Part shown: piece by piece, positions 1 to 64,000 of the stretch
Position numbering within the stretch: the first letter of the stretch is position 1
Layout: each line of letters starts with the position of its first letter
Origin: a virus
DNA: 64,000 bases
Direction: 5' to 3' (one strand)
Virus record (IMG/VR): IMGVR_UViG_3300027852_000001
Coordinates: 1-64,000 of that record
Translations under genes and position numbers: made by a program
The notes under the pieces: model-generated
The model's input: the letters and a program-made list of their open reading frames with translations, nothing else
Told to the model about the DNA's origin: nothing
The model's database searches: none

Positions 1-60
1 ATATTTATCATTAACTTCAAGAATTTCTTCCTTACCCCATGGCTTATCTACTGTTTTCAT
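1..60 (-). CDS. cupin-fold protein, N-terminal fragment (gene runs off the left edge)
   Basis: ATG at 60..58 overlaps the upstream TGA stop (ATGA). Hand translation gives MKTVDKPWGKEEILEVNDKY. KPWG.E is typical of cupin sugar isomerase/epimerase N-termini. Confidence 0.4.
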   Translation of the reverse strand, partial: MKTVDKPWGKEEILEVNDKY

Positions 61-1061
61 AACATACCCCCAAAAGCTAATGAATAATGATCTATTACTT
101 TCATGATTTCACATATAATGCTTTCCCTAATATCACAATTTAATTCTAACTGACTTATTATTTCCTTATATCTGTATCCATTAAAATGGTAGTGTCCAGC
201 AATTATTGCACACAGAAAACGATTTTTTGTAGCACTACTCCATTTTTTCCAATTATTCCCAATAATAGTTTCATGTATAAATGGGTTTATGTCAATCCCA
301 TAAATTATAGCTTGTGATAACACGTGAGATGTCTGAACAACTCCAAGTTGAGGGGCTATGTTGAGAGAATCTACTATACCATCTCTATACTTAATTTGTT
401 CTGTAGTTAAATAATCAGCATTATGTTCTTTTAATTTTGTTCCACGACTATGTAGAACAGCACTCATTTTTCTAACAATATCTGACCTAAATGTACCAGC
501 ATTGCCTATTTCGTGGACAAGACTTCCTGTTTGTACTACATAAAAAACGGGATTGGTTACACCCTGACATGTTTCTACATCTGTAATGATACGATTTACA
601 TCTGTTTCACTCACCCCTATATTCTTATCAGTACCTATTTCAAACATGACATCAGAACGAATAGACATAGCGTATTTCATTAATTCTAATGTGTGTTCCA
701 ACTTGTCTGCATGAGACATCCATTCAGCCAGACACAGATCTATGTGTATTAAATCAAATCCATTATCTAGATCACATTTTATGGTTTTCTTTGTATTGTC
801 AATACTATTTTCTTTTTCGTTTCCAAAACTTGGACCACAGTGGTCTCTACAAATAACTACATCTGCTTGTGGATATTTATTTCTCATTATTGCAATATAT
901 TCCATATATTGTTTTGTCCTGAAAACATATCCTCTTTCGGTGTCTATTTGATTTCTAGAACATATCAACATCAATTGTTTACAAAACTGACTAGAATACC
1001 TAAAAATAGCTTCAATAACTTCTTTGCTCATCGGACCAAAAGCCAAATTAGATGTTAACAT
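57..1061 (-). CDS. GatZ/KbaZ-family (tagatose-bisphosphate aldolase-like) TIM-barrel protein
   Basis: 334 aa. Motif series is colinear with E. coli GatZ as I recall it: SRNQI (TSNQV), RDHCGP (GDHLGP), IHIDLC (IHLDAS), EIGTD (VIGTE), VVQTG (VVQPG), EHNADY (AHSTDY), NIAPQLG (KVGPALT). Confidence 0.65.
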   Translation of the reverse strand: MLTSNLAFGPMSKEVIEAIFRYSSQFCKQLMLICSRNQIDTERGYVFRTKQYMEYIAIMRNKYPQADVVICRDHCGPSFGNEKENSIDNTKKTIKCDLDNGFDLIHIDLCLAEWMSHADKLEHTLELMKYAMSIRSDVMFEIGTDKNIGVSETDVNRIITDVETCQGVTNPVFYVVQTGSLVHEIGNAGTFRSDIVRKMSAVLHSRGTKLKEHNADYLTTEQIKYRDGIVDSLNIAPQLGVVQTSHVLSQAIIYGIDINPFIHETIIGNNWKKWSSATKNRFLCAIIAGHYHFNGYRYKEIISQLELNCDIRESIICEIMKVIDHYSLAFGGML

Positions 1062-1422
1062 TTTTTAACCCCTCATTTCTCGTTATATTTACACACCCAG
1101 CCGTATTTAATTCTCTTCCTGGTTTAATGTCATTAATAACAACCCTTTGCCCTCTTGGTAAACCCATTAATAAGATATCATAAAATAACCCATTACTGTT
1201 AAGCTGCTGCTCTGTTAAGCATCTCAAACTTTCTGGTCTACCAGTAGTTAGAACAATAGAATATCCATTAAAACACCACTCTCTGAATGCTTCTGTCACT
1301 CCTGGAAGTAGCTCGCATTTCTTTGTTAAAATAGCAGAAATATCTCCGTGATGTTTAAAAATACATCCATCAATATCACAAAATACGGTTTTAATATGCA
1401 TAGCATGGTCATTATGTTGCAT
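1048..1422 (-). CDS. HAD-superfamily phosphatase (small)
   Basis: 124 aa. HAD motif I FCDIDGCIF (DxD) and motif II-like VLTTGR. 11-nt overlap with the polymerase stop and 14-nt overlap with the next gene. Confidence 0.6.
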   Translation of the reverse strand: MQHNDHAMHIKTVFCDIDGCIFKHHGDISAILTKKCELLPGVTEAFREWCFNGYSIVLTTGRPESLRCLTEQQLNSNGLFYDILLMGLPRGQRVVINDIKPGRELNTAGCVNITRNEGLKNVNI

Positions 1423-3751
1423 TTATCAATTCCTTACTAGTAGTTTTTTCCTCAGCTTGTTCATTTACTAAGTTTTGAATTTCCCAAAGTTTATCTAGAG
1501 CAACAACACCAAGAAAATCAAACTTTACGGCTCCGAGATTTTCTGCATCTGCCATTTCTAATCCTACAACCCTGTCTTTATTGCTAGCATCATAAGCCAA
1601 TGGAACAAATTCATCTATTGGTCTATCTGCTATTACTATTCCGGCAGCATGTTTAGATTGTGATTTTTTAGTTCCTTCAATTCTTATTGCCTGATCAAAC
1701 AATGGTTTATACCATTCATATGCTTTTAGAACTTGGTCTATATTATGAACTGACCACTGTAATACACCATATCTATCACCAAATTCTTCTCTGGCTTGTC
1801 TTAATTCGTCAGAGATAGAAGCTTCATCTGGCATGTGCTTTGTTATTTCGTTACACAAATCGTGTGGGGTCATGCTAATAGAATTTTCATCATCTCCCTC
1901 TTTTAGTGCTTTTACTTTCATTAAATGTTTTACTGTATCTGGATTAGCCCTAAAGACTTCTTTAAGAGCAGCTTTTCCCTGAAGTCTACCAAATGTTGCC
2001 ATTTGCGCTACATATTTTTCTCCCCAACGATCCTTCAAGTAGTCTATCACCTCTCCTCTAAATACCACACCAATGTCAGTATCTATGTCTGGAAGACTTA
2101 CGTGTCCACTATGTGTTTTAACTTCTCTCGACTTATCTATTTCGTCATGCCCAGCAATCACTACTCCCAACCCATATAATAAGTGAGAATTTGATGGATT
2201 TGTTGATGGTTTTTGTTCAATCATGTCCTTTATGTACATCCACATTCTTGGATTATTTTCATCAATCCACTTTACTTCTTTTTTCATCTCGTCAGTGAAC
2301 TGTATGTTGTGTTTTTGCATTCTTTTTGCTAGACATAAAGAGACTTCTTTTCTGTCAGAATCCATATCTCTAGTATGGAGTAGTTCAAAATTATTAGATA
2401 TCCAAGTCATAAAATCAACGTGCCCTGCATTGAAATGTGGGGGAATATTTCTACTAACATTATAGAATCTTTCAAAATACAACCCGTATTCTATTGGATC
2501 TATACCAGTTATCCCTGTTACAAAGTTAACCAAAGATCCAGCACCAGACCCCCTACCTTTTCCCCTTGGTTTATTCATCTTGTCTACAAAATTACAAACA
2601 TCCCATACTATTAAAAAGTAATCAGATAGTCCAGCTTCTTTTATTACGACCAATTCTCTTTTTAATCTATCCCAATATATTTTTTTATCACTAGGAGATA
2701 GGTGAGATAGTTTTTCTTTTGCGCCACAAATACACAGGTACTCAAGATATTCATCGGAGTTTAGTCCTAGTGATTTTGATTCGTCATTTGTAAAAACAGG
2801 AAGATATGGGTTGTGTCTAAGACTAGAATATTCTATTTGATCGGCTATTTCGATAGTCGTAGCAAGTTCTTTTTCTGTAAAATTTTCTAACATTTCGGCG
2901 TATGATGGTATGTAGTAATTTTCAGATATGAAAAAGTCCATTATATCACCAGTTTGCTGGAATCTTCTCTCTTGCTCCTCTTTCGTAGTATGCATTTGAG
3001 CACACAATAAAAGTCTTTGATCTTCTGCATCCTCTTTCCTGGCATAGTGTGCGTCTATTGTAGCTACTGTTGGAATACCAGTTTCTTCACTGAGTTTCCT
3101 TAAACAATCTACTACAACACCTTGAATGCCCATTCCTTCATCTTGTAATTCTAGGTAATAGTTTCCTTTTCCAAATACTGCGTAATGTTTTCTCATAATT
3201 GCTTTCCCAACTTCTATCCAATCTGGTTTTAGAAATTTTCTAGAACCATCTATGTTTCCGTTGTGTCCAGCTATTATTGCCGATCTAAAATCAGTAAATA
3301 ACGACTTAGGAAGTTCTCCTGCTATACACGCTGTCAGGAAAATAAGATTTCCCTTCTTGGCAAATGGGGCAATGTCATCCAAATGTAATCTTGGTTTTCT
3401 ATAAAAATATTCCGGAAGATTTGATTTACTTACCATAGCCATCAAATCTTTTATACCTTCGTTATTTCTTGCTAGTACTATTAAGTGGTGTCTTTGGTTG
3501 TTTTTTGTATTTTTTATAGTAGCATCTTGATCACATATATACATTTCACAACCAATTATTGGTTTGATTCCTTTTTTTGTTGCTGAATCATAGAATGTTT
3601 TCATAGCAGATATATTTCCATGATCAGTTATTGCCGTAGCTGGTAAACCTAATTCTACACACCTATCCACTATGTCTTTGGGAGATGCAAGACCATCAAG
3701 AAGACTATAGTATGAGTGGCAATGTAGCGGTACGTAGGTCTTTTTAGACAC
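1412..3751 (-). CDS. dnaE: DNA polymerase III alpha (DnaE-type), N-terminal part only: PHP, palm and thumb, ending about 30 aa after the KFDFLG motif
   Basis: PHP motifs YVPLHCHSYYSLLDG, ITDHGN, IIGCEMY, IDAHYA. Palm motifs GRGSGAGSLV, FERFYN, LPDIDTDI, AVKFDFLGV. No FQLES/RPGP/YQEQ/FNKSH finger motifs anywhere in the window. The track start (3790) is TTG. I prefer the GTG at 3751, six nt after an AAGGAGA Shine-Dalgarno. Confidence 0.85.
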   Translation of the reverse strand: MSKKTYVPLHCHSYYSLLDGLASPKDIVDRCVELGLPATAITDHGNISAMKTFYDSATKKGIKPIIGCEMYICDQDATIKNTKNNQRHHLIVLARNNEGIKDLMAMVSKSNLPEYFYRKPRLHLDDIAPFAKKGNLIFLTACIAGELPKSLFTDFRSAIIAGHNGNIDGSRKFLKPDWIEVGKAIMRKHYAVFGKGNYYLELQDEGMGIQGVVVDCLRKLSEETGIPTVATIDAHYARKEDAEDQRLLLCAQMHTTKEEQERRFQQTGDIMDFFISENYYIPSYAEMLENFTEKELATTIEIADQIEYSSLRHNPYLPVFTNDESKSLGLNSDEYLEYLCICGAKEKLSHLSPSDKKIYWDRLKRELVVIKEAGLSDYFLIVWDVCNFVDKMNKPRGKGRGSGAGSLVNFVTGITGIDPIEYGLYFERFYNVSRNIPPHFNAGHVDFMTWISNNFELLHTRDMDSDRKEVSLCLAKRMQKHNIQFTDEMKKEVKWIDENNPRMWMYIKDMIEQKPSTNPSNSHLLYGLGVVIAGHDEIDKSREVKTHSGHVSLPDIDTDIGVVFRGEVIDYLKDRWGEKYVAQMATFGRLQGKAALKEVFRANPDTVKHLMKVKALKEGDDENSISMTPHDLCNEITKHMPDEASISDELRQAREEFGDRYGVLQWSVHNIDQVLKAYEWYKPLFDQAIRIEGTKKSQSKHAAGIVIADRPIDEFVPLAYDASNKDRVVGLEMADAENLGAVKFDFLGVVALDKLWEIQNLVNEQAEEKTTSKELINAT

Positions 3752-4697
3752 AAGGGGTCTCCTTAGTTGACGTTTTCTGCTGATCTCCAAAGCTTAAACT
3801 GCTATACTTATGGTAAACATATTCACTGCCAAGTGTATGTAAGTCTGACCAAACTCTTTGACATATGTCGTTTTTATTGAAACTACACATACGACAACTC
3901 CAGCTACGATTTCTTTGTATTAATGTGTCTTTTAGGACGGTGGTCATAAATTTATGCAACATAGCAATAGTTATCACTAAATCTTCTTGGGATAAACTTA
4001 TTGTAATAGGACCACCATCATTAGTATAATAAAATGTTATTATTACATTTTTATATTTTGGATACAAATAACAAACTGCCAAATGATATAATCTTGGCTG
4101 TATTTCATTCATCAAAGAAATTTCATCTATTTCATTTTGTGTATGAAAATTTTGTCTTTTCCCCGTTTTCCAATCAATTATCTCAATAGTGTCTTCGTCT
4201 ATTTGTCTAACAAAATCAATAAAACCACGTACAGCAAATTGATGTGGATTTTTATCAGAATCATAACACGTCCATTCATCACCTGGCATTGCTATTGAAA
4301 ACCATTGCTCTGAATCTATAACATCGATTAAATACGGATTATAATATTTGTCTTCAAGGATAGATTCTAGTGCTATTCTACATTTTTTAAAATCTGCAGC
4401 TTCCTTAAAATCTCCAGTATTTTTGTCTATTCTGGTAGTAGTTTTTCTTATTTCTACTTCTGGATTATCAGCAACATGTTCATCCCACGATCTATGTAAA
4501 AGCCACATTGGGTCCACATTTGTTTTACCTCGTTTTTTTAATTTTATCATCCATTCAAAAACTTGGTGAACAATTGTCCCCTGTAATGCTGCTTTACCAG
4601 ATTTCGATTTCATCTGTAATATATAATTCATGAAATACGAAAACTGGCAATGATTGTATGTTCCTATTGAACTGGCACTACATTTAACTATTTTCAT
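3744..4697 (-). CDS. PD-(D/E)XK nuclease, Cas4/RecB-like with Fe-S cysteines (copy 1)
   Basis: N-terminal Cys (KCSAS), core GFIDFV...IEIIDWKTGK, C-terminal CRMCSFNKNDIC. Start moved to the ATG at 4697 (MKIVKC), which overlaps the upstream stop by 14 nt. Confidence 0.7.
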   Translation of the reverse strand: MKIVKCSASSIGTYNHCQFSYFMNYILQMKSKSGKAALQGTIVHQVFEWMIKLKKRGKTNVDPMWLLHRSWDEHVADNPEVEIRKTTTRIDKNTGDFKEAADFKKCRIALESILEDKYYNPYLIDVIDSEQWFSIAMPGDEWTCYDSDKNPHQFAVRGFIDFVRQIDEDTIEIIDWKTGKRQNFHTQNEIDEISLMNEIQPRLYHLAVCYLYPKYKNVIITFYYTNDGGPITISLSQEDLVITIAMLHKFMTTVLKDTLIQRNRSWSCRMCSFNKNDICQRVWSDLHTLGSEYVYHKYSSLSFGDQQKTSTKETPCV

Positions 4698-5061
4698 TAT
4701 TTCTTCTACCTGTTTGCCAATTAAAGCGATCATCCAAATCTGTTCTGCCTGTTTCCTGATAATGAACGATACACATAACATTAAAAATTATGGCAGATGC
4801 ATGATCTTCATCCTTATCTCCAGCGACAAACTGAAATACGTGTCTCATTAAACTAGCTATACACCTAGATACTGGAATCCCTTTTGTCCAATTGTGTTCA
4901 TCATACTTCTCCGCACCTCTAGCGTAGTGAATAGCTAGTCTTTTCAATGCTGTTGGTGGTATTAGATCGAATCTAGGCTTACCATCCTCAGTATCTCTAA
5001 CAGCCCCTGTATTAAAATTTTGTCTCTTACCAGAATCTTTGACTTCAAAATCATCAGGCAT
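4684..5061 (-). CDS. dATP/dGTP pyrophosphohydrolase-domain protein (DUF5664 / MazZ-like)
   Basis: GKPRFDLIPPTALKRLAIHYARGAEKYDEHNWTKG...ASLMRHVFQF..GDKDEDHASAI matches the family signature as I recall it (GKPR.DLIPP..L..L......GA.KY...NW.KG). Confidence 0.5.
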   Translation of the reverse strand: MPDDFEVKDSGKRQNFNTGAVRDTEDGKPRFDLIPPTALKRLAIHYARGAEKYDEHNWTKGIPVSRCIASLMRHVFQFVAGDKDEDHASAIIFNVMCIVHYQETGRTDLDDRFNWQTGRRNNENS

Positions 5062-5062
5062 T

Positions 5063-6232
5063 TTAGTTCTCCAAAATATAATTATCAGAAAACATTGTTG
5101 TTTTCGATGTTTTCTCTAAAATAGGACCAAGTTTTTTTGTTATGTCTTCTGGAATCATATCACCAATATCATTTGCGGTATCTGGCGTGACACAGAATAC
5201 TCTAAAATAGTAATTAAGTTCTTTTTTTAATCTATCCATAGCATCATTACCAGCGGCGTCATTATCAAACATACATATTACCGTCAATGCTCCTGAATTT
5301 TGTAGTATCAATCTCTGTTGTCTGGAGATACTTACTCCAAGTAATGCTACGCTATTCTTAATACCAGCGTTCTCACAGGCCCAAACATCACCCGGACCTT
5401 CACACAATATAACCGTACCAGTCTTGCTGATATACGGCTTAGCATACCAAACATTATATAGACACGACTCACTACTCAATCCCTTTGAGTGTTTCCATTT
5501 AGTGTAAAGTCCTGCATATTTCTTTTCTGGACATGTTTGTCTTTGTGGATGGTGATACATTCCACATTTATCACATTTGTCATATATACTCCTACCCGAC
5601 CAACCGACTACATATCTTCCTGTAGAATCAAGTATTGGGAAAAATGCTCTTTGATACATTGGCTTATTACGTGTATCACAAAATGAAATATGGTATTTAG
5701 CTATGATATCTTGGCTTACCCCTCTATTTGGATAATATACTTGATCTGGGTTTAACATCCCGACAACAGTTGCCAATGGAGTTCCTTTTTGTTTTGATGA
5801 AGATTGTTTTTTTCTGTGGTTCTTTATTATCTTAGCAATCTCTACATCCTGTGCAGTTTCTTCCCCACCATCACAGTCGTCCAACCCAAGAACCTTAGCA
5901 ACAAAACTTACTGATTGTATAAAACTCCAATCTTTTTCTGTCTTGCGACTCATTGTCCCACGTACTAGTCCAAAAATACTATTTGATGGTCCGGTTATTG
6001 ATGAATTATGACACCCTCTTGTTTTACATTGCCAGTGATTTGAGTTTATTGCCCAAAACATTGCTCTATCATTGTTTCCACCATGCACTGGACATGCGGC
6101 TTGCAAATAATCTCGTCTTTCTGTAAATTCTATTCCCATTGCGTCAAGAACTTCAGCTACTCGCTCACACGCGCGTGCTTGTATAAAATCAACATTTAAT
6201 TTCTTAAACTGTTTCATTTGTTTTATTTTCAA
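5063..6232 (-). CDS. dnaG: DNA primase (DnaG-like zinc finger plus TOPRIM)
   Basis: Zinc finger CPVHGGNNDRAMFW...WQCKTRGCH. TOPRIM motifs ILCEGPGDVWA and MFDNDAAGNDA. Confidence 0.85.
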   Translation of the reverse strand: MKIKQMKQFKKLNVDFIQARACERVAEVLDAMGIEFTERRDYLQAACPVHGGNNDRAMFWAINSNHWQCKTRGCHNSSITGPSNSIFGLVRGTMSRKTEKDWSFIQSVSFVAKVLGLDDCDGGEETAQDVEIAKIIKNHRKKQSSSKQKGTPLATVVGMLNPDQVYYPNRGVSQDIIAKYHISFCDTRNKPMYQRAFFPILDSTGRYVVGWSGRSIYDKCDKCGMYHHPQRQTCPEKKYAGLYTKWKHSKGLSSESCLYNVWYAKPYISKTGTVILCEGPGDVWACENAGIKNSVALLGVSISRQQRLILQNSGALTVICMFDNDAAGNDAMDRLKKELNYYFRVFCVTPDTANDIGDMIPEDITKKLGPILEKTSKTTMFSDNYILEN

Positions 6233-7649
6233 ACGATTCTTTTGTTATTAAAGAGAATGGTTGCCCTTCTATCAGTTTGCCTATCGATAACATGTTGTGT
6301 ACATTAATATAATCTCCACCGTCCATTCCTGGACCATATCTTGTGTCTGTCACTATTAGTTTTTTTGTTCCATTACATGGTGGATCTTCGTTTAGTTCTG
6401 ATTGAGTCTTTGCTTTTAATATGGAAAAATTAGAACACAACCAAACAATTCTATCTGAACCAGAAACAACCTCAGCTCTTTCTTTGTCAACTCCATCTCG
6501 ATTTAATTGAACTGTTGCTAATATTGGTAATTTAAACTTAGTTGCAAAGTTGTGTAATGATGTAACCAAAAAACCCAACAATTGATATTCCTGTAATGTA
6601 TTACCTTTAAATCCACCTTCATCCATAAGTTTTATATAATCATATACTATCAAACATGGATTCGCTCCTCCACTATTATTAAATCCAACAGTTTTGGACA
6701 ACCAACGTCTTGCTATAGAAATGATAGCACTTGGAGCTAATCCTGCTACGGAAAAATGGTCTATTGATAGATTTTCAACTTTTTCTTTGCATCCCCATAC
6801 TGCTTCGTGTTCTTGGTGGCTTTCTCTAAAACTTCCGGTCTCTATGTGATTTAATTCAACACCAGAGACTATAGATGCAAGACGATGAAGCTGTGCATCA
6901 CTTGTCAATTCTGTATCTAGATAAAGAACTGGTATTCCGTTTTCTGCAACATTTTTCGCAACATTCAAACAGAAGAATGATTTTCCTTGTTTAGGTCTTG
7001 CTCCAACGACATTAACTGTTGCTGGTCTCAACCCACCACCTATTGCCATATCCCAGTAATTAAATCCGGTTGGTAATCCTATTATTTCCTGTGGAGATTC
7101 CTCTACTGCTTTCATGGTCGATTCATATTTTTTACCGAGTGATACGACACCATTACCCTGTGCCGTAGTACTTCCTGTAAAATCAAAGATAGGTTCTTCT
7201 ATCATACCTATTATTTCATCAACCTGTTCTGTCCCTGTAATCCCCTTCAAATTTGTACACACATTGTTTGCTGCGATAAATGCTTTTCTTGCTAGGGATA
7301 ATTTATATATAGCCGCAACCATAGCCATTACATTATCTTGGGATATACTCTTTTCATCTACTATATCTTCTAGGTAGTTAGTATTTTTTCCTCCACTTGT
7401 AAAATTATCATAACCCAACATTTTTGCAGATGCTTGTATACTTGGGATGTCGAATGTTTTTGCATTATCGGAATGAACCATGTGCGATAAAATATGGAAA
7501 AGTTCTTGATTAAATGTCCAATAAAAATCCGTAGAAGATAATATATCCTCGATATCAAAAAAACAGTCAGCACCATATGTCGTAATTCCAGACATAATTG
7601 CTCGTTCCATCCCAGAGTCTTGTAAAATAGCATTTGATTTATTGGCCAT
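6204..7649 (-). CDS. dnaB: replicative DNA helicase (DnaB family)
   Basis: GLPTGFNYWDMAIGGGLRP, Walker A GARPKQGKS, LIVYDYIKLM, VQLNR motifs. 481 aa. Confidence 0.9.
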   Translation of the reverse strand: MANKSNAILQDSGMERAIMSGITTYGADCFFDIEDILSSTDFYWTFNQELFHILSHMVHSDNAKTFDIPSIQASAKMLGYDNFTSGGKNTNYLEDIVDEKSISQDNVMAMVAAIYKLSLARKAFIAANNVCTNLKGITGTEQVDEIIGMIEEPIFDFTGSTTAQGNGVVSLGKKYESTMKAVEESPQEIIGLPTGFNYWDMAIGGGLRPATVNVVGARPKQGKSFFCLNVAKNVAENGIPVLYLDTELTSDAQLHRLASIVSGVELNHIETGSFRESHQEHEAVWGCKEKVENLSIDHFSVAGLAPSAIISIARRWLSKTVGFNNSGGANPCLIVYDYIKLMDEGGFKGNTLQEYQLLGFLVTSLHNFATKFKLPILATVQLNRDGVDKERAEVVSGSDRIVWLCSNFSILKAKTQSELNEDPPCNGTKKLIVTDTRYGPGMDGGDYINVHNMLSIGKLIEGQPFSLITKESFENKTNETV

Positions 7650-8097
7650 TAACCCTGCCTTTTGTTAATGAAAGACATTTATCACATTTTTGTCCAATTT
7701 GTTCTCCACCGGGTACTGGAGACATAAACAAATCTTCGCACTCACTACATGATACCTCATATTGTAAATTTGTGTTTCTTGTTGTCTTTCTTTTTCTTGT
7801 TTTTTTTGCTATTTCTATATTTCTCTTTACTTCTTTTGGATCTGGTTCTTCTGTTATTAGGTGTGATGTATCTAGTGCTTTAGTTTCTTCTTTCTTTGTT
7901 TTAGTGGTTTTTTTTGTATTTTTTTGTGGTGTTTCTGTAATATCACCTAATATTTTTCGTATATCACTTACTATTGTTTCAGCTTTACTTTTCTGTTGTG
8001 GTTCTAGCTTTTCTCCAGTCATGGTTTCATAACCACCACAAACATCCGACCAATTTCCTTTTAATATTCCGTTTCTTATCTTCTCTAGTGGCGTCAT
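7639..8097 (-). CDS. hypothetical Lys/Glu-rich protein with C-terminal zinc ribbon
   Basis: 152-aa ORF with an 11-nt overlap with dnaB. Contains CSECEDLF...CDKC. Confidence 0.5.
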   Translation of the reverse strand: MTPLEKIRNGILKGNWSDVCGGYETMTGEKLEPQQKSKAETIVSDIRKILGDITETPQKNTKKTTKTKKEETKALDTSHLITEEPDPKEVKRNIEIAKKTRKRKTTRNTNLQYEVSCSECEDLFMSPVPGGEQIGQKCDKCLSLTKGRVNGQ

Positions 8098-8099
8098 TG

Positions 8100-8522
8100 T
8101 TAACCCCCTTCGTTATATCTTGCTCTTACTAAACAGTTTATGTTTTGACAAACAACCTCTATTCGTCTCGTTACATAAGATATTTTTTCTATTCTTAATT
8201 CTATGTGTTGTATCCATTTGTTCAATTGTGAACGATCATCCCCAAATAATGAACCAATATTTTGTGATGACCACTTTATAAATGATTTACATTCATTCAT
8301 TTTTTGTTGAAGAAATAAAGCATATTGAGATAATATTAAAGCATCTTCTGATAATTGCGTTGACGACCTAGTTCTTAATATGTTCCTATCAAATTTGAGT
8401 ATATCTTCTACCTCATAACTATCTGGTTGATACGATGGAAGTCCTATCGATTTCATCCAATCATTCATCTGTTGTTGGTATTTAGATACTTTTATTTCTA
8501 AATTACTCATAATATATTTCAA
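8100..8522 (-). CDS. hypothetical protein
   Basis: 140-aa minus-strand ORF in the packed array. No motif recognised. Confidence 0.5.
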   Translation of the reverse strand: MKYIMSNLEIKVSKYQQQMNDWMKSIGLPSYQPDSYEVEDILKFDRNILRTRSSTQLSEDALILSQYALFLQQKMNECKSFIKWSSQNIGSLFGDDRSQLNKWIQHIELRIEKISYVTRRIEVVCQNINCLVRARYNEGG

Positions 8523-8862
8523 CTAATCTAAAACCATTTAGTTTACACCATTCACGTTTTTTTCTGTCTATGTCTTGTTGCTTGTGAAATTCTATTCGTG
8601 TTTTATGAAAATGTTTAACATGTTCTGTGTGTTGTCTTCCGTGGCATTCCACTACCAATTTCAACGACGGTATAAAAAAATCTAAAATAAAATTATCTTC
8701 TGGTATTCTAACTTCTTCGAATATTATATCATGTGGATACGTTAAAGCTAGTTCCTCTCCTGTTTCATATTGAAATTTTGATTTACATTTGGTTTTGTCT
8801 CTACGGGTTTTATTGGTAAGTTTTAATTTTACTTTATTACCTTTTGTAGACATTACTTCCAT
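8503..8862 (-). CDS. restriction-endonuclease-fold protein (DUF559/Vsr-like)
   Basis: ILDFFIPSLKLVVECHGRQH resembles the D...E.(D/H)G..H core of DUF559-type PD-(D/E)XK endonucleases. 119 aa. Confidence 0.4.
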   Translation of the reverse strand: MEVMSTKGNKVKLKLTNKTRRDKTKCKSKFQYETGEELALTYPHDIIFEEVRIPEDNFILDFFIPSLKLVVECHGRQHTEHVKHFHKTRIEFHKQQDIDRKKREWCKLNGFRLVEIYYE

Positions 8863-8863
8863 G

Positions 8864-9406
8864 TTATACTTCTATATCTTTTTTATCTATTCTCGCCATC
8901 AACCCTATCGTCCCATCAAATAGCGAACACTTAACTCCAGCTTCTTGTAGCATCTGCCAACCAAGCGTAGTAGACTCTATCCAATGTTCTGGCATGTGCT
9001 CACCCATAATCTTAACATGACCAACCACTTCAGTTATCCCTGCTTGAATTATTGCCTTAGCACATTCAGAACATGAATAAAAAGGACAATATAGAGTAGA
9101 ATCTTTTGTTGATTTTCCTAGTCTTGCTGCATTAAAAACAGCACCATTTTCTGCATGTATTATCATTCTATATTTTGTCTGCTGGTCATCTAGCCTAGCT
9201 CTCGTCTCTGCTACTCCACACGGAAATCTATTAGATGAATATGATATTATTCTATTATTCTTACAGACAATAACTGCTCCGTTTCTTGTGTTTGGGTCTG
9301 GACTTTCTGTATTTGCATATCCATACGCAAGTTTCAAAAAATTTTCAGCATATGTATTATTAGTTACTGAAAACGGCTTAGGTAACCATTCTAATCCTTT
9401 TGACAT
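8864..9406 (-). CDS. deoxycytidylate (dCMP) deaminase
   Basis: Zinc motifs HAENGAV and CPFYSCSECAKAIIQAGI. 180 aa. Confidence 0.8.
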   Translation of the reverse strand: MSKGLEWLPKPFSVTNNTYAENFLKLAYGYANTESPDPNTRNGAVIVCKNNRIISYSSNRFPCGVAETRARLDDQQTKYRMIIHAENGAVFNAARLGKSTKDSTLYCPFYSCSECAKAIIQAGITEVVGHVKIMGEHMPEHWIESTTLGWQMLQEAGVKCSLFDGTIGLMARIDKKDIEV

Positions 9407-9425
9407 ATTATTTTCCCAAAATTTA

Positions 9426-10457
9426 TTATGGCAAAACTATTTTACGAACTTCACTCTCAAGAGCGTTTAGTTGCTCCGGATTGTCTTTTAGGAACTTTGA
9501 TAACTTAGAAATACCTTGGAATTTTGGAGAATTTTCTTCTGTACCAAACATAGGTATAGAATACCACGCTCCAGCTTTCTCTATCAACCCAAGATTCTCT
9601 GCTGTTATTATTGTGTCTCTTACTGTATCTATTCCTATACCGTACCTTAGAGGAAGTACACACGGAAGCAATGGTCTCCCCATTGCGGAACACTGTACCG
9701 TTACGTGCATATCGTGACCGTCTGGAGCATTTGTTTCTGCATTCCTCTCCCACTGCTGAGTCCACGTTACTTTTAACCATACTGAACACGCATATTGGAT
9801 AGCAGCCCCACCTTTTTCTACATACTTTGGACCACGAGGGTCTCTACTGCTCATCAACTGAGATATAAAAATCAATATTACATCTTGTGAGTCTACTATT
9901 TGCTGAGCCCTTCTAAAAAATGCAGACAATAACTTTGCTGGTCCTGCCATATCTTTGTTCTGGCCTATTTGATCTTCGTTTTCTTTCATTGTTGACAAAG
10001 CCGCAATACTATCTATTACAACAACAGCTTTCTTGGTTGTTTTTGCTATTCGTTCGATAATATCTAAATAATTTTCAGCAGTTAACGCTGCTTCTACCTT
10101 GTGTGGAATGATTTGTAATTTATCTTGATCTAAATCTTGTATTGTCGACAAAAGTGCTGGAGTACATCTTTTTTCTATGTTCAAATAAAATGTTGGACGT
10201 CCAGCTTTTTGTGCATTTTTAAGAATTTCAAGACAAAGTGTTGTTTTTCCACTTTTTGGTTTTCCTGTTATAAGACATATTGTTCCATCAGGTATTCCAC
10301 CACTCAAGGCCATGTCTAAAGACAATGGTGTATTTAGAATATCTTTGGAACTAGGGGGTAGTGCTGCAGAAGCACTATCCATAATTCCTTCTCCATACAT
10401 TCTTGTTAAGGTTGAATCAAGAGTTTCTTTTGTTATTTTTTTAGATTTTTTAGCCAT
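9426..10457 (-). CDS. RecA/RadA-family recombinase
   Basis: LDMALSGGIPDGTICLITGKPKSGKTTL (Walker A) and VVVIDSIAAL (Walker B) parallel RecA LDIALG..G.P.GRI.EI.G.ESSGKTTL and V.V.DSVAAL. 343 aa. Confidence 0.8.
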   Translation of the reverse strand: MAKKSKKITKETLDSTLTRMYGEGIMDSASAALPPSSKDILNTPLSLDMALSGGIPDGTICLITGKPKSGKTTLCLEILKNAQKAGRPTFYLNIEKRCTPALLSTIQDLDQDKLQIIPHKVEAALTAENYLDIIERIAKTTKKAVVVIDSIAALSTMKENEDQIGQNKDMAGPAKLLSAFFRRAQQIVDSQDVILIFISQLMSSRDPRGPKYVEKGGAAIQYACSVWLKVTWTQQWERNAETNAPDGHDMHVTVQCSAMGRPLLPCVLPLRYGIGIDTVRDTIITAENLGLIEKAGAWYSIPMFGTEENSPKFQGISKLSKFLKDNPEQLNALESEVRKIVLP

Positions 10458-10908
10458 TTTCTATTCTTCTTATTTTGGCTAACGGTCCCTCGTTTCCAGT
10501 ATCTACGAAAGTAGAATTCCCTTTAACATCACTTACGCGTTTATGTTCTTTTTTTGATAATAATTTTTTATTTTCAATTAATTCTTCTATTCTTTTTTTT
10601 GTAAATTTTGCCACAGATGCTACAGTTTTACTTGCAACAAGTGCTTTTATATTTCTTTCTCTAATTATTTGAATTAAAGCAGTTTGTATTTGTGTGTCTG
10701 TTATGTCAAAAATTTTTCCTAAATTAGAAACACCCTTGATTTCACGTCTATATTTTGGTCCCCAATATTTTTTATCTGACCAAAATCTTGGTGCAAGTTT
10801 TGCATTAACATTTAAACACACTAGTTCTATTAAGTAATCTCTGAAATATACCTTCAAACCTGGGGTAGTTGGTGAATCATATGTTTTTTTGGATTTTTCT
10901 TTACTCAT
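10450..10908 (-). CDS. hypothetical protein
   Basis: 152-aa minus-strand ORF with an 8-nt overlap with the recombinase start. Confidence 0.5.
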   Translation of the reverse strand: MSKEKSKKTYDSPTTPGLKVYFRDYLIELVCLNVNAKLAPRFWSDKKYWGPKYRREIKGVSNLGKIFDITDTQIQTALIQIIRERNIKALVASKTVASVAKFTKKRIEELIENKKLLSKKEHKRVSDVKGNSTFVDTGNEGPLAKIRRIENG

Positions 10909-10913
10909 TATAA

Positions 10914-11381
10914 TTATTTCCGAATTAACATAAATCCAGCTTTTATTTCTGTTTTTTGTTCTTCAACCACTTTATCAAAATTTGGTTGTCTGTACCACAT
11001 AATATTAACCATTTGTCCATCAAAATATCCCAAACCAAGACACGTTTCCCTCATACCTCTCCAAACACCAATCTGTTTGTTTCCAAAGAAATACCCATCT
11101 TGGTTGGACGGTAATGTTATTACATCTCCACCGACTTTCTGTAGTCTCATACCAGTAATGTGAGTGTCTTTATTCTCTTTTAACCACTCACCAAGTCTAG
11201 TCCATGCATGTTTTTGTCCTGGTACATTGTCTTGAATTACTGTTCTACCATCAGATAGAGATATAAGAAATCTTGTCTGTGGAGTGTGTTTTGTTACTTC
11301 AAAAGATATTTTATCATCATTCATGTTATTCGTCACCACCTTCCGCACGATCTCCGTATGGTGATCTATTAAGTTGCTCAT
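10914..11381 (-). CDS. hypothetical protein
   Basis: 155-aa minus-strand ORF in the packed array. Confidence 0.5.
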   Translation of the reverse strand: MSNLIDHHTEIVRKVVTNNMNDDKISFEVTKHTPQTRFLISLSDGRTVIQDNVPGQKHAWTRLGEWLKENKDTHITGMRLQKVGGDVITLPSNQDGYFFGNKQIGVWRGMRETCLGLGYFDGQMVNIMWYRQPNFDKVVEEQKTEIKAGFMLIRK

Positions 11382-11661
11382 CGGCCCTCATAGATTCACT
11401 TGGTGTCATACTATGAACACCCTTACCCATATCCAATGCCCTTCTCTTATCTGTTGGTTTTATTCTTAACACCCTATCATCCATATTTCTTGCTGTTGTT
11501 GGTTGTGTTTCTTCGGCTTCCTTATCAAGAAATCCATCAAGCAATAACATAGCTTCATTGATAAATGCTTGCTTGGTCTTTGTGTCTTTTCTTCCAAGAT
11601 TAACTTTTGATTCTTGCAAAAATTTTTCAAAAGTTTTTCTAAATTTCTTATACCCAGTCAT
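11326..11661 (-). CDS. hypothetical protein
   Basis: 111-aa minus-strand ORF. Its 3' end overlaps the downstream gene's start by 56 nt, so that gene's start is uncertain. Confidence 0.45.
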   Translation of the reverse strand: MTGYKKFRKTFEKFLQESKVNLGRKDTKTKQAFINEAMLLLDGFLDKEAEETQPTTARNMDDRVLRIKPTDKRRALDMGKGVHSMTPSESMRADEQLNRSPYGDRAEGGDE

Positions 11662-11968
11662 TTCGCAATCTCCTTTGTGCTACAAGTAGTGATGTCGGAT
11701 TTTTAATTTCAAGAAATTCTACATATTTATCAAAACAATTCTTGCTACATTTTGTAAGATTCCAAAACGATAATCCTCGTTCTCTGTCTTTTTTATATAT
11801 ATCATGACTTGTTGGGTTAAACAAGTCTCCGCTAGAAGAAGCCATAACAAAATATAAATTAGTATTACCATCTATCGATTTAATTATAGCTACAACATTG
11901 CTTGCAGAAGACAAACAATTGTTTGAGACACATGAAAATCCATTAAAATCAATTGATGTTATTTTCAC
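11648..11968 (-). CDS. hypothetical protein
   Basis: 106-aa minus-strand ORF. Confidence 0.5.
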   Translation of the reverse strand: MKITSIDFNGFSCVSNNCLSSASNVVAIIKSIDGNTNLYFVMASSSGDLFNPTSHDIYKKDRERGLSFWNLTKCSKNCFDKYVEFLEIKNPTSLLVAQRRLRNDWV

Positions 11969-12294
11969 TTACTTCTCACACTAAAAACTACATCAGAATC
12001 TGGAGCACCGTCTTCTTGTTCTATAATTTCAAAAAACATAAAATCATCAGGAGCACCTGGATAAAATTGTCCAACTATTTGTTCTACCTGAGAATATTGT
12101 CCGCAATAACCACATTTTGCTACTACTCTAGTAATCACGTTTTGGGAACCAACACTGTCGGATGTTGCCTTTTGTATTTGTAGTAATTTTTTTTCACAGC
12201 CGATACATTTCAATTCACACATCCCAGCGTTGCGTAATCCCTGTAACTGACGTTTGTTTAAATTACCATTCATATTAATTTCTGTTTTATCCAT
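11965..12294 (-). CDS. hypothetical zinc-ribbon protein
   Basis: 109 aa with CELKCIGCEKK...CGYCGQ. ATGA-type 4-nt overlap. Confidence 0.5.
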   Translation of the reverse strand: MDKTEINMNGNLNKRQLQGLRNAGMCELKCIGCEKKLLQIQKATSDSVGSQNVITRVVAKCGYCGQYSQVEQIVGQFYPGAPDDFMFFEIIEQEDGAPDSDVVFSVRSK

Positions 12295-12620
12295 TAATCT
12301 TTCTCTCCAGTTTGAATATATTTTGTGGGATCTTTTAGAATGTCTTTATCTATTTTTGATTTATTTTCTCTCCACCAAGGACGACAATTAAGTTTATTCT
12401 TACCTTCACCTAATCTATCTTTTGGCTTAGATCGAGATTTTGGTCTACCTGTACATGGATTTTCTGTTCCCTTTACTATAGCGGCAGCACCACTCCCTAT
12501 CAATTTAACCAAACTGTCTTTACCACATTTCTTACAAGTAATTAGTGGTTCTACTAGCATTCCGTGGAATGCATCAAAATGATCTCCACAGTTTTCACAT
12601 TCATATTCATATGTTGGCAT
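12294..12620 (-). CDS. FmdB-family zinc-ribbon protein
   Basis: N-terminus MPTYEYECENCGDHFDAF...ITCKKCGK is the CxxC_CxxC_SSSS (FmdB) signature. Confidence 0.7.
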   Translation of the reverse strand: MPTYEYECENCGDHFDAFHGMLVEPLITCKKCGKDSLVKLIGSGAAAIVKGTENPCTGRPKSRSKPKDRLGEGKNKLNCRPWWRENKSKIDKDILKDPTKYIQTGEKD

Positions 12621-12626
12621 ACTTAA

Positions 12627-13253
12627 TTATACCTCCTGTTGTCTTTCTCGTTCCAAAAAAGTTCCATATTTTTTGGTAAATTGAGCCAATCTTTGTTTGT
12701 CGTTATACGAAAATTTTCCATCAGTAGTTTCAAGTGAGATGTAATGTTTTATTAATCTAACAGCTTCTGGTGATTCATGATTTACTTTTTTAACAGCACT
12801 GGTGAGCATTCTAAGCATATCTCCTCTTTTCATAAAAGCTCTAATTAGTAATAAACCAGCACCAACAAAAATAATAACAATCACTGAACTTCCGATAACA
12901 ACCCATCCAGCCCCGTTGTAGTTAATTGTTTCAGCTTGAATTTCATTTTTCCATACAGAAATGTCTTCTAGACTACATGTTATTTCTTCTGCAACTTGAT
13001 TAACTTGTTCTATTTGACAAGTAATATCTTCTATGTTTTCCGCAACAACAGTAGCATCTGCTTTTTGGTCTATTAAGTTTTCCAAAGAACCCATATCATT
13101 TCTTACACCCTGTATTTCAGTTTTTACCGCTTCGGGAGAAAGGCATGATACTAATAGCAAGACGAAAAAGACAGAGGCAAAACATTGAATTAATTTCTTG
13201 ACGATCTTCGTCTTATTTCTTTGCGTTGTGCTTTTTTCTTTCTTTTGGTACAT
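12627..13253 (-). CDS. putative lipoprotein / membrane protein with coiled coil and C-terminal TM
   Basis: Signal-like FASVFFVLLLVSC (lipobox LVSC) and later TM GWVVIGSSVIVIIFVGAGLLLI. Overlaps the RNase H 3' end by 64 nt, so the start is uncertain. Confidence 0.5.
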   Translation of the reverse strand: MYQKKEKSTTQRNKTKIVKKLIQCFASVFFVLLLVSCLSPEAVKTEIQGVRNDMGSLENLIDQKADATVVAENIEDITCQIEQVNQVAEEITCSLEDISVWKNEIQAETINYNGAGWVVIGSSVIVIIFVGAGLLLIRAFMKRGDMLRMLTSAVKKVNHESPEAVRLIKHYISLETTDGKFSYNDKQRLAQFTKKYGTFLERERQQEV

Positions 13254-13663
13254 TTCCCATTTTTCCTTTCGAACACTTCATTAACCAATGCGTCTGCTCT
13301 TTTATTCTCTCTACGCGGAACCCACTTAATTGTATATTCGTCAAATTCTTTCAGAAGCTCTAAGACTCTATCCCTGTGGGCCTCAAGTTCTGGTTTGTTG
13401 ACCTTATACGCTTTGGTTACTTGTCTTACTACTAGTTGACTGTCACCTATTATGTGGACAATTTTTATGCCGTGTTTTATACTCCCTTGTAGTCCTGCAA
13501 TTAATGCTCTGTATTCCGCTATATTGGATGTTCCTTGGCCGCACGTTCTTTTTCCGCTAGTCAGTACTCTTTCTTCGTTCTCAACGTCACATAGCAACCA
13601 TCCATATGCCATAACTTCTTTTCTTATGCCGCCATCAAAATACAAAATTGCTTCTTCATTCAT
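13190..13663 (-). CDS. rnhA: ribonuclease H (RNase HI-like)
   Basis: ILYFDGG, NIAEYRALIAGL, IIGDSQLVV, ENKRADALVN. Start set to the ATG at 13663, which shares one base with the upstream TAA (TAATG). Confidence 0.75.
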   Translation of the reverse strand: MNEEAILYFDGGIRKEVMAYGWLLCDVENEERVLTSGKRTCGQGTSNIAEYRALIAGLQGSIKHGIKIVHIIGDSQLVVRQVTKAYKVNKPELEAHRDRVLELLKEFDEYTIKWVPRRENKRADALVNEVFERKNGKCTKRKKKAQRKEIRRRSSRN

Positions 13664-14616
13664 TAGAATGGTGTCACACCCCCTCCAATTTCCGTATCTG
13701 CTCCCTCGCACATATCTCTAAAAAAGCACCTAGAACAAGCACGTTCATTATCGGTCCTTTCGAAAAATGATTTATCATCTTTGTTATTAAAGGCGTCTGT
13801 TAGTAGTGGATATTCTTTTCTTATTATACCAGCCTGTCTTTTCATTCTGTCCATTGTTACATTAAGGTTGGGAATTGCAGAATCTTTAATTTCTTCATAT
13901 GCTGCCAGATATACCGGAACAATGATAATATCGGACGGATCTTTAGCCCATCCTTGCTTAATAGCATACATAGCGTATGTTGTTAATTGATCTATAACAG
14001 AATCGCTTACTCTACCGGTTTTCCAATCAAGCAACCAGACCTTTCCTTCGTACTTAAATCCACAGTCTATTTTTACTGTAACTTCTTCTCCTGTGTTCAT
14101 CTGGAATTTTTGGAAATCTTCCAAAGATAACCAATCTTCTGGTTTTAAATTTTTAATGATATTAAACAGATAACAATCGTAAAAAGCTTTTAATGATTTT
14201 AATATCTTTGTTTTGTATCCAGTTAATTTTTCTTGTGGAATTTCTTCTTGGTAAAAATGTTCTGATAGATTTATATTATATTTTGGACTTTCTTCCCATC
14301 TTTTTTCAAATGATTGTTTCCAACCCTTCCTAAGAAGTTGTACAGCATCATGTTGAGCGTGTTCTAGTGTCTTCCATTTTCCAGAACATCTTCCCTCTTT
14401 AATAATATCTTCTATCACATCGTGAACAATACTTCCTACGAACATTGGTAGATTAGTCATGTTTTTTAACATATATGCTCTGCGAGATTCTTGGGGAGCA
14501 CTTCCTCCCCATCCACCCCATGCAACGTGATACATTAAATGATATCTTCTCCTACACTCTCTCAGGCATTTAACGCGACTTTCAGACCATGCGTATATTT
14601 GTTCCAATTTAGACAT
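13663..14616 (-). CDS. PD-(D/E)XK nuclease, Cas4/AddB-like with Fe-S cysteines (copy 2)
   Basis: CLRECRRRY near the N-terminus, KIDCGFKYEGKVWLLDWKTG core, C-terminal CSRCFFRDMC. Confidence 0.7.
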   Translation of the reverse strand: MSKLEQIYAWSESRVKCLRECRRRYHLMYHVAWGGWGGSAPQESRRAYMLKNMTNLPMFVGSIVHDVIEDIIKEGRCSGKWKTLEHAQHDAVQLLRKGWKQSFEKRWEESPKYNINLSEHFYQEEIPQEKLTGYKTKILKSLKAFYDCYLFNIIKNLKPEDWLSLEDFQKFQMNTGEEVTVKIDCGFKYEGKVWLLDWKTGRVSDSVIDQLTTYAMYAIKQGWAKDPSDIIIVPVYLAAYEEIKDSAIPNLNVTMDRMKRQAGIIRKEYPLLTDAFNNKDDKSFFERTDNERACSRCFFRDMCEGADTEIGGGVTPF

Positions 14617-14652
14617 TAATTTCTCCGATACTGTTTCTTATAGGCGTTAAAT

Positions 14653-15846
14653 CTACCCATTCTGCTGTAACCTTTCGCCAATACCGTCTCTATTAATGTA
14701 ATAAGTTCTATCCCAAAATGGGAAAAACTCTGGAGAGAATCTTGTAATACTACCTTTTATGTCCTGTTGTAATGTAACAATAGAGAAACCAACATGAGCA
14801 GCAAGCTTTCTCTTTCTCATGAACCTAGTCTGATCTTGCATACATCCAGCCTGAACACAATGAACATTACGAGGAAAACAATATTCTTGTTTGTGGTAAT
14901 GTCCGATAATACATACTGCTGGTTTTTCACCACCCTGGAACGATTCTACTAACTTTTGACTTGCGTATGAGAATGCATATGAGCTTCCTCCACCAGCATG
15001 GATAACCTTGACGATAGCCTTGCCTTTGGGGGCCTTTAGTTCAAAGTCTGCTTCCATATATCCCATATAAACTAGATCGTCTCGTCCCTGGGCCTTAGCT
15101 TCTAACATTAAGAAACGACCGAACTCAATTCCCTCTCTCTGTTGGAACCAACCCTCGTGGTCATCACCATCAACAAAATATGTTTTAATCCCAGGTCTAG
15201 AAGGCCAGTGGTCAATAGCATACTGACATTGATCTGCAATTCCATGCGCAAGAAGTTCGTGGGTATTGAATCTACACTCACCATCTATATAGTTACCTGG
15301 ACATAGTACTGTGTTGATGCCTCGTGCTGCAAACTCGTCATAAGCCGCGTTCATAACATCAAGTCTCTCTGCTTTGCTGCACAGATGCATATCTGCAATT
15401 ACACCAAAAGATATTGGCTTTTCATAAAAATGATTTTCTATGGTTATACCACTGTTTGATTGTTCAGCAGATTTTCCTAATTGAATCGTATTTCCTCTGC
15501 GTTGGATTATATATCCTCTTTCCTCCATGTCGTCAATAACAGCCAGCACATCTTCTTCTGTTGAATGCATTTTACTGGCAACTTTAGCCGCCGTTGTAGC
15601 CTTCTTTATTCGTCTAGCAACTTCAGACCTAAACAATGGATCATTCGGATCAATACCAACTTGAGGTATTCCAGCCATGATAGTTTCTGCTTGAGTAATA
15701 AGTTTTCTGGCTTTCCAAACTGTTATTCCCAATTCATTAGCCACTTCTTCTCTTAATACTCCAGTACTATTCGTTTTGTTGTGAGCACGAATAAGATTAA
15801 CTACCTCTTGAATTTGCTCATCTACTTTTGGTTTATCTTTAGCCAC
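14653..15846 (-). CDS. winged-helix plus calcineurin-like metallophosphoesterase
   Basis: N-terminal HTH-like segments, then GVIADMHLC, CPGNYIDG, VDGDDHEGW, HAGGG, IIGHYH phosphoesterase motifs. Confidence 0.6.
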   Translation of the reverse strand: MAKDKPKVDEQIQEVVNLIRAHNKTNSTGVLREEVANELGITVWKARKLITQAETIMAGIPQVGIDPNDPLFRSEVARRIKKATTAAKVASKMHSTEEDVLAVIDDMEERGYIIQRRGNTIQLGKSAEQSNSGITIENHFYEKPISFGVIADMHLCSKAERLDVMNAAYDEFAARGINTVLCPGNYIDGECRFNTHELLAHGIADQCQYAIDHWPSRPGIKTYFVDGDDHEGWFQQREGIEFGRFLMLEAKAQGRDDLVYMGYMEADFELKAPKGKAIVKVIHAGGGSSYAFSYASQKLVESFQGGEKPAVCIIGHYHKQEYCFPRNVHCVQAGCMQDQTRFMRKRKLAAHVGFSIVTLQQDIKGSITRFSPEFFPFWDRTYYINRDGIGERLQQNG

Positions 15847-17631
15847 TTAGCTATCTCCTTTCGGAATGTCGCATTTACCGCTTGGACAATCATTAACGGC
15901 AGCTTCTGCCTTAGAACTAGTTAAATATTTTTCAGCTTCTTCTATTGGTAATGGAATTAAAGGAGATTCACCTTTGCTTCCATCCATATACACAGTAACA
16001 CCCTTTAAGAACATTATATATTCCATTATGGTATCAGATAGAGTTTCTGAATCATAATCTGATGGAAGATTTATTGTTTTTGATATAGAATTATCTATAT
16101 GTTTTTGACATACTTTCTGCATCATCAAATGTTCTTCTGGTGAAATATTATGTGCTCCCTGAAAATGATCAGTTGGTCTCCCTTCTTTGATGAATTTCTT
16201 TAGTAGTGGATGAATTACGGTTTCACTCCCCTTTATTTGACTGTTTTCGTCATGCGTATCAGAGTGTCTGTTGAACCTTCTTTTATATACGGGTTGAAAT
16301 AATGGTTCTATTCCAGACGAACATCCAGAAACAATAGATGTTGTTCCTGTTGGTGCCATAGTCAAGATAGCACAGTTACGAATACCATGCTCTTTTATAA
16401 GTCTTATATGTCTTCTGGTAAGATGTTTTTTAACAAATCCTGTTTTGACATGCTTGTCTGCATCAAATGCTTCAAAAGATCCTTTTTCTACAGCAGTCAT
16501 AATACTAGTATGATACGCTTGTTTTTTTATAAAATCCATTACTTCATTAACTATTTTTCTACCTTCTTCAGTAGAATATTTTAATCCAAGCTCTAGAAGC
16601 ATATCATGTAAACCCATGACTCCCAAACCTATTCTTCTGTGTCTCTGAGATGTTTCTTGTATTAATGGAAGTGGATAATTATTCTGGTCTAATACATTAT
16701 CTAAAAATCTTGTACCAAGTGCTGTGGTTTCTTCTAACATGTCCCAATCTATTTCACCATCAACCACATGTGTGTGTAAGTTAATTGCACCAAGACAACA
16801 ACATCCATATTCTTCTAAAGTCACTTCTCCGCACGGATTAGTTGAAGAAATTTCTCCACCTTTCGCATATGCTATTGTGTTTTGTTCCTGCATTAACCCC
16901 ATATTTATAATTCCTGGATCTCCGTTTTTCATAGAATTTTTAATTATTTTATTCCAAACATCAATAGCAGGAACTTGTCCCAACACGTCTCCATGCCATT
17001 TAAAAACAATGTCTTTTTTTTCTTTGATAAGTTTAAAAAATTCATCATCAACTAGAATTGATATGTTGGCATTTGATAATTCTTGGTTGTCTAATTTTGC
17101 TGATAAAAACTCTAGAAGATCTGGATGTCTCCAATCTAAACAATACAACAAAGCCGAACGCCTACCCCCACCCTCTCTAAGTTCATTACATACTGCATTA
17201 ACTGCTCTCATCAAACTGACAGAACCAGTCGCTTCACCACCAGTTCCTCTTATTGGTGTACCTCTTGGACGAATTTTTGAGAAATTAATACCAACTCCAC
17301 CGCCAGTTCCTGATATTATGGTTACGTTTCTTAGAACATCTCCCCAACCTTCTCTGGAATCTTCTGCTGGTATTACGAAACAATTTAAAATTTGACCTCT
17401 TGGCCTACCAGACCCTCTCCAAATTCTACCACCAGGAGAAAATCTATTTGTTTCCAATATATCTAAAAATCTTTTGTAATACTCATCTCGTTTTACACCT
17501 AATTCAGCATCTGCTATAAATCTTGAAACTCTCTCACAAGCTTGGGAAAAAGTTTCTTCAGGATGTATTGCGTACCGATCCTTAAAAATATCCAATGCAA
17601 AATCAGTTGGATTATACTTTTCTAGACTCAA
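15847..17631 (-). CDS. nrdJ: ribonucleotide reductase, class II (adenosylcobalamin-dependent, NrdJ-like)
   Basis: 594 aa. Active-site TNPCGEVTLEEYGCCCLGAINL, NCFVIP, GGGVG, TMAPTGTTS. No separate beta subunit nearby. Confidence 0.85.
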   Translation of the reverse strand: MSLEKYNPTDFALDIFKDRYAIHPEETFSQACERVSRFIADAELGVKRDEYYKRFLDILETNRFSPGGRIWRGSGRPRGQILNCFVIPAEDSREGWGDVLRNVTIISGTGGGVGINFSKIRPRGTPIRGTGGEATGSVSLMRAVNAVCNELREGGGRRSALLYCLDWRHPDLLEFLSAKLDNQELSNANISILVDDEFFKLIKEKKDIVFKWHGDVLGQVPAIDVWNKIIKNSMKNGDPGIINMGLMQEQNTIAYAKGGEISSTNPCGEVTLEEYGCCCLGAINLHTHVVDGEIDWDMLEETTALGTRFLDNVLDQNNYPLPLIQETSQRHRRIGLGVMGLHDMLLELGLKYSTEEGRKIVNEVMDFIKKQAYHTSIMTAVEKGSFEAFDADKHVKTGFVKKHLTRRHIRLIKEHGIRNCAILTMAPTGTTSIVSGCSSGIEPLFQPVYKRRFNRHSDTHDENSQIKGSETVIHPLLKKFIKEGRPTDHFQGAHNISPEEHLMMQKVCQKHIDNSISKTINLPSDYDSETLSDTIMEYIMFLKGVTVYMDGSKGESPLIPLPIEEAEKYLTSSKAEAAVNDCPSGKCDIPKGDS

Positions 17632-18263
17632 GGATTATCTCTCCCCTCTATTTGTATTGGACCAAAACCCTCGTCCTCTATTATATTAGGATCAGTAGTA
17701 ACCATATTATTATGGACATATTCGTATATTATGTTTCTGAAAGGTTTGATAAAACAATTAATATAATCGTCCGATAAAGAATAAGAACATGAATCAGCAG
17801 TTCTTAGACTAAACCAATTGTCAATGTTTCCCTTTCCTACTTTTGCTATAAATTGTCTGATAGCTTTTTCTGTTGGGTTGGGTCTTATGTCGTACATATG
17901 CATAGACACTAATCTTATTACTTTGTCTATAAAATCTTCAGATGCCCCCCATTCCTGCAGTACAACTTTAGCAATTTGCGATGATTTGATGTCATGGTTT
18001 GGAAATTTTGAAGTTAATGATTTATCAACCACAACACAACATTTGCCAAGATCATGGAATAGGCCAGACACCAAAGAGATGTCATTATCTTCCCTGAGCA
18101 AGTCTATCACAGACATTGTGTGATCCCAAACTGTTTTATCATCCCTTTGTATTACTTTTCTAGTTGCTTGCAAGTAATCAAAATCCACGTCAGTAGATTC
18201 CCAATACTGACTTGGAAATTCGACACTTCTCATTCCTCTGATTATTTCAGTTATTTTATTCAT
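17628..18263 (-). CDS. HD-domain phosphohydrolase
   Basis: WDHTMSV...GLFHDLGK (H...HD) motif. 211 aa. Confidence 0.6.
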   Translation of the reverse strand: MNKITEIIRGMRSVEFPSQYWESTDVDFDYLQATRKVIQRDDKTVWDHTMSVIDLLREDNDISLVSGLFHDLGKCCVVVDKSLTSKFPNHDIKSSQIAKVVLQEWGASEDFIDKVIRLVSMHMYDIRPNPTEKAIRQFIAKVGKGNIDNWFSLRTADSCSYSLSDDYINCFIKPFRNIIYEYVHNNMVTTDPNIIEDEGFGPIQIEGRDNP

Positions 18264-19096
18264 TGATTATTGGCTATAGTTTCATCTATGTATTCTTTTA
18301 CAGTTGTTATTGATATAGCGTATGCTAAATGGGTCATAATTTGGTTACTATAAGATACTGTTACTGAAAATGGTATTCCTATCAAATAGTAATGTCCATC
18401 ATATTCTTTAAATAGACCTCCTCCGCTAGATCCTGGAGATATATGTGATGTATTTTGATATAAAATCCAATGCTTGTCTCCATTGTCTCCTACAAGAATT
18501 CTTGAAATTATACCAGTAGTTGGTGTTGGAGATTGTCCTAACTGACATCCCACAGCTATTATCTCATCAAAAACACGAACATTTTTTAACATTTGTTCAT
18601 TTGCAATCATTGCTACGTTGAATGTTTTATCAGACACAAAAGATATTATTGATATGTCATATGGAACATCTTCAAATAAAACATCTGCACAATAAACTTC
18701 TGCTTCTTGATTTTCTCCACTGAATGTAATTATACTGCATCCAGTATCCACCACATCAAATATTACTTCTCCAGTTATAGAATTGATACCACTTAGGTAT
18801 TCATTTACTCTGTCATGTGTTACATGTGCATTGGTTAACACTATATATTTGTAAGTATTTTTTTCTTGTGTATTTATTTTGGAGATTATAGTACCAGATC
18901 CGCTTCCAAACATTGTCCGCACCTGAACTGTTGTGTTCAGTGTTTCTTGTTGTTTAATGCTTACCTGATCTATCACATCCGGTAAGGTTATTTCATCTGA
19001 TTTTGTATTTGCTGATGAAAAAGCAATAACAATAATTACAGCCAAAAAAGATGAAAATAACAACATTTTTTTACTAATATTCATAATATTCTCCAA
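18260..19096 (-). CDS. exported trypsin-like (S1/HtrA-like, no PDZ) serine protease
   Basis: N-terminal TM/signal MLLFSSFLAVIIVIAF. Catalytic TNAHV (His) and SPGSSGGGLF (Ser). Confidence 0.7.
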   Translation of the reverse strand: MENIMNISKKMLLFSSFLAVIIVIAFSSANTKSDEITLPDVIDQVSIKQQETLNTTVQVRTMFGSGSGTIISKINTQEKNTYKYIVLTNAHVTHDRVNEYLSGINSITGEVIFDVVDTGCSIITFSGENQEAEVYCADVLFEDVPYDISIISFVSDKTFNVAMIANEQMLKNVRVFDEIIAVGCQLGQSPTPTTGIISRILVGDNGDKHWILYQNTSHISPGSSGGGLFKEYDGHYYLIGIPFSVTVSYSNQIMTHLAYAISITTVKEYIDETIANNQ

Positions 19097-19105
19097 AAAA
19101 TTATT

Positions 19106-19555
19106 TTAAGAAACAAATTCGTCTATACCATCAAGTGCTCCTTTTAACACTGACGAAATTATTTCCATAATAAGTTCCTGGTCTGTTGTTAGATTTAGAT
19201 TAGCCTTTGTTACGAATCTTTCTAGTACGTCTATGACAGCAAGTCCATAGACCTTGTGGTTTTCTTGGAAATTTCTTTGAACAAATAACTTTGCTCCATC
19301 AAAATTTGGTTCTCCGGGCACTTCTAATAAATCTTTCAGTGCTACTAAACTTACTTTCAGACTTAATATTTCATTCTCTGGCATATCTCTTTCTGACAAA
19401 AGTAACTTTGTGGCTATCTTGGAAAATAAATAAGAGTTTTCTTTTATTTCTTCTACATTTTGCTGCCATGGATTTTGCGGAGTAAATAATGAACATCCAG
19501 AAATAGAAAATACCATCATTGCGAGTAGTGATACAAGAATACAGTTTCTTTTCAT
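19106..19555 (-). CDS. lipoprotein
   Basis: Start at MKRNCILVSLLAMMVFSISGC (lipobox ISGC). 149 aa. Confidence 0.6.
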   Translation of the reverse strand: MKRNCILVSLLAMMVFSISGCSLFTPQNPWQQNVEEIKENSYLFSKIATKLLLSERDMPENEILSLKVSLVALKDLLEVPGEPNFDGAKLFVQRNFQENHKVYGLAVIDVLERFVTKANLNLTTDQELIMEIISSVLKGALDGIDEFVS

Positions 19556-19612
19556 TTTTGTTTCCTTTCGTACAATTATAAAATTAATCAGTAACATACT
19601 TATACACATATG

Positions 19613-19936
19613 TTATTTTTGAGATCTCCTCTTTTCAAACTTTTCTCGTCTTCTGTTTTTATTATCTTGATTTTCATCTACTTCTTTTTGTTTTCCAAAT
19701 CTCCATGTTTTTTTAGGTTTTCTAAATAGACTATCATCTTTTTCGTCTATTCGATAACATTCGGAACAACATACTTCACCATTTTTTGTGTGCGTTTCCC
19801 TACAAACACCTTCACATTTTCTTTCGTGTCCACATGCACACAAATCTATACCACTTAATCTATGTTTATTTGGTTTATTTCTTTTTGTTTTTCTTGTATC
19901 CATATCATTATCTTCTTCGTACATCTTAGTCTCCAA
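19613..19936 (-). CDS. hypothetical basic Cys-rich protein
   Basis: 107 aa with CACGHERKCEGVC...CCSEC and Lys/Arg-rich termini. Confidence 0.5.
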   Translation of the reverse strand: METKMYEEDNDMDTRKTKRNKPNKHRLSGIDLCACGHERKCEGVCRETHTKNGEVCCSECYRIDEKDDSLFRKPKKTWRFGKQKEVDENQDNKNRRREKFEKRRSQK

Positions 19937-20536
19937 TTAAATATTACCGACCCTCTTCATCTTATCAATTGCTCGTTTCTTTAACCTAAAAACTGTAGAA
20001 TCAAACATACCACAATCTTTTGCTGTTTCTCTAATAGTTTTTCCACCGAAAAAAATTTGTCTTATTACAATTCGTTCGTCGTCTAGTAATGTCTTCATTA
20101 AGTCTTCGACTAGTATTTTATTGTCAGCAACATTGTCATTTTCTCCAGTTTCTATTGTCTTTAATGCTTCTGGAGATATATTGCTTGCTTTTGTGTATTT
20201 AATTTCATGATTTTTTGCATGTTTTAATGCCCATCTTATTCTATTGTATAAAAATGTCATAAATGAACTTGTGGCTTTTCTTTTAGTTGTTCCATTTTCT
20301 AGTACATAAAATGATCCAGTATTGTTATAACAAATTAAACATTTTAGAAGTTCTAGCGTTGCTAAATTTATAAATTCCTCTTGTTGAGAATTGCATCCTG
20401 TTTGAAATACTAACTTATTTATTAGAGGTTGGTATTTTCTACAAGCAAAATCAAAATAGGATTTTGTTATCCTCCTCTGTTTTACCATCATGCTTGTTTT
20501 CCTTTGTTTATGTCTTTTTCCATTTTCGGAGTCCAA
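19937..20536 (-). CDS. sigma-70-family (ECF-like) RNA polymerase sigma factor
   Basis: C-terminal region-4 HTH TIRETAKDCGMFDSTVFRLKKRAIDKMK, with a region-2-like segment upstream. 199-aa ORF; the true start may be MMVKQ. Confidence 0.6.
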   Translation of the reverse strand: MDSENGKRHKQRKTSMMVKQRRITKSYFDFACRKYQPLINKLVFQTGCNSQQEEFINLATLELLKCLICYNNTGSFYVLENGTTKRKATSSFMTFLYNRIRWALKHAKNHEIKYTKASNISPEALKTIETGENDNVADNKILVEDLMKTLLDDERIVIRQIFFGGKTIRETAKDCGMFDSTVFRLKKRAIDKMKRVGNI

Positions 20537-21138
20537 ATTCCATCCACTATACCAACATCAATAGCTTCTTGTGGTGTCATCCATTTTGTTTTACTCATTA
20601 GTTCTTTTAACTTACTAACACTAAGTTTTGTTCTACGAGACAAATCTGTTACTTTCTGTTTATAGTCAGCCTCAACATACCTTAACATTTCAGCATGTCT
20701 TTCTATTGAATCAATTGGATGTTGTAGTATAACAGAATGCAGCATCATGGATGAATTTTTTGTTATAAATCTTTTGTTTTTAGTTCCATACGCAGCTATC
20801 ATAGCTCCCATTGAATTAGCCTGTCCTCTGACTATGGTAACAATAGGACATGGAGTTGCTAGCATCTGATCTATTATTGCATATCCAGAAGACAAACACC
20901 CTCCAGGACTATTTATATACATATATATTGGTTTATCTACCAGAGAAAATACCTGAAGATAACTACAAATATGAGCAGAAACAGATTCAGTTATTTCTCC
21001 TGTTAGTAAAAGCCTTCTAGTTCTAACTAAAATTTCTTCTGCCAATTCTGTAACATTAACTTGCTCATTTTCATATTCACATTCATCTTCTGACATTGCT
21101 TTAATTTGTTTGTGAAATCTATTCATTTCTATCTCCAA
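20488..21138 (-). CDS. clpP: ClpP-family serine protease
   Basis: LLLTGEI, PIYMYINSPGG, GQANSMGAMI (Ser), MLHSV (His position). Confidence 0.75.
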   Translation of the reverse strand: MEIEMNRFHKQIKAMSEDECEYENEQVNVTELAEEILVRTRRLLLTGEITESVSAHICSYLQVFSLVDKPIYMYINSPGGCLSSGYAIIDQMLATPCPIVTIVRGQANSMGAMIAAYGTKNKRFITKNSSMMLHSVILQHPIDSIERHAEMLRYVEADYKQKVTDLSRRTKLSVSKLKELMSKTKWMTPQEAIDVGIVDGIWTPKMEKDINKGKQA

Positions 21139-22006
21139 AAGGATGATATAACTTATGAGTATTTTTCAGACTAGTTTCGTCAACAGCAAGATATCGTTGT
21201 GTTGCAGATACGTCTCTGTGACCCAATAAAATTTTAACTATATCTAATTCAACTCCTTTTTTCAACAGATTTGTAGCAAAACTTCTTCTAAGAGTGTGAG
21301 GTGTTGTATGTTTAATCCCAGAAACAACAGACAAAGAACGGAGCATATCACCAACTGCTCTTCTAGACATCCTTTTATTTCCACACGTAGTAAAAATAGC
21401 ATTTTCTTCATTTGTACCTTTTGACTCTATATATAATTTTAAAGAATCTACACATCTATGTGTAGTAGGTACGATTCTGTCTACACAACCCTTGCCTCTT
21501 ACAAAAAATTCTCTCTTAGAACAATTTATATCACATAAATTTAAACCACACAACTCAGAAACTCTTAATCCACTATAATATAAAATTAATAAAATAGTGC
21601 CATCGCGGAGAATGTTATCTGTTCTCCTCCTCTGTTCCAAACTTCTAATAAGAGTATCAAAATTTTCGTCATCCAATACTTTAACATCTATTGTCTCCGT
21701 ACTAACTGGGTTAATTAGTTTAACTATATTGCCATCTATTAGATCAAGACTAATTAAATGATGACACAAACACATTATTGACGCTTTTTTTCTTTTAATC
21801 GTGGATGGTTTTAATATTTTGTCTTCCAAAGAAGAGAGAAATGCTTCTATTAGACTAATATCAATTTGTCTATTCTGTAAAAATAATACAAACTCTTCTA
21901 CATCTCTAAGATATGCACTGATTGTAGATGTAGACAAACCAAGTTCTGTTGTAATATATGTCACAAACTTATCCAATTGATATAATTCTGACGAACTACT
22001 ATTCAT
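21119..22006 (-). CDS. tyrosine recombinase (XerC/D-like integrase)
   Basis: SGLRVSEL, HTLRRSFATNLL, LLGHRDVSATQRYL catalytic motifs. 295 aa. Confidence 0.85.
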   Translation of the reverse strand: MNSSSSELYQLDKFVTYITTELGLSTSTISAYLRDVEEFVLFLQNRQIDISLIEAFLSSLEDKILKPSTIKRKKASIMCLCHHLISLDLIDGNIVKLINPVSTETIDVKVLDDENFDTLIRSLEQRRRTDNILRDGTILLILYYSGLRVSELCGLNLCDINCSKREFFVRGKGCVDRIVPTTHRCVDSLKLYIESKGTNEENAIFTTCGNKRMSRRAVGDMLRSLSVVSGIKHTTPHTLRRSFATNLLKKGVELDIVKILLGHRDVSATQRYLAVDETSLKNTHKLYHPFGDRNE

Positions 22007-22050
22007 ATTATACGTCTCAAAATAATTCTTGTTTTATTTTTATTAAATTT

Positions 22051-22875
22051 TTATACTCGACGATAATCTGATTCTACACCATCTGTCCCGTCGTCCAATT
22101 TCAGCAATTTAATCCCATGCATAAATAGGGGTGCCTTGTTGTTCATTATATTATAAATTCTTACGGCAAGTTTTCTTATTTCAAGATCTGCTGCTGGATT
22201 TGCTCTTAATTCTATAAAGTGGCGAATAGCTCTTGCATTCATAGTGACAACAAGCCTTGTCTCTGTTGCATTTGGTAAAACAGACCTAGCAGCTTGACGA
22301 GCCTTCTTTCTCTTTTCTGTCTTGCTCTCTACGTCATCATACATTTCGAATAATTTATCTGTAAGTGCTTTATAAGTATCTAGAGATTCTACACAACTAC
22401 TCTTCCACAACTCATAAGCTTCTGGTTCACTATCTTTTAGCTCTTGTATTGCTGGTGGTACTATAAAATTAACATCAGAAGAATCAACATATCTTTGACT
22501 TAGTTGGGAGAAAGAAGCAAGCCTGTGTCTGACTAATTCGTGAGTAAGACTTCTAGATACACCCCATATTGCGAAATTGAATGAAGCATGTTCTATACAA
22601 GCACCATGTCCAACTTCTATCAAATGCTTGATATGTTCTTCGTGTGTTCTTCCAGTCTTTTTTCCATCCTTCTTTGGCCACGACTGATAACACATTCTTC
22701 CAGCAAATTCTGTTATCCAAGAACTATCATCGTCACCTAAACTCATCATCGAATCAAGGTTTGCATCCATTTCTTCCCAAACATACTCGTGTTCATCTAG
22801 AAATCCTGCAATTCCATCTATTTCCATAATTGGCTTTCCAATCAATGCGACGCTTGGTTCTGTAATAAATCCCAT
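22051..22875 (-). CDS. thyX: flavin-dependent thymidylate synthase
   Basis: ThyX signature RHRLASFSQLSQR (RHRxxSxxxxSxR). 274 aa. Confidence 0.9.
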   Translation of the reverse strand: MGFITEPSVALIGKPIMEIDGIAGFLDEHEYVWEEMDANLDSMMSLGDDDSSWITEFAGRMCYQSWPKKDGKKTGRTHEEHIKHLIEVGHGACIEHASFNFAIWGVSRSLTHELVRHRLASFSQLSQRYVDSSDVNFIVPPAIQELKDSEPEAYELWKSSCVESLDTYKALTDKLFEMYDDVESKTEKRKKARQAARSVLPNATETRLVVTMNARAIRHFIELRANPAADLEIRKLAVRIYNIMNNKAPLFMHGIKLLKLDDGTDGVESDYRRV

Positions 22876-22879
22876 TTTA

Positions 22880-24331
22880 TTAGTTCCTTATATTATACGA
22901 TAACTTTACACCACTAAACTCTTTCGGAGAGATAATAGCTAATTGGTCAACAACCCTTTGTCTTAAATCAATTGCTATATCCATAACTTTTACTAACTCT
23001 TCGGACTTAATTGTATCAGATGTTCTATGAGGAAATATAAGTTTTATCAAACCTGAACCTATTCTAATAAGAGACATCTGATTTCTACGAGTCATATCTC
23101 CAAACTCAACATTATTAGATATTACATTAGCATAACTCCTGTTTCTCATTCTATGCATTATTTCACTAAAATAATCCGCCATAAAACCATGGCTTTGCGC
23201 TAATTTTGATTCACTAATTTGAGGAACTCTCCATCCGGGGATAAACCCATTTATACGATCCAAAAAAGCTCTGTCAGTATTAATTATTTGTGGCAGTGGA
23301 GAAAATAACATTCTATATCTAGATGAAACAGTTTTGTTTGTTCTGTCACAATCTATATTTCCCGCAAACATTATTGAGCATCCAGAAGAAAACTCTGCAG
23401 TACCTCTACCGAATTGTCCACTGTTCATAAAATCTTTTAATATATCAACTAAATCATCCTGTCCAGACCATTTATTTCCACCTCTGTGAGATGCAAATTC
23501 ATCAAACATAACAACATCACGATACCCAATTAGACCCAATTGTCTTTTCAATTTATTATAAAACAATGAAGCAACTGTTGTTTGTCCACCAGATGCGACG
23601 AATCCATAAGAACTCAAAGATTGATATGCGAATGTTTTTCCAGTTTCTGGTGGGCCTAGTTCTACCATATTAACATTTGATTCAATAAATGGAATTAATC
23701 TGACAATATACATCATTTTTTCTTCTGCAGAAAAATATTCAGGATCAAAACCAATACTAGTAATTATTATATCCAACCATTCATCATCTGTGAATTTTTC
23801 TCTTCTTTCTATCCATGAATTAATATCTATATTCGTTATTTGCATTGGTTTGAATTTAGTTATTAAGAATGGATATAATTTATTTCTCATCTTAAAAGAA
23901 TCATCATAGACTATGGTAAATACCCCCCACGCACCCGTTGTTAGGATTGTCTCTCCGTATTCTTCTATTATGTCCTTGTCTATTCTTATATATTGATTAC
24001 CCAAAGCAGACACGTCAACCCAATATTCATCTTTGGATTCATCGAATCGACACATAATCCTGCCTATAAGAGTATATTGACCATTTTCCCTAATTTTACT
24101 CTTAATTAATTCTTTCTGGTCTGACTCCATAAAGTGATTCTCTAATAATTCACTTATTTTTCTAATACCAATTTGAGGATCTTCTGGATTGACCATTTCC
24201 GAAATAAGATAATCAACAACAAAAGAAGGAAGTTTCTTAAAATTATCTCCTAAATTTACTAATCCTTTATCTACTACAATTCCTTTTTCTGGAAAAATAG
24301 AACAAATTTTATCAGCAGCTGTAACACTCAT
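22880..24331 (-). CDS. BrxL-type (Lon-related) AAA ATPase domain protein without a Lon protease domain (TIGR02688-like)
   Basis: VELGPPETGKTFAYQSLSSYGFVASGGQTTVASLFYN...VVMFDEFA matches my recollection of the BrxL_ATPase core (ELGPRGTGKS...GGQ.TVA.LF.N...FDE). 483 aa versus about 680 for BrxL. Confidence 0.5.
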   Translation of the reverse strand: MSVTAADKICSIFPEKGIVVDKGLVNLGDNFKKLPSFVVDYLISEMVNPEDPQIGIRKISELLENHFMESDQKELIKSKIRENGQYTLIGRIMCRFDESKDEYWVDVSALGNQYIRIDKDIIEEYGETILTTGAWGVFTIVYDDSFKMRNKLYPFLITKFKPMQITNIDINSWIERREKFTDDEWLDIIITSIGFDPEYFSAEEKMMYIVRLIPFIESNVNMVELGPPETGKTFAYQSLSSYGFVASGGQTTVASLFYNKLKRQLGLIGYRDVVMFDEFASHRGGNKWSGQDDLVDILKDFMNSGQFGRGTAEFSSGCSIMFAGNIDCDRTNKTVSSRYRMLFSPLPQIINTDRAFLDRINGFIPGWRVPQISESKLAQSHGFMADYFSEIMHRMRNRSYANVISNNVEFGDMTRRNQMSLIRIGSGLIKLIFPHRTSDTIKSEELVKVMDIAIDLRQRVVDQLAIISPKEFSGVKLSYNIRN

Positions 24332-24405
24332 GTAATATTAATCCTTAACATACATACAGTATACTCTTGGCTCGCATTAGCCGCCACAATTTCGTTTAAG
24401 ACGTT

Positions 24406-24639
24406 CTAAGAGAACAAAGACAGCGCATCTGATCTCTTTACCATATCCTTATCAGATAGTTCATCAGAAACGTTCTCTGTACGTTCTTGACACCTGTCGT
24501 GCATTGGTTCCCTATCAGACATGTAGTATTCCAAATCGTCATCTGTTGGTCCGTTATAGACAGCTGTCACTAAAAACTTTACCAGTTCTCCTTTTTTTAT
24601 ATCCATTCCACATATACAACATTTCATTTTATTGGACAC
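24406..24639 (-). CDS. hypothetical small protein
   Basis: 77-aa ORF and first gene after the 307-bp AT-rich intergenic region. Has CCICG near the N-terminus. Confidence 0.5.
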   Translation of the reverse strand: MSNKMKCCICGMDIKKGELVKFLVTAVYNGPTDDDLEYYMSDREPMHDRCQERTENVSDELSDKDMVKRSDALSLFS

Positions 24640-24946
24640 TCCAGGATATCTTGTACTGGTTTTTTTGTTTTAGCTTATATCAATTTCTTACTAATTAAAC
24701 AAGATAAGTTGGTAGATATATGCCAGACAGAAAATACTATGTTTTTGTACTAAGATTTTAATAGTTACCAACAACAACTTATCAGTCATCCAAAGCTATC
24801 CAATTTGATTGGATAACTCTTCTAGTTCTTAAAACATCTAAGCTTCTATAAATAGAAGAGTGCAAAAACAACAAAGCGCTCCAAAAAAATATTATAAATT
24901 TTCAAAAAACTAATATTTCATTTTTCTTCTTTATCTGTTAAAGTAA

Positions 24947-25474
24947 TTATTTACTACTATTAAGTTCCATTGATAAAATTGCATCTCTATTTTTGTTACT
25001 ATCTTCGTTGGACATATCATCTATTATGAGTTTTCCGTCAAGATGGTCTATTTCGTGTTGCCATATTGGAGTAAATTTTGCATTTCCAATAAAGCTTAGT
25101 GGTCTTCCGTTTATTCCAACTCCTTCTAAGACAGAAGACACATGTCTGTTTTTATTAACTACGATTCCAGGCAAAGAAAGACATCCTTCTGTTGAAATAA
25201 TATTTCCACTCAAATTAATAAGTTTTGGATTCCATATTGACTGTATATATTTACCATGCATCCAGATAAACATTCTAGCTTTAAAACCTATTTGAGGAGC
25301 AGCTAATCCGACCCCTCCATTTTCTAACATAATCTTTTGCATATGCTCAACAACAGCCTGTTTATAGCTTTTTGGTTTATTTCTTTTCCAGTCATTTGAG
25401 CAGCTAGATATTGGAACTTGTCTTTCTTCTATTACAGTCTTCAATATTGGGTCTGGATATAAAACTAATTTCAT
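24947..25474 (-). CDS. def: peptide deformylase
   Basis: All three motifs are present: GVGLAAPQIG, EGCLSLPG, QHEIDHLDG. Confidence 0.9.
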   Translation of the reverse strand: MKLVLYPDPILKTVIEERQVPISSCSNDWKRNKPKSYKQAVVEHMQKIMLENGGVGLAAPQIGFKARMFIWMHGKYIQSIWNPKLINLSGNIISTEGCLSLPGIVVNKNRHVSSVLEGVGINGRPLSFIGNAKFTPIWQHEIDHLDGKLIIDDMSNEDSNKNRDAILSMELNSSK

Positions 25475-25722
25475 AACTTACAATCCTGGATAGAAAAATA
25501 CAAAGCAATACTCTCTTCAAAACTACCAGGTTCTGCGTCTCCGTAAAGTTTTAACCATTTCACAAAATGCTCGTCTGTCCCATTACCATCTTTTCTGTCT
25601 GGCAATTCCGGATGTACGACTTCCGTCTGTGGTCTGTAGTTATCAGGTATATCTCCAGTACACACTTCAACTATAAATGCTTTACTTCTACTTTTTGCTA
25701 CTATTAGTGGTCGTCTGATCAT
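25471..25722 (-). CDS. hypothetical protein
   Basis: 83-aa ORF with a 4-nt overlap with def. Confidence 0.5.
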   Translation of the reverse strand: MIRRPLIVAKSRSKAFIVEVCTGDIPDNYRPQTEVVHPELPDRKDGNGTDEHFVKWLKLYGDAEPGSFEESIALYFSIQDCKL

Positions 25723-25879
25723 TTGATATTTCTCTTTCGTTTTTTAATTCTGTGACTAATACTCCGGTTATTCTTTTTGCAGCACTTCCAATTAGTGACT
25801 TACTTATTGGACCGTGGTATTTTATTGCTTCTCTTAGACCGTTGACTACTATTTTACTTATTTGTTGTCTTGTTCGCAT
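25688..25879 (-). CDS. hypothetical protein
   Basis: 63-aa minus-strand ORF. Confidence 0.4.
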   Translation of the reverse strand: MRTRQQISKIVVNGLREAIKYHGPISKSLIGSAAKRITGVLVTELKNEREISNDQTTTNSSKK

Positions 25880-25906
25880 TTAATATCCTATATTTAAATT
25901 TATATT

Positions 25907-27790
25907 TTATTCAACTAACTGGAAATCTCTACTTGAACATAGTTTTTGGAAAATTAAGATTAATTCTTGACTATATTCAGAAGTATCCCCAGATGCGTGT
26001 AGGTGTTTTCCATTACCTAAGTCAGCTATTTGATTCATAAGATTTACGTCAGCAGAACTACCAACACTAACTGCAAATACTTTAATACCCATGTTTGCAG
26101 CTATCTCTGTCTGAGCTATAGCATAGTCTGCTGCTTCTTGTTCATTGTATTGACCGTGTTCATTAGTATTTGCTATTCCGTCAGTTAATAAAATTATTAC
26201 TTTACGAGAAGATTTTCTAGCTCTTTCGCTAGACAATTCTTCTATAGCTTTTTGTAGTCCTCCACCAACATTAGTCCAGGTATCATAATGCCCTGCTTGC
26301 ATTTCTGACAATCTATTGCTTATATCTGCATAATTTTTTGTTAAATCTACTTCGTGATGTGCTGTTCTACCATAGACTTCCAAAGATAGCAGGTCTTCTG
26401 TATCCATAGAGGAGACGAAGTTCACCATAAAGTTTACGGAATTTTTTACAGCTTGCATTGGTTGTGTTGGTGTTTCGGATAATTCTGGTGTTTTGTTATT
26501 CTGTGGTCTTCTATCCATTAAATAATTGACGAATGTTTTTATTCCGTATCTGTATCTAAAACTACTGTTCGCGTTATACATAGTAGTAGAACTGCTTGCT
26601 GTGTAGTTTTGTATATAATCAAGCCAGATGGATTCCGATGATTCTGTTGATGCTCCTAATATTGGTTCTACCCATTCTAATTCATTACTGCCTATCCATC
26701 CATTTGCATTACCTTGACTAGTTGATTCTATTTGGTGTGTTTCCCACAATCCACCCTGTTGTCCACTATTCCAACGTGCCAATCCTAGTGCTAAAGCAAC
26801 CCTATATTTATATACTCCATTTGAATCAAATTCGCTACTCATTATATCAGATACTTCATTTTGACTATATCCGATATTTATTAAGTATGCCTCTATTGAT
26901 GTGTCTGTCCAGTTTTGATTATATGCTAGACGTACAAATCCTTCGTCTGATTCTGGTGAGTAATCATTTCCACTATGCAGTCCTTCTGTTTCCCAATCTA
27001 GTGTTCCGTATCCAAGCTGTTTCATGTACCCCCATCCTGGACCACTTGCTTGAGGTATGTCTCCATTATTGTCAATCCATTCTGCTGGTATTTCGTTGTC
27101 CCAGGTAGATTCGTTGTCTTCTATTCCACCAGGAAGATTATCCCAGACATCGTATAGATTAGTTTGTGTTTTTTTGTAGTTTCTAAGTTCGCTATCATCA
27201 GTATGTGATGCTGATAGGTCTGCTACTAAAGATATATCTCTAGGGACTAAAACAGCAGTGGCTGATGCTGTAACATTTGTTGATTTAAGTCCGAAAAGAT
27301 TTGCAAATATTAAGTAGACAGGTCCATTTTGGTGGTTATTCGTTTTCTTAGCAGTAACCCTAATTGCATCTGGACTTGATGTTGCTGGTTTAAATAGATA
27401 GCATGGATAGTTTTCTACTTCAGATGTATCAAACCCGTGAGAACTAGCCTCCTCGTCATTTGTTACATAGTACGCATTTAAGAATTCAAAGTCAGAATCA
27501 CATAAGTAAAATTCACCAATCTTATGGCCAAGTACTCTATTCTTGTTCGTTACCGACCTTGCAGCGTCTTTTGCTAATGTTTTTATTTCATCAATATCTC
27601 CTTCATGAGATAATTGACTAGCTCCAGCCAGAGATGCTGCATCTGCAACAATTTGTAAATCTCCCTTGGTGTTATATAAAACTCCGCTGTCTATGGCGAA
27701 TACTGCAAAGCCTAGTATAACAAAAAGAAGGACTACAACTCCAACTAAGACAACTCCTGTTTTTCTGTTGTGTCTCATGTTATTCTCCAA
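25907..27790 (-). CDS. TadG-like membrane-anchored von Willebrand factor A (vWA) protein
   Basis: N-terminal TadE/G-like segment GVVLVGVVVLLFVILGFAVFAIDSGVLY...ADAASLAGA. MIDAS-like VADLSASHTD (DxSxS) and VIILLTDGIAN. Confidence 0.65.
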   Translation of the reverse strand: MENNMRHNRKTGVVLVGVVVLLFVILGFAVFAIDSGVLYNTKGDLQIVADAASLAGASQLSHEGDIDEIKTLAKDAARSVTNKNRVLGHKIGEFYLCDSDFEFLNAYYVTNDEEASSHGFDTSEVENYPCYLFKPATSSPDAIRVTAKKTNNHQNGPVYLIFANLFGLKSTNVTASATAVLVPRDISLVADLSASHTDDSELRNYKKTQTNLYDVWDNLPGGIEDNESTWDNEIPAEWIDNNGDIPQASGPGWGYMKQLGYGTLDWETEGLHSGNDYSPESDEGFVRLAYNQNWTDTSIEAYLINIGYSQNEVSDIMSSEFDSNGVYKYRVALALGLARWNSGQQGGLWETHQIESTSQGNANGWIGSNELEWVEPILGASTESSESIWLDYIQNYTASSSTTMYNANSSFRYRYGIKTFVNYLMDRRPQNNKTPELSETPTQPMQAVKNSVNFMVNFVSSMDTEDLLSLEVYGRTAHHEVDLTKNYADISNRLSEMQAGHYDTWTNVGGGLQKAIEELSSERARKSSRKVIILLTDGIANTNEHGQYNEQEAADYAIAQTEIAANMGIKVFAVSVGSSADVNLMNQIADLGNGKHLHASGDTSEYSQELILIFQKLCSSRDFQLVE

Positions 27791-27795
27791 AATAT

Positions 27796-27999
27796 TTATA
27801 ACTTAAATGTTTTACCTATAGACGGACATCTTTCTACTTCTTCTATAATAATAGCTCTAAGTCTAGCTTCTAGTTTTTCGATAGCGTCTTTTGAAACTCT
27901 ATCAATTGGCATTCCAGGTCTCATAGAAGCAAATTTTGCTAAAATAAATTTTTTTGTTGCTGACACATTTAATATTGTTGACATATGGGTTCCTAACAA
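27796..27999 (-). CDS. hypothetical small protein
   Basis: 67-aa ORF. The start may be MSTILN. A weak histone-fold/DUF1931-like impression is not supportable by eye. Confidence 0.45.
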   Translation of the reverse strand: MLGTHMSTILNVSATKKFILAKFASMRPGMPIDRVSKDAIEKLEARLRAIIIEEVERCPSIGKTFKL

Positions 28000-28045
28000 A
28001 GTGCTATAAAAATTAAAATTGCATAAACGATTTTCTTGAATGTAC

Positions 28046-28483
28046 TCATGATGTTCTCTGCCTATTGACCCTTTTAGTTATTCTGTTAACTCCTTCATCG
28101 TTTGTATTTTTTTCAGGATATGCGAAATATTTATAAACAAGACGTCCTTCCACAAAGATACCGTAGTAATGGTGATCGATTATCTTTACGGTGAATTCAG
28201 GTATACCTTCGTTGAAAAATTCCGCCACAAACGCATCGTGTTGTTCGGTGTCATTATCGTGATCGTAGAGTAACTCAAGATAGTAGCCTTCTTTAGTTTG
28301 GAGTTCTGGACAACTGAGGCCGTTTCCATTAACGACTATTTCGCCAGTACAAGGTTCACCCCAACCTTCTTCCAGGTGTTCTTGGTGCCATTCTGCCAGC
28401 CCTTTAGTGTCAAAAAATATTGCTCCAGCAGATCCGTCACCAAAGCTTTCTAGTGAGTAATAAAGAGTTAATTGATTATCCAT
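28046..28483 (-). CDS. hypothetical acidic protein
   Basis: 145-aa minus-strand ORF. Confidence 0.5.
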   Translation of the reverse strand: MDNQLTLYYSLESFGDGSAGAIFFDTKGLAEWHQEHLEEGWGEPCTGEIVVNGNGLSCPELQTKEGYYLELLYDHDNDTEQHDAFVAEFFNEGIPEFTVKIIDHHYYGIFVEGRLVYKYFAYPEKNTNDEGVNRITKRVNRQRTS

Positions 28484-28484
28484 A

Positions 28485-28727
28485 TTATATTTTATCCTTT
28501 TTATTAAAAATTAATACGAAACCACGTTTTTTCCATTCATCAATATATTTTTGTAGTTTATCTGAATAATCACCACTGATATCACCACAGATAATGTTAT
28601 ATTCAGCAACTTCAAGTCTTAATAGGTCCAGATCTTCTGGGTCAACATCATCAATCCTGTCTATTGACCAAAAATTCATCAACTTATTATCGAAAGTTGG
28701 TTGTCTATATAAATAAATAGTACACAT
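28485..28727 (-). CDS. hypothetical protein
   Basis: 80-aa minus-strand ORF. Confidence 0.5.
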   Translation of the reverse strand: MCTIYLYRQPTFDNKLMNFWSIDRIDDVDPEDLDLLRLEVAEYNIICGDISGDYSDKLQKYIDEWKKRGFVLIFNKKDKI

Positions 28728-28734
28728 TATGTTT

Positions 28735-28938
28735 TCACCTAGTAGTTCTATTACGTATTTGTCTATTACACGTCCCTTGTCTTGATTCTGTTTTATCTTC
28801 CTGTGAGATTGTTTCTCCTATATGGTTTTCTATTTCTTCTATGAAATGGACACATTCTGGTCCTACGAATCCTTCACCTTCTATCGAGCAATTTCCACTT
28901 TCATCTATTTCTACTATTATTGTTTTATATCTACTCAT
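28735..28938 (-). CDS. DUF2997-like small protein
   Basis: IIVEIDESGNCSIEGEGFVGPECVHFIEEIENHIG fits the DUF2997 pattern (I.i..dG.v.iev.G..G..C...t..le..lG). Confidence 0.5.
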   Translation of the reverse strand: MSRYKTIIVEIDESGNCSIEGEGFVGPECVHFIEEIENHIGETISQEDKTESRQGTCNRQIRNRTTR

Positions 28939-28943
28939 TTTTG

Positions 28944-29282
28944 CTATTCCTTGTTTGCCGGTTCTACATCTTCTTTGGTAAATTGAGTAAGATTTAATGT
29001 TGTGTTTTTAGCTATTTGTTTCTTTAGTTTTACTCTAGTAAACATATGACGATAATCGTAGTGTTCACTTATCACAACGTTATTTCCATGTTGTTCCCAT
29101 GTTATATATTCAAGATATCTGTGTTGTTTACCTGTATATTCTTGGTTTGTAAGATCGCATACTCCGTCTGTAGCCACAAATGACCCAATGATCAAACAAA
29201 TTTTTTCAATATATCCATGTTGATGAGCAATTTTTACTAAAGCCAAGTCCCCGATTCTAGCTTGTATTTTTCTTTTTATCAT
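28944..29282 (-). CDS. hypothetical protein
   Basis: 112-aa minus-strand ORF. Confidence 0.5.
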   Translation of the reverse strand: MIKRKIQARIGDLALVKIAHQHGYIEKICLIIGSFVATDGVCDLTNQEYTGKQHRYLEYITWEQHGNNVVISEHYDYRHMFTRVKLKKQIAKNTTLNLTQFTKEDVEPANKE

Positions 29283-29542
29283 AGACTTATCTCACAAAAT
29301 TTACCACCTGGTGAAAAATTTGCTATTTCCCATTCGATAGCAGATTCTCTATTTTTATTTTTGTGTAATACTTTACCAGGAATAGAAATAACTTCCCAGA
29401 CTTGTTCTATTTCGTTGAATTCTACATTAGAGGCTTTTCTGACGTTTTTTACAGATCCAACAGAGAAAAGATCTACTTCGTCTGTGTATAAACAATGTAA
29501 GTTTCCGTGTTCATCTATATCTATAGTTACCTTTTCAGCCAT
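29279..29542 (-). CDS. hypothetical protein
   Basis: 87-aa ORF with a 4-nt overlap. Confidence 0.5.
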   Translation of the reverse strand: MAEKVTIDIDEHGNLHCLYTDEVDLFSVGSVKNVRKASNVEFNEIEQVWEVISIPGKVLHKNKNRESAIEWEIANFSPGGKFCEISL

Positions 29543-29907
29543 TTTTCTGCTTCCAGTTTAGATTTATTCCAAATCTTTTTAAAGGAATCTACTGACCAAT
29601 GGAAATCTCCATTTTCTCTATATTCTTGTGCTTCCATAGTATTGAGTAAATCACCAATAATATCTTCTGCTTTTTCATTTCGGAACCACAATGAAATTGA
29701 GATAGCTCTCCATCCGGCTCTTTGGACAACTGTATCTGCTATGCAAACAGAATAATGTTCACTCAACTCACCAGCCCAGTCAGGACAATTCCATACACCT
29801 TTTGTCTCAAGTGTTATTAGATCTTGGTATACTACATCAGCTTCTTCTCTTGTGAGTATTTTGTTCTTTATTATTTGTTGTCCAATATTTGTTTTGTCTG
29901 GTTTCAT
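29527..29907 (-). CDS. hypothetical protein
   Basis: 126-aa minus-strand ORF. Confidence 0.5.
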   Translation of the reverse strand: MKPDKTNIGQQIIKNKILTREEADVVYQDLITLETKGVWNCPDWAGELSEHYSVCIADTVVQRAGWRAISISLWFRNEKAEDIIGDLLNTMEAQEYRENGDFHWSVDSFKKIWNKSKLEAEKWLKR

Positions 29908-29908
29908 A

Positions 29909-30934
29909 TTATCCGTTCCTTGGCATGGTTTCTTCTAGTGACAGTGGACTTACTATTACGTGTTTTACGTTTTCTCTTAATTCTGGTAGATTTTTTGCGC
30001 CACCAAGAGATAATCCTGCTTTAATCCCACTAGCATATTCTTTCATGACGTCAGAAGTTAACCCTTTATTTTCCACAACCATTACAACTCCTTCTGGGGC
30101 TATATCTTCTCTTTCTGAGACATCACGACTACTCATACCTCGATACATTTCTTTTCCATCAATAAGAGGAGCACAGTCGGTTCCTGCTAGCAAATATCCT
30201 ATCATACAAGCATCAGCGCCAGCCCAAAGAGATTTAACCATATCTCCACTAGTACGGATACCACCATCTGCTATTAATGAAACTTCTTTTCTCCTTCCAC
30301 CAAGTGCTTGGTAAATTTCATGAATTGCGGATAATTGTGGCATACCAAACCCAGTCACAATTCTGGTTGTACATGCAGCACCAGGACCAATACCTATTTT
30401 AATTGCATTGACTCCAGCTTCTTCGAATCTTTTTGCCGCTTCTACAGTACACACATTTCCTGCCATTATAACAAAATCGTTTTGTGATTGTATCTTTGTT
30501 ACTGTTTCTAGGGCTTTATACATCTTGTGATGATCACCATGTGCAATGTCTATACAAATTACATTGCATCCAGCATCTACAAGTGAATTTACTTTAAGTC
30601 CAATATCTCCCTGGATACCAATCGCGCACCCAACGGCTAATCGTTTTGTTGGTGGTGATAGTTCATATGCTTTTTCGATAGTTGAGACTTGATGCGATAA
30701 CTCTTCTTCGTCCCCCATACTTATGTGTCTAGATAAAATTCCCAAACCACCAGCATTGTTCATGGCCAGGAGCATCTTTAGTCCAGTTACTGAGTCCATT
30801 GGAGAGGAAACAATAGGTACGTCTACAGATAAACCGCCAATACTTGTTATGATACTAGGAGTTTTTCTTGAATCAAGACTTGAGTATCTAGGAACAAGAA
30901 GTATATCATTAAAACATAATTTGTTACCTGTCAT
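29909..30934 (-). CDS. guaC: GMP reductase / IMP dehydrogenase-family enzyme without CBS domains (GuaC-like)
   Basis: 341 aa. FNDILLVPR, catalytic loop GIGPGAACTTR, ADGGIRTSGDMVKSLWAGADACMIG. The size and missing CBS pair favour GuaC over GuaB. Confidence 0.75.
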   Translation of the reverse strand: MTGNKLCFNDILLVPRYSSLDSRKTPSIITSIGGLSVDVPIVSSPMDSVTGLKMLLAMNNAGGLGILSRHISMGDEEELSHQVSTIEKAYELSPPTKRLAVGCAIGIQGDIGLKVNSLVDAGCNVICIDIAHGDHHKMYKALETVTKIQSQNDFVIMAGNVCTVEAAKRFEEAGVNAIKIGIGPGAACTTRIVTGFGMPQLSAIHEIYQALGGRRKEVSLIADGGIRTSGDMVKSLWAGADACMIGYLLAGTDCAPLIDGKEMYRGMSSRDVSEREDIAPEGVVMVVENKGLTSDVMKEYASGIKAGLSLGGAKNLPELRENVKHVIVSPLSLEETMPRNG

Positions 30935-31204
30935 CTAGATACATCCTCCACAACACCCATGAGGGATAGTTTTGTTTATTTTGAATAAAGTAAATTCTTT
31001 TAGGTCATCTGGGAAATCTTCTGGCCATTCTTGAATATCCCATTCACCTTGATCTACATCTGCTTCCCAATTTTTATCAAAACTACAATGTCCACCACTT
31101 AGTAAACAATTTCCGAAAATAAATTCTTTACCATCAAGTGTTACTATTAAATTACCACTACAGAGGTTTGGATAGCTTCCGTCGTATTTAATTTGTATGT
31201 TCAT
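30935..31204 (-). CDS. hypothetical Cys-rich protein
   Basis: Start set to MNIQIKYDG, whose ATG at 31204 lies one nt after the upstream stop. Ends in CCGGCI. Confidence 0.45.
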   Translation of the reverse strand: MNIQIKYDGSYPNLCSGNLIVTLDGKEFIFGNCLLSGGHCSFDKNWEADVDQGEWDIQEWPEDFPDDLKEFTLFKINKTIPHGCCGGCI

Positions 31205-31205
31205 A

Positions 31206-31412
31206 TTATTCTTCTGGCCCCCATGTACCGGAATGTATAATCTTACCATCTCTGACGACACGAACATACCCACTTCCGTCTGCTTCTACATGAGCAGTTG
31301 AGAATGTTCTCCAGGTATTGGCTTCTGCTGTTGCAGAATCACTACCGAGACGGTGAGTTTCTTTACATCGAGAAGAATCTTGACCAAATGCTTTTGCTAT
31401 TGTGTTTGCCAT
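31206..31412 (-). CDS. hypothetical protein
   Basis: 68-aa minus-strand ORF. Confidence 0.45.
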   Translation of the reverse strand: MANTIAKAFGQDSSRCKETHRLGSDSATAEANTWRTFSTAHVEADGSGYVRVVRDGKIIHSGTWGPEE

Positions 31413-31423
31413 ATTATTTCATC

Positions 31424-31852
31424 CTATCTGTATCCAGTTATTTCTAATCTCTGTCTTCCAGTTTTAGCACACCTAGTTCTACTCACTGCTCTTCCTTGTT
31501 CTTCCATTTCTTTTAATAGTTTTCTATAAGCATAGTTACCCTTTAATTGACCGACCCATTTTTCTCCATACTTGTTTGAATCAAATTCAGAGATAATTGC
31601 TTCATAGTTCCCATCTTCATTTAAGAGAAAACCGATGTCATTTGATGATCTTCCTACGTATGCTCGTCTGATTATTATATGTGCTCGTTGTTTTCTCACA
31701 TCTCCATGATATCCATATAGGCTTTGTGGTATGTCAGATACTTCTATTTGTTCTAATAGCCAATTTCCTGTTTCGATTAGTGCTTGTATTAATGCATCCT
31801 TATCTCTGAATTGTGTTTTTACTACACAGTATCTACTCATGGTATAGTCCAA
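31424..31852 (-). CDS. DUF1257 (Ycf35-like) protein
   Basis: MSRYCVVKTQFRDKDALIQAL...YGYHGDVR.QRAHIIIRR...NDIGF resembles the DUF1257 family. Confidence 0.5.
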   Translation of the reverse strand: MDYTMSRYCVVKTQFRDKDALIQALIETGNWLLEQIEVSDIPQSLYGYHGDVRKQRAHIIIRRAYVGRSSNDIGFLLNEDGNYEAIISEFDSNKYGEKWVGQLKGNYAYRKLLKEMEEQGRAVSRTRCAKTGRQRLEITGYR

Positions 31853-31859
31853 TCAATTA

Positions 31860-32843
31860 TTATAGAATTACTCTACGCTTAAGTTCTCCAACAAATCCAC
31901 CCGACTTATCTGTGTCTTCCATTGCTTTTTCTCTTATTTTGTTTAATGTGGAAGTAACACTTTCTTTAACTCTACTGGAATCAAAATCTGACGGTTTTAC
32001 GCTACTATCCAGGAAGGTTGAAGTAAACTCAGCCAACATGTCTTCAATATCACTATCATTGAAAATATTCATGTTTCTGAATTTGTTTACGTATTTACGG
32101 AAATGTGATATTGAGTTTGGCGTTAATCTCTTAACCTTATCTTCATCTTCAAATATATTGCCATTGATCCTTGCTGAAATTAATTCGCAAAATCTTACCG
32201 TTTCATGTCTCATAGCTGAGACGTATTCAGACACAAAAGAACCAACCTCTTCTCTCATTTTACTTCGTAATTCTAAATTTTTCTCCTTGTCTTTTTCATA
32301 TTGGTCTGCGACTTCTTGGGCATTAACTTTTTCTATGTCTGATATACCAGAGATACGGAAAGTAAACCATTCAAATCTAAACTTACTTCTTAATTCTTGA
32401 CGACTAGATGGATAATGATTTTTTAGACATTTGTCCCAAAACTCTGGGTGTGTATTTTTAATTTCCTCTTGCATTTCTCCAAATCTTGAAACAAAACTAC
32501 TTACTCTTTCATAGTATTCTTCCTTTAGAGCTTGTAGTTGTGCTTCCACAGTCCCTACCATATTCTTTGGAACAAAATGTGCGCTTGTAATACCAAAAGG
32601 AACAGACCATCTCTCCAGTGTTTTTCTTCCTTTTTGTTCAATTTGTCCAAGTAGCTGTATCTCCCTTTTTGGGACCATCAACTTTCTTCCAAAATTTACT
32701 AATTCTGTTGGAATCTTTGTTGTATCTAAATCCATTCGTTCCATATCAGCAGCTGTGACCATTTTTCGACCACTCCAGCTACTAACTCTTAAATTTACTA
32801 GAATTCCGACATCAAATAAATTAATTGTATCTGTTTCTGACAT
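31860..32843 (-). CDS. hypothetical protein (helical, possibly DUF3150-like)
   Basis: 327 aa. The N-terminal VNLRVSSWSGRKM pattern recalls DUF3150, but I cannot verify it. Confidence 0.5.
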   Translation of the reverse strand: MSETDTINLFDVGILVNLRVSSWSGRKMVTAADMERMDLDTTKIPTELVNFGRKLMVPKREIQLLGQIEQKGRKTLERWSVPFGITSAHFVPKNMVGTVEAQLQALKEEYYERVSSFVSRFGEMQEEIKNTHPEFWDKCLKNHYPSSRQELRSKFRFEWFTFRISGISDIEKVNAQEVADQYEKDKEKNLELRSKMREEVGSFVSEYVSAMRHETVRFCELISARINGNIFEDEDKVKRLTPNSISHFRKYVNKFRNMNIFNDSDIEDMLAEFTSTFLDSSVKPSDFDSSRVKESVTSTLNKIREKAMEDTDKSGGFVGELKRRVIL

Positions 32844-32852
32844 GATTCTGCC

Positions 32853-34424
32853 TTAATTAAGTTTAATTTTTCTCTTAGTTTCCCCGGTAGTACTCTTTAC
32901 TTTTATCTTTGAAGATTTTGCGTGTTTTTCACACCACTGCTCGATTATTTCTAGACGAGAAGATTCTGTTTCCGACAAAGGAACTATTTCATCAATAGCT
33001 TTTATTAGATATTCATGAGATAATTCTTTTTCGTCAAAGAATGCAAGCTTTAACCCAAGTTTTACTATTTGTTCTATATCTGCTCCAGTGTACCCAACAG
33101 TAGCACTTGCTAATGACTGTATATCAAAATCGCTAGCATTTCTATTTACATTTTCAATATGAATTTTGAAAATTTCAGCACGTTCGACTAAATCCGGGAG
33201 ACTCAAACCAAAGATCTCATCGAACCTACCTTTGCGACAAAATTCTGGAGGAAGAGATTCAACTTGATTTGCAGTAGCTACAACATATATCGGTGATTTT
33301 TTATCACTTAACCATTTGAGGAATGTACCAAACATCCTTTTTGATGTCCCGCCATCATTGTCAGAACTTCCCCCGAAACCTTTTTCTATCTCATCTAATT
33401 GTAGGACACATGGAGACAGTCTTTCCAACATTTTAATGGATTCTTTCATTTTGGCTTCTGATTCTCCAACGAATTTATCCATTAAATCAGATACATCTAG
33501 TGAAATTAGTGGTAAATTTAATTCTGATGCTATGGCTATTGAAATTAATGTTTTTCCACAACCAGGAATACCAACAAGCATTATACCTTTTGGAAATTCT
33601 ATTCCAAATTCTCTGGCTTGTTCCGTAAAACATGGCTTATCTAGGGATACGTGTTTTTTAATAGCACCATATCCACCAACAGTTGATAAACCTCCATCTG
33701 GTGGTTCCTTATATGTTAGGAGACCAGATGCTTTGACGACCGATGCTTTTTCTCTTCCTATTGTTTTCACAGCATTTTCGTCTAGGTCTTTATGTCTACT
33801 TAAAGCTAAGGCCACTCTATCAACAATTTGCTGTGACGTCATTCCAGTACATGCGCCGATTAGGTGCGGCATCATTGTTGTATCTGGTTCGAATTTTTCG
33901 CCATCCATTCCTATAACGTCACTAGTAGCAAATCTAATTCTTTCTTCAATTTGTTCTTTATTCGGGAGATCAAAATCTAAAACAGTTATGTCATGAAGTA
34001 GTTTTTTCGGGATAATTAATCCTGGTCCAACAAAAATTATTGTTTTGTTTAAAGATGCAACTATTTGTTTTAGTTTATCTAATACGCTTATGACTATATC
34101 TGAAGTTGGATAAGTTTCGTGTTTCAGATATTCTCCAAAATCTTTGAGTATAAAAATTGCATCTTCTTCAAAATCTAAGATTGCTTTTAGGTGATCTTCT
34201 ACAGGAGCCTTATCTTTAACTTTACTTGATGGATTTTCATTTTCATCAACCCATCCAAAAGCAACAGACCAAATAAAAGTTTTTCTTTCTATTGCTTTTG
34301 CAGCGTTAGACAGTTCTGTTATAGCTCTGTCTTTTTCGAATGTGTCTACGCTTAATATTGCATGTCCAGAACACACGTATTCTTGTATTTTTTTGGAAAA
34401 TTCGCTCATAATAGTATATTTCAC
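32853..34424 (-). CDS. AAA+ ATPase, classical clade (Ycf46-like)
   Basis: C-terminal AAA module GIMLVGIPGCGKTLISIAIASE (Walker A), VLQLDEIEK (Walker B), TANQVESLPPEFCRKGRFD. 523 aa, like Ycf46. Confidence 0.75.
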   Translation of the reverse strand: MKYTIMSEFSKKIQEYVCSGHAILSVDTFEKDRAITELSNAAKAIERKTFIWSVAFGWVDENENPSSKVKDKAPVEDHLKAILDFEEDAIFILKDFGEYLKHETYPTSDIVISVLDKLKQIVASLNKTIIFVGPGLIIPKKLLHDITVLDFDLPNKEQIEERIRFATSDVIGMDGEKFEPDTTMMPHLIGACTGMTSQQIVDRVALALSRHKDLDENAVKTIGREKASVVKASGLLTYKEPPDGGLSTVGGYGAIKKHVSLDKPCFTEQAREFGIEFPKGIMLVGIPGCGKTLISIAIASELNLPLISLDVSDLMDKFVGESEAKMKESIKMLERLSPCVLQLDEIEKGFGGSSDNDGGTSKRMFGTFLKWLSDKKSPIYVVATANQVESLPPEFCRKGRFDEIFGLSLPDLVERAEIFKIHIENVNRNASDFDIQSLASATVGYTGADIEQIVKLGLKLAFFDEKELSHEYLIKAIDEIVPLSETESSRLEIIEQWCEKHAKSSKIKVKSTTGETKRKIKLN

Positions 34425-34433
34425 CTATGATAA

Positions 34434-34625
34434 TTATTTTGAAGTTTTTCTTTGGGAAACTATTGATGTTTTTTTATTTCTGATTAGTCCTATTTTTTTA
34501 AGAAGTTTTGTTTCTTCTGTTATATTTGCTTGACACAAAAGACACCAATGTTCGTAGCATATATTTTTCCCAATATATCCCATTATTGCATATTGTCTGC
34601 ATTTAGGGAAGTCGCATTCATCCAT
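34434..34625 (-). CDS. hypothetical zinc-binding small protein
   Basis: Start moved to MDECDFPKC (ATG two nt after the upstream stop). Has C/H-rich CYEHWCLLC. Confidence 0.45.
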   Translation of the reverse strand: MDECDFPKCRQYAIMGYIGKNICYEHWCLLCQANITEETKLLKKIGLIRNKKTSIVSQRKTSK

Positions 34626-34627
34626 AA

Positions 34628-34903
34628 TTAATACCTGACGATAATATGTTGGTCTATAGAGTCTGGTTGTACTTGGTCTTCGTATTGAACATCTCCACAA
34701 TCAGATAAAACTTGGCCTAATCGTTTGACAATATCAGATCCTTTGATCGTTTTTGGACATCTTTGGAGTTGCCTAGCCAATGGTCCCAAAATTCCTTTGT
34801 GAACTTCTAATGTTGTCATTCCAGTTGTTGTGTCTACCTTTAATATATTAAAAGCATTATTATCGTTATTTGACAATTTATTCTGTCTCCATATTTGGTC
34901 CAT
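34628..34903 (-). CDS. hypothetical protein
   Basis: Start moved to MDQIWRQ (ATG at 34903). Confidence 0.45.
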   Translation of the reverse strand: MDQIWRQNKLSNNDNNAFNILKVDTTTGMTTLEVHKGILGPLARQLQRCPKTIKGSDIVKRLGQVLSDCGDVQYEDQVQPDSIDQHIIVRY

Positions 34904-35045
34904 GAATGAATTCAAGTTCATCGGCAAAATATTCACCGTGGTTTCCATTGTTCCACATAACACTGATTACTGCCATGTTGTTGTAGAAATCTATAGATGA
35001 GATTGTTCCACGACCACAGTATTTGTGTTCTACAACTACTTCCAT
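34878..35045 (-). CDS. hypothetical small protein (not in the ORF track, 55 aa)
   Basis: Hand translation: MEVVVEHKYCGRGTISSIDFYNNMAVISVMWNNGNHGEYFADELEFIHGPNMETE. It fills an otherwise empty gap. Confidence 0.4.
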   Translation of the reverse strand: MEVVVEHKYCGRGTISSIDFYNNMAVISVMWNNGNHGEYFADELEFIHGPNMETE

Positions 35046-35086
35046 AATTATTTGTCCATTTGTGTATATATATACTAGGAGGTTAT

Positions 35087-35341
35087 ATGAAAATTTTATT
35101 AACTAAGATAACGCTGTCTTTACTTATTTGTCTATTTTCTACTGGATGTCTTGTTAGGACATCAGGTGGTGGTAGTTGGGAGTTATATGTTGGAGTTAGA
35201 ACCCAACAAACAGGAGAACTACCGGCAGAAGTAGAGGTTGAATCAAAAATGTTGGATTTCTTGACGGAAGATGGTACGACATCAGAGAAAATAGCATCGA
35301 TAATTAAAGGACTTATTTGGGCCGCTGGATATTTTCTTTAA
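35087..35341 (+). CDS. lipoprotein (the only convincing plus-strand gene)
   Basis: Strong SD AGGAGG six nt before the ATG. MKILLTKITLSLLICLFSTGC carries the lipobox STGC. Its 3' end overlaps the convergent minus-strand gene by 4 nt. Confidence 0.7.
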   Translation: MKILLTKITLSLLICLFSTGCLVRTSGGGSWELYVGVRTQQTGELPAEVEVESKMLDFLTEDGTTSEKIASIIKGLIWAAGYFL

Positions 35342-35550
35342 TTATATCTGTTGGTTATTAACAACCATTGTTCGTAGTCGTGGACATAAATTCCAGATTT
35401 ACCACTTTTTGTTAATATTCCTGTTTGACCATCAAACCATCTAATGAAATATTCTACTTCTCCTTCAGGATGATGTTCTTTTATTAGATCAATTGTTACA
35501 AATACAACTCCGTCTTCTGTTAGATATTTTTCTTTTGGTATTCTATTCAT
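35338..35550 (-). CDS. hypothetical protein
   Basis: 70-aa minus-strand ORF. Confidence 0.5.
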   Translation of the reverse strand: MNRIPKEKYLTEDGVVFVTIDLIKEHHPEGEVEYFIRWFDGQTGILTKSGKSGIYVHDYEQWLLITNRYN

Positions 35551-35756
35551 TAGAGTCTTTCCGACATACTCTTTATTTCACTAAGCTTGACAACTTCGAT
35601 CTTACTTGAAGGTACTTGTTCTCCAGTTCCTTTATTCTTCTTTGATCCAACAAAGAATTTTACTGTAATACTATTTCCTCCAAGATCTACTATTTCGCAA
35701 GGACAATAAGTTGCATCTTCTGTAATTAAGACTACGGTGCTTCCCTTTTCAATCAT
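35550..35756 (-). CDS. hypothetical protein
   Basis: 68-aa ORF with a 1-nt overlap with the downstream start. Confidence 0.5.
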   Translation of the reverse strand: MIEKGSTVVLITEDATYCPCEIVDLGGNSITVKFFVGSKKNKGTGEQVPSSKIEVVKLSEIKSMSERL

Positions 35757-35758
35757 TT

Positions 35759-35917
35759 CTAACCCCTAATTTGTGTTTGTAATTCTTCCTTAGTTACCTG
35801 TAAATCAAACATTAGATATTGTATAGCTATTCTTAGTGTAGCAAAATCTACCTTACCAGTGACATCATATTCGTCTAGCATAGATACGATGCAATCAAAA
35901 AATTCTTTATCAGACAT
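35759..35917 (-). CDS. hypothetical small protein (not in the ORF track, 52 aa)
   Basis: Hand translation: MSDKEFFDCIVSMLDEYDVTGKVDFATLRIAIQYLMFDLQVTKEELQTQIRG. It exactly fills the gap. Confidence 0.45.
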   Translation of the reverse strand: MSDKEFFDCIVSMLDEYDVTGKVDFATLRIAIQYLMFDLQVTKEELQTQIRG

Positions 35918-35918
35918 A

Positions 35919-36119
35919 TTATTTAAACCATTTACTTATATAGTATAGAATAGTTACAGCAAGAAAAGTTGCTGTTCCTATACCAAAAACTGTTCCTGGT
36001 ACAATCCATAATGGTAGTGTTATAATCCACCAAGACCATGTTGTAACAATTGTTTCTCCAAACCCAAGTTTCAAGAAAAACAAAATTAAAAACATAAGTG
36101 TGAAAAATCCAAATTTCAT
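35919..36119 (-). CDS. small membrane protein (2 TM)
   Basis: FFTLMFLILFFLKLGF and ITLPLWIVPGTVFGIGTATFLAVTILYY. Confidence 0.55.
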   Translation of the reverse strand: MKFGFFTLMFLILFFLKLGFGETIVTTWSWWIITLPLWIVPGTVFGIGTATFLAVTILYYISKWFK

Positions 36120-36120
36120 A

Positions 36121-36441
36121 TTATATTCTTATTAATCCTATTTTAAAACCATTTACGGTTTGTGTTGCATGAACAATATTAAAAAAGATCCATTCAAGTC
36201 CAAGCTGTGGTGCCACACTAATTTGTCTAGAACTGCATCCTTTTATTTTTGTCAAATCAACCTTACACTGAAGAGTTGCGCTATTTTCCGTAACTTCTGT
36301 AATTGTTCCTGAGATTATATCGCAAGATACGGATGGTATTAAATCTACTCTGACAAAACACTCCCTTCTATAGTTTTCTCTACGAATTTCCTCTCCATGC
36401 GGGTCTACACAATCGTTCCATATTTTTTGTAGCCAATCCAT
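36121..36441 (-). CDS. hypothetical protein (downstream of the Ubl operon)
   Basis: 106-aa minus-strand ORF. Confidence 0.5.
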   Translation of the reverse strand: MDWLQKIWNDCVDPHGEEIRRENYRRECFVRVDLIPSVSCDIISGTITEVTENSATLQCKVDLTKIKGCSSRQISVAPQLGLEWIFFNIVHATQTVNGFKIGLIRI

Positions 36442-36451
36442 TTATTACACC

Positions 36452-36688
36452 TCATAGGTATGATGCTGTTGAATTAAGAGGCATCATCTCATATTCGTCT
36501 AGCCAAGTTTTTTCACATTCTTCACATCTTACTAATTGATAGAAGCAACCAGAATCTCCAGGGACTAGACCTCCTTTTAAATCGAGTTTACCATAAGATC
36601 TACAGAACACACATCTATTTTCGTCACAATATGGGGCTCTTAGTTTTAAATCTCCCAAGACAATTCTATTGATTAATCGGAACACCAT
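36452..36688 (-). CDS. zinc-ribbon protein translationally coupled to E1
   Basis: 78 aa with CDENRCVFC...C...CEEC. Its start overlaps the E1 3' end by 23 nt. Confidence 0.55.
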   Translation of the reverse strand: MVFRLINRIVLGDLKLRAPYCDENRCVFCRSYGKLDLKGGLVPGDSGCFYQLVRCEECEKTWLDEYEMMPLNSTASYL

Positions 36689-37334
36689 GTGCTTCCATTT
36701 CGTTTGTTAGTAAATTTAGACTGACATCACAATCTACTTCGCATCCTCTTAGCCATTTTGCAAATTGTGCTACCATCATTCCTGCTGCTATACTTGAACA
36801 ATAGAATGTTGTTTTTGCAGTACATGTTCCACGGTAGGCTTCGGAAGCCTTGAATAGTGTTGTTCTGTAGTGTTCAGCTGATGCTTTGTTGAATACCGAA
36901 AGAATTCTCATATATTCAGCGCTCATTCTTCCGTCTATGAATAGATCAGATCTGTCGGATATTTTATTAAAAATTGATTCTCTTACTTCTATCTTATCAA
37001 CACAACAGAATACAACCCCACCAGGAAATAGTAATGGATTGAATCTGGAATTAGATAATGAGACATCAATAGAGCCATTGACTTTGAGACAAGATTCAGA
37101 AACTGCTCCTACTTTAGAGCATCCAAGGTCTGTTTCGTTAAACCCCTGTGCTCCTAGGTTTTCTATTTGTACCGTATCAAAGTCTATTAGCTTGATTTTC
37201 GGGACGCCTATGGTCGCAAGTTGTATAGCTACTTGTCTTCCAATAGCTCCTACTCCAATAACAGTTGCTTGAATTCTGTCTAGTGAATCTGGAGGAACCA
37301 ATTCTCTTTGTCTAATATTTCTGTTTGGTGTCAT
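36666..37334 (-). CDS. ThiF/MoeB-type E1-like adenylyltransferase
   Basis: Rossmann VIGVGAIGRQVA (GxGxxG), then KLIDFDTVQIENLGAQ (E1 D.D.V...NL..Q). The ATG at 37334 follows a GGAG SD and shares one base with the JAB TAA stop (TAATG). Confidence 0.75.
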   Translation of the reverse strand: MTPNRNIRQRELVPPDSLDRIQATVIGVGAIGRQVAIQLATIGVPKIKLIDFDTVQIENLGAQGFNETDLGCSKVGAVSESCLKVNGSIDVSLSNSRFNPLLFPGGVVFCCVDKIEVRESIFNKISDRSDLFIDGRMSAEYMRILSVFNKASAEHYRTTLFKASEAYRGTCTAKTTFYCSSIAAGMMVAQFAKWLRGCEVDCDVSLNLLTNEMEAHGVPINQ

Positions 37335-38158
37335 TATGTATTCTCCATGATCATTTCTGTGGTTATCGGATTTTTCCTTATCCAAGAATGCACTGCACTC
37401 TCTAGTAACTTACCAATTGGTTTATTGATTTTTGTAAATTTATCTTGACCAATCTGTTCTTCATAATACGTGTCCATTTCTTGGTCATATAAATTCCATC
37501 TTTCCGTGATTGGATTCCAAAATTCGACATCTCCGTCGTCATCATAGCTAATTGTTAAATCACTATAATCAAATTCATTTTGACATTGGCTTATGATGTC
37601 TGAGTCGATCCCCTCGACAAGCATTCTTTCTGGAATTACTTTTAATTTATATTCTTCTTCCCATTTTTCTTCGGAAGATCCTGGAAATTCACTATCCCAG
37701 GCAATGGCAGTTTTTAATTGTGTAATAGTTCCTGGACCTATATTAACCTTTAATCTACATGATGTTTTTCCACCCTTGGCGAGAATAAACATTATTGCCC
37801 AATTTGGGTGAGAAAAAGCATCTTTAAAATTTTTCTCATCTATAGAAGATGGGTTTGGACTATCCCCTGGGTGTGTATGTATTAGGATATTAGAACACTG
37901 CCATGGCATCAGACTATCGTCCAACATTTCATCTAAAAAATCAGCAATATCTTCTGGATCAAATTCAAATGTACATGAAGTGCATCGTGATTTTATCAAG
38001 CGGAAGTCTGTCACTAGAAGTGGGTCTTCTGTGTCGGTAATTCCATATCCTGCTACTTCTGTATCTCCATAATCCCTCATAAACAATAGTTTGCTCCAGG
38101 CATATGGAGTGAAGCGTATTTCGTTGTTGAATGAAGTCATTGGGTTAGTATTATTCAT
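37334..38158 (-). CDS. JAB/MPN (JAMM) metallopeptidase
   Basis: Full JAMM signature: E34 (DTEVAGYG) and H94-T-H96-PGDSPNP-S104-SI-D107 (HxH-x7-S-x2-D). Confidence 0.8.
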   Translation of the reverse strand: MNNTNPMTSFNNEIRFTPYAWSKLLFMRDYGDTEVAGYGITDTEDPLLVTDFRLIKSRCTSCTFEFDPEDIADFLDEMLDDSLMPWQCSNILIHTHPGDSPNPSSIDEKNFKDAFSHPNWAIMFILAKGGKTSCRLKVNIGPGTITQLKTAIAWDSEFPGSSEEKWEEEYKLKVIPERMLVEGIDSDIISQCQNEFDYSDLTISYDDDGDVEFWNPITERWNLYDQEMDTYYEEQIGQDKFTKINKPIGKLLESAVHSWIRKNPITTEMIMENT

Positions 38159-39449
38159 TTATTGTTTCTTTCAGTAGACATCCACTATCTAAATTATAAC
38201 AATCTGTACATAATTCTCTATTGCAATTATCGCAACACTTTGTTTTACAAGAAGAACAAAGAATTTTTAAACATGTCTCACAGGTTGAAGCACATTCTGG
38301 ACAAATTATTTCACCACATTCAGAACATTCACTTAATTCTGAACAATCTTCACAATAGACTACGTCGCAAGAAGAACAAACTACCCTACAGTCTGAACAT
38401 ACAATATTTTCACACTTTTCACAATTTTCTGCACAACCTAGACAAGTATTTCTTCCACAGGTAGAGCATTCTACTCTACATTCTGAGCAGGTTCCTGTTC
38501 CACATGAACCACACTTACTCATACAACTGTCACATAATGTTTCATTGCATTCGCCACATTGGCTAGCACATGAATCACATACCATGTTGTCACAATCTAT
38601 ACATTGACGATGCCATTCTTCAGCGCACGAAGAACATAATGTATCACCACATTCCACGCATATAGACATGTCATCTTCTGGTCGATAGTTTTCACATCCA
38701 TCACAAAATATTTCTCCTTCGTGAGACGGATTGTACCAAGAACACAATTCGTCGTATGGAGATGATGAATTATATGTCCTTAATATTGATTCAACAATTG
38801 TGAATAAGTCTTCTAATCTACCAGATAGAACTGCTTGTTCTATCATCTCATCCCCCTCACCTTGACATAGAGAGCCAGATGAGTTTACGTGTGGGTGAAA
38901 ATATCCCTTGTTAGAACATATCGGATAAGTAGCTTCTACAGACAAAAACGATAACATCGATTTTGTTAAATCTAGAACAATTCTCATGTTTCCGAAATTG
39001 AATTCTCTATCCCCATCAGTAAGTTCTACGTCAGAGATTATGACTGATAATTGTCCGTTTTTGTAGGTTACATTATCTGCTCCTCGGTCTGATACAATAG
39101 CAGATATTTCTTCCATAACATGTTTTAGACTAAGTTTATTCTTACCACCAAGACTGAGGACATGCGACATCCTATTTTTAATGTTATCCATTTTCCATGA
39201 TATGTCATCAACACAAGGAGATAATACATTTTCAAATAATTGTTTAACACAACTTGTGCTAGTTATTCTTTGTTTTGACTTAATTATAGCAACTATTACT
39301 TTTGATAGTCTGTTTGCTTTTTCTTGTCGTCGTTGTACGTATGACATATCTAATACTGAATTAAGTTCACCATCTTCTATTTCGTGTGAGTATTTACTAA
39401 AGAATTCTAGAAATTTATTAGCTGCTCTTATAATTAATTTTTGGTTCAT
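38151..39449 (-). CDS. E2 (UBC-like) ubiquitin-conjugating-type protein fused to a C-terminal CxxC repeat array
   Basis: FHPHVNSSGSLC (aa 184-195) has the same spacing as eukaryotic E2 HPN[IV]xxxGx[IL]C. Residues 249-424 carry 44 Cys in about ten C-x2-C-x4-C-x2-C-x3 units. The stop overlaps the JAB start by 8 nt (ATGAATAA). Confidence 0.7.
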   Translation of the reverse strand: MNQKLIIRAANKFLEFFSKYSHEIEDGELNSVLDMSYVQRRQEKANRLSKVIVAIIKSKQRITSTSCVKQLFENVLSPCVDDISWKMDNIKNRMSHVLSLGGKNKLSLKHVMEEISAIVSDRGADNVTYKNGQLSVIISDVELTDGDREFNFGNMRIVLDLTKSMLSFLSVEATYPICSNKGYFHPHVNSSGSLCQGEGDEMIEQAVLSGRLEDLFTIVESILRTYNSSSPYDELCSWYNPSHEGEIFCDGCENYRPEDDMSICVECGDTLCSSCAEEWHRQCIDCDNMVCDSCASQCGECNETLCDSCMSKCGSCGTGTCSECRVECSTCGRNTCLGCAENCEKCENIVCSDCRVVCSSCDVVYCEDCSELSECSECGEIICPECASTCETCLKILCSSCKTKCCDNCNRELCTDCYNLDSGCLLKETINE

Positions 39450-39471
39450 GGTTATATCTTTTGGATATTTA

Positions 39472-39507
39472 CAAAAAAAAAGGGAGGGGGCTTAACACCC
39501 CCTCCCT
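39472..39507 (-). terminator. intrinsic terminator between the Ubl gene and the E2 gene
   Basis: Perfect 10-bp G/C-rich stem (39481-39490 with 39498-39507), 7-nt loop, then about 8 U on the minus-strand RNA (A-run 39473-39480). There is no T-run on the plus side. Confidence 0.8.
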
Positions 39508-39554
39508 CGTGTCTTCAGAATACAAAGATCAAAAATTCTATCGCAATCTTATAT

Positions 39555-39791
39555 CTAGTTTGCGCCTTCTACCTTCGATGGAGTAAGAGATACCCGATCT
39601 CCATCCTGGAGCACATATTCGCCATATGCCTGTACACTGGTTCCATTGGACCTTACCTTGATAACAAAATCGTCTAGGTCTCCACCGTCAAAAGAAACAT
39701 TCAGAAACGCATCTAGTGTTGTTCCTTCAGCTACTGGGAAACGTACTGGAACTCCATTGCCACTATTTGATACCATGAAAACATCGATCAT
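39555..39791 (-). CDS. ubiquitin-like beta-grasp protein (ThiS/MoaD-like)
   Basis: 78 aa from the ATG at 39791 (GGAG SD; the track start at 39851 is TTG). L.DGDRVSL.P.KVEG tail resembles ThiS/MoaD ..GD.V.i...vgGG. Ends in VEGAN. Confidence 0.6.
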   Translation of the reverse strand: MIDVFMVSNSGNGVPVRFPVAEGTTLDAFLNVSFDGGDLDDFVIKVRSNGTSVQAYGEYVLQDGDRVSLTPSKVEGAN

Positions 39792-39874
39792 TTTTTTTCT
39801 CCGCAAATAATTCGTTCTGTTGTTAGTAATTACGATACGCAAAAAATACAAGAATTAGACTCAAGACACTATAT

Positions 39875-40084
39875 TTAGTTTGTATGCAAATTATTATCTC
39901 CAATTATTTCCGAAAAACTAGAAACAAAACGATTCATTTCATCTTCTATTTCGCTAACTTTTGAGCAATTATCTGATAAATCTTTAATACACTTGAAGAG
40001 CAACAGAGGAAGTGCTTCTTTTCTCAGTTCTCCTAATTGTAGTCTTGTTGATATCTCACTCCATTCTTGCTGTGTTTTATACAT
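39875..40084 (-). CDS. hypothetical protein
   Basis: 69-aa minus-strand ORF. Confidence 0.5.
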   Translation of the reverse strand: MYKTQQEWSEISTRLQLGELRKEALPLLLFKCIKDLSDNCSKVSEIEDEMNRFVSSFSEIIGDNNLHTN

Positions 40085-40101
40085 ACTGTATCTCTCAATA
40101 T

Positions 40102-40323
40102 TTAAACGTAATTTGGCTTGTGTCTGTGTGTTGTTTGGTTTTTCTTAGCGAAATTGACTATTTCACTAGTTGACCAAGGAGTCCTTCCTCCTACACTATC
40201 TATGTCAATTGTGATTGAATTAGCATCTGGATACAATTCACTAGCTTTAATACCAGCATCATGACACGAAACAGACAGAATAGGAACACGAACGCCGTCC
40301 ACGAGAACCAAATACAATCCCAT
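40102..40323 (-). CDS. hypothetical protein
   Basis: Start moved to MGLYLVLVDG (ATG at 40323). The track's N-terminal extension runs through the GC-rich structured spacer. Confidence 0.5.
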   Translation of the reverse strand: MGLYLVLVDGVRVPILSVSCHDAGIKASELYPDANSITIDIDSVGGRTPWSTSEIVNFAKKNQTTHRHKPNYV

Positions 40324-40358
40324 CTTAATTTTCCTTAAATGAATAGACGTGAGAAACA

Positions 40359-40443
40359 GAGGGGCTTCGGCAGTCAAATATAAGCTGGGGTCACCCTGGC
40401 CGCGCGACCAGTCTCTCGGTCTCATATTCCGCCGAAGACCCTC
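40359..40443 (-). ncRNA. GC-rich structured leader/spacer element (unassigned class)
   Basis: On the minus-strand RNA, 40443-40429 pairs with 40373-40359 (15 positions: 13 WC, 1 GU, 1 mismatch). This encloses about 55 nt that contain a CUGGUC-GCGC-GGCCAG hairpin. It fills the 129-nt gap between two CDS. Confidence 0.45.
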
Positions 40444-40452
40444 GGTCTCTCA

Positions 40453-40809
40453 TTACTTTGTTTTCCTAACTAAATCTAAACGTCTTACAATAAAGATCAA
40501 TACTTCATTAAGCTCGACGAGAAATGCTATCTGTTGTTGGTCTTTTTCTTTTAGTAGGTCATAAATTACATAAAACCCATTCCACTTACCTACTTTATAA
40601 TTTGCATCTTTCAACTGTTTGTTCAGGTCATCGATTGAGATATCTACCAAATCTTGTCCCTTCGTCTCATACCATTCTCCGTCTAGCCCATAAGCAAATG
40701 TTGTTTTTTCTTTATTTCGTTTAGAAATTTTCTTTACAATTTTTATACTAATTAAAATAACAAGGAACCACGGTGTTATTAATAAAATTGTAAATATGAT
40801 ATTTGTCAT
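40453..40809 (-). CDS. membrane-anchored hypothetical protein
   Basis: N-terminal TM IIFTILLITPWFLVILISIKIV. 118 aa. Confidence 0.5.
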   Translation of the reverse strand: MTNIIFTILLITPWFLVILISIKIVKKISKRNKEKTTFAYGLDGEWYETKGQDLVDISIDDLNKQLKDANYKVGKWNGFYVIYDLLKEKDQQQIAFLVELNEVLIFIVRRLDLVRKTK

Positions 40810-41882
40810 AATTTATCTGCACTATCACATAAAAATACTTCTAAGTCATTGTGTTTTGGTCGTATCACTTTCATTATGTATTGATCTAATTTGTTAGTAT
40901 TGTTGTCTAAAATCAAAAACATAGCCGATTGATGTAGGTTACCCTTAACATGGCCAGCAAATTTATGTCTTTCTGATTTATCTGGAGTTTTGTCAAACTC
41001 GCTTTGCAGTAGATTCATTACTCTTAAGTAGCGTTGTTCTAACTCATACGCGATTGTTCTTAAGATTGAGTGATATTCTATATCTACTACATCCAATAAA
41101 TCCGGATTAACTTCACCATGAAGCATTTCATTCCAAACACCTACTGGTGTGAGTTTTCTTAGTAGGTTATGTCTACGGATATAATCAGCAGCTTTTAACT
41201 TTACTCTCAATCCGTTGTCGAATTTTACGACATATCCCTCTAGTTTTGTTCCATTCGCTATTTTTAGTTGGCCTCTGCAATATCCTAACCATTCTTGATC
41301 ATAAGATTTAACTAGTGTAAAACCAAATTCTTCACTCCACTTTTCTACTTGCTCTATGTCATATTCTTCTCCAGTATGCCTATTATATGCGCCAAGTAGT
41401 ATTAAATCTCTTTTGCATCCATAATCAACCACTATTCTAGTTAGTGGTCCAATTATTTCAAATATTAAAGTTACATCTTCTGGTAAATTATTTAAGTTGT
41501 ATTTTTTTAACATGGCTGTGGCGAATACTGCCCCATCGCTGCTAAAAGATCCTCTTGTAGCAATCTTGAATTCACCATTGACTCTGTAAAGAATTCCTAA
41601 CCACCCATCTTCTTTCTTGGTTATGGAAAATCCATTTCCCCATGGTAGATTTCTTTCTTGTGTATCCTGTCTTTGGTTCATATTGAAAAATTTAGGGAAA
41701 GGACGTGCTACTATTTCACCAGTTACCCTATTCAATATAATTCCACGGCTGTTTATTGTTAGGTCATTCCAGATTTTGCATCCATTGACATATGTGTAGA
41801 TTCTTAGGTCTCCACAATCATCACACCTTAATAGACCTTGCTTTACTAATTCGTCTCTTTGTTCTACGTGGTCGTGTTTCAT
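40806..41882 (-). CDS. RNA ligase (T4 Rnl1-like nucleotidyltransferase)
   Basis: Motif I TKKEDGWLG (KxDG). About 358 aa, comparable to T4 Rnl1. The ATG at 41882 is preceded by AAGGAGAA. Adjacent to tRNA genes. Confidence 0.6.
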   Translation of the reverse strand: MKHDHVEQRDELVKQGLLRCDDCGDLRIYTYVNGCKIWNDLTINSRGIILNRVTGEIVARPFPKFFNMNQRQDTQERNLPWGNGFSITKKEDGWLGILYRVNGEFKIATRGSFSSDGAVFATAMLKKYNLNNLPEDVTLIFEIIGPLTRIVVDYGCKRDLILLGAYNRHTGEEYDIEQVEKWSEEFGFTLVKSYDQEWLGYCRGQLKIANGTKLEGYVVKFDNGLRVKLKAADYIRRHNLLRKLTPVGVWNEMLHGEVNPDLLDVVDIEYHSILRTIAYELEQRYLRVMNLLQSEFDKTPDKSERHKFAGHVKGNLHQSAMFLILDNNTNKLDQYIMKVIRPKHNDLEVFLCDSADKL

Positions 41883-41913
41883 TGTGGTTCTCCTTATATT
41901 TTTACACAAAAAC

Positions 41914-41987
41914 TAAGCCGGGTGGGACTCGAACCCACGACTTTCGGATTAGAAATCCGATGCTCTGTCCAACTGAGCTACCGGCTC
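41914..41987 (-). tRNA. tRNA-Arg(UCU): tRNA-Arg (anticodon UCU)
   Basis: 74-nt cloverleaf: GAGCCGG-UA-GCUC/AGUUGGACA/GAGC-A-UCGGA/UUUCUAA/UCCGA-AAGUC-GUGGG/UUCGAGU/CCCAC-CCGGCUU-A. Confidence 0.9.
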
Positions 41988-41997
41988 TTTGTTTTAG

Positions 41998-42348
41998 CTA
42001 CTTTTCTGAATCATTCATCTCCTTGATTTTTTCTGTCAACTTCCTGGATTTAAAACCAATTTTATTTTCATATTCCTTCCAAATGCGTGTTCTAAGACGG
42101 ATATCTAAGTTAAATATTGCTTCAGCTAACGACTTTTTGCGACCAAGAGCTTTGTTAAAATTATCTCCTGGGTGACAGATTGATACACCTTGTCCTACTT
42201 GAGTTCCATTAACGTTCACGACAGTAACAGAACATCTACGGCCTTCTTCAACATAAACTCCCGTTAGTCCCTCAACTTCATATGATTCTAAAAATTTATG
42301 ATCAAATCTTATTTCAACTACATCTGAACCTTTTGTTACTTTTAACAT
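41998..42348 (-). CDS. hypothetical protein
   Basis: 116-aa ORF with an AAGGAG SD. Confidence 0.55.
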   Translation of the reverse strand: MLKVTKGSDVVEIRFDHKFLESYEVEGLTGVYVEEGRRCSVTVVNVNGTQVGQGVSICHPGDNFNKALGRKKSLAEAIFNLDIRLRTRIWKEYENKIGFKSRKLTEKIKEMNDSEK

Positions 42349-42364
42349 TTTTTCTCCTTTGTAT

Positions 42365-42402
42365 CAAATAAAACTGGTGTCGCCCCCCATAGAGACGACA
42401 CC
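42365..42402 (-). terminator. intrinsic terminator after tRNA-Lys and the downstream structured RNA
   Basis: Minus-strand RNA GGUGUCGUCUC-UAUGG-GGGGCGACACC (11 bp including 2 GU), followed by AGUUUUAUUU. Confidence 0.6.
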
Positions 42403-42570
42403 GTTACTCCACCTACACATGGCAGGCTAGCTTTAATTGTTATACACAAGTACAGATACCTTGCCAGTTTATGAGACCGGAGTTTCCTTGATCAGTGGAT
42501 GTGTTGCTTTTACACCACAAGGTATCCCCCAGAGATATCTTATCTAGAAAAATTCTCTGAGTTGTACTAC
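42403..42570 (-). ncRNA. candidate structured RNA between tRNA-Lys and the terminator
   Basis: 168 nt with no ORF. Hand-found helices: CAGAGA/UCUCUG, GAUACCUUG/CAAGGUAUC (9 bp), GUGGUGU/ACA(U)CCAC, CCGGU/ACUGG. Confidence 0.4.
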
Positions 42571-42643
42571 TGGGCCGGGTGGGGCTCGAACCCACGACCA
42601 CCCGCTTAAAAGGCGGATGCTCTACCGACTGAGCTACCGGCCC
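42571..42643 (-). tRNA. tRNA-Lys(UUU): tRNA-Lys (anticodon UUU)
   Basis: 73-nt cloverleaf: GGGCCGG-UA-GCUC/AGUCGGUA/GAGC-A-UCCGC/CUUUUAA/GCGGG-UGGUC-GUGGG/UUCGAGC/CCCAC-CCGGCCC-A. Confidence 0.9.
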
Positions 42644-42649
42644 TGATAT

Positions 42650-42841
42650 TTATTTATTTGTGTTTTTTTCTAAAATGGTTGCTAGTTCACCTAGTCCGTA
42701 AAATTCAATATTAAGTTCTTCTTCGTGGAATTTTATCCACCCACTACCGTCGCTGTAAAATTCAATATAGCAGTCTTCGTCAAATACTGACGATACTTCA
42801 TTTATCATCCTACGAATAGAACATATTGTTGTTTTTGTCAT
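42650..42841 (-). CDS. hypothetical protein
   Basis: 63-aa minus-strand ORF. Confidence 0.45.
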   Translation of the reverse strand: MTKTTICSIRRMINEVSSVFDEDCYIEFYSDGSGWIKFHEEELNIEFYGLGELATILEKNTNK

Positions 42842-43194
42842 AATTGTTTTATTCCACCTTCATTAGTAGTATACCAAACTTGTACGTTAAATCTACTCAA
42901 TTTTTTCTGACACGAAGCACATGGCTTGGCCATACTTAGTGAATTATCTTTTCTCAACACTCTTACAACAAGAATGTTTATGTCTCCAAATCTTTGGAAA
43001 GCTTTAGTCCTGACAAGCTTATGAAGTAACACAACTTCGGCATGTTCTGTCCAAAAATTCTGACCACTTACTCGTCTGTTGTGTGCCGTAGCTATTACTT
43101 CCATTGATTTAGTAAAAGCTATAGCTGCCATGTGTGATCTAACAACATTTCCATATCCAGCAACTTTCCTAGCTTTTCTTACCAAGGTTTTCAT
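42838..43194 (-). CDS. CDA-fold zinc deaminase (small; cytidine/dCMP/tRNA-adenosine deaminase-like)
   Basis: HAEVVLL and PCASCQKKL zinc motifs. 118 aa. Confidence 0.6.
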   Translation of the reverse strand: MKTLVRKARKVAGYGNVVRSHMAAIAFTKSMEVIATAHNRRVSGQNFWTEHAEVVLLHKLVRTKAFQRFGDINILVVRVLRKDNSLSMAKPCASCQKKLSRFNVQVWYTTNEGGIKQL

Positions 43195-43203
43195 GGTTCA
43201 CCT

Positions 43204-43440
43204 TTATCTATTATTTTGTGCTTCTCTAAAACAACATGATATGTCAAACATTAAATATTTTAGCAAAAGATTTAATCTACTCTCAATCATTAAAACAATT
43301 CTTGGGTGTTGATATGGTAGGCTAGTTAGCATATTAAAATAACCAACATAAATTGTTCTTACTTGATCGTTCAGTTGTTTCTGACATTCTTCTGGAAGAA
43401 AATGTATTTGAACCGCACAAAATTGTAATGTATTTATCAT
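43204..43440 (-). CDS. hypothetical protein
   Basis: 78-aa minus-strand ORF. Confidence 0.45.
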   Translation of the reverse strand: MINTLQFCAVQIHFLPEECQKQLNDQVRTIYVGYFNMLTSLPYQHPRIVLMIESRLNLLLKYLMFDISCCFREAQNNR

Positions 43441-43445
43441 GTTTA

Positions 43446-43712
43446 TTACTGGTATTCGTGATAGTCGTCATCTCTTACGGAATAACTGTCTGACACTAGA
43501 CAGTCGACATCGAATTGGGAATATACTAAGAACAGATGAACGTCATCTTTTGCGTCATCAACAAGAACACTACCATCCTCAAAAACAACTCTCCTACGCC
43601 ATTCATGTTTTAAAAGTGCAAGATTTTGTTCAAAAATTTTAAGAAATCTTTCTCTAATATCATCAGGTAGAAGATTAGCTGATTGGAATATTTGTTCAAT
43701 TAGTTCATTCAC
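43446..43712 (-). CDS. hypothetical acidic protein
   Basis: 88-aa minus-strand ORF. Confidence 0.5.
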   Translation of the reverse strand: MNELIEQIFQSANLLPDDIRERFLKIFEQNLALLKHEWRRRVVFEDGSVLVDDAKDDVHLFLVYSQFDVDCLVSDSYSVRDDDYHEYQ

Positions 43713-43776
43713 TTCTTAAACCCCATAGAATTAATAATCAAGGCAATAAAAGATAACCAAAATAATGTATACATTG

Positions 43777-44025
43777 TTAGTTCATCAAAAGATTTACGAG
43801 CACCGATACCACAACAGATACAAAACTCACACCAATTATTATTACTACTGTTCCAACTTTTTGGGTTTTTGCCTGTTGTTCTCCAACCCTATTTAACAAA
43901 TCTAACCACTGATCTGTCCTGTCATCTGCCTTCAATGCATTGTTTTGTATAGAGCTATTAACATTATCCAACTGATGAGTAATTCTGGCAAGATTACAAT
44001 TCATAATTTCTAACTGAGAAGACAT
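43777..44025 (-). CDS. tail-anchored membrane protein
   Basis: Coiled N-terminus and C-terminal TM VGTVVIIIGVSFVSVVVSVLVNLL. Confidence 0.5.
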   Translation of the reverse strand: MSSQLEIMNCNLARITHQLDNVNSSIQNNALKADDRTDQWLDLLNRVGEQQAKTQKVGTVVIIIGVSFVSVVVSVLVNLLMN

Positions 44026-44027
44026 AG

Positions 44028-44216
44028 TTATTTTCCTTGGTGTTCTTTTAAATTACAAAATTCACACGATTTTCCACCATCTACCCAACGATAAACTGTA
44101 CCCTTAGACATACGCTTTTCGCAGTAGGCACACGAAAAAGGTTTACGTGACTTAATATTATCACTACTCCACGGCCCCATTTTCTTTGTCTGGCAATATA
44201 AAACAAACATCATCAA
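44028..44216 (-). CDS. hypothetical zinc-ribbon protein
   Basis: 62 aa with CAYCEK...CEFC. Confidence 0.45.
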   Translation of the reverse strand: MMMFVLYCQTKKMGPWSSDNIKSRKPFSCAYCEKRMSKGTVYRWVDGGKSCEFCNLKEHQGK

Positions 44217-44419
44217 GGCCCCCCGAATGGTTCCATCATAGCCATATACATTTCATGAACTAACGCTGTGATGTTTGCGTGATCTTCTGCTGTTACTACC
44301 TGCTTCTTTCCGTCAGACATATAAATTTCTTGATCTGTTCCTGGGTTACCAGAGAATGGGTCAACCCTCATAACAAAGTGAAGGTTCAAATATGCATTAT
44401 CTGCTAATCGGTAAAACAT
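44213..44419 (-). CDS. hypothetical protein
   Basis: 68-aa ORF with a 4-nt overlap. Confidence 0.45.
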   Translation of the reverse strand: MFYRLADNAYLNLHFVMRVDPFSGNPGTDQEIYMSDGKKQVVTAEDHANITALVHEMYMAMMEPFGGP

Positions 44420-44435
44420 TAATTTAATCCTTTAT

Positions 44436-44648
44436 TTAGCTGTTTTTTAGTTTATTGAGAGACTCAGTCATTGTTTGTATAACTAGATCCATATGTTCGG
44501 TTAATGTATGATGTCTACCGCTGCGCATCATAATAACAGTTTCATTTTCATCGTAACCACATCGTATAGATTCTATTTCATTTGGGTCAAGCATCAATTT
44601 ATCTGATACTTGTACCAAAAAAACATTAGTTGTTATTGCGTTGTACAA
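44436..44648 (-). CDS. hypothetical protein
   Basis: 70-aa minus-strand ORF. Confidence 0.45.
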   Translation of the reverse strand: MYNAITTNVFLVQVSDKLMLDPNEIESIRCGYDENETVIMMRSGRHHTLTEHMDLVIQTMTESLNKLKNS

Positions 44649-44649
44649 T

Positions 44650-44871
44650 TTATTCTCCTAACCATTCGCTGACTTCTTTCGTCATCCTAGACAGGACGAA
44701 AGATTCAAGAATTATAGACGGATGATTTTTTCTACACAGCATATACATTTTTACCCGTTTTCCCAGAAAGAACCTTGCTATTTTTAATGGGGTATCGCTG
44801 TTTATTTTGTAAGATCCTACTATTTCTTGTGGGTTAAAACATATTATATACACTTTGTCTGTCAGTATCAT
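44650..44871 (-). CDS. hypothetical protein
   Basis: 73-aa minus-strand ORF. Confidence 0.45.
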   Translation of the reverse strand: MILTDKVYIICFNPQEIVGSYKINSDTPLKIARFFLGKRVKMYMLCRKNHPSIILESFVLSRMTKEVSEWLGE

Positions 44872-44895
44872 CTAACCACCATTCTACCCAAGAAC

Positions 44896-45291
44896 TCAGT
44901 TATCATAAGCAGTGAATGCTTTCCAGTAATATTGTTCATCGCACAACCCTACTGTAATATTTGCAACATTTTGAAAAGCAGCAAGGTATAATGGTAAGAA
45001 AAATTCTTTTACAAACTGCCTTAAAGCTAGCAAGTTAGTTGACCTATACCTGTAATATTCTTGGGTTACACTTTCTCTCCGTGGCATATAGTTATCTGCT
45101 ATTAGTAGCCAATATGGTCTAATTGTCGCATCTGTTTGTGCTTCTCTTATTTTGATATTCACAGGGACATTTGCATCACCAAAACCACGAAAATATGTGG
45201 CTATTTCTGCTGGGTTAACAGGCTCCCAGTCAGGCCCTTTTCCGTCAACATTACTCCATAAAGATACTTCTACTTCTTGCAGTAATTCCAT
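44896..45291 (-). CDS. hypothetical protein
   Basis: 131-aa minus-strand ORF. Confidence 0.5.
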   Translation of the reverse strand: MELLQEVEVSLWSNVDGKGPDWEPVNPAEIATYFRGFGDANVPVNIKIREAQTDATIRPYWLLIADNYMPRRESVTQEYYRYRSTNLLALRQFVKEFFLPLYLAAFQNVANITVGLCDEQYYWKAFTAYDN

Positions 45292-45297
45292 ATTTAT

Positions 45298-45489
45298 TTA
45301 CTCCACATGTTCGTAAGAAATTTTATCAATATGAACCTCAAGACCACAGGCATCACAAACCAACATATGGCCATCTACTGAAACCATTTCGTCAAACAAA
45401 TGCATATGTTGCGGACAGAATAGTTGTCTCCATACCTTTATTTGTTCGTCGGTCATATACGGATATGTTATCCCAACATATTTTTTCAT
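45298..45489 (-). CDS. hypothetical protein
   Basis: 63 aa with CPQH...CDACG. Confidence 0.45.
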   Translation of the reverse strand: MKKYVGITYPYMTDEQIKVWRQLFCPQHMHLFDEMVSVDGHMLVCDACGLEVHIDKISYEHVE

Positions 45490-45512
45490 ATAGTTTTTTT
45501 TGTTCCTTAGTA

Positions 45513-45758
45513 TTACTTATGGTTTCTTCCTGCACCAAGAGCTTCGTTAATCCTACATGCAATATCAAATCTCAGGTATTCTAGATTTAGGGTTAGATCA
45601 TCAACTGCTTCAGACGCTTTTTGAGCATTCTTTATATTTTCTTCGTGTCTCCGTCGAGTTTCTTCGACAAGATTTAGGAGAGATTGCTGTTGTTCTTCTG
45701 GAAGAGACTTAATTGTAATTAGTGCTTCTTCGATACATTTCTCGAAGTCAGATTGCAT
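45513..45758 (-). CDS. hypothetical helical protein
   Basis: 81-aa minus-strand ORF. Confidence 0.45.
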   Translation of the reverse strand: MQSDFEKCIEEALITIKSLPEEQQQSLLNLVEETRRRHEENIKNAQKASEAVDDLTLNLEYLRFDIACRINEALGAGRNHK

Positions 45759-45760
45759 TG

Positions 45761-46279
45761 TTATGAAACCTTTCTGATCTTTTTAATTCCTCGTCGTGAT
45801 CCATTGTTCCTGTTTGCAGCTCTTGTTGTTTTGTTCTGAGCTATTTTTTTCTCTGCTACCAACAGCCTGTCCTCACTTACCCTTGAGATATCGTCTTTAG
45901 TCCAACATCCACACTTAGTCCCCCAAATTTGTTTGGGGCGTCTGCTAGACACAGAAAGGGCTGATCTGGTATTTACTAGGGTATGTCTCTTTTTCTTTGG
46001 ATAACCATCAAGGCCAGTCTCGAATGCTACTTCGTCCTGTCTCGTTCTTCGTGTAGGAAAACCAAACGTTCCATCACCGCACGAATCTTTTTGCCATTGT
46101 GGTCCACCAAACTTTTTGCCATCCTTAACACGAACAGTGAACTCAGTCCTTGAATTTCCTGTTTTTCTAGCCCATTTCGCGCTTGTTCCACCGTTTTTGT
46201 TGTAACATTTTCCTTTGCTTGGAGGTTTTAGGGTTTTAGTTTTTGCATTACCGGAGCAACAAGAACACTTACTGGTCAA
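45761..46279 (-). CDS. hypothetical highly basic protein
   Basis: 172 aa, K/R-rich, with N-terminal CSCCSG. Confidence 0.5.
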   Translation of the reverse strand: MTSKCSCCSGNAKTKTLKPPSKGKCYNKNGGTSAKWARKTGNSRTEFTVRVKDGKKFGGPQWQKDSCGDGTFGFPTRRTRQDEVAFETGLDGYPKKKRHTLVNTRSALSVSSRRPKQIWGTKCGCWTKDDISRVSEDRLLVAEKKIAQNKTTRAANRNNGSRRGIKKIRKVS

Positions 46280-46668
46280 TTTTTGCCTCCGATTACTTTT
46301 ACGTATTCGTCTATTCCCATATCTTCATCGCAATTAGGACATAGAGGAAATCCGGAATAGAACAATTCATTCACGCCAACCTCAACAGATACATCAAGAC
46401 AATAGAAACATTTACATCTTATGATTACATCATCTATGGGATTTGTTGTATCTTTGACTTTAGATAATTCGCCAATTGGAGATGGAACTTCTTTCCAATC
46501 TTCAGCTACTAGAAGTTGTTCAACGACTGGGTTTTCCAAAGCGTCGTATTCTCCAAACCAAACATTGCAGTGTCCCCGAAAAACACCACCGCATTCATCA
46601 TTTGCCACAACAATACCTGTTCGGCCATCAGATACCATAACGAATTGTCTAAGTTGTCCTGTATCCAT
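46276..46668 (-). CDS. hypothetical protein
   Basis: 130 aa with CKCFYC...CPNC. Confidence 0.5.
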   Translation of the reverse strand: MDTGQLRQFVMVSDGRTGIVVANDECGGVFRGHCNVWFGEYDALENPVVEQLLVAEDWKEVPSPIGELSKVKDTTNPIDDVIIRCKCFYCLDVSVEVGVNELFYSGFPLCPNCDEDMGIDEYVKVIGGKN

Positions 46669-46759
46669 ATAAATTCCTACCAGTTATTATGGTTAGTTAT
46701 CCAGTCAGTAATTTTCTTGAGTTCTTCGCAAGACAAAGAAGGTGATAGAGATTTTTGCG

Positions 46760-47026
46760 TTACTGTTGTTCATCCATGTATTGTCTATACATATCTTCTA
46801 TGTCTTGTTGGTTTTGAAATTCGTCATCTACACAGAAGTTTTCAAGTATTTGCTCTCTTGTAACACTTACCCTATCTTCTGGGTGCTCTTGTTGTCCAAA
46901 TTCTTCGTATCTACTAAGTGCTATAACTGCTTCCTTAGCATACCCAGCTTGATAGATTGCATCCTCGATGTCGTCCCCTTCCAGCACCTCCACTTTTCCG
47001 TCTAGCCAAAATAGCTTAAATATCAT
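46760..47026 (-). CDS. hypothetical acidic protein
   Basis: Start moved to MIFKLFW (ATG at 47026), which overlaps the stop of the hand-found upstream ORF. Confidence 0.45.
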   Translation of the reverse strand: MIFKLFWLDGKVEVLEGDDIEDAIYQAGYAKEAVIALSRYEEFGQQEHPEDRVSVTREQILENFCVDDEFQNQQDIEDMYRQYMDEQQ

Positions 47027-47192
47027 TGATATTCTCGTATTTAGTTTGTTCTGGGACCGTATCGACTCCGTCACACCAAAGTCCTTCTTTTGTTGTTAAA
47101 TGTATTTCCATCAGGTATTTACCACCAGGGGAAACATAGACTTCGTGTTCTTCCTTACATACGCTACATACGCCTGTCATTGGTTGACTCAT
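47016..47192 (-). CDS. hypothetical small protein (not in the track, 58 aa)
   Basis: Hand translation: MSQPMTGVCSVCKEEHEVYVSPGGKYLMEIHLTTKEGLWCDGVDTVPEQTKYENINDI. Confidence 0.4.
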   Translation of the reverse strand: MSQPMTGVCSVCKEEHEVYVSPGGKYLMEIHLTTKEGLWCDGVDTVPEQTKYENINDI

Positions 47193-47342
47193 TTATCGGT
47201 TTCCTTCTCGTTCCTTTTTACAGACAGTGCATCTCCAGATCTGTGTTCCGTTTACTGGTGTCTTCCTTGGGTTATGGACTCTATTACCTGGTCCGTGAAA
47301 CTTATCCTGCGCCGCGTGCTGACAAGTACATTTCAAAATCAT
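47193..47342 (-). CDS. hypothetical small Cys-rich protein (not in the track, 49 aa)
   Basis: Hand translation: MILKCTCQHAAQDKFHGPGNRVHNPRKTPVNGTQIWRCTVCKKEREGNR. The stop abuts the next ATG. Confidence 0.45.
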   Translation of the reverse strand: MILKCTCQHAAQDKFHGPGNRVHNPRKTPVNGTQIWRCTVCKKEREGNR

Positions 47343-47351
47343 AGTTTCTCC

Positions 47352-47756
47352 TTATGAGTAGTGTTTAGCCAAAAACGGGATTGTTTTATAATTAAAATAT
47401 TTTTCATATGTTATAGGTTGGTTGTGCTCATGAAAATTTTTACGTTCAATTATAGATGACTCAAAACCATTGTATTGACAACAAAAATGACATAGTCTCC
47501 CAACATAAGTAAATCCAGGGCGTTCGACGAACTCTCTGTCTACATGATTTACTACTACCATCTCACCCTTGTGATTATAATAATAACAACAACTACTATC
47601 TGGACCACAGTTAGATATCCATCCGTGGAAGATATTAATACATGCACAACTATGCGGTTCATCAAACAGAGATTCTTGACCAAGACCGCGACACAATTGA
47701 CAGTATGGATTTGGTGGTGGAAGAATAAAAGAAGTTGGTCTTATATTTTGTTGCAT
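47352..47756 (-). CDS. hypothetical Cys/His-rich protein
   Basis: 134-aa minus-strand ORF. Confidence 0.5.
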   Translation of the reverse strand: MQQNIRPTSFILPPPNPYCQLCRGLGQESLFDEPHSCACINIFHGWISNCGPDSSCCYYYNHKGEMVVVNHVDREFVERPGFTYVGRLCHFCCQYNGFESSIIERKNFHEHNQPITYEKYFNYKTIPFLAKHYS

Positions 47757-47759
47757 TTA

Positions 47760-48110
47760 TTAATTCAATCCAATTATTTCTGTTTCTATTCCTCTCTTCT
47801 TGGCTTCTGTTACAATATGTTTTGTTCCTTTGGATGTTTCTATATTATCATGAAAAGCTATAAGTAGGTGTGGCTTTGTGTCTAACATCTTAATATTTCT
47901 TCGTGGTCCCGCTGATTTACCATATTTTTCCCATGCAGCAGGAAACTCTACAACTTCAAGACCGATGGATAGTGCAACTTCACGAGCCATTAAATCAGCA
48001 CCGTCGCATCCACCCTCTATGATTATTGTATCAGATGGTAGTTTGGATAACCTTCTTCGAATAATGTTTGGGTTCATCCAATTCCTACTGCCACACACCA
48101 CTACTTTCAT
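47760..48110 (-). CDS. SLOG-superfamily DUF2493 protein
   Basis: VVCGSRNW...IIIEGGCDGADLMAREVA...EFPAAWEKYGKSAGPRRNIKML...LIAFHDN matches the DUF2493 pattern along its length. Confidence 0.65.
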   Translation of the reverse strand: MKVVVCGSRNWMNPNIIRRRLSKLPSDTIIIEGGCDGADLMAREVALSIGLEVVEFPAAWEKYGKSAGPRRNIKMLDTKPHLLIAFHDNIETSKGTKHIVTEAKKRGIETEIIGLN

Positions 48111-48131
48111 AATGATTCATTTATCCCTTAT

Positions 48132-48206
48132 TGGGCCGAATGGGATTTGAACCCATGACCTCGTGTTTATAAGACGCGTGCTCTAACCAGGCTGAGCTAC
48201 CGGCCC
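48132..48206 (-). tRNA. tRNA-Ile(UAU): tRNA-Ile (anticodon UAU)
   Basis: 75-nt cloverleaf: GGGCCGG-UA-GCUC/AGCCUGGUUA/GAGC-A-CGCGU/CUUAUAA/ACACG-AGGUC-AUGGG/UUCAAAU/CCCAU-UCGGCCC-A. One C-A mismatch in the anticodon stem. Confidence 0.85.
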
Positions 48207-48215
48207 GTTCTGTGT

Positions 48216-48359
48216 TTATTTTCTCTTGTTTTTGATTGCGCAGTAAGCCCTAGCGTCACCATAGTTTTTGAACAATTCTACAGTTTTTCCATTTTCGTCT
48301 ACGGCTTTGTATGGGAAAGTTTGCGATTCACTATTTCTTTTTGGTTCAAGATATTTCAC
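48216..48359 (-). CDS. possible small protein (GTG start, 47 aa)
   Basis: Hand translation: VKYLEPKRNSESQTFPYKAVDENGKTVELFKNYGDARAYCAIKNKRK. No SD seen. Confidence 0.25.
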   Translation of the reverse strand: MKYLEPKRNSESQTFPYKAVDENGKTVELFKNYGDARAYCAIKNKRK

Positions 48360-48362
48360 ATG

Positions 48363-48617
48363 TTATCCATTCAAAATAAGCATGGCAATAAAAGTAATGA
48401 CAGCACCAGGAAGACATGCTTGTCCACCGACTGGTATTAGCATCATTAGTCCTCCGTGCCACCATTCTATACAAGGTGGCTTATCGTAGTATACTAGCCA
48501 TGTATTGATTGTGTAGGGCCAAAGACATGCTCCTACGGCAAAAACTGCTGCTAGAATTACAATCCATATAAGACCAAAACCACCGAAAAAACAAATCACT
48601 GACTTTAAAGTTGACAT
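48363..48617 (-). CDS. small membrane protein
   Basis: Start moved to MSTLKSV (AAGGAAG SD). TM FFGGFGLIWIVILAAVFAVGA. The track extension reads through the tRNA-like RNA. Confidence 0.55.
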   Translation of the reverse strand: MSTLKSVICFFGGFGLIWIVILAAVFAVGACLWPYTINTWLVYYDKPPCIEWWHGGLMMLIPVGGQACLPGAVITFIAMLILNG

Positions 48618-48656
48618 TTTTACTTCCTTTGTATACGATTTAAACATTCCAAATAA

Positions 48657-48800
48657 GCAGTGACGTGGGAGTTGAACCCAAGCTCGCGGTATTCCGGGAA
48701 CCGTAGCCAATTCACAGTCGGGGTTACACCGACACTTTGTTTCTCGACAATTAACTTAGCCGCCCGATTCGTTACCCCGCCGTCCGGGGTGCGCCACCGC
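48657..48800 (-). ncRNA. oversized tRNA-like RNA (about 144 nt) with extended acceptor and 6-bp D-stem
   Basis: GC-rich island. 5' GCGGUGGC pairs with 3' GUCACUGC (8 bp, 2 GU). This abuts a T-arm (U)UGGG-UUCAACU-CCCA(C). D-arm is ACCCCG-GACGG-CGGGGU. The middle is about 95 nt, with hairpin GUCGG-UGUAACC-CCGAC. Confidence 0.5.
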
Positions 48801-48805
48801 AAAAA

Positions 48806-49240
48806 CTAAGACAATAGTTCGTCAACAGACGGTAAACCGCTCAATACATCCCGAACTTGGTCTGCATCTTCTGCGAACTGAACATCAATCGTTGCTTTGT
48901 CTACAGCATTGTTCAATTTTGTTACTGCTTCGTTTTTCCGAGTTTCTTCTTTGGTGCAATGTGCTTCAAGTTGTTTATACCACTTGTAATATTCAGTTTT
49001 TATATCTCTTTCTTCCTTATTCAGACGATCATGTCTCTTCTTTAGTTGTTGGTATTCCCTAAGAAGGTTCGGAGGTAAAGCTTCAGCTTCTTCTGTCTCA
49101 ATGTCAGCAACACAATATTGCGATACAGAAGGATTACCATGTCGTCCAAGAAGAGGAAACTTCTTTTCAATAAAACTACGAATTTTCCCAGCTTCCTTTG
49201 ACACCATCTTACATAATAGATCTCGTTGTTTCTGATTCAT
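48806..49240 (-). CDS. hypothetical coiled-coil protein
   Basis: 144-aa minus-strand ORF. Confidence 0.5.
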   Translation of the reverse strand: MNQKQRDLLCKMVSKEAGKIRSFIEKKFPLLGRHGNPSVSQYCVADIETEEAEALPPNLLREYQQLKKRHDRLNKEERDIKTEYYKWYKQLEAHCTKEETRKNEAVTKLNNAVDKATIDVQFAEDADQVRDVLSGLPSVDELLS

Positions 49241-49257
49241 TTTTGTTTCCTTTGTTA

Positions 49258-49425
49258 TTATTCTAATTCAATCTCTTCCCAATCCAAACGACACCCAGGC
49301 CAATTACAAGTATTATTATGTTCTTCTTCGCAGTATTCTATAGCTTTTTCTTCGCTAGAAAATACTCTTAATGGGATTGAATTTCCATCATATCCCTGAT
49401 CTTCATAAACTACATATACTTTCAT
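49258..49425 (-). CDS. hypothetical small acidic protein (not in the track, 55 aa)
   Basis: Hand translation: MKVYVVYEDQGYDGNSIPLRVFSSEEKAIEYCEEEHNNTCNWPGCRLDWEEIELE. Confidence 0.4.
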   Translation of the reverse strand: MKVYVVYEDQGYDGNSIPLRVFSSEEKAIEYCEEEHNNTCNWPGCRLDWEEIELE

Positions 49426-49430
49426 GGATT

Positions 49431-49736
49431 TTACTCAGTTATTTTAATAGACATTTCTCGTGAAACAAATATCTTTGCGTAGTCCATATTCTCCTTTTCT
49501 GTACTGTCTATTTCTTCTCGCCACAGACTTTCAAAACTCCCATAATCACGAACAAAACCAGTGTTTAGGTCAACAAAAACACAATCTTCAATAAAATTGC
49601 TGTCTGTGGCACACGGTACTGCCCAGTGAAAAATTTTATCATTTTCAAATTTAAAGACATCTCCTGGTCCAATGTCTTGAAATTCCTGATATTCCTTCTT
49701 TTCACCCATATTTACTGAAACTTTTGTTAACGCCAT
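49431..49736 (-). CDS. hypothetical protein
   Basis: Start moved to MALTKVSV. Confidence 0.45.
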   Translation of the reverse strand: MALTKVSVNMGEKKEYQEFQDIGPGDVFKFENDKIFHWAVPCATDSNFIEDCVFVDLNTGFVRDYGSFESLWREEIDSTEKENMDYAKIFVSREMSIKITE

Positions 49737-49954
49737 GGATATTCCCTTTCTTTTTCTCTCTGTTCCCACAATCTACACATACCATCAGAATTAATGTCTT
49801 TACATAATGGATGTATATTAGAATGTTCTTTATGTACAGGGATTCTTCGTCCGGTTACTGGGTCGATATTTGACGGAAACTCAATATTTTTATGGGTACA
49901 GAAATGTTGAAAATTAAAATGGTGATATTTACAATCTACACATATTTTTTTCAT
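49727..49954 (-). CDS. hypothetical Cys-rich protein
   Basis: 75 aa with CVDCKYHH...C...C. Confidence 0.45.
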   Translation of the reverse strand: MKKICVDCKYHHFNFQHFCTHKNIEFPSNIDPVTGRRIPVHKEHSNIHPLCKDINSDGMCRLWEQREKEREYPWR

Positions 49955-50214
49955 TTCTTGCCCTTTAGATTTTCAAGAAACTTATGCCACTCATCTACTT
50001 GTGTTTTACTAGCTTCTTCGGGGTGATTGTCAGCCCATGACTGTAGCCAAGAAACAGGGTTTGGATTTGGCCTAATAGCACAGGCCCACATACAATGATT
50101 ATAAGAAAGCAGATATGGTGCATCATCTCCGAATGGTTTTCCGTTTGCATCTGGGCCATACAAAACCTGACACACATCTGCTAGCATCGCTGAAGTTTGT
50201 GAACTTGACAACAT
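49951..50214 (-). CDS. hypothetical protein
   Basis: 87-aa ORF with a 4-nt overlap. Confidence 0.45.
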   Translation of the reverse strand: MLSSSQTSAMLADVCQVLYGPDANGKPFGDDAPYLLSYNHCMWACAIRPNPNPVSWLQSWADNHPEEASKTQVDEWHKFLENLKGKK

Positions 50215-50219
50215 AATAT

Positions 50220-50477
50220 TTACCCACCATCCTTTTTATCGCATTTTACCATTTTCCAACAAGTTATTTTTTCGCTCAGCTTTCCACATTCTGCATCAAT
50301 AATAGTTCCTTCGCTTTGAATTTCTCCCAAAGAATTGATACATAAATTACCGTGAGACATATCGCTATCCAGGGTATGAGAAATCCTAAGAAGTCTTACT
50401 GCAAGTAAATTACACCTACTGCTTAGACTTTGACGAGTCAAGAATATCTCATGTTCCAATTGTTCATCCAATGTCAT
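50220..50477 (-). CDS. hypothetical protein
   Basis: 85-aa minus-strand ORF. Confidence 0.45.
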   Translation of the reverse strand: MTLDEQLEHEIFLTRQSLSSRCNLLAVRLLRISHTLDSDMSHGNLCINSLGEIQSEGTIIDAECGKLSEKITCWKMVKCDKKDGG

Positions 50478-50501
50478 TTTGTATTCCTCTGTTGTGAATT
50501 A

Positions 50502-50729
50502 TTAAAAATGTTTTACTGTCATTTGATTGCATACTTGCACAAGCTGTATTGCTACTCCAGGACTAATTGCTACCCCATTCCTTAGAGAAAAATACCACTT
50601 GAAGTCAAGACGATTACATCTAATAGTTCCAATTACCGTCTCTTGGTCGTCCTGCTCAACAACACTCCACATCCCCATTCCTATTTTTTCGGAAATTCCT
50701 ATTTTATTGTTCACATAATGAATATGCAT
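50502..50729 (-). CDS. hypothetical protein, paralogue family C
   Basis: VIGTIRCNRLDFKWYFS resembles MVGILEYRKESQTWFFS (60649..60870) and FGCIYQDNDSVWRFML (59519..59728). Confidence 0.45.
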   Translation of the reverse strand: MHIHYVNNKIGISEKIGMGMWSVVEQDDQETVIGTIRCNRLDFKWYFSLRNGVAISPGVAIQLVQVCNQMTVKHF

Positions 50730-50745
50730 TATCTGTGGTCCTGGG

Positions 50746-50961
50746 TTACTGTGGAAATAAAGTTTCCATTAAAGTGTGAAAAGCCATGTCTTGCTCTTGT
50801 TTGCTTGAATCTTCTGATTGATAGATGTCAATCATATCTCTAACAATTTTTTGTTCAACATCAGTTAGACTAAGATATAACTTAATGTATTTTGTAGCAA
50901 AATATGTCATTTCACTCTGTCGGCAAGCTAGTTTCCATTTTTCTCCATATTTATCGTCCAT
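50746..50961 (-). CDS. hypothetical protein
   Basis: 71-aa minus-strand ORF. Confidence 0.45.
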   Translation of the reverse strand: MDDKYGEKWKLACRQSEMTYFATKYIKLYLSLTDVEQKIVRDMIDIYQSEDSSKQEQDMAFHTLMETLFPQ

Positions 50962-51172
50962 TAGATTGTTTCCTATTTTCGATAAACTTTTCGAGAGTGA
51001 TAAGGTCTTGCCTTAGTGGACTAACGGCCAAATCCCATCTTGGTCCAAGCTCTGACAAAAAAGCAAACACAATTTTGGTTGCATTGTGGACTAGCTTCAG
51101 TTCTTCGTCAGTATATGATAATTGGTTGTGTAGCTTTCCAGCCTGCCGTGCTTGTTCTTGGTCTATTTTCAT
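50951..51172 (-). CDS. hypothetical protein
   Basis: 73-aa minus-strand ORF. Confidence 0.45.
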   Translation of the reverse strand: MKIDQEQARQAGKLHNQLSYTDEELKLVHNATKIVFAFLSELGPRWDLAVSPLRQDLITLEKFIENRKQSNGR

Positions 51173-51465
51173 CCAAAGACACCTCTAAGATTGTCATCGG
51201 TTTGTTTTCTGAGAAACTCTTCTACACTTTGTTTGTGGTTTGGTTTTACTGTTGGTTTGGTTGGTCCAATTATTTCATATTCATGTGGAAGTAGAAAAAA
51301 CCTACCCGAATCTAATTGCATTTCACACAACACTTCTTCTTTGCTGAAGTACAGCTGTTCGTTTCCACGGATAACTACCCCAATATTTCCAGCAGTGTAT
51401 ATTCCGTTAGGGTGATCATTTACCAATGCAATAGTATCACCAATACATGCTTTATGTCCTGCCAT
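51169..51465 (-). CDS. paralogue family A protein with conserved C-terminal ..DNLRxxFG tail
   Basis: Ends EEFLRKQTDDNLRGVFG. Start set to MAGHKAC. Confidence 0.55.
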   Translation of the reverse strand: MAGHKACIGDTIALVNDHPNGIYTAGNIGVVIRGNEQLYFSKEEVLCEMQLDSGRFFLLPHEYEIIGPTKPTVKPNHKQSVEEFLRKQTDDNLRGVFG

Positions 51466-51466
51466 A

Positions 51467-51850
51467 TTAACCACCAATAGTCATAATGAATTTATAAGGA
51501 ACTATTACCCAATCAGTAGACAATAGATGGTGTGGTTCTGGGTGCCATTTACCACAATAATGTTCTTCAACGAATAGTTCTATCTCTCGTTCTCCTAGTA
51601 CAATATACTTTTTATACCAAGAAGACATTTTCATTTTTAATCCAGGAGTTTCCATTATCATCGCCAGAGCTTCCCTGAATGGATATTGCTCTAGATAATT
51701 CATTCTATCTCGTGAATTCAATTTTCTTAGTGTTTCGGATGAAAGATCCCAACATGTACCACGAGTTTGTTCTTTCCCGTTTGGGGCGTAGATTACATGC
51801 CATTCACCAATAGTTCGTCGCGTGTAAAGTTTCTCGTGATTTTCTGTCAT
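51467..51850 (-). CDS. hypothetical protein
   Basis: 127-aa minus-strand ORF. Confidence 0.5.
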   Translation of the reverse strand: MTENHEKLYTRRTIGEWHVIYAPNGKEQTRGTCWDLSSETLRKLNSRDRMNYLEQYPFREALAMIMETPGLKMKMSSWYKKYIVLGEREIELFVEEHYCGKWHPEPHHLLSTDWVIVPYKFIMTIGG

Positions 51851-51859
51851 TGTTTTTTA

Positions 51860-52132
51860 TTATTCAGTTAGGTTGTCGAGGAGTCTTTCTTTCGCATTGG
51901 GGAACATAACTTCATATTCTGGATTTGGCTCACCAAGTTCATATTCGCTCCCACTTGATGTTACTACCAAGCCATCACCTGTCTTGTGTTTGATACTAGA
52001 AGTAAATATATTACGTCCATTCTCAAACCTGGGATGACCGAATACATTTCCTTGCAGTGACAGCTTAACAGTTTCCGGTGCCTGTGTCGGGGAAAAGCTT
52101 GGAGAAACAACAGCCCAGTTTTCGATTCGCAT
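51860..52132 (-). CDS. hypothetical protein
   Basis: Start moved to MRIENWAVV (ATG two nt after the upstream stop). Confidence 0.45.
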   Translation of the reverse strand: MRIENWAVVSPSFSPTQAPETVKLSLQGNVFGHPRFENGRNIFTSSIKHKTGDGLVVTSSGSEYELGEPNPEYEVMFPNAKERLLDNLTE

Positions 52133-52134
52133 AT

Positions 52135-52371
52135 TTATTCTCCGGTAAAATCTTTTAGTGGATCTGTTGGTCCACGCCAATCGTTGTATATGTCTACTCC
52201 GTATTTTACAACAGCCCACGCAAACTGTCTCGAATCTGGTTCTTCATTCATTGGTGTGCTAAGTAGATTGTCCTTTCCTGGACGAACAACCATAACTCGC
52301 ACCAATTCCTCGTCTGGGTCTATGATGACTACTTCAAGACCATCTGGTGTATACCCAAATGATTTATGCAT
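52135..52371 (-). CDS. hypothetical protein
   Basis: 78-aa minus-strand ORF. Confidence 0.45.
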   Translation of the reverse strand: MHKSFGYTPDGLEVVIIDPDEELVRVMVVRPGKDNLLSTPMNEEPDSRQFAWAVVKYGVDIYNDWRGPTDPLKDFTGE

Positions 52372-52408
52372 TTTATTTCTCTGTGTTAAACTGTTAATTT
52401 TTTAGGGG

Positions 52409-53170
52409 TTAAATATTCCACATTTTTACTTCTTCCTGGGCTTCTTGGTTTGTTATTTCTCCACTGCCAATATCTTTTAACCATCCAGATACCATTCGTG
52501 GCTTAGACATGAACCCTAGCAAATTATCCCATGTACTGAATCTTACCGTTCCAAGATGTGTAGAGTTTGAGGAAAATGCCTCAATATAGTATTCCTTCCA
52601 TTCATTATCAAAACCAATTCTAATACATGATTCCATATTTGTATCAACCCTTTCAGCCCTAGAAACTTTAGCTCTAGCCTTGGCTTCCTCTTGTTCTTGT
52701 TTTGCAGTATCCCATGGACATTCTGGTCCACCATCATCGTATTTTTTTAGATGTAAAGTTACATCATCTGCAGGAACCTTTGAGACTGGAGGAATAGATG
52801 GTAGAAACCTATCCATCCATTCTAGTCCACTAGGAATATGGCCGTGTTCTGCCAATTCTCTCATTGTACCGTAGTAGTTTGTTTCAGTATGGTGTGTTAC
52901 AATACTAATTTTAGAATGCCCACCAAAACATCTTTTCACGTATAACAATTGTGTTGCTAGGTAGTGATTTGCACGACCAACAAGTTCGTTGAAGGTTACT
53001 GACAATATATCAGCGTAACCAGTAGTAAATATAACATTAGCTTCGCACAACTGTGTCCTGGCTATGTTTAGGGCTTGTTGTTCGCTATCTGCTTCAATTT
53101 CACCATATGTTGGAGTAAAATTACCAATACTATTTATGTGTCTGGCCATATGACACGTTTTGTATTTCAT
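52409..53170 (-). CDS. hypothetical protein
   Basis: 253-aa minus-strand ORF. Confidence 0.55.
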   Translation of the reverse strand: MKYKTCHMARHINSIGNFTPTYGEIEADSEQQALNIARTQLCEANVIFTTGYADILSVTFNELVGRANHYLATQLLYVKRCFGGHSKISIVTHHTETNYYGTMRELAEHGHIPSGLEWMDRFLPSIPPVSKVPADDVTLHLKKYDDGGPECPWDTAKQEQEEAKARAKVSRAERVDTNMESCIRIGFDNEWKEYYIEAFSSNSTHLGTVRFSTWDNLLGFMSKPRMVSGWLKDIGSGEITNQEAQEEVKMWNI

Positions 53171-53367
53171 TGTATATCCTCAAATATAACAGCGAAGCAA
53201 GAAATCCCCTGATTTTATTTCAAGGGACTTTTTGCCACGCTGTCAAGTAATATGATCCATCAACGGTATGGCATATACGGCTGGGTTGCCTCCACCCTCC
53301 AGAGCTATACCTACGGAATCCGACGTAGAGGTACGCCTTATATTAAGTGACAACGTAGCGTCATCTG

Positions 53368-53883
53368 TTAGACGCCAACAGCTTCTAGAACACGAACATT
53401 TGGTCCTTTAGAAGCAATTTCATCATATCCATCATTACTTGGGCGATCTGGTGGACAGCCGTTACTACATGCATCCCCGATCAGTGTGATTTTTGTTTCA
53501 GGAAGTAGGTCTGACAATTCTTCTATTGTTGACCTTACACAAGCCATCTTGTTAACTCCGGTTACAACAATTTCTTCTGCATCACCTCTGTAACTGTGTA
53601 GCCAGTCATCAATAGCTCTCATGACTACTTCCCCTCCTCCATCTTCGTCTTTGTGAGCAATTCTTGCATTTCTGTAATCGGCTACCAAATCCATGAGGCA
53701 TGAGTGTGTCCTGTTTTTAACTTCGACACCCAATACACCCATTCCTCTTGTGTATTCCAGGAATAGAATCCCATCCCTTCTTTCCATTGCTGAGATGATT
53801 TCTCTACTTACGTTTTCCAACATCCAGTCGCTTCTAGAAGCAGAAAACCCAGGCTGCATATCAATTACCAAAAGAATGTTCAT
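53368..53883 (-). CDS. isochorismatase/cysteine-hydrolase-family protein (nicotinamidase-like)
   Basis: MNILLVIDMQPGF (family LVIDMQ.DF) and VVTGVNKMACVRSTI (catalytic Cys context). Confidence 0.5.
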   Translation of the reverse strand: MNILLVIDMQPGFSASRSDWMLENVSREIISAMERRDGILFLEYTRGMGVLGVEVKNRTHSCLMDLVADYRNARIAHKDEDGGGEVVMRAIDDWLHSYRGDAEEIVVTGVNKMACVRSTIEELSDLLPETKITLIGDACSNGCPPDRPSNDGYDEIASKGPNVRVLEAVGV

Positions 53884-53918
53884 TTTAATCCTTATGTTTG
53901 CTGAGTTTTCAATAATGT

Positions 53919-54296
53919 TTATTCATTAAGATGGGTAATGACTTCTCTCAACACCTGCTTTGTCGGTGAAACATAATCTTTAACGTTACACATAGCGACA
54001 GAGAATCCAGTTATGATCAATGCGATCGTCAGCACAACCATGCAAGTAGTTAAAATTTCTCTCTCATTTTTATTTTTTATATTTTTTGCTCCCCAAACAG
54101 AAACACAAAGACAAACCATACCCAAACAAAAAATTGCTATACCAATAATTATATTGTAAAATCCTAAAACAGCCGTTTCATGAACTACTGTTGTTGAAAT
54201 TTCTCCGACCTTTGATACAACAGGACTGGCCATACTTGCCAGGTCTTCAACTCGTTCTGCAAGATTGTTAACTACTGTGTTAATTGTGTTTTCCAT
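53919..54296 (-). CDS. membrane protein (multi-TM)
   Basis: 125 aa with GFYNIIIGIAIFCLGMVCLCVSVWG and MVVLTIALIITGFSVAM. Confidence 0.5.
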   Translation of the reverse strand: MENTINTVVNNLAERVEDLASMASPVVSKVGEISTTVVHETAVLGFYNIIIGIAIFCLGMVCLCVSVWGAKNIKNKNEREILTTCMVVLTIALIITGFSVAMCNVKDYVSPTKQVLREVITHLNE

Positions 54297-54306
54297 AGTT
54301 ATTTCC

Positions 54307-54567
54307 TTATCCTTCTGGGGTTCTCTGACATACCGGACACGGATGAGAGATACATTTTATTGTATGGCTTGCTGGTAGAACAATTTGTGGAGTTAGTTTT
54401 CCAGTTCCTCCATTTTGTCCAGATCCATAAGCATGGTCTATGTGAATGTCATTTATCGCAACAAATTTAGTTGCCCAATCCATTGAATAATATGTTGTTA
54501 ATTGCAGGACAACTTCAGCATCGTCTCCCATCCTTTCACACCATTCTCTAAGTTGTTTGGCAGTCAT
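54307..54567 (-). CDS. hypothetical protein
   Basis: 86-aa minus-strand ORF. Confidence 0.45.
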   Translation of the reverse strand: MTAKQLREWCERMGDDAEVVLQLTTYYSMDWATKFVAINDIHIDHAYGSGQNGGTGKLTPQIVLPASHTIKCISHPCPVCQRTPEG

Positions 54568-54575
54568 TGGTCTGT

Positions 54576-54995
54576 CTATCCAAAAATAGCTCTGAGATTG
54601 TCATTCATTTGTTGTTTGAGAAATTTGTCTACGTCTCTGGTTTGTTTATTCTTTTTACAGATGGTGTAGTTTTTTCTATTAAGCCAACCAGAAGAACCGT
54701 CATGCATTTCGCACAACACAATTCCATCTTTATCAACAACCATTATAACACCAACATCTTTTGAATCAATTATCATGATTTTATCACCAAGCTGTGGTGC
54801 ATCTTCAATCACTAAATATTCATGTGGCATTAAATAACAACTATGTCCACAATCCATTTGACACAATACTTCATCTTCGTGCTCATAGCAATTGCCTGGA
54901 TCAAATACAACCACCCCTTTATCTCCAGGAGTGAGATCTGAATTTGTTACTGCTCTCGAAATACTAATCTTGCATCCAACATCAGCCTTTGGCAT
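54576..54995 (-). CDS. paralogue family A protein (two tandem domains) with C-terminal ..DNLRxxFG tail
   Basis: Ends DKFLKQQMNDNLRAIFG. Start moved to MPKADVG (GGAGAA SD), because the track extension reads through tRNA-Leu. Confidence 0.55.
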   Translation of the reverse strand: MPKADVGCKISISRAVTNSDLTPGDKGVVVFDPGNCYEHEDEVLCQMDCGHSCYLMPHEYLVIEDAPQLGDKIMIIDSKDVGVIMVVDKDGIVLCEMHDGSSGWLNRKNYTICKKNKQTRDVDKFLKQQMNDNLRAIFG

Positions 54996-55019
54996 TTTAT
55001 TCTCCACTATAGATGTAAC

Positions 55020-55103
55020 TACCGAGGGAGGGACTCGAACCCTCAAACCCTTGCGGGAACGGGATCTTGAATCCCGCGCGTTTACCAATTTCGCCACCCC
55101 GGC
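55020..55103 (-). tRNA. tRNA-Leu(CAA): tRNA-Leu (anticodon CAA), class II with long variable arm
   Basis: 84 nt: GCCGGGG-UG-GCG/AAAUUGGUAAA/CGC-G-CGGGA/UUCAAGA/UCCCG-UUCCCGCAAGGGUUU-GAGGG/UUCGAGU/CCCUC-CCUCGGU-A. Confidence 0.9.
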
Positions 55104-55112
55104 TTATGTATC

Positions 55113-55472
55113 TTAATTGTTTAGTGGGTCTGGTCTGCAGTTTAGATTTCCATATGCTCGTTCGAAGAACAGTAGGGCTTGTTCGACATCACTTTCAGAC
55201 CTAGTTCCATGAAATGTCACTGTTGCCCATATAGACGTTTCCGTATTTAGGAAGTATAAGTCTGATTCAAACTCTACTTGATAATCAAGACCATTATTAA
55301 TTCTTGAAACGTCGTAAACGTGAGCATTAATGAAATACAACGTATTACCTGTAGAATCAATTACCCTGATTTGCCAATGAGATTCAGCGCCTGTGTGGTT
55401 GATTGGCATTTGCTGAGTATATTGACGGAATCCATTCCTAGATAATGCAGACGTTAGTTCTTCTTTTGTCAT
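55113..55472 (-). CDS. hypothetical protein
   Basis: 119-aa minus-strand ORF. Confidence 0.5.
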   Translation of the reverse strand: MTKEELTSALSRNGFRQYTQQMPINHTGAESHWQIRVIDSTGNTLYFINAHVYDVSRINNGLDYQVEFESDLYFLNTETSIWATVTFHGTRSESDVEQALLFFERAYGNLNCRPDPLNN

Positions 55473-55475
55473 TAC

Positions 55476-55754
55476 TTACTCCTCTGGACAATCACACCCA
55501 TTACATGGCTGCTTACAGGTTCCTTCACCATTCCATCCACCGCAGTGACAATTACATTGACACTCATCTTTATCATATGGGTCTGGATCATATACTGAAA
55601 TATGTGCTATGTTTTCTTTGAATTCATTTATATTGTTGTATGCCCACTCAATAGCTTCAAACTCGATATCCGGGCATGTTTCCGTTATAGGAACATCCTT
55701 GACTATGGTAAACCATGTTCTATCAGTTAGGGCAACTAGAAATTCTATTTTCAT
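55476..55754 (-). CDS. hypothetical protein with Cys-rich C-terminus
   Basis: 92 aa with CQCNCHCGGWNGEGTCKQPCNGCDC. Confidence 0.5.
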   Translation of the reverse strand: MKIEFLVALTDRTWFTIVKDVPITETCPDIEFEAIEWAYNNINEFKENIAHISVYDPDPYDKDECQCNCHCGGWNGEGTCKQPCNGCDCPEE

Positions 55755-55774
55755 TTTTGTTATTCAAACCGTAG

Positions 55775-56014
55775 TTATGAAGATTTTTCTACAATACTGC
55801 CACTTTTATCCAGTTGTAGTGGAATACTAGTGCTTATATGCCTATATTTTACCATAGTACCATCTGCTCTTATTCCAAGAATTGCTCCTCCGGGGATTTC
55901 TCTTCCTGAATGATCTACAACAATTAGATCAATTTTTCCTTCATCAAGACAATGAACTAATTTTAGTAGAGTTGGCTTTTCCAGTACTTTCTCATCATAA
56001 ATTTTAAGTCTCAT
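55775..56014 (-). CDS. hypothetical protein
   Basis: 79-aa minus-strand ORF. Confidence 0.45.
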   Translation of the reverse strand: MRLKIYDEKVLEKPTLLKLVHCLDEGKIDLIVVDHSGREIPGGAILGIRADGTMVKYRHISTSIPLQLDKSGSIVEKSS

Positions 56015-56037
56015 AAATTTATCTCCTTATTTTTAAT

Positions 56038-56111
56038 TGGGGGCACAGGGATTCGAACCCTGGACCTAACGATTATGAGTCGTTTGCTCTAACCAACTGA
56101 GCTACACCCCC
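56038..56111 (-). tRNA. tRNA-Met(CAU): tRNA with CAU anticodon (elongator Met, or Ile2 if lysidinylated)
   Basis: 74 nt: GGGGGUG-UA-GCUC/AGUUGGUUA/GAGC-A-AACGA/CUCAUAA/UCGUU-AGGUC-CAGGG/UUCGAAU/CCCUG-UGCCCCC-A. No initiator features (paired 1:72, no GGG/CCC anticodon stem). Confidence 0.85.
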
Positions 56112-56137
56112 TCTGTCAAATAATCTTCGTCGAAGAT

Positions 56138-56233
56138 TCACTCACCAACTCGGCGACAAAGACGGCAACCCATAACAATAAAGAAACTAGCCAGGAACCA
56201 ACTGCCTCCAACACCCATTGTAATAGCCAGCAT
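56138..56233 (-). CDS. possible 31-aa membrane peptide
   Basis: AAGGAG SD six nt before the ATG. Hand translation: MLAITMGVGGSWFLASFFIVMGCRLCRRVGE. Confidence 0.35.
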   Translation of the reverse strand: MLAITMGVGGSWFLASFFIVMGCRLCRRVGE

Positions 56234-56269
56234 TGCTGTTCTCCTTAGATTGAATAGGACCTATGAAAT

Positions 56270-56623
56270 TTAGAAATATTTCGAATAGAATTCCTGAACA
56301 CCAATTCCATCATCTGAATTATCGAGGAAAACAAAGAACCTAATTGCACCTCCAGTAACACTTATTAGGTGATCAATTACCTTTTTCTGTTCTCGCTTAT
56401 CGTCTGTTCTGAAACAAATACTTCCTTTACCTTGATCTTGGCTGATCCTTCCACTAGCAACAAGGGTTTCATCATAGGCTTGTGCTCCCCGATGAAATTC
56501 ATCTTGAAATCCAGGTTCTGACTCCTCATAGTATGAATCTCCGAAGTATACCCATGCTACATCATCATCATTCTCATGACCAATACTAAGGTAGTCATTA
56601 TATACAATTGTCGAGGTTTTCAT
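56270..56623 (-). CDS. hypothetical protein
   Basis: 117-aa minus-strand ORF. Confidence 0.5.
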   Translation of the reverse strand: MKTSTIVYNDYLSIGHENDDDVAWVYFGDSYYEESEPGFQDEFHRGAQAYDETLVASGRISQDQGKGSICFRTDDKREQKKVIDHLISVTGGAIRFFVFLDNSDDGIGVQEFYSKYF

Positions 56624-56682
56624 TTATTTATAGACCTTTTTGGAAACACTGATACAATCAAGAAGAATCTACTTCTTTAGAG

Positions 56683-56961
56683 TTACATATTAAAGTTTGC
56701 CATTTCTTTCATCAAGCATTCTTCGTGGTTACTAAGCACAGTTTTTGCAATTTCTACCGCATCTTCTTGTGCTTTTTCTAAAGACTTATTCCTGTCTCAA
56801 TATGTTGTGTGTTGGTCCATTTTTCCGTACATAACGCACGGTAACCAACAAATTTTGCCACGCTTTATGAAAGGGATACAACTTAATCTCAGAGATCCAA
56901 CGATAGCCTCTGAATAATCACAATCACCCGTGCTCCATGTTGTCCATCTAATGGATTTCAT
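56683..56961 (-). pseudogene. 92-codon reading frame interrupted by one in-frame TGA (nonsense pseudogene or recoding site)
   Basis: Hand translation: MKSIRWTTWSTGDCDYSEAIVGSLRLSCIPFIKRGKICWLPCVMYGKMDQHTTY-TGA-DRNKSLEKAQEDAVEIAKTVLSNHEECLMKEMANFNM. TGA lies at 56799..56797. The second part has no start codon of its own. Confidence 0.4.
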
Positions 56962-57009
56962 TATGAATTCTTTTTCCTACTATTTTATCCAAAAACACTT
57001 CTGAGGTTG

Positions 57010-57225
57010 TCATCCAGTTGTCTGTGTAATAATTCCTATAATTATACAGACGAATAGTATTGCAGCTAGTACAATAATTAACCTACCAACAAAACCCTCA
57101 TCCCACCCATTGCATAGATCATTCTTGAATGAATTAAATGCTAACCCAGATATAACACCAAGTACGGATAGACAAAAAATTGCTACGATGATTGCAGCGA
57201 CCCACATTGCGATTGAATTTACCAT
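57010..57225 (-). CDS. small membrane protein (2 TM)
   Basis: Start moved to MVNSIAMWVAAIIV. The ATG at 57225 shares one base with the upstream TAA. Confidence 0.5.
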   Translation of the reverse strand: MVNSIAMWVAAIIVAIFCLSVLGVISGLAFNSFKNDLCNGWDEGFVGRLIIVLAAILFVCIIIGIITQTTG

Positions 57226-57476
57226 TATTCCAGACCGCTTTCCGTCAAGATATCTTTCATGTATACCCAATCGGTAATTTCAAAACACGTAACAGTATCC
57301 GTAGACGGGTCTCTCCAGGACCGTACTGTTGCCGATATTTTTGTGTCGAAGTATTCTGCCAGACAGAGTATGTGTAGTTGATCGTATTTGTTTTTACACA
57401 GACACTCGGGACTATATATGCCATATCTGCTGCTGACGAGTTTGGGAAGTCCGTCTTTAGTTTTTGTCCACTTCAT
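57225..57476 (-). CDS. hypothetical protein
   Basis: 83-aa ORF preceded by a GGAGGA SD. Confidence 0.5.
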   Translation of the reverse strand: MKWTKTKDGLPKLVSSRYGIYSPECLCKNKYDQLHILCLAEYFDTKISATVRSWRDPSTDTVTCFEITDWVYMKDILTESGLE

Positions 57477-57477
57477 G

Positions 57478-57651
57478 CTATCCTCCGTACTTATTGACTA
57501 AATGGGAGATAATTCCAAATATGATTACTGTTATTGCGCCGACACATAAACCTATTGTAATTCCAGTTCCTGGTGCAAAAAACAGAGACAATGTGAAAAC
57601 TAAGAAAAATACAGAATAGCAAACTAAACAAATAAAACGATATGGAGACAT
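57478..57651 (-). CDS. small membrane protein (2 TM; replaces track ORF 57491..57697)
   Basis: Hand translation in another frame: MSPYRFICLVCYSVFFLVFTLSLFFAPGTGITIGLCVGAITVIIFGIISHLVNKYGG. Its 3' end carries the SD of the next gene. Confidence 0.5.
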   Translation of the reverse strand: MSPYRFICLVCYSVFFLVFTLSLFFAPGTGITIGLCVGAITVIIFGIISHLVNKYGG

Positions 57652-57710
57652 TACGTACCACCCGAACTAAACAAACAGATTTTATTCCAACAACCATAAA
57701 AAAATATAGA

Positions 57711-57801
57711 GAGTGGGTCCGTTAATGAGAGTGGGATTCGAACCCATCACTCAACTACCCAACGAAGCAATTGAGAGCCACCAAGGAATCTCGACCCACC
57801 C
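57711..57801 (-). ncRNA. tRNA-like element with non-canonical acceptor (possible tRNA pseudogene or tRNA-like RNA)
   Basis: T-arm UGGG-UUCGAAU-CCCA. The outer 9-bp helix GGGUGGGUC/GACCCACUC is separated from it by UCUCAUUAACG. There is also an inner CUCAA...UUGAG arm. No 7-nt anticodon loop found. Confidence 0.35.
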
Positions 57802-57814
57802 CCTATATTTTAAA

Positions 57815-58009
57815 TCAAACACCGACGAAAGGTTTGATTACTTCGATACCAAAACGATAGGCTTCAAGTACCACATGAAGAAGCGTATCACCGGTAACTA
57901 GGATACTCAATCCCTGAACTTCAAGGACGAATTCATCATGATCTTTCATAGCCACCACGGTGATATTACCAAAATATGTATTTCCGTTGTGGATTACTCT
58001 AATTGTCAA
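57815..58009 (-). CDS. hypothetical protein
   Basis: 64-aa minus-strand ORF. Confidence 0.4.
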   Translation of the reverse strand: MTIRVIHNGNTYFGNITVVAMKDHDEFVLEVQGLSILVTGDTLLHVVLEAYRFGIEVIKPFVGV

Positions 58010-58019
58010 TTTAATTTTC

Positions 58020-58250
58020 CTATAGACAGGTTAATTCAGATACTGCTACGTGGTCTCTGTTCGGATTGGCGTTACAGTTTCCATTAAATCCTTCGTTGTC
58101 GTCATCCCACCTCACAGTTACCATCAAACGAGCCGCTGGGTGTGATCTCCATGGTTCACCCATAGCTGTGCCTACCATAAACCCTCGACGTACCCTACTT
58201 CCCCTTTGGATGTGGATAGTTTGTGACTTTATCTTTTTCATTCTCGCCAT
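58020..58250 (-). CDS. hypothetical protein
   Basis: 76-aa ORF. Start uncertain (56-nt overlap with the upstream ORF). Confidence 0.4.
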   Translation of the reverse strand: MARMKKIKSQTIHIQRGSRVRRGFMVGTAMGEPWRSHPAARLMVTVRWDDDNEGFNGNCNANPNRDHVAVSELTCL

Positions 58251-58482
58251 GTGTTTTTCCGAAATTTATTAGGTCCAACAATAGCTTTGTTGGGTGGTAG
58301 AAAATATGGCATTGATAGCTATATTCCCCCCAATGTCTGTGTGATGCATCAGTAAGTGAATCCCAATCTGACGTTTTCTTTACCTTGGATAGAAAGAACC
58401 GCAATATTTTAATTTCTGCTGAAGGCCCCTCAATTTCTTCTTGCTTATCTAGCCGTTTTGTGATACGTTCTCTGATGTTCAT
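58195..58482 (-). CDS. hypothetical protein
   Basis: 95-aa minus-strand ORF. Confidence 0.45.
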   Translation of the reverse strand: MNIRERITKRLDKQEEIEGPSAEIKILRFFLSKVKKTSDWDSLTDASHRHWGEYSYQCHIFYHPTKLLLDLINFGKTHGENEKDKVTNYPHPKGK

Positions 58483-58491
58483 TTTTGTTAT

Positions 58492-58779
58492 TCATTCATT
58501 AACTGATCTTTGTACGTCATCTAGGGTTGTGGTTCTATCTCCATCTTTGACCATCATTAGCCAAATTTTAGCAGCCGACTCCCTAGAATTCCAATTAGCT
58601 GTTCCCATATGTTCTACAGCTTCAATAGCTGCATCGAACATTTCTTCTACTGTGGCACAATTTTCAGGGGTAATTTCCCTAATTTTGTTAGCCAACCTAG
58701 GCAAGACGTCATTGGCGAATTCGTGGTTTTTGACGTTTACTGCCCATTGATCCACAAGTGCTGCTATTTTCCTCTGCAT
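58492..58779 (-). CDS. hypothetical protein, paralogue family B
   Basis: ITPE..MFDAAIEAVEH...AAKIWL...DDVQRS is shared with 60277..60636. Confidence 0.5.
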   Translation of the reverse strand: MQRKIAALVDQWAVNVKNHEFANDVLPRLANKIREITPENCATVEEMFDAAIEAVEHMGTANWNSRESAAKIWLMMVKDGDRTTTLDDVQRSVNE

Positions 58780-58797
58780 TGTGCGTTACTCACAATA

Positions 58798-58995
58798 TTA
58801 GTCCAGTGTTTGCTCAATCTTTTTTGGGTTGATTTGTTCCCGAGTTGCCTTTACTGTTTGCCAGATCAGAAATGATTCTAGCATCGACAACCCACATCCA
58901 CACCTAAGCAGTGTGTGCATTTCAGCTGTATTAATATTTGCTAGGTCAGCATTTCCAAGGGCTTTTGTGACCTTTTTGATTGTGTCTAATTCCAT
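58798..58995 (-). CDS. hypothetical protein
   Basis: 65-aa minus-strand ORF. Confidence 0.45.
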   Translation of the reverse strand: MELDTIKKVTKALGNADLANINTAEMHTLLRCGCGLSMLESFLIWQTVKATREQINPKKIEQTLD

Positions 58996-59067
58996 AATAA
59001 TTATTCCCTTTGATTAGAATAATGCGAAAAACACCTCCAAGTTTTCGCAGAGAGGGCAGACGTTGGA

Positions 59068-59514
59068 CTACTTTCTCAGTCTGTTAAATCGCATATTTTG
59101 TAGTCGGTTAAAATCTTCCTCTTGACTGGTGCTGTGCATTTTCACTGGAGGCTTACTCGAAACCTGTTTGTACCAGACTATCCGTCCACGATCTGGGAAT
59201 CCAATGAAATCGTTATCCTTGTGGTAATATCCGTTTGAACCATGCTTGTCCATTAGTACTAGAATGTGGTCAAAATAATCAGCAAGCAACGCTGCTGCCA
59301 TTTCTCTGGTCAAACCACCATCGACAAGGTCTTCTTCCGTGAGGCCCCTTAGATCGATTTTTACGGCTTCTCCGATTACTGGAGTTTTTACTTTTACCCT
59401 CCACGGAAACGCATTAGCCATTGGAATTACGACAGGATCATCAATTGTTGTGTGTGAAAACATTTTATTACTACAGCCACCACAACATTTATCGCAATTT
59501 TCACACATTTTCAT
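59068..59514 (-). CDS. hypothetical protein with N-terminal Cys cluster
   Basis: 148 aa with MKMCENCDKCCGGC. Confidence 0.5.
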   Translation of the reverse strand: MKMCENCDKCCGGCSNKMFSHTTIDDPVVIPMANAFPWRVKVKTPVIGEAVKIDLRGLTEEDLVDGGLTREMAAALLADYFDHILVLMDKHGSNGYYHKDNDFIGFPDRGRIVWYKQVSSKPPVKMHSTSQEEDFNRLQNMRFNRLRK

Positions 59515-59518
59515 TAAC

Positions 59519-59728
59519 TTAATAATTTTTTCCGTCGATTGTTTTGTTCTGTATAATACTCATCATCCTAGATACCTCATGTATTTCTTCCGTCGTAGCT
59601 GCTGATACTAACATAAATCGCCACACCGAGTCATTGTCTTGATAAATACATCCAAACCTATCTAATCCATCAGGCTGGTTGTATCGATGTACTCCGATAT
59701 ATGTAGACCCTTCTATAGAGAATACCAT
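59519..59728 (-). CDS. hypothetical protein, paralogue family C
   Basis: 69 aa. See 50502..50729. Confidence 0.45.
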   Translation of the reverse strand: MVFSIEGSTYIGVHRYNQPDGLDRFGCIYQDNDSVWRFMLVSAATTEEIHEVSRMMSIIQNKTIDGKNY

Positions 59729-59737
59729 ATTGTCCTC

Positions 59738-60046
59738 CTACCCAAATACACTTCGTAGATTATCGTTCAGTTGACGCCTCAAAGACTCGTCGGTGTCGAT
59801 ATCATCCCTTTTTGTGTCCTGCATCCCACTTTGTTCGCAAACTACATAGGAATCAAAGACAAAACGTCCGTAGTTTCCACCATCGTACAACACCCACGCA
59901 TCTGGTTGTCCTGTATCAAATTTTGTGTTTTTGTATTTTAATGGAAATTCGATAACAGTGAATTGTTCTCCGAAATATGCATTACCAGAATCTATGATTT
60001 CTATAGTATCACCAGGTTTCGCCACTACTTTTTCTTGTGTTCCCAT
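59738..60046 (-). CDS. paralogue family A protein with C-terminal ..DNLRxxFG tail
   Basis: Ends DESLRRQLNDNLRSVFG. Confidence 0.55.
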   Translation of the reverse strand: MGTQEKVVAKPGDTIEIIDSGNAYFGEQFTVIEFPLKYKNTKFDTGQPDAWVLYDGGNYGRFVFDSYVVCEQSGMQDTKRDDIDTDESLRRQLNDNLRSVFG

Positions 60047-60075
60047 GTTGCTTTATATCATTTTGACAAAATACA

Positions 60076-60276
60076 CTAGCTTTCCACCGATTCCGCATTC
60101 CAGTTAAATCGGATTGGTCCTATGGATAGTTCGTCATCAATCACTATTCCGTCTAAACGTTTCATTTTTATACGGAAGTAGAATAACCCAATAATTGCCC
60201 AGCCAAGATCTTTAATACGTATCCAGAAAAATGTTGGACAATACGAGATTGTGTATCCTTTGATTTTTAATAGCAT
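60076..60276 (-). CDS. hypothetical small hydrophobic protein
   Basis: 66-aa ORF whose stop abuts the upstream gene. Confidence 0.4.
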   Translation of the reverse strand: MLLKIKGYTISYCPTFFWIRIKDLGWAIIGLFYFRIKMKRLDGIVIDDELSIGPIRFNWNAESVES

Positions 60277-60636
60277 TTAACTACGTCCCCTGTCGATGTC
60301 TCTCTGAATCTCATCTATTGACTTAGAACAGTCATCGTAGTAGATACTTCGTAGCCAGATTTCCGCTGCTTCTCTCTTCTCGGGAGAACTGACCAAATAC
60401 TCCATGGCTTCAATTGCTGCTTCAAACATAGTCTCCGGGGTTATTCCACCACAGGTCATTTCCTTCACATCTTCAATATCATCTACGTGGACGTTTTGAA
60501 GATTTTCTACTCGAAAAGGAATATTATCAGCATCCGACTGATTCCATAGATTGCGGTTCCATGGATTGTTGAGAAGAGTTTGGTTGGTTTCCAGAATTCC
60601 TTCGATGACTAGTCGCACTCTAAATCTTCGTCCCAT
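60277..60636 (-). CDS. hypothetical protein, paralogue family B
   Basis: ITPETMFEAAIEAMEY...AAEIWL...DEIQRD. Confidence 0.5.
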   Translation of the reverse strand: MGRRFRVRLVIEGILETNQTLLNNPWNRNLWNQSDADNIPFRVENLQNVHVDDIEDVKEMTCGGITPETMFEAAIEAMEYLVSSPEKREAAEIWLRSIYYDDCSKSIDEIQRDIDRGRS

Positions 60637-60648
60637 CTTTTGTCTCCT

Positions 60649-60870
60649 TTATCCGTTTGGGTAATTTTGATTAAGCCAGGTAAGGTTATTTTTAACCCAT
60701 TTTGTTGCATATTCACCTAGACGAATTCCATCTGCTGTACTAAAAAACCATGTTTGTGATTCTTTCCTGTACTCTAAAATGCCAACCATGATTCGTTCAG
60801 AATCTGATGTAATCATACAACTAAATGGATATCCGTCCATCTCAACTACTGAATCTATATACAAAATCAT
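60649..60870 (-). CDS. hypothetical protein, paralogue family C
   Basis: 73 aa and first gene downstream of the repeat-rich intergenic region. Confidence 0.45.
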   Translation of the reverse strand: MILYIDSVVEMDGYPFSCMITSDSERIMVGILEYRKESQTWFFSTADGIRLGEYATKWVKNNLTWLNQNYPNG

Positions 60871-60977
60871 TGTTTTTACCCCCTTAAGGGACTATACTGT
60901 AGTTTGAGGTATTACACGGCGCTAGCTATTGTTGGGTACAAAATTTATCGTTGTTTTTTGTAGGTTGCGCTGTGTTA

Positions 60978-61012
60978 CCCACTTACTCCCACCATCTCCC
61001 ACTACGACCCAC
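60978..61012. repeat. four CCCAC motifs at exact 10-bp spacing
   Basis: CCCAC at 60978, 60988, 60998 and 61008 (taCCCACttactCCCACcatctCCCACtacgaCCCACta). Confidence 0.8.
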
Positions 61013-61212
61013 TAATAGGTACAGAATCGTATATAGGAAGTAAACTGGCTATGGTGAGGTGCTGGACTTGCAGTAGCTTGACTATTAACCATGTTGTGCC
61101 GGAATCGTTGATATTGATAGTAATAATGCGGTTTTTGCACGACACACAAGGTAGGTTAGATTATGTCTTTACTACAACAATTAACCCCTAACAGTATACA
61201 CAGATACCAACA

Positions 61213-61230
61213 GGAGAGGGGAGGGGGCGG
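61213..61230 (+). other. G-tract (GGAGAGGGGAGGGGGCGG)
   Basis: Read directly. An unusual G-run for this AT-rich genome. Confidence 0.6.
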
Positions 61231-61296
61231 ATCTTGTAGTTTTTTTTGTACCTGAAGCCCACACACACCAAGACTACTACAAAAAACCCCGAAACC

Positions 61297-61346
61297 TTGT
61301 AGGCGCGCCGGGATTCTTTGTAGGAGCCCATAATATATTTTGTAGG
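61297..61346. repeat. three TTGTAGG direct repeats phased at 21-22 bp (further copies and variants elsewhere in the spacer)
   Basis: TTGTAGG at 61297, 61318 and 61340. Another exact copy at 60958. Variants TTGTAGT at 61234 and TTGTACC at 61246. Inverted CTACAA at about 61173 and 61278. Confidence 0.8.
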
Positions 61347-61354
61347 GGTGATAA

Positions 61355-61726
61355 CTAATCTTCAATACTACCAATTAATGAGCTAAAACACGCCCATTTA
61401 ACGGTTTCTCTTTGTACTTCAGTACATCCCCACTGTACTATCCACACAGGACCATTGTGTTCATCATTTTGTCTCGAATAACAGACTCGTCCTATGAACG
61501 TTGATCCGTCATAATCTTCGAAGACTACTGGAATACTGAATTCGGGATCAGAAACACTTGTTGGAGGTAGTGCATTTGAGATGTGTGTCCACTTTATATT
61601 ATGTTTTTCCACGTTAAAAACCTCATTTTCGATTAGAATAATGCGGAAAGTGTCGACGACTTTTTGCCCTATTCTCCAAACATTTCTATATATTTTGGGG
61701 CACACCAGCAACAAAGTTCTATCCAT
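61355..61726 (-). CDS. hypothetical protein
   Basis: 123-aa ORF. The N-terminal 58 nt overlap the upstream gene, so the start is uncertain. Confidence 0.45.
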   Translation of the reverse strand: MDRTLLLVCPKIYRNVWRIGQKVVDTFRIILIENEVFNVEKHNIKWTHISNALPPTSVSDPEFSIPVVFEDYDGSTFIGRVCYSRQNDEHNGPVWIVQWGCTEVQRETVKWACFSSLIGSIED

Positions 61727-61854
61727 GGGAAATTAACAACATCCCCATCAAGCCTCAACGTCCTGACTACAGATTTTCCACCACAGAGTTCGCATTGCTT
61801 CTCTTTATCATCACCCACTATTCCGTCTTGCCAATGCTCGTGGTTCTCTAACAT
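61669..61854 (-). CDS. zinc-ribbon protein (tandem paralogue 1)
   Basis: CELCGG...RLDGDVV...CCWC...YIEMFGE. Confidence 0.5.
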   Translation of the reverse strand: MLENHEHWQDGIVGDDKEKQCELCGGKSVVRTLRLDGDVVNFPWIELCCWCAPKYIEMFGE

Positions 61855-61857
61855 TAT

Positions 61858-62031
61858 TTACTCCCAGAACAATTCTTGATATCTCCGGTCACACCACTCA
61901 CAGAGATCAATATAAGGCTTATGAACAATATCCCCATCCAACCTCGGCGTATTGACTACGGCTACAGAGCCACAGAATTCACACCTTAGCTCCTTTTTCT
62001 TCTCGTCTTGCGACCCACATTCCTCAACCAT
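61858..62031 (-). CDS. zinc-ribbon protein (tandem paralogue 2; not in the track, 57 aa)
   Basis: Hand translation: MVEECGSQDEKKKELRCEFCGSVAVVNTPRLDGDIVHKPYIDLCEWCDRRYQELFWE. Colinear with 61669..61854. Confidence 0.5.
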   Translation of the reverse strand: MVEECGSQDEKKKELRCEFCGSVAVVNTPRLDGDIVHKPYIDLCEWCDRRYQELFWE

Positions 62032-62080
62032 TTTGTTCTCCTACAAAAAAGATGATTATGTAAATCTTGTACTACAAACA

Positions 62081-62144
62081 ATGGCTGACGGGATTCGAAC
62101 CCGTACCTTCCTCCGTGATATGCGCCTATTTACAACACAGCCAT
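62081..62144 (-). ncRNA. truncated tRNA-like minihelix (64 nt: acceptor plus T-arm, no D/anticodon arms found)
   Basis: AUGGCUG ... ACGGG-UUCGAAU-CCCGU-CAGCCAU. Only 33 nt lie between the acceptor 5' strand and the T-arm. Confidence 0.4.
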
Positions 62145-62305
62145 TCTCTTCCCATTAAAAATTTATATATTATATAGATAATTCAGGAGCGCACATACTT
62201 GAGTATGTACCACTCCCTACTAGCCGGGTGGACTTGAATGCATTTGCCCCTCTTTCTATATAGTTTGGTGCCTATGAAATAACGTAATTTGTTGTTTTAA
62301 AGATA

Positions 62306-62401
62306 GTCAGAAACCCCACCGAAACTGACATCCTGGAAATACGTAATCCGCAATGTACTCCAGGTTCCCGCGATACAACATCTAAATCGCACGCCTCGCG
62401 G
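62306..62401 (-). ncRNA. three consecutive hairpins in a non-coding spacer
   Basis: Stems 62368-73/62396-401 (CCGCGA/UCGCGG), 62332-37/62359-64 (CCUGGA/UCCAGG) and 62306-10/62325-29 (GUCAG/CUGAC). Confidence 0.4.
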
Positions 62402-62409
62402 ATGATCAA

Positions 62410-62652
62410 TTATTCTTCTAGACTCTCGATCTGACCACTTCTATTCAGGGTACAGTTGAGGGTTAGTGGTAGATTTTTGTATCTGACGAATATTCCTTCA
62501 TCATCAAATCTACCAATAATGACTTCTCTTTCTCTTTCACCGTCCCAATAGGTAGCAATAATCACTACCCCACAGGGTACGTTTCTCAGTTTCAATTTGA
62601 TGTGACCAAGTGGTCTTTCAGTATCAACTTCAAATTTCATAGTTTTCCCCAT
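62410..62652 (-). CDS. hypothetical protein
   Basis: 80-aa ORF with locally AT-rich composition like the other genes. It is flanked by GC-enriched non-coding sequence. Confidence 0.45.
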   Translation of the reverse strand: MGKTMKFEVDTERPLGHIKLKLRNVPCGVVIIATYWDGEREREVIIGRFDDEGIFVRYKNLPLTLNCTLNRSGQIESLEE

Positions 62653-64000
62653 AGTAAAAGTAGCCTATTGTCCCACAATCTACCACCGTAGCGCGGTTCG
62701 TTGCATTATTTACACCGGTAAAAGACTATATCGCCTACCAGACCGTTGTCTGTCCTAAGTGCTTCCCCCAATCTTTCGGAGTTCAAGCCACATCTTGCAA
62801 CTAACACTGCGTGTGTGACTTGCATTTCTACCTGTCTCTGGTTAGTACTAGACACTAGAATAGATTGCGGAACAATAGGTTACTCATCACAGAATAATAG
62901 AGAGTACATGCAGGGATGCCCGGACTCGAACCGGGACAATCGAGAATCAGTCGACGACCTGTTGTCTCATTTATAGGCTGTTACAGGGTTGATTAAGTCC
63001 TGTCATTTATCTAATATCACCATTTGCACCCGAGACTTCAGTCTGACGTGGTTTTTACGCCAATTAGGCTGACCACCGCGCTGCCTGTTGCGCCACACCC
63101 CTGCACATACTCTCACCAAACGAAAAAAGGGACACAGACTACTTTGCATCTCTTAACCAAGCGCGCCCGGACTTGCACCGGGGTCTTTCGGACTATTGGC
63201 TGCAATAGCCTTTGTCAAATGTTTTCCTTGTTAAACTACGCACTTGCACCGAATCCCCACCGAATCGGTAACGGCTACCTACAACCGAATAAGGGTTGCG
63301 ATAGTTTCCCGCCCCACCATGGAGGCACTACACTATTGATTTGTTAGATAATGCCCGTGACTGTCGAAGTCTGGCAGACTGCGCCACGGACAGTTTCGTG
63401 TATCTTTATTTTCTACAGGCTTTTTCTAATTTACCTGCCAGGACATAACGTGAGACGGTATCGCCAGACGACAAAAGAACCCGTTTATTCGCGCCACATC
63501 CTGAGCCACGCCCGTTCAGCGTACCATCCGACACGTAACTTGTAAAGTTAAACGTCAGACGAATCCAAACAATTATTGGAATTGTCTACTATCCAATTCG
63601 GTCAGACCTTTATATCCTAGTCGATACTCGGACCCAGTGGTTAGAAAAGGAATTCCAGCAGACTGTTCTTCAAGAATTGCTTCAAGGATTGCCTATCTGC
63701 GTGACATTGCGTTCGTGGACCTTGCGGTTGGTATCCAAACTTTACCGTTGACTAGCCTTTTTCTTCCTTGGTACGACTTTCGCTCTCCCCTCCACTATCG
63801 GGCGACTAGGCCGTCATTTAGCTTTGGTGGCTAGTATCGTACATAGACTCCGACTAATAGACTTAGGACGGACCCCTACCACGAACGTAGACCCCTTTAT
63901 CGGGCTTCAGACTGATTGCTCGACTACTAGACCCCATTGGATTATGAGACCATTCGCCTACTAAATCAACCCTGACGGTTTACCGATGACTAATCGGACC
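62653..64000 (-). ncRNA. ORF-poor, GC-enriched region; candidate large structured RNA(s). Strand inferred from tRNA-like modules; extends past the window edge
   Basis: No minus-strand ORF of 60 aa or more, and only odd-composition plus-strand ORFs. About 48% GC in line 63841-63900 versus 30% in line 1-60 (hand counts). Contains multiple helices, T-loop-like motifs and short direct repeats. Confidence 0.45.
62904..63110 (-). ncRNA. expanded tRNA-like module closed by a 15-bp helix
   Basis: 63110-63096 pairs with 62918-62904 (12 WC plus 3 GU). Inside are acceptor AGGGGUG/CAUCCCU, D-arm GCGC-AACAGGCA-GCGC, stem GUGGU/ACCAC with a 19-nt loop, about 113 nt of extra sequence, and T-arm CCCGG-UUCGAGU-CCGGG. 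Confidence 0.5.

What the first reader, a model, noticed from the sequence alone, without database searches (positions are those of the whole stretch)
62040..64000. At least 1.7 kb of ORF-poor, GC-enriched, helix-rich sequence at the upstream end of the gene array: candidate giant structured RNA(s)
Seen in sequence:
- After about 62 kb of near-gapless coding sequence, the array stops. Only one 80-aa ORF (62410..62652) interrupts the region.
- GC rises to about 48% in a hand-counted line, against about 30% in coding lines.
- Many helices can be drawn on the minus-strand RNA. Examples are a 15-bp helix (62904-18/63096-110), an 8-bp hairpin GGCUAUUG-CAGC-CAAUAGUC, three tandem hairpins at 62306-62401, and CUGUC/GACAG at 63361-93.
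- There are three T-arm-like hairpins in the same orientation as the tRNA genes (62088-62108, 62918-62938, 63166-63183).

Established knowledge: the GOLLD and ROOL classes of very large non-coding RNAs (Breaker laboratory) occur in phage and prophage genomes, typically beside tRNA genes, and GOLLD can embed a tRNA.

Inference: this region may encode such an RNA or a new one. The window ends inside it.
Basis: partly seen in the sequence, partly recalled or inferred. Interest (0 to 1): 0.75.

Follow-up and report, generated by a model that had tools for sequence, protein, structure and literature searches.

The report
New giant phage RNA beside tRNA-like RNAs
The gene-poor stretch is a row of conserved, folded non-coding RNAs in an uncultured 168-kb phage, led by an RNA of about 850 bases that matches no known family; this adds a new, protein-linked example to the few giant phage RNAs (GOLLD, ROOL) whose function is still unknown.

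Summary
It is not GOLLD or ROOL: no Rfam family matches except one weak tRNA hit.

All RNAs lie on the window's minus strand, the gene strand. The window is part of a circularly assembled 168-kb metagenomic phage contig, so I could read past the window edge.

- **Large RNA (63248-64000, running to about 64138):** about 850-890 nt. It always follows a conserved 104-aa gene of novel all-alpha fold. It occurs in about 45 viral or metagenomic loci. Covariation is strong (93% paired against 29-43% in slid controls; 0/500 shuffles). It shows no codon periodicity. A model built without this phage's clade hits 63326-63522 (E=8e-11).
- **Interrupted tRNA (62900-63114):** a tRNA-Ile(GAU) cloverleaf with a 121-nt structured insert between nucleotides 26 and 27, closed by a 19-bp stem.
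- **Other parts:** a ~225-nt RNA closed by a 25-bp stem, two aberrant tRNA-like elements, a three-hairpin terminator module, and a lineage-specific 80-aa ORF.

Function is unknown. I infer one transcript, cut at the long stems and tRNA-like folds, with the large RNA acting together with the 104-aa protein. Just beyond the window lie arrays of more than 30 oriented RTTATCGGAC sites, which remain unexplained.

The parts
63248..64000 (-). The 3' ~750 nt of a large multi-domain structured RNA of about 850-890 nt. Its 5' end is at about window-equivalent 64138, outside the window, about 20 nt after the stop codon of a conserved 105-aa gene. It ends in a hairpin with a GGUGGGG loop at 63248-63269.
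   Evidence: An nhmmer profile hits about 45 loci over 880-1000 nt. RNAalifold on 16 main-clade sequences gives about 43 helices, most of them covarying. Tool tests agree: A4 is 93% paired against 29-40% slid, and A6 is 93% against 35-43% slid, both with 0/500 shuffles. The clade of this phage (4 sequences) gives 119 pairs, 20 of them compensatory. There is no 3-nt periodicity.
63326..63522 (-). Conserved 3' domain of the large RNA, with conserved stretches GCUGAACG, AAUAAAC and GAAACUGUCC, including the covarying GAAAC-YR-UCC / GGR-YR helix.
   Evidence: Covariance model R1 was built from 19 main-clade sequences, with this phage's clade left out. It gives 47.1 bits, E=8.4e-11, and this is the only hit in the window. 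The same model hits 30 other loci, all of which carry the 105-aa gene.
63505..63705 (-). Long-range helix GUCACG (63700-63705) with CGUGGC (63505-63510), enclosing a ~190-nt branched domain.
   Evidence: This is helix 1 of A4, 100% paired. Four of its six pairs show double compensatory changes: the main clade has GUCGUG/CACGAC and this clade has GUCACG/CGUGGC.
63159..63245 (-). tRNA-like element 1. It has an acceptor stem (AAGUGCG/CGCGCUU), a D arm, an 8-bp hairpin GGCUAUUG-CAGC-CAAUAGUC in place of an anticodon arm, and a T-like arm with a non-canonical loop UGCAAGU.
   Evidence: Read directly from the sequence. It is absent from the closest relatives L130 and L129, so it is an insertion in this phage. 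Neither ARAGORN nor Rfam calls it.
62900..63114 (-). tRNA-Ile(GAU)-derived RNA. The cloverleaf is interrupted between nucleotides 26 and 27 by a 121-nt two-armed structured insert (62956-63076). Leader-trailer pairing lengthens the acceptor stem to a 19-bp closing helix.
   Evidence: RNAalifold on Q, L130 and L129 gives 59 pairs, 11 of them with compensatory double changes. The fold has z = -3.0. ARAGORN calls a clean 72-73-nt tRNA-Ile(gat) in Q and in L129 only after the insert is removed in silico. The intact sequence is not called.
62659..62884 (-). Multi-branched structured RNA of about 225 nt, closed by a 25-bp helix.
   Evidence: The fold has z = -4.57. It is conserved in L129 at about 76% identity. 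Of 61 pairs, 8 are compensatory and none of the closing helix is broken.
62410..62652 (-). 80-aa ORF, specific to this lineage; whether it codes for protein is not established.
   Evidence: ORF list. JGI called a 76-aa version of it. No Pfam or PHROG match. No tblastn match in any fetched locus, including L129 and L130, where the flanking RNA modules are adjacent.
62294..62407 (-). Three-hairpin module. It ends in a terminator-like hairpin (62306-62329, loop UUUCGGUGGGGUUU) followed by a U-rich tract.
   Evidence: Conserved in L129 and L130, with 24 pairs of which 9 are compensatory. The same hairpin-loop family ends the large RNA in relatives. The simple terminator scan does not flag it, because the loop is longer than 8 nt.
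62080..62144 (-). tRNA-like element 3. Acceptor, D and T arms are intact (T loop UUCGAAU) but the anticodon arm is truncated.
   Evidence: Rfam tRNA gives 32.5 bits against a gathering score of 29, with 6 nt where the model has 13. ARAGORN does not call it.

Best explanation
**What is shown.** The ORF-poor stretch is a co-oriented cluster of conserved structured non-coding RNAs. It lies inside the co-oriented small-gene array of an uncultured ~168-kb tailed phage, about 4 kb downstream of the strand-switch region.
- The main component is a multi-domain RNA of about 850-890 nt that belongs to no described family.
- In every relative this RNA sits directly downstream of a conserved ~104-aa all-alpha protein gene.
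- The RNA is read from the gene strand.
- It is followed by tRNA-derived RNAs and by a ~225-nt RNA closed by a 25-bp stem.
- In this phage and its two closest relatives the cluster ends in a three-hairpin terminator module.
- In other relatives, ordinary tRNA genes occupy the same slot.

**What is inferred.**
- The protein gene and the RNAs are made as one transcript. No terminator separates the gene from the RNA. A sigma-70-like promoter lies 230 nt upstream of the gene, outside the window.
- Host RNase III cuts the 19-bp and 25-bp closing helices, and RNase P and RNase Z cut at the tRNA-like folds. This would release stable RNAs, in the way rRNA and tRNA operons are processed.
- The large RNA acts as a stable particle, most likely bound by the co-inherited 104-aa protein and possibly self-assembling like GOLLD and ROOL.
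- Its role is in a tRNA- or translation-related takeover or a counter-defence step in infection.

The biochemical function is not known.
For: **The contig and its relatives**
- The window is identical to a circularly assembled 168,033-bp JGI contig, which allowed the region to be extended.
- Relatives were found in two independent ways: by a DNA motif and by the neighbouring protein.
- The block after the protein gene is conserved at 60-84% nucleotide identity in about 45 loci.

**It is a structured RNA, not a coding region**
- Covariation in the 3' domain: 36 pairs, 93% paired against 29-40% slid; 152 double-change cells against 12-29; 0/500 shuffles.
- Covariation in the middle domain: 46 pairs, 93% paired against 35-43% slid; 120 double-change cells against 22-41; 0/500 shuffles.
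- The whole RNA folds into about 43 helices, mostly covarying. This phage's own clade gives 20 compensatory pairs from 4 sequences.
- Variability by position modulo 3 is 0.32/0.34/0.35 in the RNA, against 0.23/0.21/0.52 in the adjacent gene.
- Strand: G-U against A-C cells are 72 to 17 and 223 to 25.

**This phage belongs to the family**
- A model built without this clade scores 47 bits, E=8e-11, at 63326-63522.
- Every locus hit by that model also carries the protein gene.

**The other modules**
- They are conserved with compensatory changes and have fold z-scores of -3.0 to -4.6.
- Relatives carry true tRNAs 1-1.4 kb after the gene.
Against: - There are no expression data. Transcript ends, processing and stability are all inferred.
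- The structures were predicted from the same alignments on which they were then counted.
- This phage's clade has only 3-4 sequences. Its 5'/middle part does not align to the main clade and folds no better than shuffles (z = -0.4).
- Protein-RNA binding rests on synteny alone. The protein has no recognisable RNA-binding fold and no structural relatives.
- The RNA could be a long structured 3' UTR rather than a free RNA.
- tRNA-like elements 1 and 3 are not conserved in relatives and may be decaying tRNA genes.
- The more distant loci that carry the protein gene (L081, L092, L105, L161-L168) give no hit to the 3'-domain model.
Confidence: 0.72

Rival explanations
1. The block is a divergent member of GOLLD or ROOL, the known giant phage RNAs found beside tRNA genes.
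For: The setting is the same: a phage, adjacent to tRNA or tRNA-like genes, about 850 nt long. Like GOLLD, it has a well-conserved 3' region and a variable 5'/middle region (GOLLD description in PMC12286853).
Against: No match to RF01998, RF03087 or any other large-RNA family. This holds at gathering scores and at E<=10 (window, L107) or E<=1 (L002). No shared sequence motifs were seen.
Confidence: 0.04
2. The large block is a cis-acting structured 3' UTR or leader. It would stabilise the 105-aa gene's mRNA or control read-through into the tRNA and small-gene array downstream. It would not be a free-standing functional RNA.
For: The structure starts about 20 nt after the stop codon, with no promoter or terminator in between. 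It ends in a terminator-like hairpin family with a conserved loop. It is strictly linked to the gene.
Against: About 850 nt, about 43 covarying helices and long-range domain closures are far more than known bacterial UTR elements need. The flanking long stems and tRNA-like folds look like excision signals. Conservation of the block is comparable to that of the gene.
Confidence: 0.15
3. The stretch is a decayed tRNA gene cluster plus spacer. The helices would be remnants or chance, and the RNAs would have no function of their own.
For: There are three aberrant tRNA-like elements. Two of them (63159-63245 and 62080-62144) are not conserved in the closest relatives. Relatives carry true tRNAs in the same slot.
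Against: Compensatory changes maintain the large RNA, the interrupted tRNA-Ile, the 25-bp-stem RNA and the hairpin module. The insert in the tRNA-Ile is more conserved in sequence than the tRNA stems.
Confidence: 0.05
4. The region works at the DNA level, as a replication origin, a packaging site or a genome-end region. Its hairpins would be DNA structures or protein-binding sites.
For: Dense oriented RTTATCGGAC arrays lie immediately upstream. The contig ends of many relatives fall within a few kb of this region. GC content here differs from the rest of the genome.
Against: Pairing tolerates G-U but not A-C, and only on the gene strand. That points to RNA, not duplex or cruciform DNA. The arrays largely stop where the RNA begins. 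The RNA block itself shows helix covariation rather than repeated sites.
Confidence: 0.06

Closest known systems
GOLLD RNA (Rfam RF01998)
   Same: It is a giant (>800 nt), many-helix non-coding RNA of phages and prophages, usually beside tRNA genes, and it can embed a tRNA. Its 3' region is conserved and its 5' region variable. Its function is unknown (PMC12286853).
   Different: There is no sequence or covariance-model similarity. The RNA here is always preceded by a dedicated 104-aa protein gene and by RTTATCGGAC arrays. Here a tRNA hosts a structured insert, rather than the big RNA hosting a tRNA. Whether it forms oligomers is untested.
ROOL RNA (Rfam RF03087)
   Same: It is phage or prophage encoded, lies near tRNA islands, is large and ornate, and has no known function.
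   Different: There is no model match. No partner protein is known for ROOL, whereas here a protein gene is strictly linked to the RNA.
OLE RNA and its partner proteins (Rfam RF01071)
   Same: It is a large structured RNA that works as a ribonucleoprotein with dedicated small partner proteins (PMC12054373, seen, describes an OLE ribonucleoprotein complex; that the partner genes lie next to the RNA gene is from my own knowledge).
   Different: OLE is a cellular RNA of Bacillota, about 600 nt. There is no model match here, and the partner protein here has an unrelated, novel fold.
Stable RNAs in the phage T4 tRNA gene cluster (species 1 and 2 / rnaC, rnaD), and rRNA-operon processing stems cut by RNase III (from my own knowledge, not checked here)
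   Same: These are non-tRNA stable RNAs co-transcribed with phage tRNAs and released by host tRNA- and rRNA-processing nucleases. Long helices formed by flanking sequence mark the excision points.
   Different: The T4 species are only about 120-140 nt. No homology was tested. Processing here is inferred only from the 19-bp and 25-bp closing helices.
Archaeal tRNA genes with introns at non-canonical positions (from my own knowledge)
   Same: A tRNA cloverleaf is interrupted outside the anticodon loop, and leader and trailer pair with each other.
   Different: No bulge-helix-bulge motif is visible at the junctions. The phage's replication genes are of bacterial type (DnaB-like helicase and a DNA primase family). 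No splicing route is known for such an insert in bacteria, so the insert may simply stay in the mature RNA.

Membership tests
GOLLD (RF01998) | Match to the family's covariance model (conserved 3' domain) | tested here: not met
   No hit at gathering score or at E<=10 in window 60500-64000 and L107, or at E<=1 in L002. No hit at gathering score in 12 related loci.
GOLLD (RF01998) | Large (>800 nt) phage-encoded RNA next to tRNA genes | tested here: met
   The conserved block is about 850-890 nt. The context is a phage. tRNA or tRNA-like genes lie directly downstream.
GOLLD / ROOL | Homo-oligomeric nanocage assembly | not testable with these tools
   This needs cryo-EM or native gels. I did not systematically search hairpin loops for palindromes that covary.
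ROOL (RF03087) | Match to the family's covariance model | tested here: not met
   no hit.
tRNA (RF00005), element at 62080-62144 | Covariance-model score above the gathering score | tested here: met
   32.5 bits against 29.
tRNA, element at 62080-62144 | Complete anticodon arm with a 7-nt loop | tested here: not met
   The alignment shows 6 nt where the model has 13. ARAGORN gives no call.
tRNA, element at 62900-63114 | Contiguous cloverleaf | tested here: not met
   ARAGORN and Rfam do not call it. A 121-nt insert lies between nucleotides 26 and 27.
tRNA, element at 62900-63114 | All four arms with a readable anticodon once the insert is removed | tested here: met
   ARAGORN calls tRNA-Ile(gat), 72-73 nt, in both Q and L129 after in-silico removal. 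The D, anticodon and acceptor stems covary.
tmRNA | tRNA-like ends with a G3:U70 pair, plus a tag reading frame; detection by ARAGORN | tested here: not met
   ARAGORN finds no tmRNA. By sequence, the pair at positions 3 and 70 is G-C or A-U. Short frames in the insert end differently in the three relatives.
Bacterial RNase P RNA (RF00010/RF00011) | Covariance-model match, including a P4 helix formed by the CR-I and CR-V regions | tested here: not met
   No hit at E<=10 (L107) or E<=1 (L002). The GGAAGUCCG-like and UUAUCGGUC-like stretches pair locally and do not form a long-range P4.
Y RNA-like YrlA (RF02553) | Covariance-model match | tested here: not met
   The only match is 19.5 bits against a gathering score of 69. 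It overlaps a true tRNA-Gly in L107. Nothing is found in the window.
Intrinsic terminator | GC-rich hairpin followed by a U tract | tested here: inconclusive
   The hairpin at 62306-62329 followed by UAUCUUU is conserved. Its 14-nt loop falls outside the scan's rules, so the scan does not flag it.

The most novel reading that the evidence does not exclude
The ~850-nt RNA founds a new class of giant phage RNA that, unlike GOLLD and ROOL, works as a three-part module. The parts would be (1) an array of 30-60 oriented RTTATCGGAC sites, (2) a 104-aa protein of novel fold and (3) the RNA with attached tRNA-derived RNAs. The RNA-protein particle would act on the phage's own DNA or transcripts at those sites. 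The RNA carries the complement GUCCGAUAA. In addition, the tRNA-Ile with a 121-nt insert at position 26/27 would be either a new kind of tRNA intron or an exapted tRNA in a bacterial virus.
Probability: 0.15. Interest if true: 0.92.

Novelty: new variant of a known kind. Interest (0 to 1): 0.8.

Why it matters
- **A rare kind of RNA.** Only a handful of bacterial or phage RNAs this large and this intricately folded are known (GOLLD, ROOL, OLE, HEARO, raiA). The recent finding that GOLLD and ROOL form RNA cages has made their unknown function a prominent open question.
- **A family with a handle.** This is an independent family in the same genomic setting (phage, beside tRNAs). It also has a strictly linked partner protein and a linked DNA or RNA site array. 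That makes the question experimentally approachable through pull-downs, cryo-EM and array binding.
- **Expected fallout.** It would show whether giant RNAs beside tRNA genes are a recurrent phage strategy.
- **The interrupted tRNA.** A tRNA-Ile maintained by compensatory changes despite a 121-nt insert outside the anticodon loop is, to my knowledge, unprecedented for a bacterial virus.

Tried and rejected
- **GenBank phages.** BLAST of 62000-64000 found no match. The rest of the window matches only at tRNAs. The DNA polymerase is at most about 35% identical to anything there, so there is no cultured relative.
- **Exact 31-mer and two small neighbouring proteins in IMG/VR.** Nothing found.
- **Exact-protein look-ups.** The 80-aa and 123-aa ORFs are not on record. 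The 148-, 57- and 61-aa ORFs located the source contig.
- **Three-block DNA pattern for the RNA in IMG/VR.** It recovered 8 known members and 5 false positives, L123-L127, rejected by alignment and tblastn.
- **GOLLD, ROOL, RNase P, tmRNA, YrlA, group I/II introns, small ribozymes.** No Rfam hits.
- **RNase P idea.** It was prompted by GGAAGUCCG and UUAUCGGUC stretches. I dropped it because those stretches pair locally.
- **tmRNA idea for the interrupted tRNA.** Dropped: there is no G3:U70 pair, no conserved tag frame and no ARAGORN call.
- **Coding potential.** Rejected by the periodicity test.
- **Pairing between the arrays and the RNA's first GUCCGAUAA hairpin.** That hairpin covaries away in L142 and L146, while the L142 array stays TATCGGAC (only 477 nt are available upstream in L146). 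A simple pairing model is therefore not supported.
- **The 105-aa protein.** No Pfam or PHROG family. No fold match in PDB or BFVD despite a confident model. No relative in 185,579 reference genomes.
- **Literature.** Searching the motif as a string returned only primers. Searches for a prior description of this RNA found none. The IMG/VR catalogue of candidate structured RNAs averages 67 nt per candidate, so it would hold fragments of this RNA at most.
Full report
**Where the window comes from**

Exact-protein look-ups showed that the window is identical to part of JGI contig 3300002180|JGI24724J26744_10000027. The contig is 168,033 bp long and its two ends overlap by 70 bp, so the assembly is circular. 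Locus L002 is the reverse complement of the window's right end and continues 8 kb past it. Window position p corresponds to L002 position 72032-p. The genome is that of a large tailed phage, with a DNA polymerase, a ribonucleotide reductase, a DnaB-like helicase, a primase, an Rnl1-like RNA ligase and five ordinary tRNAs. It has no cultured relative: the polymerase is at most about 35% identical to anything in GenBank phages.

**Checking the observation**

- On the gene (minus) strand, 62040-64000 holds a single ORF of 60 aa or more, at 62410-62652.
- GC is 42-48% here, against about 35% in most of the window.
The "15-bp" helix is 19 bp long (62900-62918 with 63096-63114).
- Three segments fold better than dinucleotide shuffles, with z-scores of -3.0 to -4.6. 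The 5'/middle part of the large RNA does not (z = -0.4).
- The minus strand as a whole folds more stably than the plus strand: -436 against -378 kcal/mol.
- One point is wrong. The gene array does not stop here. About nine more co-oriented small genes lie beyond the window edge, and the strand switch is about 4 kb further on.

**Finding relatives**

Reading L002 showed a 10-nt motif, RTTATCGGAC, 32 times on the gene strand between L002 4298 and 7979, against about 18 loose matches in the remaining 66 kb. A three-copy pattern of this motif hit more than 119 IMG/VR contigs, where about 0.05 would be expected by chance. BLAST of L002 against those contigs found about a dozen syntenic relatives.

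tblastn then showed that L002 7560-7877 is a conserved 105-aa gene. It lies just outside the window, at window-equivalent 64155-64472. A search of metagenomes with its alignment gave 41 more loci, and the protein database holds 247 homologues, all unnamed.

The protein model is confident (pLDDT 88.7) and all-alpha. It has no Pfam or PHROG family and no fold match in PDB or BFVD. It has no relative in 185,579 reference genomes.

**The large RNA**

Downstream of that gene, an ORF-poor block is conserved at 60-84% nucleotide identity. An nhmmer profile matches 880-1000 nt of it in about 45 loci. Five lines of evidence show it is a structured RNA:

- **Whole-molecule fold.** RNAalifold on 16 full-length sequences predicts about 43 helices. 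Nearly all have several covarying pairs and 80-100% canonical pairing.
- **Formal covariation tests.** In the 3' domain (A4, 20 sequences including this phage), 36 pairs are 93.0% paired, against 29-40% when partners are slid. There are 152 double-change cells against 12-29, and 0 of 500 shuffles reach the observed value. In the middle domain (A6, 26 sequences), 46 pairs are 93.2% paired against 35-43%, with 120 double-change cells against 22-41, and 0 of 500 shuffles.
- **No coding signal.** Column variability by position modulo 3 is 0.32/0.34/0.35 in the block, against 0.23/0.21/0.52 in the adjacent gene.
- **Strand.** G-U pairs outnumber A-C by 72 to 17 and by 223 to 25. The transcript is therefore the gene strand, which is the window's minus strand.
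- **Independent membership test.** A covariance model of the 3' subdomain, built without this phage's clade, hits the window once, at 63326-63522, with 47.1 bits and E=8.4e-11. In the other loci it hits only those that carry the 105-aa gene.

This phage's clade comprises Q, L130, L128/L129 and L095. It keeps the 5' clamp helix and the 3' domains, including a long-range helix with double compensatory changes: GUCACG/CGUGGC here against GUCGUG/CACGAC in the main clade. Its middle part has diverged beyond alignment. Even so, that part shows 20 compensatory pairs among four sequences.

In window coordinates the RNA runs from about 64138 (outside the window) to about 63248.

No Rfam 15 family matches it, at gathering scores or at permissive E-values, in the window, in L002 or in relatives.

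**The other modules**

Alignment with the closest relatives resolves the rest of the stretch.

- **tRNA-like element 1 (63159-63245).** It has acceptor, D and T-like arms but an 8-bp hairpin in place of an anticodon arm. L130 and L129 lack it.
- **Interrupted tRNA-Ile (62900-63114).** It is 93% identical in L130 and 76% in L129. The consensus fold has 59 pairs, 11 of them compensatory, from three sequences.
  - It has a 19-bp closing helix, a D arm, two extra arms, a 5-bp arm with a 7-nt loop (CUGAUUC) and a canonical T arm.
  - Removing the two extra arms in silico (121 nt, between nucleotides 26 and 27) makes ARAGORN call a clean tRNA-Ile(GAU), both here and in L129.
  - The intact element is not called as a tRNA.
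- **A ~225-nt RNA (62659-62884).** It is multi-branched and closed by a 25-bp helix (z = -4.6). It is conserved in L129, with 8 compensatory pairs.
- **The 80-aa ORF (62410-62652).** It has no homologue in any fetched locus. It sits where the flanking RNA modules are adjacent in L129 and L130, so it looks like an insertion.
- **Three-hairpin module (62294-62407).** It ends in a terminator-like hairpin with a conserved UCGGUGGGG loop and is conserved, with 9 compensatory pairs. The same loop family closes the large RNA in relatives.
- **tRNA-like element 3 (62080-62144).** It passes the Rfam tRNA threshold (32.5 bits) but its anticodon arm is truncated.

In relatives, true tRNAs (Gly, Asp, Met, Glu, Ile) lie 1-1.4 kb after the gene.

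**How it probably works**

What is shown: a cluster of conserved, gene-strand structured RNAs headed by a new ~850-nt family, strictly linked to a 104-aa protein gene.

What is inferred:
- The gene and the RNAs are one transcription unit. A TTGACC-17-TATAGT promoter-like site lies at L002 7304-7332, 230 nt upstream of the gene, and there is no terminator between the gene and the RNA.
- The RNAs are excised by RNase III at the 19-bp and 25-bp helices, and by RNase P and RNase Z at the tRNA-like folds.
- The large RNA acts as a particle with the linked protein. Its function is tied to tRNA or translation takeover, or to counter-defence.

None of these inferred steps could be tested with sequence data alone.

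**Comparison with known systems and novelty**

The closest analogues are GOLLD and ROOL. They share the setting (phage, beside tRNAs), the size and the unknown function, and GOLLD also has a conserved 3' region and a variable 5' region. Membership fails on the covariance models.

A linked partner protein recalls OLE, but that protein and RNA are unrelated to these.

Literature searches found no description of this RNA. The IMG/VR catalogue of candidate structured RNAs averages 67 nt per candidate.

I rate it a new variant of a known kind: a giant phage RNA beside tRNAs, with new partners.

**Left unexplained**

- **The RTTATCGGAC arrays.** There are 30-67 oriented copies per 4 kb upstream of the gene in nearly all relatives. 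The preferred spacing is 25-26 bp. Sites lie both between and inside small ORFs. The arrays also occur in many viral contigs that lack the RNA.
- **The fate of the 121-nt tRNA insert.**
- **Contig ends.** Many related ~140-180-kb contigs end within a few kb of this region.

Noticed in passing
L002 4298-7979 (window-equivalent 64053-67734, just beyond the right edge of the window): There are 32 copies of RTTATCGGAC, all on the gene strand, lying between and inside small conserved ORFs. Relatives carry 30-67 copies per 4 kb. More than 119 IMG/VR contigs carry clustered copies, many of them without the RNA. The preferred spacing is 25-26 bp, with a second peak at 33-34 bp. What binds the motif, and whether it acts on DNA or RNA, is unknown.
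   Followed up: partly
L002 7560-7877 (window-equivalent 64155-64472): This is a conserved 105-aa gene directly upstream of the large RNA. It has 247 unnamed homologues. The structure model is confident and all-alpha (pLDDT 88.7), with no fold match in PDB or BFVD. No relative exists in 185,579 reference genomes.
   Followed up: yes
window 61161-61360 (minus strand): This block has repeated CTACAA/TTGTAG units and a G-rich run (GGGGAGGGGGCGG). The contig's own ends overlap here. About 130 nt are 73% identical to L118, and related blocks occur in L036, L107 and L121, 1-1.2 kb after the large RNA. It contains a terminator-like hairpin with a GGUUUCGGGG loop, which Rfam reports only as a chance 'mir-938' match.
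   Followed up: partly
window 61669-61854 and 61858-62031 (minus strand): Two adjacent small genes (61 and 57 aa) look like paralogues with a CxxC...CxxC zinc-ribbon pattern. Pfam zinc-ribbon matches are weak and were scanned only for the 57-aa protein. No homologues were found in the related loci.
   Followed up: partly
loci L035, L036, L095, L097, L118, L121, L132, L136, L160 (contigs of 140-180 kb): The assemblies of many related phages break within a few kb of the array and RNA region, at differing positions. This may reflect strain-level hypervariability or a physical genome end.
   Followed up: no
window 62306-62329 and 63248-63269; relatives (e.g. L107, L121, L118) at the 3' end of the large RNA: Hairpins whose stems covary but whose loops keep the sequence (U)UYGGUGGGG(U)U recur as terminator-like elements. 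The conserved loop suggests that a factor recognises them.
   Followed up: partly
L002 6570-7560 (window-equivalent 64472-65462): This ~1-kb ORF-poor, AT-richer stretch lies upstream of the 105-aa gene. It is conserved at about 60-63% identity in relatives. It carries 13 motif copies and the best sigma-70-like promoter match of the region (TTGACC-17-TATAGT at L002 7304-7332).
   Followed up: partly
main-clade large RNA (e.g. L107 2130-2250): The RNA contains GUCCGAUAA/G, the complement of the array motif, twice. One copy pairs inside the RNA with a UUAUCGG(U)C segment, leaving a bulged U. The other copy forms a hairpin that covaries away in some members.
   Followed up: partly
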